DNA of 40,613 bases. Source: a virus. Taxonomy: Duplodnaviria; Caudoviricetes. The position numbers were made by a program, and so were the translations under genes. Below the pieces are notes generated by a model. It did not search any database and was not told where the DNA came from. It saw only the letters and a list, made by a program, of their open reading frames with translations. Within the stretch, counting starts at the first letter, position 1. Each line of letters starts with the position of its first letter. Where the stretch lies: positions 1 to 40,613 of the IMG/VR virus record IMGVR_UViG_3300011427_000005. One strand, written 5' to 3'. Below are positions 1-40,613 of this stretch, piece by piece.

Positions 1-897
1 CGTATCAAGAAAATCCGAGAACAGGCTGAGGATAAGATTACCTCCGCCCGCAATCGCCGCGATGCGCTGGGATTGAGAGATGCACAACAGGATCGGGATA
101 AGGCAATAGCGGAGGAAAGAGCGGGACTACGAAAGGAGATACTCCGTCGCAGGCAGGAAACCGCAGCGCGTTTGCAGGAACTGGACTCGCAATACATACA
201 GGAAAAGGAGCGCCGGCTTGCGGATTATCAGGCGCGAGTAGCAGAGATCAACCAGCAACGCGCGGAACAGATCAAGGAAGCGCAAGCCGCACACGTCGAA
301 GAACTAAAGAAGATCCGCGAACAGGAAGCCGCCAAACTCAAACAGGTTGACGAGGCTTTCCGCGCTGAACAAAAGCACCGGCAGGCAGCGCTCATTGCAC
401 AGATTCGGGATGTGGACTCCGCGCTGTTGGGTGAGTCTAATTTGCGCCGGCAGTATCACGCGGCGATGCTCAATGACTTGAATGATTTTCTTGCGGCATA
501 TCAAACCGGCTTGGCATCATTGAGTGCGTCCAGCCTGGGGACTGCCTCGGGCGGGGTCGCAGGCGGCGGGACTGCTGTTGTCAATACCAATTTTAGCGGA
601 TCGGGTTTATATGGCACGAATGACAAAGGCGGGTACACACCCAAAGGAATCTATCGGATGGCGTGGGATGGAAATACCGAATTTACATTGAGCGGCCCTA
701 GCACGAAAGCGATGGAAAAGATCGTGGGGAGTCAATTGACGCAATCCAACATTATGCAGGCGGCGAAAGGCGGAGGCGGTAATGTGACTCTAAACTACAA
801 CGCTCGTTTTGATGGTGAGGTGACGGCAGCCATGCGGCGGGCGGTTGCCGGCGATATTGATAAAGCTATTAGTAAATTTGTACAAGGTTCACTATGA
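1..897 (+). CDS. Tape measure protein, C-terminal part (5' truncated by window edge)
   Basis: Frame open from base 1 (RIKKIREQAEDK...); long E/Q/R/A-rich coiled coil then Gly-rich C-terminus; directly precedes tail tip genes. Confidence 0.75.
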   Translation, partial: RIKKIREQAEDKITSARNRRDALGLRDAQQDRDKAIAEERAGLRKEILRRRQETAARLQELDSQYIQEKERRLADYQARVAEINQQRAEQIKEAQAAHVEELKKIREQEAAKLKQVDEAFRAEQKHRQAALIAQIRDVDSALLGESNLRRQYHAAMLNDLNDFLAAYQTGLASLSASSLGTASGGVAGGGTAVVNTNFSGSGLYGTNDKGGYTPKGIYRMAWDGNTEFTLSGPSTKAMEKIVGSQLTQSNIMQAAKGGGGNVTLNYNARFDGEVTAAMRRAVAGDIDKAISKFVQGSL

Positions 898-1310
898 CAC
901 ATGCCAACACTTTTATGATTGGCGATACGCTCACCGGGATGCAAACCCTGGATGAATTAGGGTTGCCGGATGCTGATGCAAGCTATCGACCTTTTGCAGC
1001 CGTGGATATTTTGGGCGATGGTTCGGGAGAAGGCAATGGTGCGCCAGTTGTTAGCTGGCATTGGGCGGCGCTGGGACCGGGCATGGCTGATATATTGGCT
1101 AGTTTTTTGGACGGGGATATATCGGGCTACGTGTTTATTCGTACTCGTTTGAATCGATTGAATGTAACGAACGACGATTATCAATGGATGACATTCGAGG
1201 GCTGGCTACATTGGGCAGAGGGCGATGAGTCTGTACCTGCGTTGCATAGCCTAGATTTGACTTTGACCTTTACGGGTCTTATCGCTCATGCGGAATACCC
1301 GGTGTCATAA
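894..1310 (+). CDS. Putative distal tail protein
   Basis: 138 aa, ATGA overlap with the tape measure stop; position immediately after TMP. Confidence 0.5.
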   Translation: MTHANTFMIGDTLTGMQTLDELGLPDADASYRPFAAVDILGDGSGEGNGAPVVSWHWAALGPGMADILASFLDGDISGYVFIRTRLNRLNVTNDDYQWMTFEGWLHWAEGDESVPALHSLDLTLTFTGLIAHAEYPVS

Positions 1311-1317
1311 GGATAAA

Positions 1318-1431
1318 ATGGAAAACCTTAACCTAAAAAACATACTTATTATTTTAGGAGCTTTATTTCCCGCATTATGGCTTCTTGCCATTCATATCAT
1401 TTTAGAAATGAACGATAAAAATAAAAAATGA
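1318..1431 (+). CDS. Small single-TM peptide (37 aa), AT-rich
   Basis: MENLNLKNILIILGALFPALWLLAIHIILEMNDKNKK*; AAGGA RBS; ATGA overlap with next gene; not in ORF track. Confidence 0.55.
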   Translation: MENLNLKNILIILGALFPALWLLAIHIILEMNDKNKK

Positions 1432-4358
1432 CTCTTGGAATCGCTCGCGCCGCCACATCTCCCGAATTGGCTCTATACCGCGCACCCGGTAAAAAGAGCC
1501 GGTACTTCGCCGCCATCAAGCCTCCGCGCGTAATTTATCAAGCCCGCGTGAATCAAGTCCTCACGTCCTGGGATGGAATCATGGGGATTGTCTTTGACGG
1601 CGGAATAGGTACGCTCGCCAATGTCAAAGCCGATATGATTATGTTCGTAAGCACAACCGCCGGCGCGCGCGGCGATGTAGGCTTTGTGCGGGTTAGATCA
1701 ACGGACGCGACTCATATCTATTTCGATCAATATTCCGGTATAAAAATACTTGATAATCAATACCTTCACATCGTGGACGATGTACGGCTCCTGCAAAGGC
1801 ACATTGCCATTGTTTCGGATATAGTCTACATGGACGGAGTCAATGCCTATACCGACCAACACGCGCTCCCTGACCCTACGCCGATTATGGGGCCTCATAG
1901 AGTCGTAAAGATGACTGGCGCAAGCGTGGCAGTGACATTTGACTTCTCACAATCCTATGTGATAGACGGCTCGGCTATCAGCACAAAAGTTACCACCGCG
2001 CCGACTTCCGCATCCATCACAAGCGGCACAACCTACTCCCCTGTTGTAACATTCGACGCGGTTGGATGGCACGCAGTTTATCTGACACTGACTGGCGCGA
2101 ATGGTAAAGTGTTTTTCGGCGTGCGCTGGGTGTTTGTCTACAATGACGACAACCTGCCCCCACGCGTGAAAGTATCTTCCATCAGCGGCGATGTAAATTC
2201 AGGCGGATGGCAATTCGAGATCGAACTATATCGCAACGCGGATTTGTCAGACATTTATGAGGGTGCGCTGGTTATCCTATTCAGCGAAGATTATTACGGC
2301 AACACTCAATCTGATATTTGCGTTGTGCCTGGGTCGGAGAAAATAGAGGCAATAGGCTGGATTGGCTCGCCGGAGTCCATGCAGATCAATCCCGAACGCG
2401 GTGCGGTGCATTTCACTGTCTACGGCCCTCAATGGTGGTTATCGAAAATCGCATCCTACCCAGACGGGGTGCGCTTCAAGATTTCCACGCCCTCTGATTG
2501 GACGGAGTTCAAGAGTCTCACGATTGATAAGGGCGTCTGGCACTTCCTGCATTGGCGCACAACCATGACCCGCATCCTGGATTTCTTTCCCTCGGGCGAT
2601 GCGCGATATTCGCCGGAGGTGTCCAGCCTGGCTGAAAATCTGTGGGCGCAATTACAAGAGATGACTGCCCTGCAAATATTGGCGCGTCCTGGGTTCAATG
2701 CGCTGGGGCAGTTGTTCATTCAGGTGCACCCGAATCTTATCCCTACTGCATCCCGAACCTTTCCAACCGTGATGGACATTGAAAAGTCAGACTGGATAGA
2801 CGCGCTGGATTTTGACCGCGTAACGATGAATGAGATTGCACAGATCAATATGTCCGGGATTGCGATTGACGGCGGGAATAATGCGTTGTCTTATTTCTCA
2901 CTGGCTCCCGGTCACACCTATGACCATTACGGCACGCCGGATGTATTGGATAAACTGTTGCTATCAGGGCAGGAGCAGGTCACGACTCTGGCAGGCTTGT
3001 ACTTCTCCTGGCGCAACAGTCAATTTCCATCCATCCCGATAACGCTCAAAGCAAACATTCGTTTGATAGATATATTTCCAAACCAAAAATGCACAACCAC
3101 GATTGATGCGGCGGATAATGTGCGGGGTATCGCCTATTCAGGCGGGCTGATACCGGTATCCATCACGGTAAACTTTGACGACGAAACCGGACGGGCGACG
3201 CGCGAGGTTGAATTTGAAGCGCAAACATCCGAGAGTCTATCGGTACGGGAGGAGGTACCCGGCTCGGGTGACTTATCCGTACTCCCTGACCTATCCTATC
3301 CCCCACTGCCTCCGTTTACGCCCTCCCTGCCTGGCACGGGAGGCGTGACTCCGCTTGACCCCAAGAGCGTGCTTGTACATGATACAACCGCTGGACTCCT
3401 GCGCTGCGATAACTTCAATGCCGCGCCGAACGAGCAGGAATGGTATCCCGTGAACGGAGGATTGACGGCTACGCAATACCAGAAGATCAATAAAATTGTG
3501 GTCTGTCCGAGTGGTGCGTTGTACGTGGGCTACCTGACACATGGCGGTGCGGGTGCGGTTGATTCCTTCATCGCGCGGGCTGCATACGCGGGCGCTGCGT
3601 TTACCATCCTGGACGATTACACAACCATCTCCGCCAAATATTCTGGTTCAACCGATAACATCGGCGTGATGGCGGCTGCCTATAATCCCCTGCTGGCTGA
3701 GTCTGTCTATTACGTCCTCACACAAGGCGGCACGAACCTGAAGACTTACATCGGCTCGGGTGTCACCTTTCCCGCAGGAACAACGATTACATTGAGCAGT
3801 AACAATGGATTGGGATTATCCTACGGTATGGGCTATTGGATGCTGACAGGCGACGGCGATAGACTCCTCATTACATCCAACGGCGTGACCATCTTTGACA
3901 CAGATACGGCGGTGCTGCCGTACAACATTAACGAGCACGTACGAGTCGGTACAAGCGGCATTACCTATCATTGGACTCCCTCCGATAATCTATATCGTGC
4001 AGTGGACAACATGGCAACCGTAAGCGGAATATTACAGACTGTATTTCGCGGCGTCATTGCGATGGATTATACGGGCGCTCTTTTGCTGTCTTTTGTCGTG
4101 GGAGGCGATGCCACAAAATCCAGTGACAGCGGCGGGTCTTTTTCCAACATCGGGACTCTGCCCGTCGGTCAGATTTGGGGCGCGGATTACGTGGGTGGTT
4201 CGGCTGGCGGATCGTGCTGGATCGTGGTGTCCAGTGGCGGATATATCTATTACACGGATGATTTTTTTGCCGGCAGCCCTATAGACAAAAGGGGAAACAT
4301 CACTGACGTTACACCGACTCCGCATTTGGATTTGGTCAAGGTGCTGATAAGGTCATGA
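1428..4358 (+). CDS. Tail tip/baseplate hub protein with C-terminal beta-propeller-like receptor-binding region
   Basis: 976 aa in tail module; Pro-rich linker (PPLPPFTPSLP), then Gly/aromatic beta-rich region with Asp-box-like SSDSGGSF. Confidence 0.6.
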   Translation: MTLGIARAATSPELALYRAPGKKSRYFAAIKPPRVIYQARVNQVLTSWDGIMGIVFDGGIGTLANVKADMIMFVSTTAGARGDVGFVRVRSTDATHIYFDQYSGIKILDNQYLHIVDDVRLLQRHIAIVSDIVYMDGVNAYTDQHALPDPTPIMGPHRVVKMTGASVAVTFDFSQSYVIDGSAISTKVTTAPTSASITSGTTYSPVVTFDAVGWHAVYLTLTGANGKVFFGVRWVFVYNDDNLPPRVKVSSISGDVNSGGWQFEIELYRNADLSDIYEGALVILFSEDYYGNTQSDICVVPGSEKIEAIGWIGSPESMQINPERGAVHFTVYGPQWWLSKIASYPDGVRFKISTPSDWTEFKSLTIDKGVWHFLHWRTTMTRILDFFPSGDARYSPEVSSLAENLWAQLQEMTALQILARPGFNALGQLFIQVHPNLIPTASRTFPTVMDIEKSDWIDALDFDRVTMNEIAQINMSGIAIDGGNNALSYFSLAPGHTYDHYGTPDVLDKLLLSGQEQVTTLAGLYFSWRNSQFPSIPITLKANIRLIDIFPNQKCTTTIDAADNVRGIAYSGGLIPVSITVNFDDETGRATREVEFEAQTSESLSVREEVPGSGDLSVLPDLSYPPLPPFTPSLPGTGGVTPLDPKSVLVHDTTAGLLRCDNFNAAPNEQEWYPVNGGLTATQYQKINKIVVCPSGALYVGYLTHGGAGAVDSFIARAAYAGAAFTILDDYTTISAKYSGSTDNIGVMAAAYNPLLAESVYYVLTQGGTNLKTYIGSGVTFPAGTTITLSSNNGLGLSYGMGYWMLTGDGDRLLITSNGVTIFDTDTAVLPYNINEHVRVGTSGITYHWTPSDNLYRAVDNMATVSGILQTVFRGVIAMDYTGALLLSFVVGGDATKSSDSGGSFSNIGTLPVGQIWGADYVGGSAGGSCWIVVSSGGYIYYTDDFFAGSPIDKRGNITDVTPTPHLDLVKVLIRS

Positions 4359-5293
4359 CACGTAAACGCGATAAACAAACTCTTATAAAGATCGTCGAGA
4401 AGCACGGCGGTGAATGGCTTGAAAAAATTCCGGTTATTTCAGGAAATAGAGCAGGTGTTGTCAATGCTGATAACGGACGTATCTGGGTTAGGTTCTCGAA
4501 TGGCACGGAGGCGCGAGTTTTGAATGGGCTTGCGCCGCTGGCGTTTGACCGGCATATCCTGGTTGGTCGCCTACGCTCTCAACCAAATATATGGCGGGTT
4601 GTGGAGATACGCGAAAGCTACATTGAGTCCGCCTCTAACACGGTACAGGCGCATCATGAGCAGCACGAGTTCAAAGATGCGACGCCCGCCTTTGATATTG
4701 TGTGGAGTAACCGCAAACAAATATTATCAGCGACAATATTTGTATCTGACTCAACGCTATTCAAGGTCCGCGTATACGGCGGTTTGTTCCCCATTCCTGG
4801 CGGATGGGCATTGGCACAAGGCACCGATGGCTCGGTCACCTATCCCGATATTGATTTGAGTTCCTATCTCCCCGCAACCGGTGCGAAGTACGTATCCATC
4901 GAAGCGGACTCCTCGGGCGCATTGGTAATCAACGAGGGCGCCACTGTGGAGTCTATGGAATTATTCACGTTTGCGGATGTGCCTGTCTGCCCGGCGCGTA
5001 ATCGCTTGATCGGGTTCATCTTGCTACATGAGAGTATGCCGGCATTACTCAATGAGCATATTTATTTACCGGGTCTATTCCAGACCGATTACGCGGTGGT
5101 GGAAACTGGATACCAGGTAGACAATGCGGCGGCGGATACTCCATTGGACGCGGACAAGTTTGGCTTTTGGGATGTGGTGGATGCGACGCTGAAAAGCGTT
5201 ACATGGGCGAACATCAAAACGACTGCCCTTCCCCTTGCCGTTGTTTCTGACGGTGACGTGATTACATCAAATGGAGAGATAATATGGAGTTAA
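4355..5293 (+). CDS. Minor tail / fibre-like protein
   Basis: 312 aa, overlaps previous stop; C-terminal TPLDADKFGFWD...LKSVTWANIK resembles motifs of phage fibre proteins. Confidence 0.5.
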   Translation: MTRKRDKQTLIKIVEKHGGEWLEKIPVISGNRAGVVNADNGRIWVRFSNGTEARVLNGLAPLAFDRHILVGRLRSQPNIWRVVEIRESYIESASNTVQAHHEQHEFKDATPAFDIVWSNRKQILSATIFVSDSTLFKVRVYGGLFPIPGGWALAQGTDGSVTYPDIDLSSYLPATGAKYVSIEADSSGALVINEGATVESMELFTFADVPVCPARNRLIGFILLHESMPALLNEHIYLPGLFQTDYAVVETGYQVDNAAADTPLDADKFGFWDVVDATLKSVTWANIKTTALPLAVVSDGDVITSNGEIIWS

Positions 5294-5661
5294 ATACAAG
5301 AGCAATTACGTTATTAAGTGCGACTAGCGTAGCTTTCAACGCCAATGCGGATACCACGATTTATACCGTCCCGGTTGGAAAAAGATGCGTGCTGGAATGT
5401 GCCATTGTTGTGGCTGGGGTGGATGCAGGAGCAACCACTACTCTTGCCATAGGCGCGGATGGAACTGAAACAGATTTCATCCCCGCTAACACACTGAGCA
5501 ATCTGGACGCACAGTATGATGCAGTAATCCTACGACCCATCCCGAATACAACGCCGCTCAAAAGCCGTTCCTATGCAGCAGGAACGGTAATACAGGCACA
5601 GGTCGGTTCGCAATCGGGCGGAGCGACCAACACGATTTATTTATTTGGTTTCCTGTATTGA
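5284..5661 (+). CDS. Small beta-rich virion protein (hypothetical)
   Basis: 125 aa, GGAGA RBS, coupled to neighbours. Confidence 0.5.
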   Translation: MELNTRAITLLSATSVAFNANADTTIYTVPVGKRCVLECAIVVAGVDAGATTTLAIGADGTETDFIPANTLSNLDAQYDAVILRPIPNTTPLKSRSYAAGTVIQAQVGSQSGGATNTIYLFGFLY

Positions 5662-6266
5662 CCATGACAACGGAAAATGAATTGAACGAATATTATCCTG
5701 ACCACATCTTGAAGATCCCGAACGCCACGCCGTCGCAGACCGATGCGGCTCAATATCTCTACCGTATTGTCAAAGCCGGCAAGGTCATCAATTACAATTT
5801 ATGTGGTCACTTTTGTGTCGCATTTTGTATGCAAGATGACGCGCATACCGATAACATAGATGACTTTTTGGACTATTGGGAAGCGCAGCCCGTCACCCGC
5901 TATCAGCAGGCGCTTGTAAAAAATGGACTCTGGCGCAAGACCGGCATCCCTGATTTAAAATATATGTTAGATTGTTACGACGCTGAGTATATCCCGCTCA
6001 TTCCCCCGCTGACTGCGATGGATTGCCTTGTCATGCTGGATAAGTTCCAACTCATATTGGGCGTCAATATTGACTGGACTGGATACCTAGTGGGACGCGG
6101 GATACTCCATTGGATCGTGCTGGATAGGATAATGGTAGTGGACAACAATCATGCAATTGGTGATATATTTAATCCATTCGACAATGCCATTACCCCCTAC
6201 TCCTGGCGCGAGTTGATGACAAGCACAGGCGCGTACAAACAAGGTCTGTGGATTGAAAGAGTGTAA
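5658..6266 (+). CDS. Papain-like (C39-like) cysteine peptidase, candidate endolysin
   Basis: NLCGHFCVA (catalytic Cys), HWIVL (His), IFNPF (Asn) in C39-like order; lies upstream of holin-like genes. Confidence 0.6.
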   Translation: MTMTTENELNEYYPDHILKIPNATPSQTDAAQYLYRIVKAGKVINYNLCGHFCVAFCMQDDAHTDNIDDFLDYWEAQPVTRYQQALVKNGLWRKTGIPDLKYMLDCYDAEYIPLIPPLTAMDCLVMLDKFQLILGVNIDWTGYLVGRGILHWIVLDRIMVVDNNHAIGDIFNPFDNAITPYSWRELMTSTGAYKQGLWIERV

Positions 6267-6617
6267 ATGAGTAATAACAACCGCAAGACTGTCCCGCCCG
6301 TTAAAAAAGAGCCTGCAAAGGATTTTTTTGACGACACTGATATTGATGAAATATTGAGGGAGCGCGAAAAACTTCTGGACGGCGAAGCGCAAAAGCGAGT
6401 CTGGTATGTGCGCTACACAACGAACACACGGGAGCCGATTTTTATCACTGTGCTTCAGCGGTATACACTTGACGGGCGTTTTGCTATGCCGACCATCACC
6501 GTATCGGGAACAGTCCCCGCACATTTGGAATCATTTCAATTTGCCCTGGACTTTTCCGAGAATTATATGCACGCCGGGCTAGAGGCGCGTGAGTGGGCAA
6601 AGAGAGTGAAGGAATAA
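6267..6617 (+). CDS. Hypothetical protein
   Basis: 116 aa ORF abutting both neighbours. Confidence 0.55.
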   Translation: MSNNNRKTVPPVKKEPAKDFFDDTDIDEILREREKLLDGEAQKRVWYVRYTTNTREPIFITVLQRYTLDGRFAMPTITVSGTVPAHLESFQFALDFSENYMHAGLEAREWAKRVKE

Positions 6618-6953
6618 ATGGATGCTGTCTGGACGGAACTTATTAAAGCGTTGCCGTGGGGGTTCGTGATCCTTGTCCTGCAATACCTGAGCCTGAAAGA
6701 TAAAAAAGAGGAGCGAATAGAACGTGCTTTGAACGCTGCTGAAAAGGCAAAAGACGAAAAACTCTATGACATGGAAAAGAACCGTCTCTGGATGGAGATG
6801 ATAAAAAACAGCATGGACGCAAGCAAGAACATCGTCACCGCCATCGAAGTCATGCAGAAGGATTTGGCAGAAAAATACGCGAGCATGGGCATCACAAAAG
6901 ATTTACTGGACGCGGCACGCCGGGAACTGAGGGAGAAAAGGAAGGAATCATAA
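6618..6953 (+). CDS. N-terminal TM + coiled-coil protein, holin-like
   Basis: LPWGFVILVLQYL hydrophobic segment followed by a charged helix; lysis region. Confidence 0.5.
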   Translation: MDAVWTELIKALPWGFVILVLQYLSLKDKKEERIERALNAAEKAKDEKLYDMEKNRLWMEMIKNSMDASKNIVTAIEVMQKDLAEKYASMGITKDLLDAARRELREKRKES

Positions 6954-7141
6954 TGCCGGCAATTATAGAAGATATTCAGGAGCGCGACAAATATACACTA
7001 AGGCTCACGTACCTCGCAGACGGTCGTATCGGTAGCATAACGATTTGGACAAAAGGCATGGATGGCAAAGAGCTTGGTGAGTTGGTAGCGGAGTTAAAAA
7101 GTGAATACTCTCCGCTGAAATTTGTGATAATAGACGATTGA
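6953..7141 (+). CDS. Hypothetical protein
   Basis: 62 aa, TAATG coupling with AAGGA RBS. Confidence 0.5.
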   Translation: MPAIIEDIQERDKYTLRLTYLADGRIGSITIWTKGMDGKELGELVAELKSEYSPLKFVIIDD

Positions 7142-7154
7142 AAGGAGAATAAAA

Positions 7155-7478
7155 ATGCTCGCACAATTAGTAGCATTACCGATTGAGACTCAATTAGGGA
7201 TCCTGGGATTATGTGCCCTGGTCGTTACGATCGTGTTTAATTTCATTGGCACAAAAGCACCCTGGTCAATTCCATTTCTGGAAAAGTGGAAGGAAGAAAT
7301 TTCTGCCGCCCTGTCCGGGCTGGTCACTGGCTGGCTATCGGTGAACCTACCCGGCGGAGCCTTTGAGTCCGCATCCATCGCAGGCGTGAATTTTGTGGTT
7401 GCGCTTTTGGTAGCACTTCTCGCCTATGGCACGATCCATTTATTCCGCGTTGTCAAGATCAAGGGATTCGCTGGCTGA
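7155..7478 (+). CDS. Putative holin (3 TM segments)
   Basis: AGGAG RBS; three hydrophobic stretches; basic C-terminus; last gene of the late operon. Confidence 0.6.
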   Translation: MLAQLVALPIETQLGILGLCALVVTIVFNFIGTKAPWSIPFLEKWKEEISAALSGLVTGWLSVNLPGGAFESASIAGVNFVVALLVALLAYGTIHLFRVVKIKGFAG

Positions 7479-7518
7479 CTGCCTGTCCGCTGTGATGGCG
7501 GAGGTCTGGCTTAGAGTC

Positions 7519-7596
7519 CCCTAACGGTTTGCGGGTTGATCTACATCGGACTTAGCGGCAACCGTAGCCGCCAATCCGCTGGACGCTGTGTTAGGT
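7519..7596 (-). repeat. attC-like site closing cassette 11 (degenerate: L' box missing)
   Basis: Minus strand ACCTAAC ACAGCG TCCAGCGG ... CCCGCAAACC GTTAGGG; R'' and R' present, CCGCTAA arm absent. Confidence 0.65.
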
Positions 7597-7739
7597 GCGC
7601 TCTTGCGGATACTAAATCGAGCGTGACAAAAACGACACGCCGCTTTGCTGTATTCTTTCCATCCGCGTGCGTGTGCGTGGTCGGGGTGATGCAAACCCCT
7701 GCGACCACATTTCGGACATTTTACATTTTTGAAATTCAT
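7521..7739 (-). CDS. Cassette 11 gene, zinc-ribbon protein
   Basis: CPKC...CRFC; stop TAG lies in R' GTTAG. Confidence 0.7.
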   Translation of the reverse strand: MNFKNVKCPKCGRRGLHHPDHAHARGWKEYSKAACRFCHARFSIRKSAPNTASSGLAATVAAKSDVDQPANR

Positions 7740-7813
7740 TTAGCACCTATTTCTCCGCAATACATGGACAACGCAAGCTCAACATGTCCATTTTGAATTC
7801 CTTCTCTGGCAAT

Positions 7814-7927
7814 GCGTTACTGGCGGGCGTGCCCACAATTGGGACACTCAGAGAAAGACCCGCCGATTTGACGATTATCACAATTTGCACAGTCCCAAAG
7901 CCCGTCCAGTGCACGCTGGGGTTGGGC
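7814..7927 (-). repeat. attC-like site closing cassette 10 (degenerate: R' lost)
   Basis: GCCCAAC CCCAGCG TGCACTGG ACGGGC ... GCCCG CCAGTAA CGC, with no GTT core after it. Confidence 0.7.
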
Positions 7928-8080
7928 AGACTTTGCGACCGCGACGATATTTTGAAATGCTTTTTGAACATCATAAACGGTTAAACCAGACCAAGTCTCA
8001 GCCAATTGCTCGATTACCCTCAGGGCATTATCTTGGCGGGCGATTTCTGCCATTGCGTCTTGTAAACTTCTTATTGGCAT
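7817..8080 (-). CDS. Cassette 10 gene; C-terminal CxxC...CxxC encoded inside the attC
   Basis: GGAGAGG RBS; 87 aa; stop TAA is the L' TAA. Confidence 0.7.
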   Translation of the reverse strand: MPIRSLQDAMAEIARQDNALRVIEQLAETWSGLTVYDVQKAFQNIVAVAKSAQPQRALDGLWDCANCDNRQIGGSFSECPNCGHARQ

Positions 8081-8102
8081 TGTTTCCTCTCCTTCGGGGT
8101 CT

Positions 8103-8229
8103 GCCCAACTCTTGCGTTACCCGCTTGTGGGCGGGGTGGATAAATGCCCAGCGGGTGTATCCGCTTCGGGCGTGGATAATGATGGGAGCGGCGCAGAATC
8201 CCACAAGTCGGCTTCACGCTGTGTTGGGC
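8103..8229 (-). repeat. attC site closing cassette 9 (127 bp)
   Basis: GCCCAAC ACAGCG TGAAGCCG ACTTGTGGG ... CCCACAAG CGGGTAA CGCAAGA GTTGGGC. Confidence 0.9.
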
Positions 8230-8407
8230 GGCTGTTACACCTTAGACACCCAACGGCGTCGGAATCTTCATATTCCCATTGCTGACCTTTGCGAGCCATC
8301 AATTTACTTACAACCATACCGCACAAAGTTTTACTGCCGTCTTGCGTAAGCGCATGAGACACAAACTTTTCAGTACCAGCGTAAGCCCAATTTCCGATTA
8401 TTTCCAT
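8117..8407 (-). CDS. Cassette 9 gene, hypothetical (H...TLCG...CLRC metal-binding motif)
   Basis: Start MEIIGNW just after cassette start; stop is the L' TAA. Confidence 0.65.
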   Translation of the reverse strand: MEIIGNWAYAGTEKFVSHALTQDGSKTLCGMVVSKLMARKGQQWEYEDSDAVGCLRCNSRPTQREADLWDSAPLPSLSTPEADTPAGHLSTPPTSG

Positions 8408-8415
8408 AATGAGCC

Positions 8416-8470
8416 GCCTAACGGGGCGCGCGATAAGCTGCACGAATGCTCGTGACAGCCGATTTCGGAC
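8416..8470 (-). repeat. attC-like half site closing cassette 8 (R''/L'' arm degenerate)
   Basis: Minus GCTGTCACGA GCAT TCGTGCAGC TTA TCGCGCGCCCC GTTAGGC; no AAC-containing R''. Confidence 0.6.
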
Positions 8471-8795
8471 GCCCGCCATGTTTGCCATTGGCGGCTGATG
8501 ATTTAGATTTCTTTTTCGATTTCATAGAGCCGAGCAAAGCGCCTGCATCAGATGACGATATTTTTGATTTATCCTGATTTGCAATAACCCATTCTAAAAT
8601 TTCATGTACTGATGATTTGATTACCCATTGCAAATGCTCATCACCTTCATTCCAGTCAGCCAAAATAAAATCAGAATGACGCGCCAGTGATGGGCGGTTC
8701 ATAACTCTGTTTTTTGCTTTGTCAAAAAGGTTCATTGCTAATCTGGGGTTTTTTCTGTCATTTGCTTTCTGTGCTGTGTAGTTGATTTCGTCCAT
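8418..8795 (-). CDS. Cassette 8 gene, basic C-terminal SxxNGxxGGRP motif, putative DNA-binding autoregulator
   Basis: AAGGAG RBS, start MDEINY; ALLGSMKSKKKSKSSAANGKHGGRPK. Confidence 0.65.
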   Translation of the reverse strand: MDEINYTAQKANDRKNPRLAMNLFDKAKNRVMNRPSLARHSDFILADWNEGDEHLQWVIKSSVHEILEWVIANQDKSKISSSDAGALLGSMKSKKKSKSSAANGKHGGRPKSAVTSIRAAYRAPR

Positions 8796-8825
8796 CGTTT
8801 CATCTCCTTGTTTATTGATACCCGT

Positions 8826-8854
8826 ATTATATAACCTATCGTTAGGTTTGTCAA
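8826..8854 (-). promoter_or_regulatory. Sigma70 promoter of cassette 8 with palindromic operator
   Basis: TTGACA-17-TATAAT perfect consensus; spacer contains AACCTA-ACGA-TAGGTT. Confidence 0.85.
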
Positions 8855-8913
8855 GGGTAAACAGGGAACTCGTTTTCTCGGTTTTTGCACGAAACCATGA
8901 ACGCGGAGCAAAC

Positions 8914-9038
8914 AGCCAACGGTTTGCGTTAGGCGCTCGGCGGGTTACGCCGGACACTTACGCCAAAAAGTTGCTCAATAAGCCCCGAACCTTCGCTTTC
9001 GGAGGCGATAGCCGAGTCGCCTGCACGCGATGTTAGGC
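8914..9038 (-). repeat. attC site closing cassette 7 (125 bp)
   Basis: GCCTAAC ATCGCG TGCAGGCG ACTCGGC ... GCCGAG CGCCTAA CGCAAACC GTTGGCT. Confidence 0.9.
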
Positions 9039-9222
9039 GGCTCTCTGGCTGGTGGAGGAAAATTTGAGTAGCACAGCACTTCGGGCAAACAGTTCCTGCT
9101 TCCCATTCCCACCACCAGCATAATTTCCCTGGGTGGTCGTTGCATATTTTCACGTTTCCCGTGAGCGTTCCGAAAATTGGTTCACCGCAAGGGCACGGGG
9201 ACACGCCGAGATTTTTAGCCAT
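8929..9222 (-). CDS. Cassette 7 gene, Cys-rich hypothetical
   Basis: AAAGGA RBS, MAKNLG; CPCG...CPKC; stop is the L' TAA. Confidence 0.7.
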   Translation of the reverse strand: MAKNLGVSPCPCGEPIFGTLTGNVKICNDHPGKLCWWWEWEAGTVCPKCCATQIFLHQPESRLTSRAGDSAIASESEGSGLIEQLFGVSVRRNPPSA

Positions 9223-9245
9223 GTGATTTCCTTTCGGGCGCATCC

Positions 9246-9375
9246 GCCCAACGGCTTAGATTACCCGCACCTGAGCGGGCTTGGATTCGCTGTCCGACTG
9301 AGATAAATTATCGGCGTTGACAACTGCTTGAGATGACGCCAGACTCTCAGGCGTCGGGCGCATCTTTTGTTCGGC
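9246..9375 (-). repeat. attC site closing cassette 6 (130 bp)
   Basis: GCCGAAC AAAAGA TGCGCCCG ACGCCTGAG ... CTCAGGTG CGGGTAA TCTAAGCC GTTGGGC. Confidence 0.88.
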
Positions 9376-9552
9376 GGCAACACGATCAAAATACCCATTC
9401 ATTTCGATCTTGGGTTGACCATCACACGGCGTATAAAAAACGGAAGAAACGCCGTGGTGGTGGTTATAGCACCAGCCACAAGCCACTCTGCCGCAGTGTT
9501 TACAACGTGTGCCCCGTTTTATTTCATTGCCACAATCATCACATTTTTTCAT
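9256..9552 (-). CDS. Cassette 6 gene, zinc-finger protein
   Basis: AAGGAG RBS; CDDC, CKHC, CGWC, HHH; reads through the attC. Confidence 0.75.
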   Translation of the reverse strand: MKKCDDCGNEIKRGTRCKHCGRVACGWCYNHHHGVSSVFYTPCDGQPKIEMNGYFDRVAAEQKMRPTPESLASSQAVVNADNLSQSDSESKPAQVRVI

Positions 9553-9573
9553 ATCGCTCCTTTTGGAAGTGCC

Positions 9574-9665
9574 GCCGAACGGTTTGCGTTACCCGCAGGG
9601 GCGGATAACAACATAATTGATTTAGAGCCTACGCCCGCCCTTGTCGGGTGGACGCTTTGTTGAGC
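9574..9665 (-). repeat. attC site closing cassette 5 (92 bp)
   Basis: GCTCAAC AAAGCG TCCACCCG ACAAGGGCG ... CGCCCCTG CGGGTAA CGCAAACC GTTCGGC. Confidence 0.9.
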
Positions 9666-9819
9666 GCATGACTTTTACGCGGAACTGTGCGCCCTTCAAA
9701 ATATCTGCGTGCCGAACAATAGCAATGATGTTCCACGCTTTTTCACGAGTATCAACGGGTGGATAAGATATACCTACCCACTTTTTTCCATCTAACGAGC
9801 ATTGCGCTTTATATTTCAT
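9622..9819 (-). CDS. Cassette 5 gene, hypothetical
   Basis: MKYKAQC, 65 aa; GGAG Shine-Dalgarno supplied by the R' sequence GTTGGAG. Confidence 0.65.
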   Translation of the reverse strand: MKYKAQCSLDGKKWVGISYPPVDTREKAWNIIAIVRHADILKGAQFRVKVMRSTKRPPDKGGRRL

Positions 9820-9825
9820 GTGTCG

Positions 9826-9952
9826 CTCCAACGGTTTGCGTTAGCGGCGGGTGGATGGCTTGGTTGAAGCCTTCCGAGCCGATAACTTTTTGGGATTGGA
9901 TAATGTTTGAGGCGGAGACAGCACCACCCGCCCGCTGCACGCTTTGTTAGCC
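9826..9952 (-). repeat. attC site closing cassette 4 (127 bp)
   Basis: GGCTAAC AAAGCG TGCAGCGG GCGGGTGG ... CCACCCG CCGCTAA CGCAAACC GTTGGAG. Confidence 0.9.
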
Positions 9953-10074
9953 GCCGCCACAACGAACACGGCGATTTGCGAGCCACGACCCCTACTTACA
10001 CGGAAGCCACATTGACGGGCAGCTTCCGTGATTTGTGTATATGCTTCGTCGGTGAAATAAATTGACTTAGGCAT
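9841..10074 (-). CDS. Cassette 4 gene B, ribbon-helix-helix-like regulator
   Basis: MPKSIYFTDEAYTQITEAARQCG (short strand + helix); stop is the L' TAA. Confidence 0.6.
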   Translation of the reverse strand: MPKSIYFTDEAYTQITEAARQCGFRVSRGRGSQIAVFVVAAANKACSGRVVLSPPQTLSNPKKLSARKASTKPSTRR

Positions 10075-10364
10075 TAGACATCCCAATATTCACAATACCC
10101 GTCGCCTTCTTCAATCCACGCTCCGCAGGTATTGTGATCGCACTCTTGCAACCCAACGGCAGATGATTGTAAATCTTCAAATGCTTCATCATAAAGATTT
10201 GAAGCGCCTCCGCTTGCCCAGGCAGTGACTAATTCGTGATTGCCGCCAAAGTTTTTACCTTGCGGTGCAGTAATGTGGACTGTCTGGTATCTACCATCTT
10301 CAAGATTGACTTCAACGCTGCAACTAAGAGCTTCGACTTTCTGAATGAGTTGTTTTTTGTTCAT
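10074..10364 (-). CDS. Cassette 4 gene A, acidic hypothetical
   Basis: AGGAG RBS, MNKKQLIQ; TAATG coupling to gene B. Confidence 0.7.
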   Translation of the reverse strand: MNKKQLIQKVEALSCSVEVNLEDGRYQTVHITAPQGKNFGGNHELVTAWASGGASNLYDEAFEDLQSSAVGLQECDHNTCGAWIEEGDGYCEYWDV

Positions 10365-10384
10365 GACTAATCTCCTATAAAACA

Positions 10385-10413
10385 ATTATATCACATAATC
10401 TATAGATTGTCAA
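10385..10413 (-). promoter_or_regulatory. Sigma70 promoter of cassette 4 with palindromic operator
   Basis: TTGACA-17-TATAAT; palindrome AATCTATAGATT overlapping the -35 box and spacer. Confidence 0.85.
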
Positions 10414-10490
10414 ATCCCATATTCGGGAAGTATGAAAATCTCCATAGGTAAATGACGGTCTGCTATACAAACTCGTTTTGCAGGTGGGCG

Positions 10491-10603
10491 GTCTAACGGC
10501 TGTATTAGCCGGTTTGCGCGGGCAAGACAACCTTTGATTTACGAACACGACTGCGGGCAGAAACGCGACGCCCACGAGGAGAAGGCTGAATACTTTGTTC
10601 GGC
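10491..10603 (-). repeat. attC site closing cassette 3 (113 bp)
   Basis: GCCGAAC AAAGTA TTCAGCC ... GGCTAA TACAGCC GTTAGAC. Confidence 0.82.
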
Positions 10604-10723
10604 GGGCGACACTGCCCACAGAACAAATCTTTGCAAAACCGCATCGCCTTTACAACGAGAACATTTGCGCCAGTTCATTGTTTGGCAATCACAGCGCGGG
10701 CAATACCATAAAGTTATTTCCAT
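10505..10723 (-). CDS. Cassette 3 gene, zinc-ribbon protein
   Basis: GAGG RBS, MEITLWYCPRC...CSRC; stop is the L' TAA. Confidence 0.7.
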   Translation of the reverse strand: MEITLWYCPRCDCQTMNWRKCSRCKGDAVLQRFVLWAVSPAEQSIQPSPRGRRVSARSRVRKSKVVLPAQTG

Positions 10724-10743
10724 GAAACCTCTGCAAAGTAGCC

Positions 10744-10847
10744 GCCGAACGGTTTGCGTTAGCGGCGGCGAGTGAGAAACCACCACCGCCTATGCAAAAT
10801 GATTTTGACCTACTCGGCTTCGCCGTCCGCTTCATGCTGTGTTGGCT
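10744..10847 (-). repeat. attC site closing cassette 2 (104 bp)
   Basis: AGCCAAC ACAGCA TGAAGCGG ACGGCGA ... TCGCCG CCGCTAA CGCAAACC GTTCGGC. Confidence 0.9.
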
Positions 10848-11172
10848 GTGTTTTCGCAGGACGACCACTACTGAGACGACCATTGATGCGGCTCTGCTCT
10901 GAGCGTTTTTCGCTTTTGATCGCTCGCAGTTTTGCGGCGGCGGCTGATTGATTGGCTCTGTCCATTTCAGACGAGCATTCATCGGCGGTGAGATTTTCGC
11001 CGTACTCTGATTTCAATCTGCGGGCGATGGTTTTCCATTCATCTGTTCCGTGATCGGCTGGCTCACATGATCCGTATCGAGCGGCGTAGACCATAGCGGC
11101 GGCGAGTGTAAAACCTACACTCGCATTCGGGTTCTGTTCCAATATGCGGCGGTAGTGCTGTTCGTTTCTCAT
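10810..11172 (-). CDS. Cassette 2 gene C, C-terminal SxxNGxxxxGRP motif, putative autoregulator
   Basis: GGAG RBS, MRNEQ; AAAKLRAIKSEKRSEQSRINGRLSSGRP resembles the cassette 8 C-terminus. Confidence 0.65.
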   Translation of the reverse strand: MRNEQHYRRILEQNPNASVGFTLAAAMVYAARYGSCEPADHGTDEWKTIARRLKSEYGENLTADECSSEMDRANQSAAAAKLRAIKSEKRSEQSRINGRLSSGRPAKTQPTQHEADGEAE

Positions 11173-11174
11173 GG

Positions 11175-11639
11175 CTATTCTCCACAGTGACAATGTTTAT
11201 CGAGACAATATTCGCAATCCAAACACACGGGTTCATTATCGCAACCATGTTTTGAGCATGTCTCCCAGAGTTGTCCGCTGGATTTGCGTTTGCTGAATTG
11301 AGGAACAAAACTATCGGTTTCGGTGTGGATGTTGAAATCATCACTGCCTGCTCCGCCAATTCCTAGACCGCTGGAAATGTCCATAGATTGCCATTCACGA
11401 ACAACTGTCATTTTCTCGGCGGGTGTGGGAGCGTCACATAAAACGATTTCATTTTCGCCACCGAGACCGCCGTGCAATCCTGTTCGAGCATTGCGATATA
11501 CAATACCAGGGTATCTCATCCAGTCGGCTGGGCGATTGTCGTCAACGCATTCCAGCACATCGGTCTCATCGTATTTACTGGGCTGTCCACGATAGATGAG
11601 TTTGAAAAATTGTCCGTTGGTCAATTGATTTGCATTCAT
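11175..11639 (-). CDS. Cassette 2 gene B, Cys-rich C-terminus
   Basis: 154 aa; CSKHGCDNEPVCLDCEYCLDKHCHC. Confidence 0.7.
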   Translation of the reverse strand: MNANQLTNGQFFKLIYRGQPSKYDETDVLECVDDNRPADWMRYPGIVYRNARTGLHGGLGGENEIVLCDAPTPAEKMTVVREWQSMDISSGLGIGGAGSDDFNIHTETDSFVPQFSKRKSSGQLWETCSKHGCDNEPVCLDCEYCLDKHCHCGE

Positions 11640-11650
11640 GGTTTCGTTTC

Positions 11651-11992
11651 CTATCTACGGCTGGCAGTCCAGCGGGCGCGGTGTGCCTGATTGCGGCGGC
11701 TGAGATATGCGTTCACATCGGAGAACGCTTTTTCGGTGGATGAAAAATCAATTTTTCCAATCTGATTTTCAAAACCGTATGCGCCAGTTGCCTGTGCCAG
11801 TTTGTTGAGAATGACGGTCTCGCGGGCGTAGCGTGTGACCTGCTCATCGGTCGGGGTGCGGTTTCCGTAGTACGCCAGGCTGGTTCGCGCTTTTTCCGGA
11901 TTGAGTGCCTGACCATCTGCGGCGGCGATTGCGTTCTGAACCAGTTCTGCTACGTTGTATTCTGCGCCTTTTATTTGTCGTTTTGTGTTCAT
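11651..11992 (-). CDS. Cassette 2 gene A, hypothetical
   Basis: AGGAG RBS directly after the promoter; 113 aa. Confidence 0.7.
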   Translation of the reverse strand: MNTKRQIKGAEYNVAELVQNAIAAADGQALNPEKARTSLAYYGNRTPTDEQVTRYARETVILNKLAQATGAYGFENQIGKIDFSSTEKAFSDVNAYLSRRNQAHRARWTASRR

Positions 11993-12021
11993 GTTTTTCT
12001 CCTGTATTGATTGATAACAGG

Positions 12022-12051
12022 ATTATAAACCCAACGTCGGGATATTGTCAA
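12022..12051 (-). promoter_or_regulatory. Sigma70 promoter of cassette 2 with palindromic operator
   Basis: TTGACA-18-TATAAT; imperfect palindrome CCCGACGTTGGG in the spacer. Confidence 0.8.
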
Positions 12052-12120
12052 GGGTAAACAGGAAACTCGTTTTACTCGGTTTACTCGGTTTTTGCACGAA
12101 ACCATGAACGCGGAGCAAAC

Positions 12121-12241
12121 AGCCAACGGTTTGCGTTAGTGGTGTGGCTGAGAGCCAGCATCACGAGCGCAACTAATTCGAGATTGGATCACTACCAGCG
12201 GGAGGTGAATCAGCCACATCCACTGCACGCAGATGTTCTAC
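12121..12241 (-). repeat. attC site closing cassette 1 (121 bp)
   Basis: GTAGAAC ATCTGCG TGCAGTGG ATGTGGCTGA ... TCAGCCACA CCACTAA CGCAAACC GTTGGCT. Confidence 0.88.
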
Positions 12242-12364
12242 GGCTTGCCTGTCTTGCTCAGCCCAAAATTCCTCTTTCGTCATTCTGGCTGACCATAGAT
12301 AGATTGCAAACGCAACCCAACCGACCCACTCACGCACATTATCAAAAAAACTTGGTTTACCCAT
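12173..12364 (-). CDS. Cassette 1 gene, small protein with Trp-rich hydrophobic segment
   Basis: AAGGAG RBS; 63 aa; WVGWVAFAIYLW. Confidence 0.7.
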   Translation of the reverse strand: MGKPSFFDNVREWVGWVAFAIYLWSARMTKEEFWAEQDRQAVEHLRAVDVADSPPAGSDPISN

Positions 12365-12386
12365 AACACTCCTTTATAAGATAGCC

Positions 12387-12425
12387 GTAGAACTATTGTA
12401 TTAACTGCAACGTATGAACATAATA
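12387..12425 (-). other. attI-like primary recombination site
   Basis: Minus ATGTTCATACGTTGCAGTTAATACAATAGTTCTAC: non-hairpin, AT-rich L-spacer-GTT core with upstream GTT repeats; GTTCTACGGC complements R'' of the first attC. Confidence 0.7.
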
Positions 12426-12743
12426 TCATGGTTCTAATTCTGCGTCAAGGGCGCGGCGAACAAGTTGCGACTGCATCCCGGGAAGCGGCGAGCGTTTTTC
12501 CAACGCTGTTTTTTGCCTGCGCGTGATCCAGAACGTAGCCCGAACCATATCATTATTTTTTGCGCCGACTCTGATAATGGAATATGCCTTACTGCCATCT
12601 ACCTTATCATTGATGACGTACAGTGATTTTAGATTACAAGTCCCGCAGCGGCTATACAATCGCGCTCCGGTTGGCTGGGGGGATTGCAGAGTCTTGCATC
12701 CGCAATGTGGGCAGGGCTGAGATAAATATTTTTTGTATTTCAT
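12426..12743 (-). CDS. Zinc ribbon + RHH-like DNA-binding protein
   Basis: CPHC...CGTC; C-terminal MVRATFWITRRQKTALEK...QSQLVRRALD. Confidence 0.6.
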   Translation of the reverse strand: MKYKKYLSQPCPHCGCKTLQSPQPTGARLYSRCGTCNLKSLYVINDKVDGSKAYSIIRVGAKNNDMVRATFWITRRQKTALEKRSPLPGMQSQLVRRALDAELEP

Positions 12744-12985
12744 TTCATTACCGTATACATTCCCTGTGCATCCGAGACCTGCGAGATTAGCCTATCACGT
12801 CTCAAGGCGTGAAGCGCGCGCTTCGACTCGTAGTATTGAAAGTTAAATTTTAACTGCATCATTGTATGACTTACTGCCTGCTCCCCCATCGCCCACGTTT
12901 TGATCTTGTCATAATTGGGCGGATAGACAAACGCGATTTCACTCGGTTGATATTCGTCGTCCGGGTCGGGATCTATGGGTGACAT
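12740..12985 (-). CDS. FtsK-gamma-like winged-helix small protein
   Basis: AVSHTMMQLKFNFQYYESKRALHALRRDRLIS resembles the FtsK gamma consensus. Confidence 0.45.
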   Translation of the reverse strand: MSPIDPDPDDEYQPSEIAFVYPPNYDKIKTWAMGEQAVSHTMMQLKFNFQYYESKRALHALRRDRLISQVSDAQGMYTVMK

Positions 12986-13183
12986 TTATCCTCCTCGTAT
13001 TATCTGCGCCACGGTGCGGCACTTGGGACAAACGTATATCGCGAAAGTCGACCTGCCCGTTATAACTTGGGCGTGACCAACGTAGAAGCAGTGGACGCAG
13101 CGCATCACGAGACTCTCAGACATTTTGACTTTCACGGGACACGATACGATGGACAGTAGTTTATGGTTGGTGGTGGTTGTCAT
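12986..13183 (-). CDS. Zinc-ribbon hypothetical protein
   Basis: GGAGG RBS before MTTTT; CVHC...CPKC. Confidence 0.5.
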   Translation of the reverse strand: MTTTTNHKLLSIVSCPVKVKMSESLVMRCVHCFYVGHAQVITGRSTFAIYVCPKCRTVAQIIRGG

Positions 13184-13866
13184 CTCGCCTCCTGAAATAA
13201 TGGCAGGGCAGAATGAGTCTTTTCCCATCCCATTAGTACCCGCTCGACTGTCTCAAAGATCATTTCCTTCCCAAAGTTAAATCCATGTGTAAACCATGCT
13301 GTTGGAAATTGCGCTCCTGAAGTAAGTTTTTGCTTTAGTTCTCCGGTCTTTTTATCAATGATATATACAGGTTCGCCAGAGTCGTCTAATACAATCGTGG
13401 GCTTTAGAGTCTCCTCCCACGTTTTATGTGAGGGCATTTTGAAATTGATACGCTTATCCATGTAAATAATTTCTATGCCGTAGTTATCGAATAGCCTTTG
13501 CGCCCTCGCCGCTCCGATGGTTTCAACCGGCATGAGCAACGCAAAGGGCAAACCCAATTCATAGGACTGTGCAAGCCACTCATATTTAATAGAAAACGGC
13601 GGGTTAGTGATCTGGCAGTCCAACGCATCAGAGGCTAAGGAGTAATGAAAGAAATTTTGCCCGGTTAATAAATCGGTTGGGGTTACTGTGTAATTGAAAT
13701 ATTCCAACGTCTTGACTATGTTCCCTTCCCCTGATGCCGGCTCCCAAACCTGTAACTCTGTTGGAATATGTCTGAGTAATGGAGTAAGAGCATATGCCGG
13801 AGTCTGGCATCTATCATAGGTTAGTGATTTTGTTTCGTCACTTAGTTGGTTTGTTTTGGGTTTCAT
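13180..13866 (-). CDS. Phage N6-adenine DNA methyltransferase-like protein
   Basis: TPxYA, WEPASGEG (SAM motif I) and ITNPPFS (motif IV). Confidence 0.8.
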   Translation of the reverse strand: MKPKTNQLSDETKSLTYDRCQTPAYALTPLLRHIPTELQVWEPASGEGNIVKTLEYFNYTVTPTDLLTGQNFFHYSLASDALDCQITNPPFSIKYEWLAQSYELGLPFALLMPVETIGAARAQRLFDNYGIEIIYMDKRINFKMPSHKTWEETLKPTIVLDDSGEPVYIIDKKTGELKQKLTSGAQFPTAWFTHGFNFGKEMIFETVERVLMGWEKTHSALPLFQEAR

Positions 13867-14005
13867 TACATATCTCTCATTTCCGGGATCTTACCCAGCC
13901 GGGGTTGGTTCGGTTCGGGAGGAGTACACACGTCAATCAATAACCTAGTATACGCCCAAATCATGAGCCACAAAAGCAGCAGGCGAAATAGGTAGAAAAT
14001 GATTG

Positions 14006-14290
14006 TCATTTTTTAATCACCCATCCAGTACCTTTACAGGTCGGACATTCTACTGCACTAAAATTCATCATTTCATCCACTGTGACACCCAGGGACTTCG
14101 CCAATTTCTGAATAAAAAACACAGACGGGTTTAGCGTTGTGCCATTTTCCAAACGAGACAAGGCTGAAAAATCAATGCCTACCTTGCTTGCAAACTCCCT
14201 CAGAGACAAGCCTTGTTTTTGGCGCATCAGAGAAATACTGGCTCCTAGTTTTCTCATCCGCGCCTCCTGAGACTCTACTCGTTTTGTCAT
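14006..14290 (-). CDS. XRE-family HTH regulator with C-terminal CxxCxGxG
   Basis: LSLREFASKVGIDFSALSRLENG; CPTCKGTG. Confidence 0.85.
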   Translation of the reverse strand: MTKRVESQEARMRKLGASISLMRQKQGLSLREFASKVGIDFSALSRLENGTTLNPSVFFIQKLAKSLGVTVDEMMNFSAVECPTCKGTGWVIKK

Positions 14291-14601
14291 TTCAACTTCT
14301 TTATGGGCAAGTTTCCGTTATCGACAAAGAACTGCAATATCGGAATCAATTCTGCAACCTGCTTGCGGCTTAGGTGCATCCGGGCTACACAATCGTAACC
14401 ATCTTTTTCCAGGTCAATTACCTGATGTCCGTTGCCGGTTTTATAATGCGTACCTCCATCACGTCCAATCCAGATCGCCCGCTCATCTGCCAGCGAACTC
14501 ATTTGAATCGAACAGGAATCGCCGTATAAATCTTTGAACTCGGCTTTGAGAAAACCGCGTCGAGTCGGTTGAAACATTATATTTAGTTTTTTGCTATTCA
14601 T
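14287..14601 (-). CDS. Phage hypothetical protein
   Basis: GGAGG RBS, MNSKKL; RGF...FKDLYG..CSIQ.SS pattern that I recall from phage early proteins. Confidence 0.6.
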   Translation of the reverse strand: MNSKKLNIMFQPTRRGFLKAEFKDLYGDSCSIQMSSLADERAIWIGRDGGTHYKTGNGHQVIDLEKDGYDCVARMHLSRKQVAELIPILQFFVDNGNLPIKKLK

Positions 14602-14753
14602 TTTTCCTCCGCCTGTAGTTTTCGCATCTTTGCCGCAATCTCTTTGCACTTACGGATACCAGCGCGGGCGGCGTTTATATCGACACGAACCATCATTTGA
14701 TAATAATGCAATTCCTGCTTATGCTCTTTGATTAGAGTCTTGTTCGTTTTCAT
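14598..14753 (-). CDS. Small basic protein (51 aa)
   Basis: MKTNKTLIKE...LQAEEK*, ATGA-coupled on both sides; not in ORF track. Confidence 0.5.
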   Translation of the reverse strand: MKTNKTLIKEHKQELHYYQMMVRVDINAARAGIRKCKEIAAKMRKLQAEEK

Positions 14754-15106
14754 TTTTTACCACAAGCATTGTCAGACAAATAGATTGAGTTGACCCAGCG
14801 CGGATGCTCATTGTCCGTGTTGATCCTCGCCCAATTTCCAAAGCATGAGTAAACCGTAACCTGTTCATTGCGAACCAAATACACCTTGATGCTTGGGTAT
14901 TTCGTGCCGGGTCCAGAACGGATATTCAGCGTCTCAGCGGCGGTGACGTAGGCGGACACGGTTTTTGAGTTTTTCGCCACGGGAAGGGCATTCTCTCTCG
15001 TAGATTTTGGCGGATTCGTGGCAATCCTCGCCGGTTGTGGAACTGACGACATCACGCAGGATAGGGACGTGACTGCCAACAGGATAGCCAACAGGACGAT
15101 TTTCAT
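14750..15106 (-). CDS. Lipoprotein with SH3b domain
   Basis: Signal peptide with LSC lipobox; LNIRSGPGTKY...WARI....WVNSIYL. Confidence 0.8.
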   Translation of the reverse strand: MKIVLLAILLAVTSLSCVMSSVPQPARIATNPPKSTRENALPVAKNSKTVSAYVTAAETLNIRSGPGTKYPSIKVYLVRNEQVTVYSCFGNWARINTDNEHPRWVNSIYLSDNACGKK

Positions 15107-15657
15107 TTTGCCGCCGTGCCAGTGGCCATCAGTGCCTTATCAGTGTCTTGTAAGTGCCCGTCAGTGCTTTGCCAACCTGTAACCGGCTTCCCGTCTAGCA
15201 GGATATGCCCGTTGCCAGTGTCTAGTTTATGACCGGGAGGCGCGGCAACGAAGATAATGCCGTCAGTCTCGAACCTCATAAACACTGGCAGTCCTGCCAA
15301 ATAGGGTGCTGTGCTTCGCTGTACCTTCGACAATCTTCCTGTAACAGGCTCAATAACTCTGCCAGTGTCTCTAAGGTATTGGCGCTTACGTTCTTCATCG
15401 GGGCAACTTGCAAAGGCTTTGCCGCCTCGTTTGACGCGTTTGCCAGTGGCCGGGTCACGGTAGACTCGTTGCCAATAGAAGTATCCTGTACCTTGCCAGT
15501 GTCCATTTTTGTTCTGCTTTCTGCCTTCAAAGAAATGGTAAGGCATTCCGGGTGCTATGTTGCCAGTGCCTTGCCAGTGGCCATCAGTGCCTGTGTTAGC
15601 AAGGTCTCGCATGACCTGAATTAGGTCATCAGTGTCTACGGCACTGGCAACAGACAC
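15103..15657 (-). CDS. Hypothetical protein with repeated GHWQGTG (start uncertain)
   Basis: 184 aa ORF over a CAGTG-repeat-rich tract. Confidence 0.5.
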   Translation of the reverse strand: MSVASAVDTDDLIQVMRDLANTGTDGHWQGTGNIAPGMPYHFFEGRKQNKNGHWQGTGYFYWQRVYRDPATGKRVKRGGKAFASCPDEERKRQYLRDTGRVIEPVTGRLSKVQRSTAPYLAGLPVFMRFETDGIIFVAAPPGHKLDTGNGHILLDGKPVTGWQSTDGHLQDTDKALMATGTAAK

Positions 15658-15734
15658 TGATAGGGAGTGTGAGTCTATATCAGTGTCTTGGTTGCCTGTC
15701 TCTTGCGAGTCTGTTTCCCGGCTGATAACAGACC

Positions 15735-16427
15735 CTAGGAAGGGTGCTCGATCTTTGTTATCGGCACGCTGACTTCTTTCGCCACAAAGCCGACCTCGGG
15801 ATTAACTGCGACCTCATGCGCCCCAAAGTGCTTTTTACCATTGCGTTGTTCAAGCAGCATGGTGGCAATATCAGCGGATGCGGCATCTGCGATAGCCTGC
15901 TCGCCTTCGATGGAGTGGACAAACTCCATCCGTTTTTTTGATACCGCATCTTCGTAATCGTCAGTCATTTGGCGCGCCCGTTGAGTCCGTCTGTGCTGGG
16001 GGTCAAGCAGAAACACAGTTCCCCAGGCGAACATGGTATAGACAATTGCGCCTACGCTGAAAGGTTCATACAGCAGCGCCCACTTAGGGACCGCATAACC
16101 GGTGTGATCACCCAGCAGGGACATGAACGAGACAACCGTATTGATTGCCATAATCAGAATCTCGCCGTAGTAAAAAGCGGTAGTCCAGGCACGGTGAGTC
16201 TTTTCGATTGCCCACTGATGCAAGGCAATTGGGAAGGCGATACTTGACGCGCCGATCAATAACCCTGCAATGAGCATTACCACGCGGGAGAGATAGGCAT
16301 CTAGGGGAAAGGCAGTCAGAACGAATGAGACAAACAGGGTCGTAGCCGACAGAACGACTCCGACGTAAACAAGGCTTGCAAAAATCATAGCGGGTTTTGG
16401 GTTGTATTCGTTTTTTGTGGTGTTCAT
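15735..16427 (-). CDS. Multi-TM membrane protein with C-terminal coiled coil
   Basis: AGGAG RBS before MNTTK; about four hydrophobic segments. Confidence 0.7.
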   Translation of the reverse strand: MNTTKNEYNPKPAMIFASLVYVGVVLSATTLFVSFVLTAFPLDAYLSRVVMLIAGLLIGASSIAFPIALHQWAIEKTHRAWTTAFYYGEILIMAINTVVSFMSLLGDHTGYAVPKWALLYEPFSVGAIVYTMFAWGTVFLLDPQHRRTQRARQMTDDYEDAVSKKRMEFVHSIEGEQAIADAASADIATMLLEQRNGKKHFGAHEVAVNPEVGFVAKEVSVPITKIEHPS

Positions 16428-16428
16428 G

Positions 16429-16644
16429 TTATTTCTCCTTTTCAATCCAATAGAATATTATCGGAACGTCGGCTTCATGCTGACGTTTGAGTCTTGCCGC
16501 TTCCATCGCCTCCGCGGTGTAATCCGTTGGCTTCCAGCCACGATTGAGCCACGCGAGCAGGCGGGCAATGAGCAGGAATACGCCGCCGATGATAGAGATG
16601 CGGCGGGGGCGAGGGTGGATCTGTTCAACTACGGTTATTTTCAT
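16429..16644 (-). CDS. Small single-TM protein
   Basis: AAGGAG RBS; IIGGVFLLIARLLAWL. Confidence 0.6.
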   Translation of the reverse strand: MKITVVEQIHPRPRRISIIGGVFLLIARLLAWLNRGWKPTDYTAEAMEAARLKRQHEADVPIIFYWIEKEK

Positions 16645-16754
16645 CAGCGACTCCTTAAACGAAAACCGCCCACGATTGGGGCGGTTGTGATAAGATTAGG
16701 AGGTGGTTACCTCCAATCCAGGTAGCCACACATTATTTAATTATTCGTCTACCC

Positions 16755-16783
16755 ATTCTACTACCTTCTGTGCTAAAATTCAA
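16755..16783 (-). promoter_or_regulatory. Candidate promoter
   Basis: TTGAAT-17-TAGAAT in an intergenic gap. Confidence 0.45.
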
Positions 16784-16801
16784 TTGCAGTTTATTGCCTT
16801 T

Positions 16802-16846
16802 CCCGCCCGGTATGTCATTAGGACAAGATACCCGGCGGGTTTTTTA
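16802..16846. terminator. GC-rich hairpin with T-tract on + strand
   Basis: CCCGCCCGGTAT...ATACCCGGCGGG TTTTTT. Confidence 0.5.
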
Positions 16847-17167
16847 TTTCATCGCTTTCAGAACCAGTTCCACACATCCCGCCGGGTCACTCTCCAACAT
16901 CTCAGGCGAAAAATGAAAAACAAGATAATGCAGCGATGCCGCCAGGTTCCCCTTCTCACGGTCGGAGTCTTTCGCGTGCCGACCTCCGCCATTTTTCCAT
17001 TGCCCTCCATCGACTTCGATCAGGATGTGATGCGCTGGAAAACAAAAATCGGCTTTGTGCTTTCGTCCTATCACCATGGAAAACGGGTATTCAGGTTCCG
17101 GGCGCGGCGCGGTTGGGGGAGCGAGTAGAGTCCAATATTTCAAAAACAGAAAAGCTTTATCGGTCAT
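16844..17167 (-). CDS. Vsr/DUF559-like PD-(D/E)xK endonuclease
   Basis: PEYPF...HKADF...IEVDGGQW...GRH...DREK. Confidence 0.75.
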   Translation of the reverse strand: MTDKAFLFLKYWTLLAPPTAPRPEPEYPFSMVIGRKHKADFCFPAHHILIEVDGGQWKNGGGRHAKDSDREKGNLAASLHYLVFHFSPEMLESDPAGCVELVLKAMK

Positions 17168-17275
17168 GACCTTATTCCTTCTGTGCCTGTGTCTGATGCG
17201 CGGAGTCGATGCTGTGGGCGTGACAATGTGGCGCGTCCGGGATGGATGATTGCGCATATGTCTATACGACGTAGC

Positions 17276-17515
17276 CTATTCTTCATGTGACGCCTTTTCG
17301 TTATCCTGTTGCACCGGCAAATCCGGGTCGCCTGCGAGCGCTTCCAGTTTCTTCGCCTGCATCATGCAGTAACTAACCTGATGTTCGTTATCGATCAGGG
17401 CAAATTCATTCGCAAGGTATACCCAGTCCATCGCGGACGTTGTGATCCGTGCAAGCAGTATTTTCTTGCGCTTGTTTAGACTCTGTGTCTGTTGGTCAAG
17501 GGATGGGAGGGTCAT
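17276..17515 (-). CDS. Hypothetical protein
   Basis: 79 aa ORF in the early operon. Confidence 0.5.
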   Translation of the reverse strand: MTLPSLDQQTQSLNKRKKILLARITTSAMDWVYLANEFALIDNEHQVSYCMMQAKKLEALAGDPDLPVQQDNEKASHEE

Positions 17516-17675
17516 GCTGTCACCACCACAAATAAATACATCTGATTAATTATCTTGGAGCGATATAGATATGACTTGAGCGTGCCTGTGATCTGCATGG
17601 CTTCGGCTTCGGAGTCCACCTGCCACATACGAAGATTGATTCCGTGGGGGAGTTCGTTGGGGGAGAGGATGGTAA

Positions 17676-17861
17676 TCATTCTGTCACCTCGACTCTCTGA
17701 CCGAATAGGTTATTAGCCAGCGGCTCAACGCCGGCGCATATCACGCACTTATCCTGATGCAATTCAATCACAAGCTCGATACGGGCGGCTTCGTGCGTCT
17801 CATTGCGGACGCGGGCGGATGCTAGTTGCTGGTTCAGCCAATGGAATAAACAGCAGTTCAT
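17676..17861 (-). CDS. Hypothetical protein
   Basis: 61 aa, ATGA coupling; H...CVIC. Confidence 0.5.
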   Translation of the reverse strand: MNCCLFHWLNQQLASARVRNETHEAARIELVIELHQDKCVICAGVEPLANNLFGQRVEVTE

Positions 17862-18523
17862 TTTGCGAATCCTTTAACGAGTTGCTTTACCGCATCTCGC
17901 ATTGATAACGCCTTTGTCTTTGTAGTATCCACATACTGCTTAACCTCTGGCAGCATGGCAGTTTTCATGCGCTCGCGGGCCACGACTTCGCGGTAGGCAT
18001 CCACGAACCGGGCGCGGTCTGACGTTGCATTATCTGTTAGGATAATATCCCGCCCGCCCAATAGCCTGACCGTTTCAGTGACGGCGGGATGGGCATATAC
18101 CTCCTGAAAGCCACCTAGCAGGCAGATATGGCAGGAGTCTACATGCCGGCTGTATTGCGATAAATTCTCGGGTGTTTGATTACTGATATAGGTATCGCGC
18201 AGGCTTGCGCCGTCTGTGCAAAAGACAGACTCAACCGCCTTGAGTCCAGTCATCACCATCCCCCATGCTTCTGTTGGAGTAGGGACTCCGATTGCCAGCA
18301 TTTGGAGATCCATTGCAATCTCTCGGATGTGTCCGGGTGTGGGAAAGAATATCCCGGTGCTGAGATATTGGCGGGTTGCGGCTTCCACGGTTTCAGCGGG
18401 GAGGTCGCTGAGTATCATCTCAAAGGTATCAATAACCTTTTCGACGTTGCGATCCGTGATCGGAGAATTGGGGAGGTATTGCATACTGAGTATTGCGCGG
18501 GTTAGGTCCGCTCGGTTTGCCAT
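17858..18523 (-). CDS. Replicative helicase loader/inhibitor-like protein (G39P-like N-terminus)
   Basis: ILSDLPAETVEAATRQYLSTGIFFPTPGHIRE; immediately downstream of the initiator. Confidence 0.65.
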   Translation of the reverse strand: MANRADLTRAILSMQYLPNSPITDRNVEKVIDTFEMILSDLPAETVEAATRQYLSTGIFFPTPGHIREIAMDLQMLAIGVPTPTEAWGMVMTGLKAVESVFCTDGASLRDTYISNQTPENLSQYSRHVDSCHICLLGGFQEVYAHPAVTETVRLLGGRDIILTDNATSDRARFVDAYREVVARERMKTAMLPEVKQYVDTTKTKALSMRDAVKQLVKGFAK

Positions 18524-19284
18524 TAGATTGCACCTATTGACGCGGCGTATTTTTCTAGGGGAGTTTGTTGATCGGCGGCGGTGCTTTGTTTGCGTTGTTT
18601 GGATTGTGGATAACCATTTTCCAGCCAGCCCGCAAGGATGGTATTTACATAACTGCAATTCCTAATCCCCTTTGCGATAGTAATGTCAATCGCTTTTTGT
18701 ATCCATTCGTCAGTGTGTTTGTTTGTCCAAATATCAATCATTCGGGCGTCGGTTACGATTGCCCCCATTTTCTCTAAAGCTGTTTGAATTTTAGAGAAGC
18801 GTATATTTAATGAATCTGATTCTGATTCTGACTCTATGAAGGGAGTAAAATTCTCTATTGCGGGGGTAAGAACCTGAGACTCACCCTGAGACTCACCCTG
18901 GGGTAAATCTCCGGTACCCTGAGACTCACCCTCAATTTCCAAGGGTGGGGTGACTGACTCACCCTGATAAATGTTTATTTTCTTTCCGCTGTAATCCCTG
19001 GGGTTGATCCAGTTGTGGATGGTTATCTCAATTCCATGCTGACGCTGCTTACAGGTAATGTAGTGCTTTTCTACCAGCCGACTGCGCCATTCCCTTACTG
19101 TGTTTGTGCTGAGGGTCATATCTACGGCGATTTCCTTATCCCGCCAGTCGTATACCGTGCCTGTTTCAAATTCGGCTGCGTCACAGATGTGCATAAATAA
19201 CCAGACCGCCATCCCCATAGCTTCGCGGTGTTTTGGATCTTCGCTGAGTCCACGTTTGAGATATAACCAGTGTTTCTTAGCCAT
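18523..19284 (-). CDS. Replication initiator (N-terminal wHTH, C-terminal DnaD-like domain)
   Basis: Start MAKKHW; KEIAVDMTLSTNTVREWRSRL HTH; WIQKAI...SYVNTILAGW DnaD-type motif; internal iterons. Confidence 0.8.
   Translation of the reverse strand: MAKKHWLYLKRGLSEDPKHREAMGMAVWLFMHICDAAEFETGTVYDWRDKEIAVDMTLSTNTVREWRSRLVEKHYITCKQRQHGIEITIHNWINPRDYSGKKINIYQGESVTPPLEIEGESQGTGDLPQGESQGESQVLTPAIENFTPFIESESESDSLNIRFSKIQTALEKMGAIVTDARMIDIWTNKHTDEWIQKAIDITIAKGIRNCSYVNTILAGWLENGYPQSKQRKQSTAADQQTPLEKYAASIGAI
18878..18965. repeat. Iterons, putative replication origin
   Basis: GACTCACCCT x4 at 18878, 18890, 18923, 18956 inside the initiator gene, flanked by AT-rich sequence. Confidence 0.7.
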
Positions 19285-19442
19285 GATATTCCCCTTTAAC
19301 GTTCGTCCCCTGTGTGGTATAATTCTGTTTAGACATGTTAGAGATGTTGCCTTCTGCTTGAGCTCCCCTCGCCAGGGAGCTCTTGCGTTATTTATGGCAC
19401 GATCAATCATTTCGCCTGAGCCAAGGCGGGTAGCTGGTAAAT

Positions 19443-19575
19443 AAAAACTCCTGTGCTTTACACGATCTTCGTCTCTGGCGTTGGCAGTCCGTTCTGGCGA
19501 CGGGTTGCCTTCAACAAAGACCGTGTAAAAAACAGGAGGTCTTTGCCAGATTTTTTCACCGCTGCCAACGGTTGC
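19443..19575 (-). ncRNA. c4/CI-like structured antisense RNA / attenuator with upstream complementary targets
   Basis: Long stem CTCCTGT..TTACACGGTCTT / AAGATCGTGTAA..ACAGGAG + U-tract; internal CGCCAGA and CTGCCAACG complementary to upstream TCTGGC and CGTTGGCAG. Confidence 0.6.
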
Positions 19576-19610
19576 GCCTTACATGGTGCGCTCCATTAGA
19601 TTGTGATTGA

Positions 19611-19638
19611 ATTATATACAGACTCCTTATAGAGTCAA
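19611..19638 (-). promoter_or_regulatory. Promoter for replication operon with inverted repeat
   Basis: TTGACT-16-TATAAT; GACTC-N6-GAGTC palindrome. Confidence 0.65.
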
Positions 19639-19658
19639 GGATGAAAAATATCAATATG

Positions 19659-19889
19659 TTACACCGGCTCGATCTTATAGACTCCGACCGCCTTACCGTT
19701 CTCCCGCTCGTATTCTTTCGTATGCCAGCAGGCGGAGGTCGCCGCGTGTTTAGACGGGAACTCCGTGAAGTCTTTCCATGAGACGAATGATAATCTCTTT
19801 GTGTCCGGGTCATATTTCAGCGCCCGACCTGTCGCGTCCGTGACCATGCAGCGGATCGGGGGAGTGATTTTGTGGGTTGTTTTTTTCAT
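19659..19889 (-). CDS. Hypothetical protein
   Basis: 76 aa ORF. Confidence 0.5.
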   Translation of the reverse strand: MKKTTHKITPPIRCMVTDATGRALKYDPDTKRLSFVSWKDFTEFPSKHAATSACWHTKEYERENGKAVGVYKIEPV

Positions 19890-19923
19890 GTTTTGATTGT
19901 ATCCGATGGGCGTGAGTCTACGC

Positions 19924-20352
19924 TTACAGATGGGTTACACGTTTCCGCAGGTGCTCAATAATCGTGTCCACATGGCAAGGCAAATCCAGAGGACAAAAAC
20001 AGGATAGCCATTTATATTTCAGCAGGTCGTCATAGTACGCGGGATCTGATTTTAGATTAGACTCCATCTGGATTTTGTGCATCTCTACCGCGTGCCTGTG
20101 GGCGGATTGATCCCCGCCAAACACGTTAGATAGGTAGCCGGTCTTTCGGTTGGAGATATAATAAAATCCGGGATGCCCTTTTGTGTTTACATCGAAAATC
20201 TCATAGTCATTAGAAAACTTACCGGGGCGTCCGCAATATTTGCAGGACTCCGGCTGGCGTGCGTCTTTGAGACGGGATCGCTGATGACGATGTGGGATTC
20301 GCACATCGTCTACCATGAGTGTGTCTGATAAACCGACTAGGCTGTGTTTCAT
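19924..20352 (-). CDS. DUF4326-like protein
   Basis: YCGRPGKFSN...LKYKWLSCFCPLDLPCHVDTI. Confidence 0.75.
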   Translation of the reverse strand: MKHSLVGLSDTLMVDDVRIPHRHQRSRLKDARQPESCKYCGRPGKFSNDYEIFDVNTKGHPGFYYISNRKTGYLSNVFGGDQSAHRHAVEMHKIQMESNLKSDPAYYDDLLKYKWLSCFCPLDLPCHVDTIIEHLRKRVTHL

Positions 20353-20494
20353 TCTCGCTCCGTTTCTGTGTTCTATTCTCACCCGCCGCGCCGCTCGATC
20401 CTCGTATAGCTGTTTAGACCGATGCTTTTCTACAGCTTACACGGCGGGCGAGTGATGGTGTTAAGTGGCGCCAGTTGCACCACGTAAACCCTGG

Positions 20495-21049
20495 TTAGGC
20501 GGTTGCATCAATGGCGCGATAGCCGTTTATATTCTTGTACGGCTTACCATTCCCGTTTAACTTCTCGCTGTTGCGCCAGTCGGCAAAAAATGTGACATTG
20601 AACTCGTTGGCAGTCCTGAGCATGTCCGCTGTCCATTGTAAGCCCGTGCCAGTCAACGCGGCGAGCACCTGCTTGATTTCGCCGTTGTGGTACAGGTCGG
20701 GGAATTTATGACCATGCCCGAACAATTGGAGTTCGACTTTTTCGCCCGGCTTCGGAGTGACAATCACCTTGACAACCTCCAACGAATTGAGGCTCGTATC
20801 AATTGACGCAGGCGCATTTCCTACGACTGCCTGGGTAGGAGCGGGAGTCTGTTCAGCAAGAGGTTTCGGGCAGCCCTTCTGTTCGGTTGTCCAGCCGTGT
20901 TCCTCGATGCCGACCTTGAGTCCATCATACAGATTATTGATCGCGCCGATAACGGTTGATCCAGCGGCTTTCACATCAATTGTTACACCGTTTTTTGAGT
21001 AAACACGGGTAATAACCCAGGCCCCTTGTTGATTGTTTTCTTCTGCCAT
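20495..21049 (-). CDS. Hypothetical protein, possibly ssDNA-binding (C-terminal GKPYKNI)
   Basis: AAGGA RBS; 184 aa; beta-rich C-terminal half. Confidence 0.5.
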   Translation of the reverse strand: MAEENNQQGAWVITRVYSKNGVTIDVKAAGSTVIGAINNLYDGLKVGIEEHGWTTEQKGCPKPLAEQTPAPTQAVVGNAPASIDTSLNSLEVVKVIVTPKPGEKVELQLFGHGHKFPDLYHNGEIKQVLAALTGTGLQWTADMLRTANEFNVTFFADWRNSEKLNGNGKPYKNINGYRAIDATA

Positions 21050-21119
21050 TGTAGTTTTCCTTTCTGCTTTTCTTTTCGCAGTTGAAAATTACCCGCCAAC
21101 CGGACGGGCGCGGATGCGT

Positions 21120-21656
21120 CTAGCGCATGTTGTAGTTTACATACCCGCTCATGCGCGGTGTCAACTTCGATACCAGTCGCGCCTCGAATTCATTCGCTGC
21201 ATCGCGGATCTGGAAACAATCCCGGCATTGCATCCCCTTGAGGGTCGCATATTCGCGGGAGTGATCGCATTTTGGTTTTGGTGTAAATGGCTTGGGGGCG
21301 TATTTGGCGGCGATGGTTTTGAAGTCTTCAAAACTTTGTTTCGGGCGCGTGTCGATAATCTCTGCGGTGCAGCCTGCATCCCTGGCTATGGTCTGGATGT
21401 GATCGGCGGGATCGAGTTCACAGGCTTCGATAAACTTCGCCTTGATCGCCGTCTCATACTCCGCCTGCTTTCCGTCGGCACGCAGTTTATAGACCTCATT
21501 GTACCAGTCCTGAAAGTCAGGGGCGAGGGCTTTGATCTGTTCTATCATCCATTGCCGCGTACCTGGTTCGATGGTCTGCGCCTGGATGGTCTGCAAATCG
21601 CGCAACGCTTCACGGTTGCGGCTGTTTGCATTATAGATACCTACATTATTGCTCAT
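21120..21656 (-). CDS. Hypothetical protein
   Basis: AAGGAG RBS; 178 aa; CDH...CRDC. Confidence 0.65.
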   Translation of the reverse strand: MSNNVGIYNANSRNREALRDLQTIQAQTIEPGTRQWMIEQIKALAPDFQDWYNEVYKLRADGKQAEYETAIKAKFIEACELDPADHIQTIARDAGCTAEIIDTRPKQSFEDFKTIAAKYAPKPFTPKPKCDHSREYATLKGMQCRDCFQIRDAANEFEARLVSKLTPRMSGYVNYNMR

Positions 21657-21739
21657 GATATTTGCTCCTTGAATTTCCGAAGGTGGAGTTAAACTTACTG
21701 GATTGATTATACTACTGTAACGCTACCTCGTATAGGGTA

Positions 21740-21818
21740 TTGACAATCACCTCTTATGCGAGTATAAACCTGTCTGGAAACGCCTCGCGGTCCGAAGCCG
21801 TCGCGGCGTTTTCGTTCA
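21740..21818 (+). promoter_or_regulatory. Antisense-oriented promoter followed by hairpin/terminator (candidate small RNA)
   Basis: TTGACA-17-TATAAA at 21740-21768, then GAAACGCC...GGCGTTTTCGTT. Confidence 0.55.
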
Positions 21819-22124
21819 TGCCGGTCGTCCCTTGATATTGGTATCGTTCTTGTGCCCATTCCCGTTGCGCCGGGCGGCTTCAGCGTCATCGCCGTTTTTG
21901 ATTTCCGTTTTTGCGTCTGCGATGATTCGATCTGCCATGCGGTTCATGGATTCGGTCTGTTTCAGGATGGCTTTGAGTTCTTCGATGTGGGCGGCAAGCG
22001 AGTCTATCAGAGACGTGTTTTTCATTTCGATGGGGTCAAGCCACTTTCGGCAATTCTTGCAAAATGAGCCAGTCCCATCCTCGGTGTCCACAACCATATT
22101 CAGCGGGTGTTGACATTCTGCCAT
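21816..22124 (-). CDS. Hypothetical protein (CxH...CxxC + coiled coil)
   Basis: GGAG RBS; 102 aa. Confidence 0.6.
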   Translation of the reverse strand: MAECQHPLNMVVDTEDGTGSFCKNCRKWLDPIEMKNTSLIDSLAAHIEELKAILKQTESMNRMADRIIADAKTEIKNGDDAEAARRNGNGHKNDTNIKGRPA

Positions 22125-22336
22125 TTCGTTTTCTCCAATTTCAAAATTTTCATGTATGCCTGCATATCGCGGACAACAATTTTGTCGAGAGTTGTGTCAC
22201 CGATGACGGGTGCCGGCGCTTCCGGGTCATTCATCGCATTATGTAATGCCCGGCTCATGGCGGCGCGGAGTTCGCGATCTGGTTCGTTTTTGATGGCTTT
22301 GAGCATTTCTTCGAGTAGTGCGCGTTTGTCGGTCAT
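22100..22336 (-). CDS. Hypothetical protein
   Basis: 78 aa, ATGA coupling. Confidence 0.55.
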   Translation of the reverse strand: MTDKRALLEEMLKAIKNEPDRELRAAMSRALHNAMNDPEAPAPVIGDTTLDKIVVRDMQAYMKILKLEKTKWQNVNTR

Positions 22337-22539
22337 GAGGTTTTCATCCTTTTCAAAGTTTTTCGCAGTCTCGCCACGTCGCGCATATCGCGCATGATGG
22401 TGGAGCGGGTAGGCGGGTCAAGAAACAGGTTGGCTATCTTTGCCAGTGACAGACCATCGAGTCTGCCGGCATCCTGTAATTGCATCAGGACGATGAGTCG
22501 GGCTGATTTTTCGAGAGAGCCGTTTCGGGGGGCGGTCAT
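22333..22539 (-). CDS. HTH DNA-binding protein
   Basis: Start MTAPRN; LSLAKIANLF..PTRSTIMRDM. Confidence 0.6.
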   Translation of the reverse strand: MTAPRNGSLEKSARLIVLMQLQDAGRLDGLSLAKIANLFLDPPTRSTIMRDMRDVARLRKTLKRMKTS

Positions 22540-22766
22540 GATTGCAGGCTCCATAATTGATACCATCCGCGCTCGCCGCGCGAGGATGAAACGGTGACAT
22601 GTCTGACGCTGAAAAGGTGCGCCAGCATGGATTTCGTCGGGTTGCAGAATGTCCGTCCGGGTCGGAAATTTCGCCCGGTCATACGCTCGCAACGGTCGCC
22701 AATTTTCAGAGCGCTTGTGCCATCTGGGTAAATCGTAAAGTCAATCTGTACTCGTTTTTTGTCCAT
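22536..22766 (-). CDS. First early gene, hypothetical
   Basis: AGGAG RBS, MDKKRV, directly after the early promoter. Confidence 0.6.
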   Translation of the reverse strand: MDKKRVQIDFTIYPDGTSALKIGDRCERMTGRNFRPGRTFCNPTKSMLAHLFSVRHVTVSSSRGERGWYQLWSLQS

Positions 22767-22794
22767 TTCAATCTCCTGTTGTTTTGATAGCAGG

Positions 22795-22823
22795 ATTGTA
22801 GCACTACCGTCTACGGGTGTCAA
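22795..22823 (-). promoter_or_regulatory. Main leftward early promoter with palindrome
   Basis: TTGACA-17-TACAAT; CCGTAGACGG palindrome in the spacer. Confidence 0.8.
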
Positions 22824-22905
22824 GGGTAGTGCAACACCAATATCCGCCCAAAAGGTTACACTTTCCAGCCCAGAACCTGGGGACGGTGGAGTCTGTCCTG
22901 AACGG

Positions 22906-22980
22906 TGATATAATCAGGTTACATAAATGCCCGCGTGTTTGAGCACCGGGCAAGTGATCCAAGCACATGGAGGTGCTCGA
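22906..22980 (+). promoter_or_regulatory. Extended -10 promoter and RBS-sequestering leader of the GIY-YIG gene
   Basis: TGATATAAT; hairpin TGCCCG..CGGGCA; AGCAC-ATGGAG-GTGCT hides GGAGG. Confidence 0.6.
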
Positions 22981-23748
22981 ATGAGTAATTCTAACATGAG
23001 TGTAAGCGGGATTTATAAGATTACAAATACTGCCAACGGAAAAATTTACGTGGGGAGTTCTGTTAATATCATGGATAGGTGGAATAGACACAAAAGTCAG
23101 TTGAGAAATAACATACATAAAAACGGACGCTTACAAAACGCATGGAATAAATACGGCGCAGATTGTTTTTATATTTCCGTTATTGAGCAGTGTTTCGTTT
23201 TTGCCTTAATATTTCGGGAGCAGTATTACATAAATATATTGAGACCTGAATATAATATTGCACTAAAGGCAGGGAGCACTCTAGGCGTACGACCGTCCCC
23301 AGAGACTCTTGTCATAATGTCGAATGTTCAAAAAGGTAAAAAACATTCCCTAGAAACGCGCGCTAAAATGTCTGCGTCAGCAAAGGGAAAAACAAGATCA
23401 GCGGAAACCCGTGCTAAAATGTCGATAGCTTCTAAAAACCAAACCCCAGAACGTAGAGCGAAAACAGCAGCAAGAAATAGGGCAAGGATATTTACTACTG
23501 AAATTCTTGCAAAGATGTCGGCTGCTGCTAAAAACATTTCCGATGAAACGCGTGCCAAGATGTCGGCTTCTCACATGGGAAAACCAAGCGGAAGAAAAGG
23601 ACAACCTGTACCGCAAGATGTTAGATTGAAAATATCAGCGTCTCTGACTGGTAAAAAACTTAGTGCCGAGACGATTGCCAAGTTATCTAATTCTCAAAAA
23701 ATAGCCTGGCTGAAGCGTAAGCAGAAAGATGAAAACAGAGAAAAATAA
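22981..23748 (+). CDS. Free-standing GIY-YIG homing endonuclease with NUMOD3 repeats
   Basis: SGIYKITNTANGKIYVGSS, REQYYI, YNI; repeated ETRAKMS. Confidence 0.92.
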   Translation: MSNSNMSVSGIYKITNTANGKIYVGSSVNIMDRWNRHKSQLRNNIHKNGRLQNAWNKYGADCFYISVIEQCFVFALIFREQYYINILRPEYNIALKAGSTLGVRPSPETLVIMSNVQKGKKHSLETRAKMSASAKGKTRSAETRAKMSIASKNQTPERRAKTAARNRARIFTTEILAKMSAAAKNISDETRAKMSASHMGKPSGRKGQPVPQDVRLKISASLTGKKLSAETIAKLSNSQKIAWLKRKQKDENREK

Positions 23749-23858
23749 TAGTTATCGTATAGGCATGGTGGTACAATTATTGAAATCAATTCGACTATCC
23801 TTAAATTATGAACGTCGAATCTCAGTTGGACAGAGTTATACAAAGGTAGTTATACAGC

Positions 23859-24362
23859 ATGGCTAAAAGAAAGCGTACAGTTGGACAAATAGAGTTGGAT
23901 TTATTGGAGATTAGGCGATGGAGCAATCAGGGGAAATCAACGAGAGCAATCGCAAAAATAATTTCTGCAAAGCGTCCCTACACGTTGAATCATTCTCAGA
24001 TTGCCTACGACATGAAAAAGGTAGAGGAGATGTGGAGAGAAAACACAGTCTTGGATTTGGATGTTGAAAAAGGCAGGATACTAGACGAACTGATTATGTT
24101 CAAAGAACAACTTAATAACGCATGGGAGGAAAGTAAAAAAGATAGTTTTAGCAAAACAGAAATCAATAGCCCGCAAGGGAGAACCACCACCACTAAAACA
24201 GATAAACAAACGGGAGACTCGAAGTATATTGACGGTCTTTTGAAATCAATTGATATGCGGTTAAAAATCCTGGGGCTTTACGCTCCTCAAAAGATCGCGC
24301 CGACGACTCCCGATGGCTCGGAGTCTGCGCCGCCTTCCACAATCATCGTATACGAAAAATGA
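23859..24362 (+). CDS. Terminase small subunit
   Basis: N-terminal HTH (STRAIAKII...SQIAYDM), RLKILGLYAPQK; directly upstream of TerL. Confidence 0.75.
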   Translation: MAKRKRTVGQIELDLLEIRRWSNQGKSTRAIAKIISAKRPYTLNHSQIAYDMKKVEEMWRENTVLDLDVEKGRILDELIMFKEQLNNAWEESKKDSFSKTEINSPQGRTTTTKTDKQTGDSKYIDGLLKSIDMRLKILGLYAPQKIAPTTPDGSESAPPSTIIVYEK

Positions 24363-25735
24363 CAATCGCGCATAAATTCAAGCTCCCGATAACGACTGAG
24401 GAAACGCTAAAGCAATTTTTAAGGGTTGCATGGGGTGTAACCATCCCGGACAAACAGATATGCAAAAATCATACGACTCCCTGGCGGGCGTTTAGTGACG
24501 CATATTTCGCGCGGCATCCTGTAACCGTCTGGCACGGCTCGCGCGGTTTTGCCGGCAAGTCATATACTCTGGCTGTGCTGGGATTGACCGAAGCCGCAAC
24601 GCTGGGGGCGGCTGTGAACATCCTGGGCAGTTCCGGCGCTCAATCCAAGAGGGTGCTCGAGCATGAAACGAACCTATGGCATTACAAGCACGCACCGCGT
24701 GATCTGCTTATCTCTGATGCGTCCAGCGTTACACGATTAACAAACGGCGCAAAAATCGAGGCGCTTATGGCATCGCAGGCGAGCGTTCGGGGTCCGCATC
24801 CGCAAAGGCTTTTACTGGACGAAATCGATGAAATGGATTTATCCATTCTTGAAGCCGCCCAGGGGCAGCCAATGGAAAAAAACGGCATAGCGACTCAGAC
24901 GGTTATGTCTTCAACCCGTCAATATGCGGACGGCACAATGCAGAAAATATTACAGCGGGCGGGAGAACAAGGCTGGAAAATATATGAATGGTGCATGGAG
25001 GAAACGAAAGAGCCGCATGGCTGGCTATCACAAGCACAGATAGACTCCAAACGCGCCGAAGTTACTGAAGCCATGTGGAGGACTGAATACGAATTACAGG
25101 AACCGTCACCAGAGTCCAGAGCCATCCAATCGGAGGCGGTTGAGAAGTGTTTTGATAAATCACTCGGAGTCTTTGAAGGCAATCTGAATGAATATATCGA
25201 GATTGAAAATCCTGTAAAGGGCGCGTCCTATTCTCACGGCGCGGATTGGGCGCGAAAGAACGACTGGACAATCATTCCTACCATTCGGGAGGATGTCCGA
25301 CCGCGCCGGGTTGTGGCATGGGAACGCACAGGTCGGCTTGACTGGCCCGTGATGATTACCAAACTGGACAAACGAATTGAACGCTATGGCGGGTATGCCG
25401 TGCATGATGGTACTGGCTTGGGGGATGTGGTCGATGATTACCTAAAGCATCCCGCCGAAGCGTTTATGATGGCAGGACGGGCGCGCGCGGATCTACTGAG
25501 TGAATACATCGCAGCGATTGAAAAGGGCGAGCTTGTTTATCCGTTCATCCAATACGCCTATAACGAGCATAAGTACGCATCCGTGGAGGATGTTTATTCA
25601 AGTGGGGAGGGGCATCATTTACCGGACTCAATCAGCGCCGGCGCGTTTATGTGGCGCGCATCCAATTCCAGCGGGGCGGTAGATCCTTCGGTCGGTCATG
25701 TAGACGACTTCAAGTCGAAATGGGAGCGGGTATGA
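24359..25735 (+). CDS. terL: Terminase large subunit
   Basis: Walker A GSRGFAGKS, Walker B LLLDEIDE, RuvC-like GADWARKND, DGTGLG, final PDS. Confidence 0.92.
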   Translation: MTIAHKFKLPITTEETLKQFLRVAWGVTIPDKQICKNHTTPWRAFSDAYFARHPVTVWHGSRGFAGKSYTLAVLGLTEAATLGAAVNILGSSGAQSKRVLEHETNLWHYKHAPRDLLISDASSVTRLTNGAKIEALMASQASVRGPHPQRLLLDEIDEMDLSILEAAQGQPMEKNGIATQTVMSSTRQYADGTMQKILQRAGEQGWKIYEWCMEETKEPHGWLSQAQIDSKRAEVTEAMWRTEYELQEPSPESRAIQSEAVEKCFDKSLGVFEGNLNEYIEIENPVKGASYSHGADWARKNDWTIIPTIREDVRPRRVVAWERTGRLDWPVMITKLDKRIERYGGYAVHDGTGLGDVVDDYLKHPAEAFMMAGRARADLLSEYIAAIEKGELVYPFIQYAYNEHKYASVEDVYSSGEGHHLPDSISAGAFMWRASNSSGAVDPSVGHVDDFKSKWERV

Positions 25736-26709
25736 TGTATCTGTTATCATCCTTGACCCGTCTTGTAGATATGAAAAAAATCATCAATTCTCTGTTCGTC
25801 GCCATCGTAACTTTTGCCTACGCATCGGTGTATTGGTTGGGTGCTCGTAATATGCAGGATGCTGAGTCTATGACATCGCTTGGATATTACAAGCCTTACG
25901 TGTACAGGCAGCTCGTGCCCATGCTTGCGCGGGCATTGGAGTCCATCGGTATCAGGATTGACCTTGCGGTGGTATTGATCGTCACGCTTTCGGGGGTCGG
26001 CTTTTATCTTGCCCTGCGGAGTCTGGTAGCTCTTTATCACCCCATGACCAACACAACGGAGATAATCGTCCTGTTGTCTGTGTTCGCCGGGATGCTCCTG
26101 TTCGGCGATTTTCGGATGCCGTATGATTTGATGACGGCGGCATTGTTCACGCTGGCGTTCTTGTTCATTGCACGGGGAGAGACCCGGAATTATCTACTCC
26201 TGTTCCCGTTCATTTGTCTCAATCGTGAGACGGCGATATTGCTGCCAATTGTTTATGTAGCCTTTGCCTATGTCTGGAAGCGGGGGAATCTCAAACAGAA
26301 TTCAATCGTGTTTGTTTACAGCCTCGGAGTCTATCTTCTAATCACTCTCGCCTTGCGCCTGTACTTCGCAGGCAACCCCGGCTTATCGGCATGGGTTGAA
26401 CCATGGCTGAATATCCAGCGGTTTATCAATCACCCCGCAAAAAGCCTGCTACATCTATCAGGTACAATCATACTGCTGTACCTGATAGCAAACGACTGGA
26501 TGCAGAAGCCGGCACTATTGCGGATTGCGTTTATCTTCATGTTCCCGATACTGACCGGGATTTATTTCATAGCAGGACAAAGTTTTGAAGTGCGAGTCTA
26601 TTTCGAGTTGTATCCTGTGATCGTCCTGCTAGCATTGCCGGTTATATTGGAATGGATTACATGGCTAATTTTTACTTCCATAACCATCAGAGAAAAAGTG
26701 ACGCCCTAA
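25732..26709 (+). CDS. Polytopic membrane protein, GT-C glycosyltransferase-like
   Basis: About 9 TM segments; PYVYRQLVP, PYD, LNRET, FEVRVYFE. Confidence 0.55.
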   Translation: MMYLLSSLTRLVDMKKIINSLFVAIVTFAYASVYWLGARNMQDAESMTSLGYYKPYVYRQLVPMLARALESIGIRIDLAVVLIVTLSGVGFYLALRSLVALYHPMTNTTEIIVLLSVFAGMLLFGDFRMPYDLMTAALFTLAFLFIARGETRNYLLLFPFICLNRETAILLPIVYVAFAYVWKRGNLKQNSIVFVYSLGVYLLITLALRLYFAGNPGLSAWVEPWLNIQRFINHPAKSLLHLSGTIILLYLIANDWMQKPALLRIAFIFMFPILTGIYFIAGQSFEVRVYFELYPVIVLLALPVILEWITWLIFTSITIREKVTP

Positions 26710-27581
26710 TCACCGCGCTGATTGCGTACGGTTGGAAGCAGAAGCCGACTCATAATGGCGCGGATGTTATCTTTTCTGACCAGGACATCAAGGCAGGGTC
26801 AAAAGACCTTGAGAACGCATACAGACGCGGCAAAAAGGTTATGATGATTCCTCATGCAGCTATGCCAAATATATTTGGTGATCTGCCTGATGACGAACAC
26901 TTCAAACATGCAACCTGTCAATTCGTCCCGGCGCCTGGGTACGTGGACGTGATGCGGGCATGGGGATACAATCTCCCGATTGAGGTGACCGGCTGGTACC
27001 TTTGCGAGATAAAACCATTCCAGCCGCGCGCCGAAATAAGGAATGTCTTATTCGCACCCATCCATCCGAACGCCGACGGGATGCTCTCGCATCTCCAAAT
27101 AGACATCAATAAAACTGCCTACGAAAAACTACTGAGATTATCCGAACAGGGACACATCAATCTAACCGTTCGTCATTTGCAATCTCTTGAAAATAACGGA
27201 CTCTGGAATGTCGAGGGTGTGAAATACATTGCCGCCAAACCAGACCAAAGCACGAAAGATATAGACGCCGCTGATTTGGTTGTGACCAAGCAGACCATGC
27301 TATATCTCACAGTGGCGCGAGGCGTACCAGCCGTTGGCATGGGTGAGGATATGGCACCGCCGACTGGATCGCTGGCGCGTGGAAACTTCAAACAGGTAAA
27401 ATCCTGGGAAAAGTATCGGGCAATTATGTCATTCCCGCTGGACATCCTGACCTGTGACGATACGATGAATCTATTCAGGCGGGCGGGTGAGTCGGATGCG
27501 GATATAGCCGGCTGGCGCGAGCGGATGATAGGATTACCATTCGACCCGGTGCGGTTTGTGGCAATGGTAAATAAATATTAG
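26661..27581 (+). CDS. GT-B-fold glycosyltransferase-like protein
   Basis: VLFAPIHP; DIDAADLVVTKQTMLYLTVARGVPAV resembles the GT-B C-terminal motif. Confidence 0.55.
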   Translation: MANFYFHNHQRKSDALITALIAYGWKQKPTHNGADVIFSDQDIKAGSKDLENAYRRGKKVMMIPHAAMPNIFGDLPDDEHFKHATCQFVPAPGYVDVMRAWGYNLPIEVTGWYLCEIKPFQPRAEIRNVLFAPIHPNADGMLSHLQIDINKTAYEKLLRLSEQGHINLTVRHLQSLENNGLWNVEGVKYIAAKPDQSTKDIDAADLVVTKQTMLYLTVARGVPAVGMGEDMAPPTGSLARGNFKQVKSWEKYRAIMSFPLDILTCDDTMNLFRRAGESDADIAGWRERMIGLPFDPVRFVAMVNKY

Positions 27582-27596
27582 GGGTATAATGCAGAC

Positions 27597-27791
27597 ATGA
27601 CCACGATGAAGGAGATAAGACACCGAATCGAGTTATTTGTAAGGGGCGCGATTGCAGTTCATTATTTTGGTCATCTCATTGCGCTGGTAGACGAGCAGGG
27701 GCGCATCCAGTGGCGTGATGAAAAGTATCCAGTCTATCTAATCAATTATTTACTGACCATCCCGACCCCCGAACAGGTGATAAGGAATTAA
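27597..27791 (+). CDS. Hypothetical protein
   Basis: 64 aa ORF. Confidence 0.45.
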   Translation: MTTMKEIRHRIELFVRGAIAVHYFGHLIALVDEQGRIQWRDEKYPVYLINYLLTIPTPEQVIRN

Positions 27792-27795
27792 GCCC

Positions 27796-28182
27796 ATGAC
27801 GCAAGATGAAATTCAAGAGCTTGGAAAAATAGGAAGGGAGATGGACGCAGTGATAGCCGAAAAAGTAATGGGGTTAACTCTTGATTGGGAGTTTGCAGAG
27901 TTTTACGATGGAGAGCCTGCCGTACCTACTTTACGATATAAATATGACGAAATTGGTATGCTTCCTTTTTATAGTACTGACATTACAGACGCTTGGGCGG
28001 TTGTTGAAAAAATGTGCAATGAGACAGGATGCGATATTATAAAAGTTTGCAAACGCGACCCTGAGTTATTAAGGGGCGAATGGTCTTGTAATTTCGGAAG
28101 AGGCTTTGAGGCGTTTGCAGATACAGCCCCCCTTGCGATTTGCAGAGCCGCATTGATGGCAGAAATAAAACAGCAGGAGTAA
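27796..28182 (+). CDS. Phage ABA-sandwich domain protein
   Basis: EMDAVIAEKVMG...YSTDITDAWAVVEKM...TAPLAICRAAL. Confidence 0.75.
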   Translation: MTQDEIQELGKIGREMDAVIAEKVMGLTLDWEFAEFYDGEPAVPTLRYKYDEIGMLPFYSTDITDAWAVVEKMCNETGCDIIKVCKRDPELLRGEWSCNFGRGFEAFADTAPLAICRAALMAEIKQQE

Positions 28183-28184
28183 GT

Positions 28185-29696
28185 ATGAGTCATAGAACAC
28201 GCACCCAAACCCGCACGCGCTCGCATGTAGAACTGGCGCAGCAAAAAACAGAGACCCGCATTGTGATTGACACTGAACACGGCACAAGCGGACTGAAAGA
28301 ATATTCCGGCTTTGTGACCGAAGCCTATAATTCGTCATTGTACTGGCCGCACGTTGCGACGGAGTACGCCCGCATCCGCACATCCACGCCGGCTATCGTG
28401 ATGGCGGCACGTCAGTTCACCGCCTGGGCAAGATCGATCAAGCCGGTTATCAATCTCCCTGACAAGCCAACGGATGACGATAAACGTTATAAGGATTTTC
28501 GGGAGTCGGATTTCGAGAACATGGAGGGCGGCTTTGGTCAATACATCGAAACGGCAATCGGGCGCGTCCCTTTTGACGGCTGGTATTCGTGGAATCTTGT
28601 ATACGGATTACGAGAACCGGACTGGACTCCGCCGCCGTATAAAGACCAACAGGGAAAAACATGGGCGGATGATTGGCGGAGTGAAGCGGATGACGGGCTG
28701 ATAGGTATACGCCGGCTCGCGCCGCGTGATAACTCCTCATTCTGGCGCTGGGATTTCGATGGCGCGAAACGAATGATCGGCTGGTATCAGCGCGATCCAA
28801 CAGACGGGCGGGAGATACGACTTGATAAAAAGCAATTATTACATCACACGTTCGGAGATCCAAATAACCCCGAGGGTAACGCCGGCTTACAACCCTGCTG
28901 GCGTCTGGAAGGATTGCAGCGCGGATTCTGGACGGTGCTCGGGATACACTCCGAACATGCAGCCGGCTACCTAAAATTCACCAAGACCGAAAAAGGCGAT
29001 ATATCCACACAGACCGAGAACCTTTTGAAACAGGCGGCGCGTTATATCCTGACCGCGCAAGAGGGGAATATCGCCACAATGCCTTTTGGTTTTGATGCTG
29101 AATTGATCGAAACCTCCGCATCCGCCGCCAATAATCTATTGGAGGTTATCAAGCACCTGGACATTCTCATGCTGTCCGTGTTCGGGATGCAATGGATGGC
29201 ACTCAATACGCTGACCGGGACTGGCTCCTACTCCGCGCAAACGGACGTAACTCAATCAGGTATAACCGCGTTCAATTCGATGCTGGATGGATTCGCTTCG
29301 CAGTGGGATACACAGGTTGAGAGAAGGATTTGGGATTACAACAAAGATCAATTCCCGAACATGACCAAACGACCGCGCTTTGCTTTATCGCATTTGGAGA
29401 ATGCCGTGCCATTGCAGGAGGTTGGTCAGTTTTTTAGCGCAATGAAAGGCTTTATCCCGCTCGGCAAAGAGGACATGGAGTCTGTCCGCAAGATGGTCTC
29501 ATGGCTTCCTGACAACAATCCGCGTCCTGAGGATGTGATCGTGCCGGCGGGAGTCCAGGAGCCTGCACAACCAGACCCGAATATGCCACAAGACCCGAAC
29601 GAACCTGTACCCGTCACTCCGCAGCAACAGGCGAACGCGGCGGAGTCGCGCCGGGTGTTGGAGCAGGCTTTGAATTTTATGACGGCTAATAAATAA
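28185..29696 (+). CDS. Portal protein (Mu gp29/DUF935-like)
   Basis: HGTSGLKEYSGFVTE, GIRRLAPR, NNPEGNAGL, TGSYSA; position after terminase. Confidence 0.8.
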   Translation: MSHRTRTQTRTRSHVELAQQKTETRIVIDTEHGTSGLKEYSGFVTEAYNSSLYWPHVATEYARIRTSTPAIVMAARQFTAWARSIKPVINLPDKPTDDDKRYKDFRESDFENMEGGFGQYIETAIGRVPFDGWYSWNLVYGLREPDWTPPPYKDQQGKTWADDWRSEADDGLIGIRRLAPRDNSSFWRWDFDGAKRMIGWYQRDPTDGREIRLDKKQLLHHTFGDPNNPEGNAGLQPCWRLEGLQRGFWTVLGIHSEHAAGYLKFTKTEKGDISTQTENLLKQAARYILTAQEGNIATMPFGFDAELIETSASAANNLLEVIKHLDILMLSVFGMQWMALNTLTGTGSYSAQTDVTQSGITAFNSMLDGFASQWDTQVERRIWDYNKDQFPNMTKRPRFALSHLENAVPLQEVGQFFSAMKGFIPLGKEDMESVRKMVSWLPDNNPRPEDVIVPAGVQEPAQPDPNMPQDPNEPVPVTPQQQANAAESRRVLEQALNFMTANK

Positions 29697-29706
29697 AAAG
29701 GAGCGT

Positions 29707-29919
29707 ATGATGGATACCGGAAAAGGAATATTCGAATTTGCAGTAGATACACCCGATGCAAGAAAAGCACTCGAAGAAAAGCACCCGAATCATGGCGCAT
29801 GGTTTAGAGAGGGTGAAATTATTGACATAAAAGGTAGTGTATTTAGAGTTAAGCGTATCAAGCCGAATGAAGTGACACTAAAACTCGTAACACGAAATCT
29901 TCTGTATTCAAAAAAATAA
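29707..29919 (+). CDS. Hypothetical protein
   Basis: AGGAG RBS; 70 aa. Confidence 0.55.
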   Translation: MMDTGKGIFEFAVDTPDARKALEEKHPNHGAWFREGEIIDIKGSVFRVKRIKPNEVTLKLVTRNLLYSKK

Positions 29920-29934
29920 AGGAAATAAAAAAAC

Positions 29935-30141
29935 ATGCCTAGCACAACCATTCAATACTTTGCGTATGAACATTTACCGAAGGCTTTACAGGAAGTATCA
30001 AAGCCAATTGGGGAACTTGCCAAGCTGATGGAGGAAACGCTTAATGACGGCCCCGAAAAATCCGTCGGAATGCGTAAACTCCTCGAGGCTAAAGATTGTT
30101 TTGTCAGAGCAAAATTATCTGAAAATCAATCCAGTGGATAA
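29935..30141 (+). CDS. Small helical phage protein, possibly Acb2/Tad1-like hairpin
   Basis: YFAYEHLP..LQEVSKP...GPEKSVGMRKLLEAKDCFVRA. Confidence 0.55.
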   Translation: MPSTTIQYFAYEHLPKALQEVSKPIGELAKLMEETLNDGPEKSVGMRKLLEAKDCFVRAKLSENQSSG

Positions 30142-30785
30142 TGCAACTTAACTACCCCCAAGCCCGCGCCATTCTCGAATTGACCCTCGCTCAATTCTCC
30201 GTTACCTATGCCGCCTTTCATGCCGCCGTATATGATGCGGTGGATGGGTATCTATCGCACACAGACATAAGCGGACGGACGAAGATGAAAACTGCAATCG
30301 CCTTTGCCGCCGGTGCAACAGCCACGATAGCCTGGCAGGATGGGGGGCAGGATTTACCATTCGATGCGGAAACGAATGTACTGCTAGCCGGCTGGATTAC
30401 AAGCCAGCAGAGTTATGCCGGTCAATTATTCGATAGGCTTGTCCTGTTACGCCGCGAACTTGATGACAATAAAACAGCGGACGTGGCGCTCATTGCAATC
30501 AAGGAAGCACGCGCGCGGGCAGATGGATATTCAAGCTCACTCAAATATCTGTATGCGCTTATCAAGGTCATGGCGCTGGGGAATGAGAAACTTTTATTTG
30601 GCGGGCTTCCGGGGCATGAAAGCTGTCCGGAATGTACGATGCTTATGGATACCGTACACACGGCGCGTTATTATGTCGCTCATGGCTACGTCCCTCCGCA
30701 CGGCGAAGGCTTGTCCTGTGCGGATGGCGGGCAATGTGAACACGTTTTGATTAGCGTCAAGACAGGGCAACTTGTTACAATCTAA
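30141..30785 (+). CDS. Minor head morphogenesis protein (Mu F-like)
   Basis: C-terminal HESCPEC...CADGGQCEH; lies between portal and protease. Confidence 0.6.
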   Translation: MQLNYPQARAILELTLAQFSVTYAAFHAAVYDAVDGYLSHTDISGRTKMKTAIAFAAGATATIAWQDGGQDLPFDAETNVLLAGWITSQQSYAGQLFDRLVLLRRELDDNKTADVALIAIKEARARADGYSSSLKYLYALIKVMALGNEKLLFGGLPGHESCPECTMLMDTVHTARYYVAHGYVPPHGEGLSCADGGQCEHVLISVKTGQLVTI

Positions 30786-30797
30786 AGGAGTAACGAC

Positions 30798-30929
30798 ATG
30801 AATATAAATACATTTTTCTTTTTAGCAGCCGCGATATGTTTTGCATTGGGAACGTTCGGAGTTCAGGCTCGTATTTCATGGGTGCCGGCAGGATTATTCT
30901 TTCTAACCTGCGCGCTTGGATTTTCATAA
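30798..30929 (+). CDS. Small 2-TM peptide (43 aa)
   Basis: AAGGAG RBS; MNINTFFFLAAAICFALGTFGVQARISWVPAGLFFLTCALGFS*; not in ORF track. Confidence 0.6.
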   Translation: MNINTFFFLAAAICFALGTFGVQARISWVPAGLFFLTCALGFS

Positions 30930-31154
30930 GTGGCACTCCCGAACGACAAGCCCGTTGAAATCAATCCCGCCGTCTATAAATCGGATGTATCCGCGCGCGC
31001 GCTGTCGCTTGCCCGATGGATAGACCGCTTACCGCCGGGAGTGTATTTGATTGAGTTACAAAAAATGAATGATGCGCCGACGGAGTTGCACAGCATTGTA
31101 CGCGTGGTGAGTGTGGAGGAAAGCAAGCCGGCAGGGACATATACTCCCAAATAG
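30930..31154 (+). CDS. Hypothetical protein
   Basis: 74 aa, GTG start. Confidence 0.5.
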   Translation: MALPNDKPVEINPAVYKSDVSARALSLARWIDRLPPGVYLIELQKMNDAPTELHSIVRVVSVEESKPAGTYTPK

Positions 31155-31157
31155 CCA

Positions 31158-31298
31158 TTGACACGCAACTCTAACGGGTGTACTATCCATCTAATCTAAC
31201 GGCGCGTTCTGGCTCCTGCTGACGCAATGCCGCGAAAATAAATAACGATCTTGTTCCAATACTGACCGTCCTCATATTCGAGAGCGGTTTTTTGTTGT
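31158..31298 (+). promoter_or_regulatory. Head-operon promoter and leader with terminator-like hairpin
   Basis: TTGACA-17-TACTAT at 31158-31186; ACCGTCCTC-ATATTC-GAGAGCGGT TTTTTGTT at about 31265-31297. Confidence 0.6.
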
Positions 31299-31308
31299 TA
31301 AGGTAAAA

Positions 31309-32544
31309 ATGATTTCAGGAAATATGCCTGGTCACATGGAAGGTAACGCGATGCCCTGGATGATGGTTGAAGATAAAGAAAATAATTCGTACTGTGTCCA
31401 TAAGCAGAATGAAGATAAGACTGCTGGGGAAAAGATGAAATGCTATGGCACAAAGGCAGAGGCAGAGGATTACATGAAAGCCATGTATGCCAATATGAAA
31501 GATCATGCTGACGCCGCCGTCTCTGACCTATTCTTTACTGCCCTCGCCGACCTTGAGCATGTATCCACAATTGACGGACTGCCCGTGACTGGCAAGCATC
31601 CGCTCATGGATATGCACGGCAGGGAAGTTGTCATCACCTCGGACGAGTTGCCCGTCTATATCACAAACACCATGCGAGTCTTGGAAAGCACAAAAGACTC
31701 TAGCGGTAGGATTGTCGGCTTGCCGATTGATATGAACAACCACGATCACAAGGGCGGTGCCGGCTGGCTGGTAGGGTTGGAACTGGACACCGCAAGGAAC
31801 ATTATCAAGTTTGCAATCAATTGGACAGAGGCGGGGATTGAACTTGTCAAAAAAAACATCCGTCGTTTTTTCAGCGCATCATTTGACCCGAATCAAAAGG
31901 TTATCCTGGGCGGTTCCATGACGAACACGCCCGCGACCCGGAATGGCAATTACGAGTACATGCTGTCACCGGTTGAATTATCCACTACGCTAAAGGAGCT
32001 AGATATGGAAAAAACATTAGAGGAAAGACTCGCGGAACTTGAAACCAAGTTTGCCGCGCCTCCGCCCGCGCCACCCGCAGGCGATCCGCCCGCTGAACCG
32101 GTGGAACTCACGGACGATGATAATACCCGTCTGGGAGAACTCGCAGAGGCGCGCGCAAAAGAGATGATACGAAGCGCACGCCGCAAAGACCACGTTGTAG
32201 AATTTGCCGCATCCCTGACAGGTGGCACGAAAGAACGCCCGTTCGGACTGGCTGTGAAGTCATCCGAGATCGTCAAGTTGCTGCTTGACCTGCCCGAAGA
32301 TAAAGCCGCGAAAGTGGAAGCAATTCTGACCAAAGCTCTTGACGCTGCAATTGATTTTGCCGAGCATGGCATATCAGGTGAGGGATTTATCCAACGCCCG
32401 AAACTGCCCATGGCTTACAAAGACTCCATGCTCATTTGGCTTGCGGAGGGCAAGGATGTAAAAAGTTATTTCAAGACCGTAGCCCCCGAACTTGGCAAGG
32501 CGGATGAATTCAACCTGGCTGAGTTCGCCAAGGAAGAGGAGTAA
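31309..32544 (+). CDS. Prohead protease/scaffold (Mu gpI-like)
   Basis: LPIDMNNHD..GAGW, WTEAG.ELV...RFFSASF, SMTNTPA; Pro-rich linker then helical scaffold. Confidence 0.8.
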   Translation: MISGNMPGHMEGNAMPWMMVEDKENNSYCVHKQNEDKTAGEKMKCYGTKAEAEDYMKAMYANMKDHADAAVSDLFFTALADLEHVSTIDGLPVTGKHPLMDMHGREVVITSDELPVYITNTMRVLESTKDSSGRIVGLPIDMNNHDHKGGAGWLVGLELDTARNIIKFAINWTEAGIELVKKNIRRFFSASFDPNQKVILGGSMTNTPATRNGNYEYMLSPVELSTTLKELDMEKTLEERLAELETKFAAPPPAPPAGDPPAEPVELTDDDNTRLGELAEARAKEMIRSARRKDHVVEFAASLTGGTKERPFGLAVKSSEIVKLLLDLPEDKAAKVEAILTKALDAAIDFAEHGISGEGFIQRPKLPMAYKDSMLIWLAEGKDVKSYFKTVAPELGKADEFNLAEFAKEEE

Positions 32545-32549
32545 ACATC

Positions 32550-33002
32550 ATGGCTGACTTAACTTCTGATGCCTATATCAAGACCCGTGGCAATCTCGTA
32601 ACGCAACGCTTCTTGATTGATACATCCTCCGCCTGGACGTTCTACAAGGGTCAAGCCGTTCTGATTGACCAAAGTGTGGATGCCGAGAACGTTGTTCCTT
32701 ACGTGGACGCGGTTGTCGTTGATCCTGCTGACGTGGTAGTGGGTATCGCGCAGGAAGGCAAGACCGTTGTAGCCGCCGCTGCTGAGACGACCGAAATTTC
32801 GGTTTACATTGCCCCGTCCGTGATTGGTTTTCAGTCGGCTGTATTCACGAACGCCGACATCGGTAAACTCGTTTACATGAGTGACTCCGGTGTGCTGAGT
32901 GAAACCGCCGCCGATAACCCTTTGATCGGCAAACTCACAAGCGTTGAGGATGGATTTGCTTTCGTCCTGCTTTCAACACCTGTTATCCCGACCGGTGCAT
33001 AG
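32550..33002 (+). CDS. Head decoration / capsid cement protein
   Basis: VVGIAQE...ADIGKLVYMSDSG...IGKL; between scaffold and MCP. Confidence 0.7.
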   Translation: MADLTSDAYIKTRGNLVTQRFLIDTSSAWTFYKGQAVLIDQSVDAENVVPYVDAVVVDPADVVVGIAQEGKTVVAAAAETTEISVYIAPSVIGFQSAVFTNADIGKLVYMSDSGVLSETAADNPLIGKLTSVEDGFAFVLLSTPVIPTGA

Positions 33003-33012
33003 GAGATAAAAC

Positions 33013-33912
33013 ATGATTTCAGGAAACGTACCTCTCCATTTAGTTAGCACCGCCAAAGCGGGATTTCTCACAACCGCCCTCAAGGCTACGCCCGATTATG
33101 CGCCGATTGCGAAGCTCATTGACCTGAGCGAAAAGAATCAAACGCTTGTAGATCTGGGCGCGGCCCCGATGCCGACCCGCACGAAAAGCGGACCGCCCTC
33201 CGCCTCGGACTTCATCGAAAAGACTCTGCCTATCACGTCGCTTGACTGGCACATCAAAGTGCCTATCAGTGGTAACGCGGTAAAGGATGACCAGACTGGT
33301 TCCTTGCTTGGTCGTGTTCGTGCCGCCGGCTCAAACTTTCAGCGCCACATCAGCCAGCAGGCTTTCAAGACTCTGAACGATGGTGACAACACCGCGCTAT
33401 CGGGTATTGGCTATGATGGCAATGCCTTATTCGCAAACGACCACGCGGATAAAGGCGCGTTCTATACGACCGCGCAGGATAATCTGGATGCCAACGCTTT
33501 ATCATTGGCAAACTTTCAAACCACGTATATCAAGGCGAGTTTGACCCGTGACGATCAAGGCAACTTTACCCAATACGGCTATGACCTGCTGGTAGTGCCT
33601 CCGAACCTGGAAACGCTGGCATGGCAGATTACGAACGTACGCGGCGGGACGGAAGCCATCACCAACGCGAACCCCTATGCGGGCAGTATCAAGTATATTG
33701 TTTCTCCGATGCTGGACTCTACTGCCTGGGTATTGGTTGCTTCCAACGAAACAATCAAGCCCATTCTGGTTGTCATGCGTGAGCAACCCTTCCTGGATGA
33801 CGCATGGAAAGACCCGGATGGTGATGACGGCGGGACGTACTGGTTCCTGTTCCGTGGTCGTTATTCCTTCTACGTGGGCGCGTGGCAAACCGCCTATCTC
33901 GGAAATAGTTGA
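33013..33912 (+). CDS. Major capsid protein (Mu gpT-like)
   Basis: VKDDQTG, GYDGNALFANDH, LLVVPPNLE, TAWVL. Confidence 0.85.
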   Translation: MISGNVPLHLVSTAKAGFLTTALKATPDYAPIAKLIDLSEKNQTLVDLGAAPMPTRTKSGPPSASDFIEKTLPITSLDWHIKVPISGNAVKDDQTGSLLGRVRAAGSNFQRHISQQAFKTLNDGDNTALSGIGYDGNALFANDHADKGAFYTTAQDNLDANALSLANFQTTYIKASLTRDDQGNFTQYGYDLLVVPPNLETLAWQITNVRGGTEAITNANPYAGSIKYIVSPMLDSTAWVLVASNETIKPILVVMREQPFLDDAWKDPDGDDGGTYWFLFRGRYSFYVGAWQTAYLGNS

Positions 33913-33939
33913 GTTAGTTTACCCATAACATAAGCCTTG

Positions 33940-33974
33940 AACGGCGGGCATGAATACCGCCCGCCGTTTGTAAT
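33940..33974 (+). terminator. Intrinsic terminator after MCP
   Basis: AACGGCGGGC-N9-GCCCGCCGTT TGTAATT. Confidence 0.65.
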
Positions 33975-34008
33975 TTACGAAGTGCCCCTTGTGGGTATAG
34001 GAGTCAAA

Positions 34009-34332
34009 ATGGAAGAAGAAAAAGAATCCAAAAAGGCAAAGGTTGTCAAACCGCTTGAAGCGAAGGTCAAGCCTGAATATTTCATGAACTCCCTGATCGC
34101 CTTTAGCGGGCGCGTCTACTCAAAATTGATTTGGAATCCTGTTCCGATAGGGCAGGAGGAAAACGCACGCAATCATGAGTGGCTCGAAGTGCGTGAGTAC
34201 AGCTTCAAGACCTCCGAAAAGGAACGCGAGGCAGTTAACCGGGGCGAGGTGGAAGAAGTCGAAGCCAAGCCGCTACCCGTCAAGAAAAGCGAACCCATGT
34301 TCACGCGCACGCGCAAGGATAAGGAAGAATGA
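34009..34332 (+). CDS. Hypothetical charged protein
   Basis: AGGAG RBS before MEEEK. Confidence 0.6.
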   Translation: MEEEKESKKAKVVKPLEAKVKPEYFMNSLIAFSGRVYSKLIWNPVPIGQEENARNHEWLEVREYSFKTSEKEREAVNRGEVEEVEAKPLPVKKSEPMFTRTRKDKEE

Positions 34333-34697
34333 ATCTATCTGGGCCGCATAAGGTCACAGTTCCTGATTATCCTGCTACCGGTTTTTCGGTTGATATATCT
34401 CTAATCGGCTTGGTGTTGGGAATTGGCATTGTCTACGAACTGGACGCGGTTTACTCCGCATCCCTGGACATTGCCATTACTGGCAGCGGCGATAATATGC
34501 CTGACCTGGATATTTATTCCCTAGCCAGCGCGGCTACTGATGGATGGGTCTATCCGACCGCGCTAATATCAGACACAGCCGGCGCGGCGATTGCAGACCA
34601 ATACAATATAGGCGTGCCTGTGTTTGGGAATGTGAACATTGCCATAGCCAACGCCTACCCCGGCGACGTGGTCTACGTCACATTTATCCTTGGATAA
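34329..34697 (+). CDS. Hypothetical virion protein
   Basis: 122 aa beta-rich, ATGA coupling. Confidence 0.55.
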   Translation: MNLSGPHKVTVPDYPATGFSVDISLIGLVLGIGIVYELDAVYSASLDIAITGSGDNMPDLDIYSLASAATDGWVYPTALISDTAGAAIADQYNIGVPVFGNVNIAIANAYPGDVVYVTFILG

Positions 34698-34702
34698 TTA
34701 CC

Positions 34703-35230
34703 ATGACCCCTGCCGCCGATAGCTACGGTTCAGCCGAGGGAGTCGCCGCGTTTTCAGGGACGTGGACGAACGACGGAGAATTTCTGGATGCAACTGTATA
34801 TGTAGCCGCATCCAATCCGACCCTGACAACCGTTGAAACCTGGATCGATGAAGTATCTGCGATGCTCAATACTGCCTTGGGTAATTATGGTTTTGAAACT
34901 CCGCTGACAAGCTCAAAATCCTTATTGGTAGCCGGCGCAATCGTCAACCGGTTGGTATCTGATTTGGTGGACTTTGCAAGAAGCAAAGGCAGATTCCTGT
35001 CGTCCGGTTTTGAAAAAAGCGGCATGAGTATCTTTCAGGCGCTGATGAATGACCTGGACGCCTGGGTGCTGGTGTATGCCCCTGGAATCGAAGCGAACGG
35101 AGATCCTCGCACCGGCGCGGGCGTGCGCATCGGATTCAGGTCACACGATGAAGCGGGCGAGGCAATCACGCCCATTTTCCAACGCAAGGAATTTGGTAAC
35201 GTGATTCGGGATTGGGACAAGAATGAATAA
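34703..35230 (+). CDS. Head-tail adaptor (Mu gp36-like)
   Basis: YGSAEGV...WIDEVSAMLNTALGNYGFETPL. Confidence 0.6.
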   Translation: MTPAADSYGSAEGVAAFSGTWTNDGEFLDATVYVAASNPTLTTVETWIDEVSAMLNTALGNYGFETPLTSSKSLLVAGAIVNRLVSDLVDFARSKGRFLSSGFEKSGMSIFQALMNDLDAWVLVYAPGIEANGDPRTGAGVRIGFRSHDEAGEAITPIFQRKEFGNVIRDWDKNE

Positions 35231-36647
35231 TAGCTCAATCTTGAGATATGCCAGGAGACGAAAAGTAGGGGGGGACACCATTGCGCCGACTGTGGTGATT
35301 ACCAGCACAGAGACAAGCCCAAGTTATATTTCCCCCATCCCCCTGACATTTACGCTCTCGGAAGTGGCTACTGATTTTGTGGTGGGTGATATTGCGGTTG
35401 GAGCCGGTGGAAGCATTGGAAACTTTTCGGGCAGTGGGACATCCTATACCGCTGATTTGACCATCACCACGGCGGCGGCAACTGTCACGGTGAACGTGGC
35501 GGCAAACGCCTTCCACGATGCGGCTGGAAACGGGAACACGGCAGCAACGCAGTTTAGCATGACATCCGCCCTGTTGTTATTCGACCAATTCATAACTGCT
35601 GACGCTACGCCAATTACCACCCCACGCACTTGTGAACCAGGGCCCGGAACATTTGTTGTGACAGATACGGGTAGTAAGGCGGCAATTGCATCCGGGCAAC
35701 TCGTATTCAGCGGCTTTACAGGTGGGGGTAATCCTGCGCTATGGGGTGGGTTGCAAACCAACGCGGCAGGTCTGGCGTTTGGGATAGGGCTACGGAGTGA
35801 CCCCAATGACGCGGGCTATATTTATATGGGGCTGGACAGCAATCAAGCCGGCATCCCCATTACCCGCATGACATATAGTCCAGCATCTCAAACCATCACC
35901 ACCCTGGCAGACGGAGGTTATGCCCCGCCTTTTATTTCTCCGTCTCTGGTGCGTGCGACCATGCACAAATATTTGATGATACATAGAGGCAGTACGGCAG
36001 GTCTTTTGTTTTTGGTCAAGCCCAGCGGCGGCAGTTGGACTCTCGCCTGGCCCACCAATGACGATTCTTCCAGCGCCTTATATCCGACTGTGGGTATGGA
36101 GTATTGGGAATCGAGCAATGCATACGCGGATAATGCAAAAGTTGTTTCCCTGCCCGCACCACTAAACACTGCCAATGGATTAGCAACGCAGGCATTGACG
36201 GGCAGCAGGAGCCAGGGCGATGCGTTTGTGCATCTTGGAGATTGTTTCATCGGATTTTATAACACCACCCTGCCCGCCAGCGGGCAGCACGAAATCCAAT
36301 TCAGGAAACAAGATGCAACAAACTACTGGCAGGTAACGATAGATTCCACGGGTGCGATTGACCTGGATGAGATTGTAGCCGGCGTGACGACCCAACGCGG
36401 GACGGGTGCGGGAGTTGTGAACGGCAATCGAGTCATAATTCAGGCGATAGGAACAACCATCCGCGTGTCAATTGGCGCAATCGGAGAAACGCAAAAAATA
36501 AATTATACGAGTGCATCCAATTTTGCCACATCAACTGATGGATCATTGTTGACCCTTGGAGCTAGTGGAGCAGTTAGTAATATCATCTCATGGCCCCGCA
36601 CGATTACGGGCGCAATAGCTACCATTCTAGATGCGGTGTTCCCGTGA
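35223..36647 (+). CDS. Ig-like domain virion protein
   Basis: DTIAPTVVI...FTLSE...DF...DI.V...GSGTSYT...DAAGNGN bacterial Ig-like motif. Confidence 0.7.
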   Translation: MNNSSILRYARRRKVGGDTIAPTVVITSTETSPSYISPIPLTFTLSEVATDFVVGDIAVGAGGSIGNFSGSGTSYTADLTITTAAATVTVNVAANAFHDAAGNGNTAATQFSMTSALLLFDQFITADATPITTPRTCEPGPGTFVVTDTGSKAAIASGQLVFSGFTGGGNPALWGGLQTNAAGLAFGIGLRSDPNDAGYIYMGLDSNQAGIPITRMTYSPASQTITTLADGGYAPPFISPSLVRATMHKYLMIHRGSTAGLLFLVKPSGGSWTLAWPTNDDSSSALYPTVGMEYWESSNAYADNAKVVSLPAPLNTANGLATQALTGSRSQGDAFVHLGDCFIGFYNTTLPASGQHEIQFRKQDATNYWQVTIDSTGAIDLDEIVAGVTTQRGTGAGVVNGNRVIIQAIGTTIRVSIGAIGETQKINYTSASNFATSTDGSLLTLGASGAVSNIISWPRTITGAIATILDAVFP

Positions 36648-37621
36648 TAAACAGGCGCGCTTTTCTCAAGCTGGCAGGATTATCTCCGTTCATGGTTTTG
36701 CCTCCGCTCATGCCGTCTAGCATTACCACTGTTACTACTCAAGCAGAGTTTGACAGCGTGATGGCTGGCGGTTCACAGCCGGGCGCGATCATCATTCTGC
36801 ATGGTGAATTTCAGTTGTCGCAATTTCTCTCGATTGCGGGAACGCAGGAAAATCCCGTGCGTGTGTTTGGAGGAGATGCAACATTGTATGGTCAGTTATC
36901 CATTGATGGAGTACATACACACTGGCACGACCTGCATGTCATCGCACCACCTGAGCAGTATACCGTTTGGATGGTGCGGGAAGGGACTAGATTGTCCCAT
37001 TGCGATTTGGCGGGCGGCTACATTGGGGTGTGCTGGTTCGGGAGCGGCGAGGGGGTCATTGAAGATAGCCACATCCACGGGACTTCCGGCTACGGGTTGT
37101 ACAGTCATAACCATCTGGGCGGCTTGCGGGAAATCATCAATTGCACATTCGAGAATATTGGCGGTTACTATGGGATGCACTTCTACAGCGATGCAAACCG
37201 CATACGGGATTATATTGTGGCGGGTTGTACGGTGGATAAGCCGGTGATCGTTCATTCTGGCGCAGAGGTATCCAACGTTAATTTTATCGAGAACAATTTC
37301 CATTCGGCGTTGAAGCTCGGCAATGGTTTTTCTGTGAGCAATAAGCGTCAATATATAGTGACTGGCAATACATTTAGCGGCACGGAGGGCATCACTGTGT
37401 GGTCGTGGAGCGACCTGGTTATGCTGGATAATGTGTTCGACATAGAGCCCGCAACGTGGGCATTGAATGTGCATGTCAGGCACGGGGAGAACGAGAAAAA
37501 CACCCTGATAGATAACAATAGTTATGCGCCTGGGTGGTTTGTAATAGACAACGTGGATTGGATTAATTTTGAGAGTTGGCAGGCGGCAGGATATGATGCG
37601 AATGGAGTATATATCCCGTGA
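36644..37621 (+). CDS. Right-handed beta-helix (pectate-lyase-like) protein with Tat-type signal
   Basis: GTG start, NRRAFLKLAGL; IEDSHIHG, IINCTFEN, VTGNTF repeats. Confidence 0.7.
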   Translation: MINRRAFLKLAGLSPFMVLPPLMPSSITTVTTQAEFDSVMAGGSQPGAIIILHGEFQLSQFLSIAGTQENPVRVFGGDATLYGQLSIDGVHTHWHDLHVIAPPEQYTVWMVREGTRLSHCDLAGGYIGVCWFGSGEGVIEDSHIHGTSGYGLYSHNHLGGLREIINCTFENIGGYYGMHFYSDANRIRDYIVAGCTVDKPVIVHSGAEVSNVNFIENNFHSALKLGNGFSVSNKRQYIVTGNTFSGTEGITVWSWSDLVMLDNVFDIEPATWALNVHVRHGENEKNTLIDNNSYAPGWFVIDNVDWINFESWQAAGYDANGVYIP

Positions 37622-37706
37622 CCGCCGACAAACTGATTACTGCAAGCATTATGTTCATGACTGCGCTGTGCGTCCTGGCGCTGGCTGTTTTAGGAAGGAT
37701 ATTATC

Positions 37707-38135
37707 GTGAGCAGACCCATATCCGAAATGCCCGCCTTTGTCAACGGACTATTTACCGATATATGTGAGGTGCTATTCGAGACTGCCACGAACGTCAAGG
37801 TTCGCATGGCAGAGCCGGGGAGTCTCATAACATATCCCGTGCAATGGGACTCTCCGAAACAACGCGCCGCCTTTTTTGCGTCTAACGGATTTGGAAAAGG
37901 CATCCCGTACAAGCGCACGGGCGCGTACGAGCGAAGCTGGACAGTGGAAAGACAACCATTAGGCACAACGTTACACGCGCCACATCCAGCCGGCGCAATC
38001 GGCGGCACGGCTTCGGGCTGGCAAAGTAAGATACATAGAAATAGATGGAATCATGTGGTGAAAGTTTTATTTGAGGAGCTTGCGAAGATACCGGACGCGA
38101 TAAGCAACAAATTTAGTGTGAGGAGTCGTACGTAG
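37707..38135 (+). CDS. Neck/tail completion protein (HK97 gp10-like)
   Basis: AGGAAGG upstream of GTG; PYKRTGAYERSW. Confidence 0.55.
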   Translation: MSRPISEMPAFVNGLFTDICEVLFETATNVKVRMAEPGSLITYPVQWDSPKQRAAFFASNGFGKGIPYKRTGAYERSWTVERQPLGTTLHAPHPAGAIGGTASGWQSKIHRNRWNHVVKVLFEELAKIPDAISNKFSVRSRT

Positions 38136-38149
38136 GATGGGTATATCCA

Positions 38150-38584
38150 ATGACTGAGCCTTATACCGCAGCAGTCGGCGCGCTCATGACCGCTGTACGA
38201 ACATTGACAACTTATTTCCCGAACGCCTGGCAGGTCTCTTACAACCATTCAGACGTGACACGCGGCGCGGAGTATTTCTTTTTTTGCACGCCCTCCGCGT
38301 TTCCGAATACACGTCTGGACGGACGCGAGAAATTGTACCAATGGCAAACGGACGTTGACATCTACATGAGGTACATAACGGAGGCAGAGTCCATCCCAAA
38401 ATTTATCGCCTTTCGTGGCGCGATTATCACCCTGTTGCACACGCCGCGCGTCCTGAAAAATGTGAACGTGACAAGAGTTACCGTCGTTAGCTCGAATAAG
38501 TTGCAACAGGATATACCCGGACGCAACCCGAATTTTCTCATTCAGGCGTTGACGGTGACGACAGAACAGATCGTAAGCAGTTAG
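38150..38584 (+). CDS. Putative tail terminator
   Basis: 144 aa immediately before the major tail gene. Confidence 0.5.
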   Translation: MTEPYTAAVGALMTAVRTLTTYFPNAWQVSYNHSDVTRGAEYFFFCTPSAFPNTRLDGREKLYQWQTDVDIYMRYITEAESIPKFIAFRGAIITLLHTPRVLKNVNVTRVTVVSSNKLQQDIPGRNPNFLIQALTVTTEQIVSS

Positions 38585-38641
38585 ATTGCGTTTCTAATAA
38601 TAACATTTATCGAAAGCATAAAATAGAAAAGGAGTAATACC

Positions 38642-39481
38642 ATGCCATACGCACCCCCCACTGGAATCGGAGTCGGCATCGACCTATGGAGCGTAAAATT
38701 CTTTCCGCTGAAAAGCGACGGAACGATAGACGCGCCGCCTTATCCCGTTGCCGCTGAAACGCCCTACGAAGGCTTGACGCTCGGCAAAGCCAAGACCCTG
38801 CAACCCAACCTCGGAGCGCCTCGCACCATCCCCGTAGTGGCGCAGGGCAGAGTCCAGACGACATTCATTCTGCCGCCCACGGACGCAAAGACCGCAGAAC
38901 TCCATCTTGCCTATATAGATATGGAAGTTTTCGCGGAGTTGTCGAAAGTCAAGACCCGTACCATCGGCGGCGCGCGCGGAATGGCAGCCGGAACCAACAA
39001 ACAGGGACTCGAACTATCAGGCGCAATGCTGGTATCACAGCTGCAATTCCACACGGACGACGGACTGGATGCCTGGCACTCGTATCTATTCCCGCGTGTC
39101 AAAGCGGCAATCACGTGGCCGGCGTTCAACGAGAATCCAATTGACGTAACAGTCACCATGTCTTTGTCATCCGCAAAAAAGCACCTATGGGGTGCGGCGC
39201 TGACCGAAGCGGATGATGGCGCAACCGAGTTTGCCATGTGGCCATTCCAGACCTGGGGCTTGCCGAATATCGTGGCATGGGTTGGAGATGCGGCGGAAAC
39301 CACTTTCCTATTGCCAGCCGATGCACAGGCAAATTCTACATTTGTCGATACGTTCGTGGTTTATAACTCGACTACCGGCGCGGTTATCTCTGGCACACCA
39401 TCAGCAGCAAACTTTATAGCCGGCGCCGCTCCTGCTGCGAATGCAATTGTGATGGGATTCTATGAGCAAGTCGAAGGTTAG
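38642..39481 (+). CDS. Major tail tube protein
   Basis: AAGGAG RBS; 279 aa; position before chaperone and TMP. Confidence 0.65.
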   Translation: MPYAPPTGIGVGIDLWSVKFFPLKSDGTIDAPPYPVAAETPYEGLTLGKAKTLQPNLGAPRTIPVVAQGRVQTTFILPPTDAKTAELHLAYIDMEVFAELSKVKTRTIGGARGMAAGTNKQGLELSGAMLVSQLQFHTDDGLDAWHSYLFPRVKAAITWPAFNENPIDVTVTMSLSSAKKHLWGAALTEADDGATEFAMWPFQTWGLPNIVAWVGDAAETTFLLPADAQANSTFVDTFVVYNSTTGAVISGTPSAANFIAGAAPAANAIVMGFYEQVEG

Positions 39482-39520
39482 AAAATTGACACCTGGCATG
39501 AGATTGAGAAAGCGTAACAA

Positions 39521-40162
39521 ATGACAAAGCACAAGACTCAAATAGTGGATAGGCAGATCGTCAAAGCGACCTGGGATATATCCATGCTGCGCGCCGACTT
39601 GGAGGATCAATCCAAGTTAAACGTTTCGGATAATCCCGATAAAGTGCTGGCGTATTTCATGGAGAACATCTATCCCGGACTCGCCGCGTGTACGACTCCC
39701 CTGCCGACGCTGAACGAAGCCTACTCCATGACTCCGTCTGATTTGGATGCCTGGTATTTGCAGGCGCGTAAGGTAAATCCTGCCTGGTTTGATGATAGCG
39801 AACTGACCGAGGAGTATATTACGTTCTCGGATGGCAAAAAGATAACCGTATTATCCAAACGCCCGTCAACGCTTATGAAACGCGCGGCGCTGGAGGTGGC
39901 AGTCGAAGAGGGCGCAACGCTGGAAAATATCAGGCGCGAGGTGTTCCGCTCGATCTATTATCCAAAACTTGCCGGATGTTCGGTCGGAGATGTGCCTGAC
40001 GAACTGACCGCCCGCTCTGAGATGACGATGGAAGATTTGAATCTTTGGTATGAGGCGTGTAAACGTCAATGTCCGGAATGGTTCGTGAGTCTCGAAGAAT
40101 TGGCAGCTCAGAACCAGGCAGAACAAAACGGGCTGAAAAAAAAAGAAGAGACGCCCGTATAG
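39521..40162 (+). CDS. Tail assembly chaperone (G-like), internally duplicated domain
   Basis: Between MTP and TMP; ends at an A9 slippery site. Confidence 0.7.
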   Translation: MTKHKTQIVDRQIVKATWDISMLRADLEDQSKLNVSDNPDKVLAYFMENIYPGLAACTTPLPTLNEAYSMTPSDLDAWYLQARKVNPAWFDDSELTEEYITFSDGKKITVLSKRPSTLMKRAALEVAVEEGATLENIRREVFRSIYYPKLAGCSVGDVPDELTARSEMTMEDLNLWYEACKRQCPEWFVSLEELAAQNQAEQNGLKKKEETPV

Positions 40163-40434
40163 AGGTTCTTCAATTCATAGAGCCGTTGGTCAATCAAGAA
40201 CCCAAGACCGACATCCCGATTGGTCTTGACATTGATATGCAAGTTTTTAGAAGATGTAAGCCACTTTGGCTGTTATGGAGATCGACAGGGAGCTTTGATG
40301 GTAATGGAAATTTTTTTCCCTCCATCTCCTTCTTAGAGGCGCGAAGTTTGCCAAAGGAGGAGATTGATTTATTTTACGAGCTTGACAGTTTGTTAGCGAT
40401 TCGACAAAAGCAAATGAGAGATAAAAAATCATGA
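40136..40434 (+). CDS. Tail chaperone -1 frameshift extension (GT-like)
   Basis: CTG AAA AAA AAA GAA; -1 frame continues KKRRDARIEV... to 40434 and has no strong start of its own. Confidence 0.7.
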
Positions 40435-40613
40435 CCCTCCCCAGTGGTTCACAGTCATTTGATGTAATCATAGATTTGCTTCTCAAGGGCGATGCTGATG
40501 CAAAGTCAAAACTTGAAGGCATTGAAAAAGAGGCAATCAAGGCGGGCAAGACTCTTGCCGACTTTTCCACAGAACAACTTGTACAACTCAAGGCGCTCGC
40601 ACAGGCGGAGGAA
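40431..40613 (+). CDS. Tape measure protein, N-terminal part (3' truncated)
   Basis: MTLPSGSQSFDVIIDLLLKGDA..., ATGA overlap with chaperone stop, open to window end. Confidence 0.7.
   Translation, partial: MTLPSGSQSFDVIIDLLLKGDADAKSKLEGIEKEAIKAGKTLADFSTEQLVQLKALAQAEE

Follow-up and report, generated by a model that had tools for sequence, protein, structure and literature searches.

The array in this phage raises the question of why most of its small cassettes begin with a sequence complementary to the R'' box at their own far end, and what placed them there. The locus lies in a 40,613-nt contig of a tailed phage (IMGVR_UViG_3300011427_000005), analysed whole and called the window here. It comprises 11 small gene cassettes on the minus strand, numbered from c1 at the highest coordinate, and extends down to 7519, beyond the lower limit of 7921 given in the initial annotation, which is silent on the phage setting, the attI-like site and the translated attC interiors. 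We put a probability of about 0.8 on the following reading: the matching ends mark 11 integron-type cassettes behind an attI-like site, likely inserted one by one at G/TT by an integrase absent from the contig.

The array is headed by an attI-like lead site (12387..12409, minus strand), with the crossover after the G at 12393. This site ranks first among 1,285 GTTs with both phage and host lead-site profiles, which were built from 42 phage and 20 host lead sites with the window excluded from training, and its sequence and position identify it as a predicted attI at the array head. A putative Pc-like sigma-70 promoter (12420..12448, minus strand; TTGACG-17-TATTAT, a 10/12 match to consensus only) ends 27 nt upstream of the crossover G and overlaps an Arc-like repressor gene at the latter's 3' end; the gene is itself assigned by a weak match (E 0.0044). 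New cassettes would enter adjoining this promoter.

All cassettes lie on the minus strand, and all 11 terminal ORFs enter their attC. In c1 (12127..12392; attC1 12121-12241), a 63-aa ORF (12173-12364) reads 20 codons beyond R''. The c2 cassette (10750..12126; attC2 10744-10847) has its own 12/12 promoter (12022-12051) and ORFs at 11651-11992, 11175-11639 and 10810-11172. Five terminal ORFs stop at the TAA of L': those of c3 (10497..10749; ORF 10505-10723; attC3 10491-10603), c7 (8920..9251; ORF 8929-9222; attC7 8914-9038), c9 (8109..8421; ORF 8117-8407; attC9 8103-8229) and c10 (7808..8108; ORF 7817-8080; attC10 without an R' box), and the second of the two c4 ORFs (10074-10364 and 9841-10074), which lie in 9832..10496 with attC4 at 9826-9952 and a 12/12 promoter of their own at 10385-10413. 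The c5 ORF (9622-9819) lies in 9580..9831, with attC5 at 9574-9665; that of c6 (9252..9579; ORF 9256-9552) spans nearly all of attC6 (9246-9375). The ORF of c8 (8422..8919; ORF 8418-8795) stops in R' of an atypical attC8 (8416-8486), and the c8 5' end and 12/12 promoter (8826-8854) are related to those of c2. Last comes c11 (7519..7751; ORF 7521-7739), with a decayed start near 7751; the array ends at attC11 (7519-7596), facing the late genes head-on. None of the cassette ORFs in the window matched Pfam or PHROG with E < 0.001.

When each start was compared with the reverse complement of its own R'', the matches reported in the initial annotation for c2 (9 nt), c3 (9 nt), c6 (11 nt) and c10 (11 nt) were reproduced; that of c1 is also perfect, but 11 nt long rather than 10. 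As described there, c7 and c9 have one A/G mismatch each, and c4 and c5 one indel each. Two cassettes had been omitted: the own match fails at c8 (start GTTGGCT versus R'' GGCAAAC), and c11 has no intact start (best 7/11 at 7751). The frequent mismatch of R'' and R' within the array was also confirmed, with 32/40 bases paired in own pairings versus 16/36 in in-array pairings. An exact permutation test over all 10! pairings of start and R'' showed that own pairing beats shuffled pairing (600/3,628,800 with the four variable R-box bases), with values of 90/3,628,800 for eight bases and 2,814/3,628,800 for run length. Upon circularisation in silico, the reconstituted attC folded more stably than the in-array form at 9/9 sites, by 0.5-9.3 kcal/mol. 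The end match in this array is real. At the level of single cassettes, only 5/9 have no better partner among the ten starts than their own, and the R'' of c7 pairs with the start of c9 over 12 nt, a better fit than the c7 start gives. Given the failure of c8, the fit of c7 to c9, and the decay of attC10 and of the start of c11, the array may be partly dead.

Taken alone, the matching ends are compatible with small terminal-inverted-repeat elements or terminator hairpins too, a reading to which we give almost no credence in view of the fold of the sites. Profiles were used to find attC sites, as an initial finder based only on folding was noisy. Pairing of R'' AAC with R' GTT is closed in 9/9 reconstituted sites. 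At c1, c2, c4, c5, c7, c9 and c10, L''/L' pairing, extrahelical bases and an unpaired central spacer are clear, and the extra unpaired bases clearly sit on the L'' arm; the fold is irregular at c3, c6, c8 and c11. Lengths are 71-130 nt, within the 57-141 nt given for known attC sites in PMC5371416. Inverted-repeat elements were rejected because these are two-box hairpins with unpaired bases, belong to the attC family of host integrons and follow an attI-like site. Terminator-like sites are not enriched (10 versus 7.2 +/- 2.7), and an Rfam scan of the window gave 0 matches.

The attC pattern matches mostly Anaerolineales or Chloroflexota genomes, and a further 77 viral records contain similar sites; the search patterns were derived from the window, with some R-box letters fixed. 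Own pairing is perfect in 184/262 phage cassettes, versus 23/210 in-array pairs, and in 136/184 Anaerolineales chromosomal cassettes, versus 33/151. In the window alone, an automatic detector merged cassettes and scored only 2/7 as perfect. The own-end match is what any integron array is expected to have and is equally present in host arrays. Likewise, the cores that had been called non-canonical are ordinary in this attC family: GTTCGGC starts 30/262 phage cassettes and GTTRRRY fits only 145/262, and just three bases are described as conserved at the cleavage site (PMC5371416).

The proposed crossover at G/TT holds, and is better supported than by the annotation's own argument because entire cassettes turn up again in different phages, where their neighbours are unrelated and homology begins at G/TT. 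In 10 full-length cassette pairs common to viral records, which are not independent of one another, the first 100 nt are 77-97% alike, compared with 26-46% for upstream DNA and, in the 8 measurable pairs, 32-38% for downstream DNA. A c2 homologue in locus L365 (82-83%) has a different middle gene and different neighbours. A test of cassette against non-cassette homologues serves as a hint only, as it mislabels matches when a site is missed. In contrast, the further claim that the units were once circles does not follow, since the match shows only that the two ends of a cassette travel together; a search of the contigs of eight sequencing runs found no circle junctions. If insertion proceeded as in our preferred reading, the folded bottom strand of a cassette's attC would recombine with attI, setting the cassette's own TTNNNN at its start and leaving R'' at its end.

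Searches with PF00589 and TIGR02249 found no intI in the window, nor is there one in the 28 kb upstream and 7.5 kb downstream of the array. No short Xer-type recombinase takes its place, the window being without any recombinase, and there is no reverse transcriptase match. Lacking the adjoining intI of a complete integron on a contig that may be incomplete, the locus is a CALIN (at least two attC sites, no intI nearby), with 10 paired sites and one decayed. CheckV estimates the contig to be 61% complete, so intI could lie outside it. The same cassette mechanism could have been driven by the phage's own IntI, in a missing part or formerly present, or by that of a co-infecting phage. Indeed, 8/78 array records encode an IntI above the cut-off, as do 6/21 records at least 90% complete, and the recombinases adjoining lead sites in relatives score above that cut-off; against the profile of intI-bearing phages, the lead site of the window reaches 9.3. 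Against this, 15/21 near-complete array records are without IntI, and in six relatives whose junctions were read (L408, L412, L417, L362, L387 and L390) the lead site follows intI at a distance of 0-13 nt; in the window, the Arc-like gene takes that place. The contig's 3' end follows a likely tail gene and its start lies within the likely end of a tape-measure gene; judged by these ends, the missing gap may be small. We therefore consider a phage source unlikely, if worth keeping in view.

The integrase most likely came from an Anaerolineales host. Lead sites away from a phage intI are nearer the host profile (median 9.0 versus 3.1, p 0.004), on which the window lead site scores 11.6, and one host IntI from the Anaerolineales/Chloroflexota attC loci scores 449 bits, versus a cut-off of 265. 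No cultured phage matched the window. Its terminase relatives among viral contigs are 6 loci of 4-10 kb, none with an attC site, and the terminase had 0 matches in the 45 other array records searched, where long queries can miss weak matches.

The phage arrays resemble the sedentary chromosomal integrons of Anaerolineales (L161, L205 and L211) in attC arms, lead-site motif and own-cassette match (136/184, as above), and one might suppose that a piece of host integron was taken whole as passive cargo. Such block capture is reported for Vibrio and Shewanella prophages (Qi et al., PMC9892861), and 9/324 phage sites have a host-like interior. However, no cassette is common to phage and host among 31 shared pairs, with 184 cassettes in the host set, and the window cassette proteins match viral loci only. 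Phage cassettes are also short (median 290 versus 711 nt, making host cassettes about 2.5 times longer), with diverse interiors and ORFs that read through them, whereas those of host sites vary less and mostly go untranslated. Where phage intI is present, it is upstream of the array and co-oriented, whereas host intI is divergent. The bottom strand folds more stably in 98/211 phage versus 106/151 host sites. Among the 100 longest phage cassette ORFs, 26 match methyltransferase families, in a Pfam scan applied to phage ORFs. Block capture was rejected on the absence of a host-shared cassette, the viral-only protein matches, the short cassettes, diverse interiors and read-through ORFs, and the methyltransferase matches, and we regard it as very improbable. 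Cassettes inserted one by one, as we prefer, would have come from a pool circulating among phages of Anaerolineales hosts, rather than from host arrays.

Phage CALINs have already been published, and the own-end fingerprint alone is ordinary. Among 10,705 phage genomes, Qi et al. (2023) counted 17 CALINs as well as 3 complete integrons, found that IntI1 recombined 5/6 phage attC sites tested, and described a CALIN with attI at its head in Shewanella prophage M16-3 (PMC9892861). Like the window, those CALINs have co-oriented attC cassettes, no intI and methyltransferase cargo. The examples figured there are short, whereas here a single attC family runs through 78 viral records that draw on a common cassette pool, 8 of them with phage-borne IntI, and interiors are translated and re-paired, as discussed below; none of this appears to be described in that paper. 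The data suggest that many phages keep an attI and use a borrowed integrase to trade their accessory genes in cassette form, DNA methyltransferases accounting for many of these genes; bacterial integrons, with their anti-phage cassettes, would be the mirror image.

The attC interiors themselves occur behind different gene fronts. The ORF is still open at R'' in 194/211 phage versus 45/151 host cassettes, and stops at the L' TAA in 95 of those 194; in-frame CxxC-CxxC tails number 13 in phage cassettes and 0 in hosts. The interior only is shared by 69 pairs, the front only by 22 and both by 8. Gene fronts and interiors thus combine differently, changing over at the R'' AAC or immediately behind it. 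For example, the interiors of c5, c6 and c9 are 88%, 89% and 94% identical to interiors behind different genes in L368, L370 and L352, respectively, and the c4 3' body is joined to another interior in L399. The attC10 interior codes for a CxxC-CxxC tail; the c10 front is found with four other tails, and its tail on another front.

The main rival for these interior swaps does without IntI: cassettes and interiors would be exchanged through the conserved 20-nt arms by homologous or short-homology recombination. Conserved arms would make breakpoints cluster at similar positions; a relative of c2 from sequencing run X8 diverges only from 21 nt after the AAC, and positions +2 and +3 track the interior just partly (0.67 and 0.80 versus backgrounds of 0.45 and 0.52). 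In run X5, one low-depth contig joins 8876-12084, skipping c2-c7 across a 56-nt c2/c8 repeat, a join that may be an assembly artefact. On the other hand, identity in front-sharing pairs is at background by +2 (0.36), and this process leaves unexplained the attI-like site, the unpaired bases of the L'' arm and the IntI genes abutting relatives' lead sites. As an account of the cassettes and interiors together, we judge it improbable. For the second exchange taken singly, IntI acting on the top strand and short-homology recombination are roughly equally likely. At standard attC sites, the reported ratio of top- to bottom-strand recombination is roughly 1 in 1,000. A bolder, tentative model, which we think possible though probably not correct, is that Anaerolineales phages have a two-crossover integron, in which bottom-strand crossover at G/TT moves cassettes and top-strand crossover at AA/C swaps translated interiors, recombining fronts and tails in frame.

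If true, integrons would shuffle protein domains in nature, and one way in which genes come to carry attC sites, a step called largely unknown in PMC5371416, could be seen at work. Re-pairing at R'' bears on one such route, top-strand recombination by IntI. In the model of Leon and Roy (2009, as cited in PMC3053210), which invokes group IIC-attC introns, a complete gene is joined to an attC behind its terminator. Phage cassettes have in common with that model that a gene is not tied to one particular attC, but differ in that the join falls inside the ORF, at R''. Nivina et al. (2020) embedded synthetic attC sites in coding sequence and proposed module shuffling as a tool (PMC7439510). Phage sites similarly serve as recombination site and protein code at once; the synthetic ones were engineered, whereas those of phages are natural, with a stop in L' and tails that include CxxC-CxxC. 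Among related interiors, substitutions by codon position (58, 46, 62) showed no third-position excess, and some related pairs read one interior in different frames. The tails in the proposed two-crossover integron would often be zinc ribbons.

The phage record is linear (40,613 nt; CheckV completeness 61%), and a scan of 63 ORFs found genes for a terminase, a Mu-like portal and capsid, a DnaD-like protein, a repressor and a DNA methyltransferase. No tyrosine recombinase was detected in the window by ORF scans or six-frame searches. The cassette array runs from 12393 to 7519 on the minus strand, where a leftward gene block ends, and meets the late genes head-on. A predicted promoter (10/12 consensus match) lies directly upstream of the lead site, the attI-like site with its crossover after G at 12393, and predicted 12/12 promoters lie inside cassettes c2, c4 and c8; the window cassette proteins have no assignable family. 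The site at 12393 ranks first of the 1,285 GTTs in the window with either phage-built or host-built lead-site profiles, and the motif upstream of the first cassette, ending AA...TAGTT, recurs at 42 loci from phages and 20 from hosts. The array is a CALIN, an attC cluster without intI, with an attI-like head, and not a complete integron. At 7752-7816, where the R' box of attC10 is expected, a stretch of ~65 nt holds a ribosome-binding site, a 14-codon ORF and a hairpin; this is possibly what is left of a deleted cassette. Elsewhere, short repeats occur at 23331-23571 within the gene for a GIY-YIG/NUMOD3 homing endonuclease, which lies upstream of the terminase, and two ORFs between terminase and portal (25651-27581; 352 aa, hydrophobic, and 309 aa) have no Pfam or PHROG matches.

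The initial annotation held that cassette starts are complementary to the R'' box of the attC site ending the same cassette, and that the units were once circles inserted by site-specific recombination. With ten starts and eleven R'' boxes of the window set by hand, every match it gave was found again. Exact enumeration of 3,628,800 pairings gave 600 that do as well as the true one over the four variable bases, and 90 that do so over eight bases. Sites reconstituted by circularization fold better than in-array sites in 9/9 cases. Several results count against the pattern: the own start is best or tied-best in only 5/9 folds, the start and R'' of c8 do not match, attC10 has no R', the c11 start is decayed, and the c7 R'' fits the c9 start better than its own. 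At 9032-9043 and 8411-8422, the c7 R'' matches the c9 start over 12 nt and the c9 R'' matches the c7 start over 9 nt, which is possibly chance because their R boxes are the two commonest (61/262 and 42/262). The insertion reading was right in essence, but the pattern is ordinary: integration produces chimeric attC sites (PMC4889954), so matching ends within a cassette are what the known mechanism predicts. The match is a property of the cassette body, by which a circle is indistinguishable from other end-keeping routes. Phage CALINs have been described (17 in Qi et al. 2023, PMC9892861, which may include this family), as have the box names and the EHB model (PMC5371416, PMC7439510, PMC8618304, PMC4889954, PMC8946536, PMC3053210). 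The fingerprint is already known, and the family-wide features around it set this array apart; our literature search, mostly of titles and abstracts and with few subscription journals, found neither Anaerolineales phage cassette arrays nor natural translated attC tails.

Control loci were gathered with four patterns, and cassettes were called by profiles in which the four variable bases of the R box were masked. Among the matches listed, in which loci overlap and records do not equal species, a perfect own match was found for 184/262 phage cassettes (82 loci) and 136/184 host cassettes (45 loci), and perfect in-array pairs numbered 23/210 and 33/151, respectively. Over 2,000 shuffles within loci, the highest share of perfect matches was 39% for phages and 46% for hosts. 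An initial detector that scored every position called 0 false sites in 768 kb of shuffled DNA, a figure that applies to that version; the masked version misses weak sites and merged cassettes in the window (2/7 perfect). The 80 genome loci among the matches listed are mostly from Anaerolineales or other Chloroflexota, so the window phage probably has a host in this group.

The terminal ORFs of all 11 window cassettes extend 9-37 codons beyond R'', and those of c3, c4, c7, c9 and c10 end at the L' TAA. At R'' the ORF remains open in 194/211 phage versus 45/151 host cassettes, and an open L'-stop frame is joined to the upstream ORF at 101/148 phage sites (chance ~38%) and 6/68 host sites. In-frame CxxC-CxxC tails occur in 13 phage cassettes (the 1,266 frames hold 15 such motifs in total) and in none of the host cassettes examined. 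Cross-record pairs have only the interior (the attC middle between R'' and R') in common in 69 cases, only the front (the 5' part of the gene) in 22 and both in 8, with identity switching at AAC or within a few bases of it. All five non-self homologues of c10 break at the R'' AAC, four having the same front with other tails and one the same tail with another front. Such re-pairing might reflect top-strand exchange at AA/C. A bottom-strand folding advantage was seen at 98/211 phage versus 106/151 host sites, and its lack in phage sites is consistent with top-strand use. Strong selection on the tails is argued against by the interiors, which show no third-position substitution excess, and by the entry frame, which is the same in 15/23 interior-sharing pairs (~40% expected) and different in several.

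All-against-all comparison of cassettes from the listed phage and host loci gave 31 pairs with coverage of 60% or more: 22 phage-phage (four being overlapping calls in one locus) and 9 host-host, with no phage-host pair; the cassette pool may be specific to phages. In ten full-length cross-record pairs homology begins at G/TT, with unrelated DNA upstream in 10/10 and downstream in 8/8 measurable cases. A relative of c2 at another locus (L365; 82-83%) has another middle gene and other neighbours. The window terminase matched none of 45 other array records, suggesting that virion modules vary among array phages. Methyltransferase families account for 26 of the 100 longest among 369 phage cassette ORFs, which also include two RNA ligases, RlaP, TROVE and an IntI-like protein. 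Within the window, c2 (12045-12139) and c8 (8848-8932) have 61 nt at the 5' end and 29 nt of promoter sequence in common, with different genes, and their terminal proteins both carry an NG..GRP motif at the end. Loose ends in sequencing runs X4, X5, X6 and X8 suggest that promoter-bearing cassettes form a wider family. One low-depth contig of run X5 skips c2-c7 over the c2/c8 repeat (8876-12084), which may reflect excision, repeat recombination or an assembly artefact.

The array anatomy, its statistics, the attC family and the exact boundaries were read directly; on established integron biology, cassettes would enter by bottom-strand attC x attI insertion at G/TT. Among the matches listed, 8/78 array records exceed the cut-off of the IntI profile TIGR02249, one of these genes having an internal stop, as do 6/21 near-complete array records, and an IntI-type gene lies beside the array in 3 of the 80 genome loci (449 bits for the one scanned). 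At the junctions read, phage intI is upstream of and co-oriented with the array, ending 0-13 nt before the lead site, in contrast to host integrons, where intI is divergent. In three such phage loci (L408, L412 and L417) the intI stop codon falls within the lead site. Three phage IntI proteins adjoining lead sites share 48-56% identity with host IntI. Lead sites that have no intI beside them are closer to the host profile (median 9.0 versus 3.1, p 0.004), and that of the window scores 11.6 with the host, 11.3 with the intI-less phage and 9.3 with the intI-bearing phage profile. Host IntI, putatively acting in trans on the phage array, would be the likeliest inserting enzyme. An IntI-like gene in another record (G023; L140:871-1908; 258 bits, just under the cut-off) starts directly behind an attC R' box, like a cassette, and a complete phage record (G033; L315, L363) carries attC clusters on both strands.
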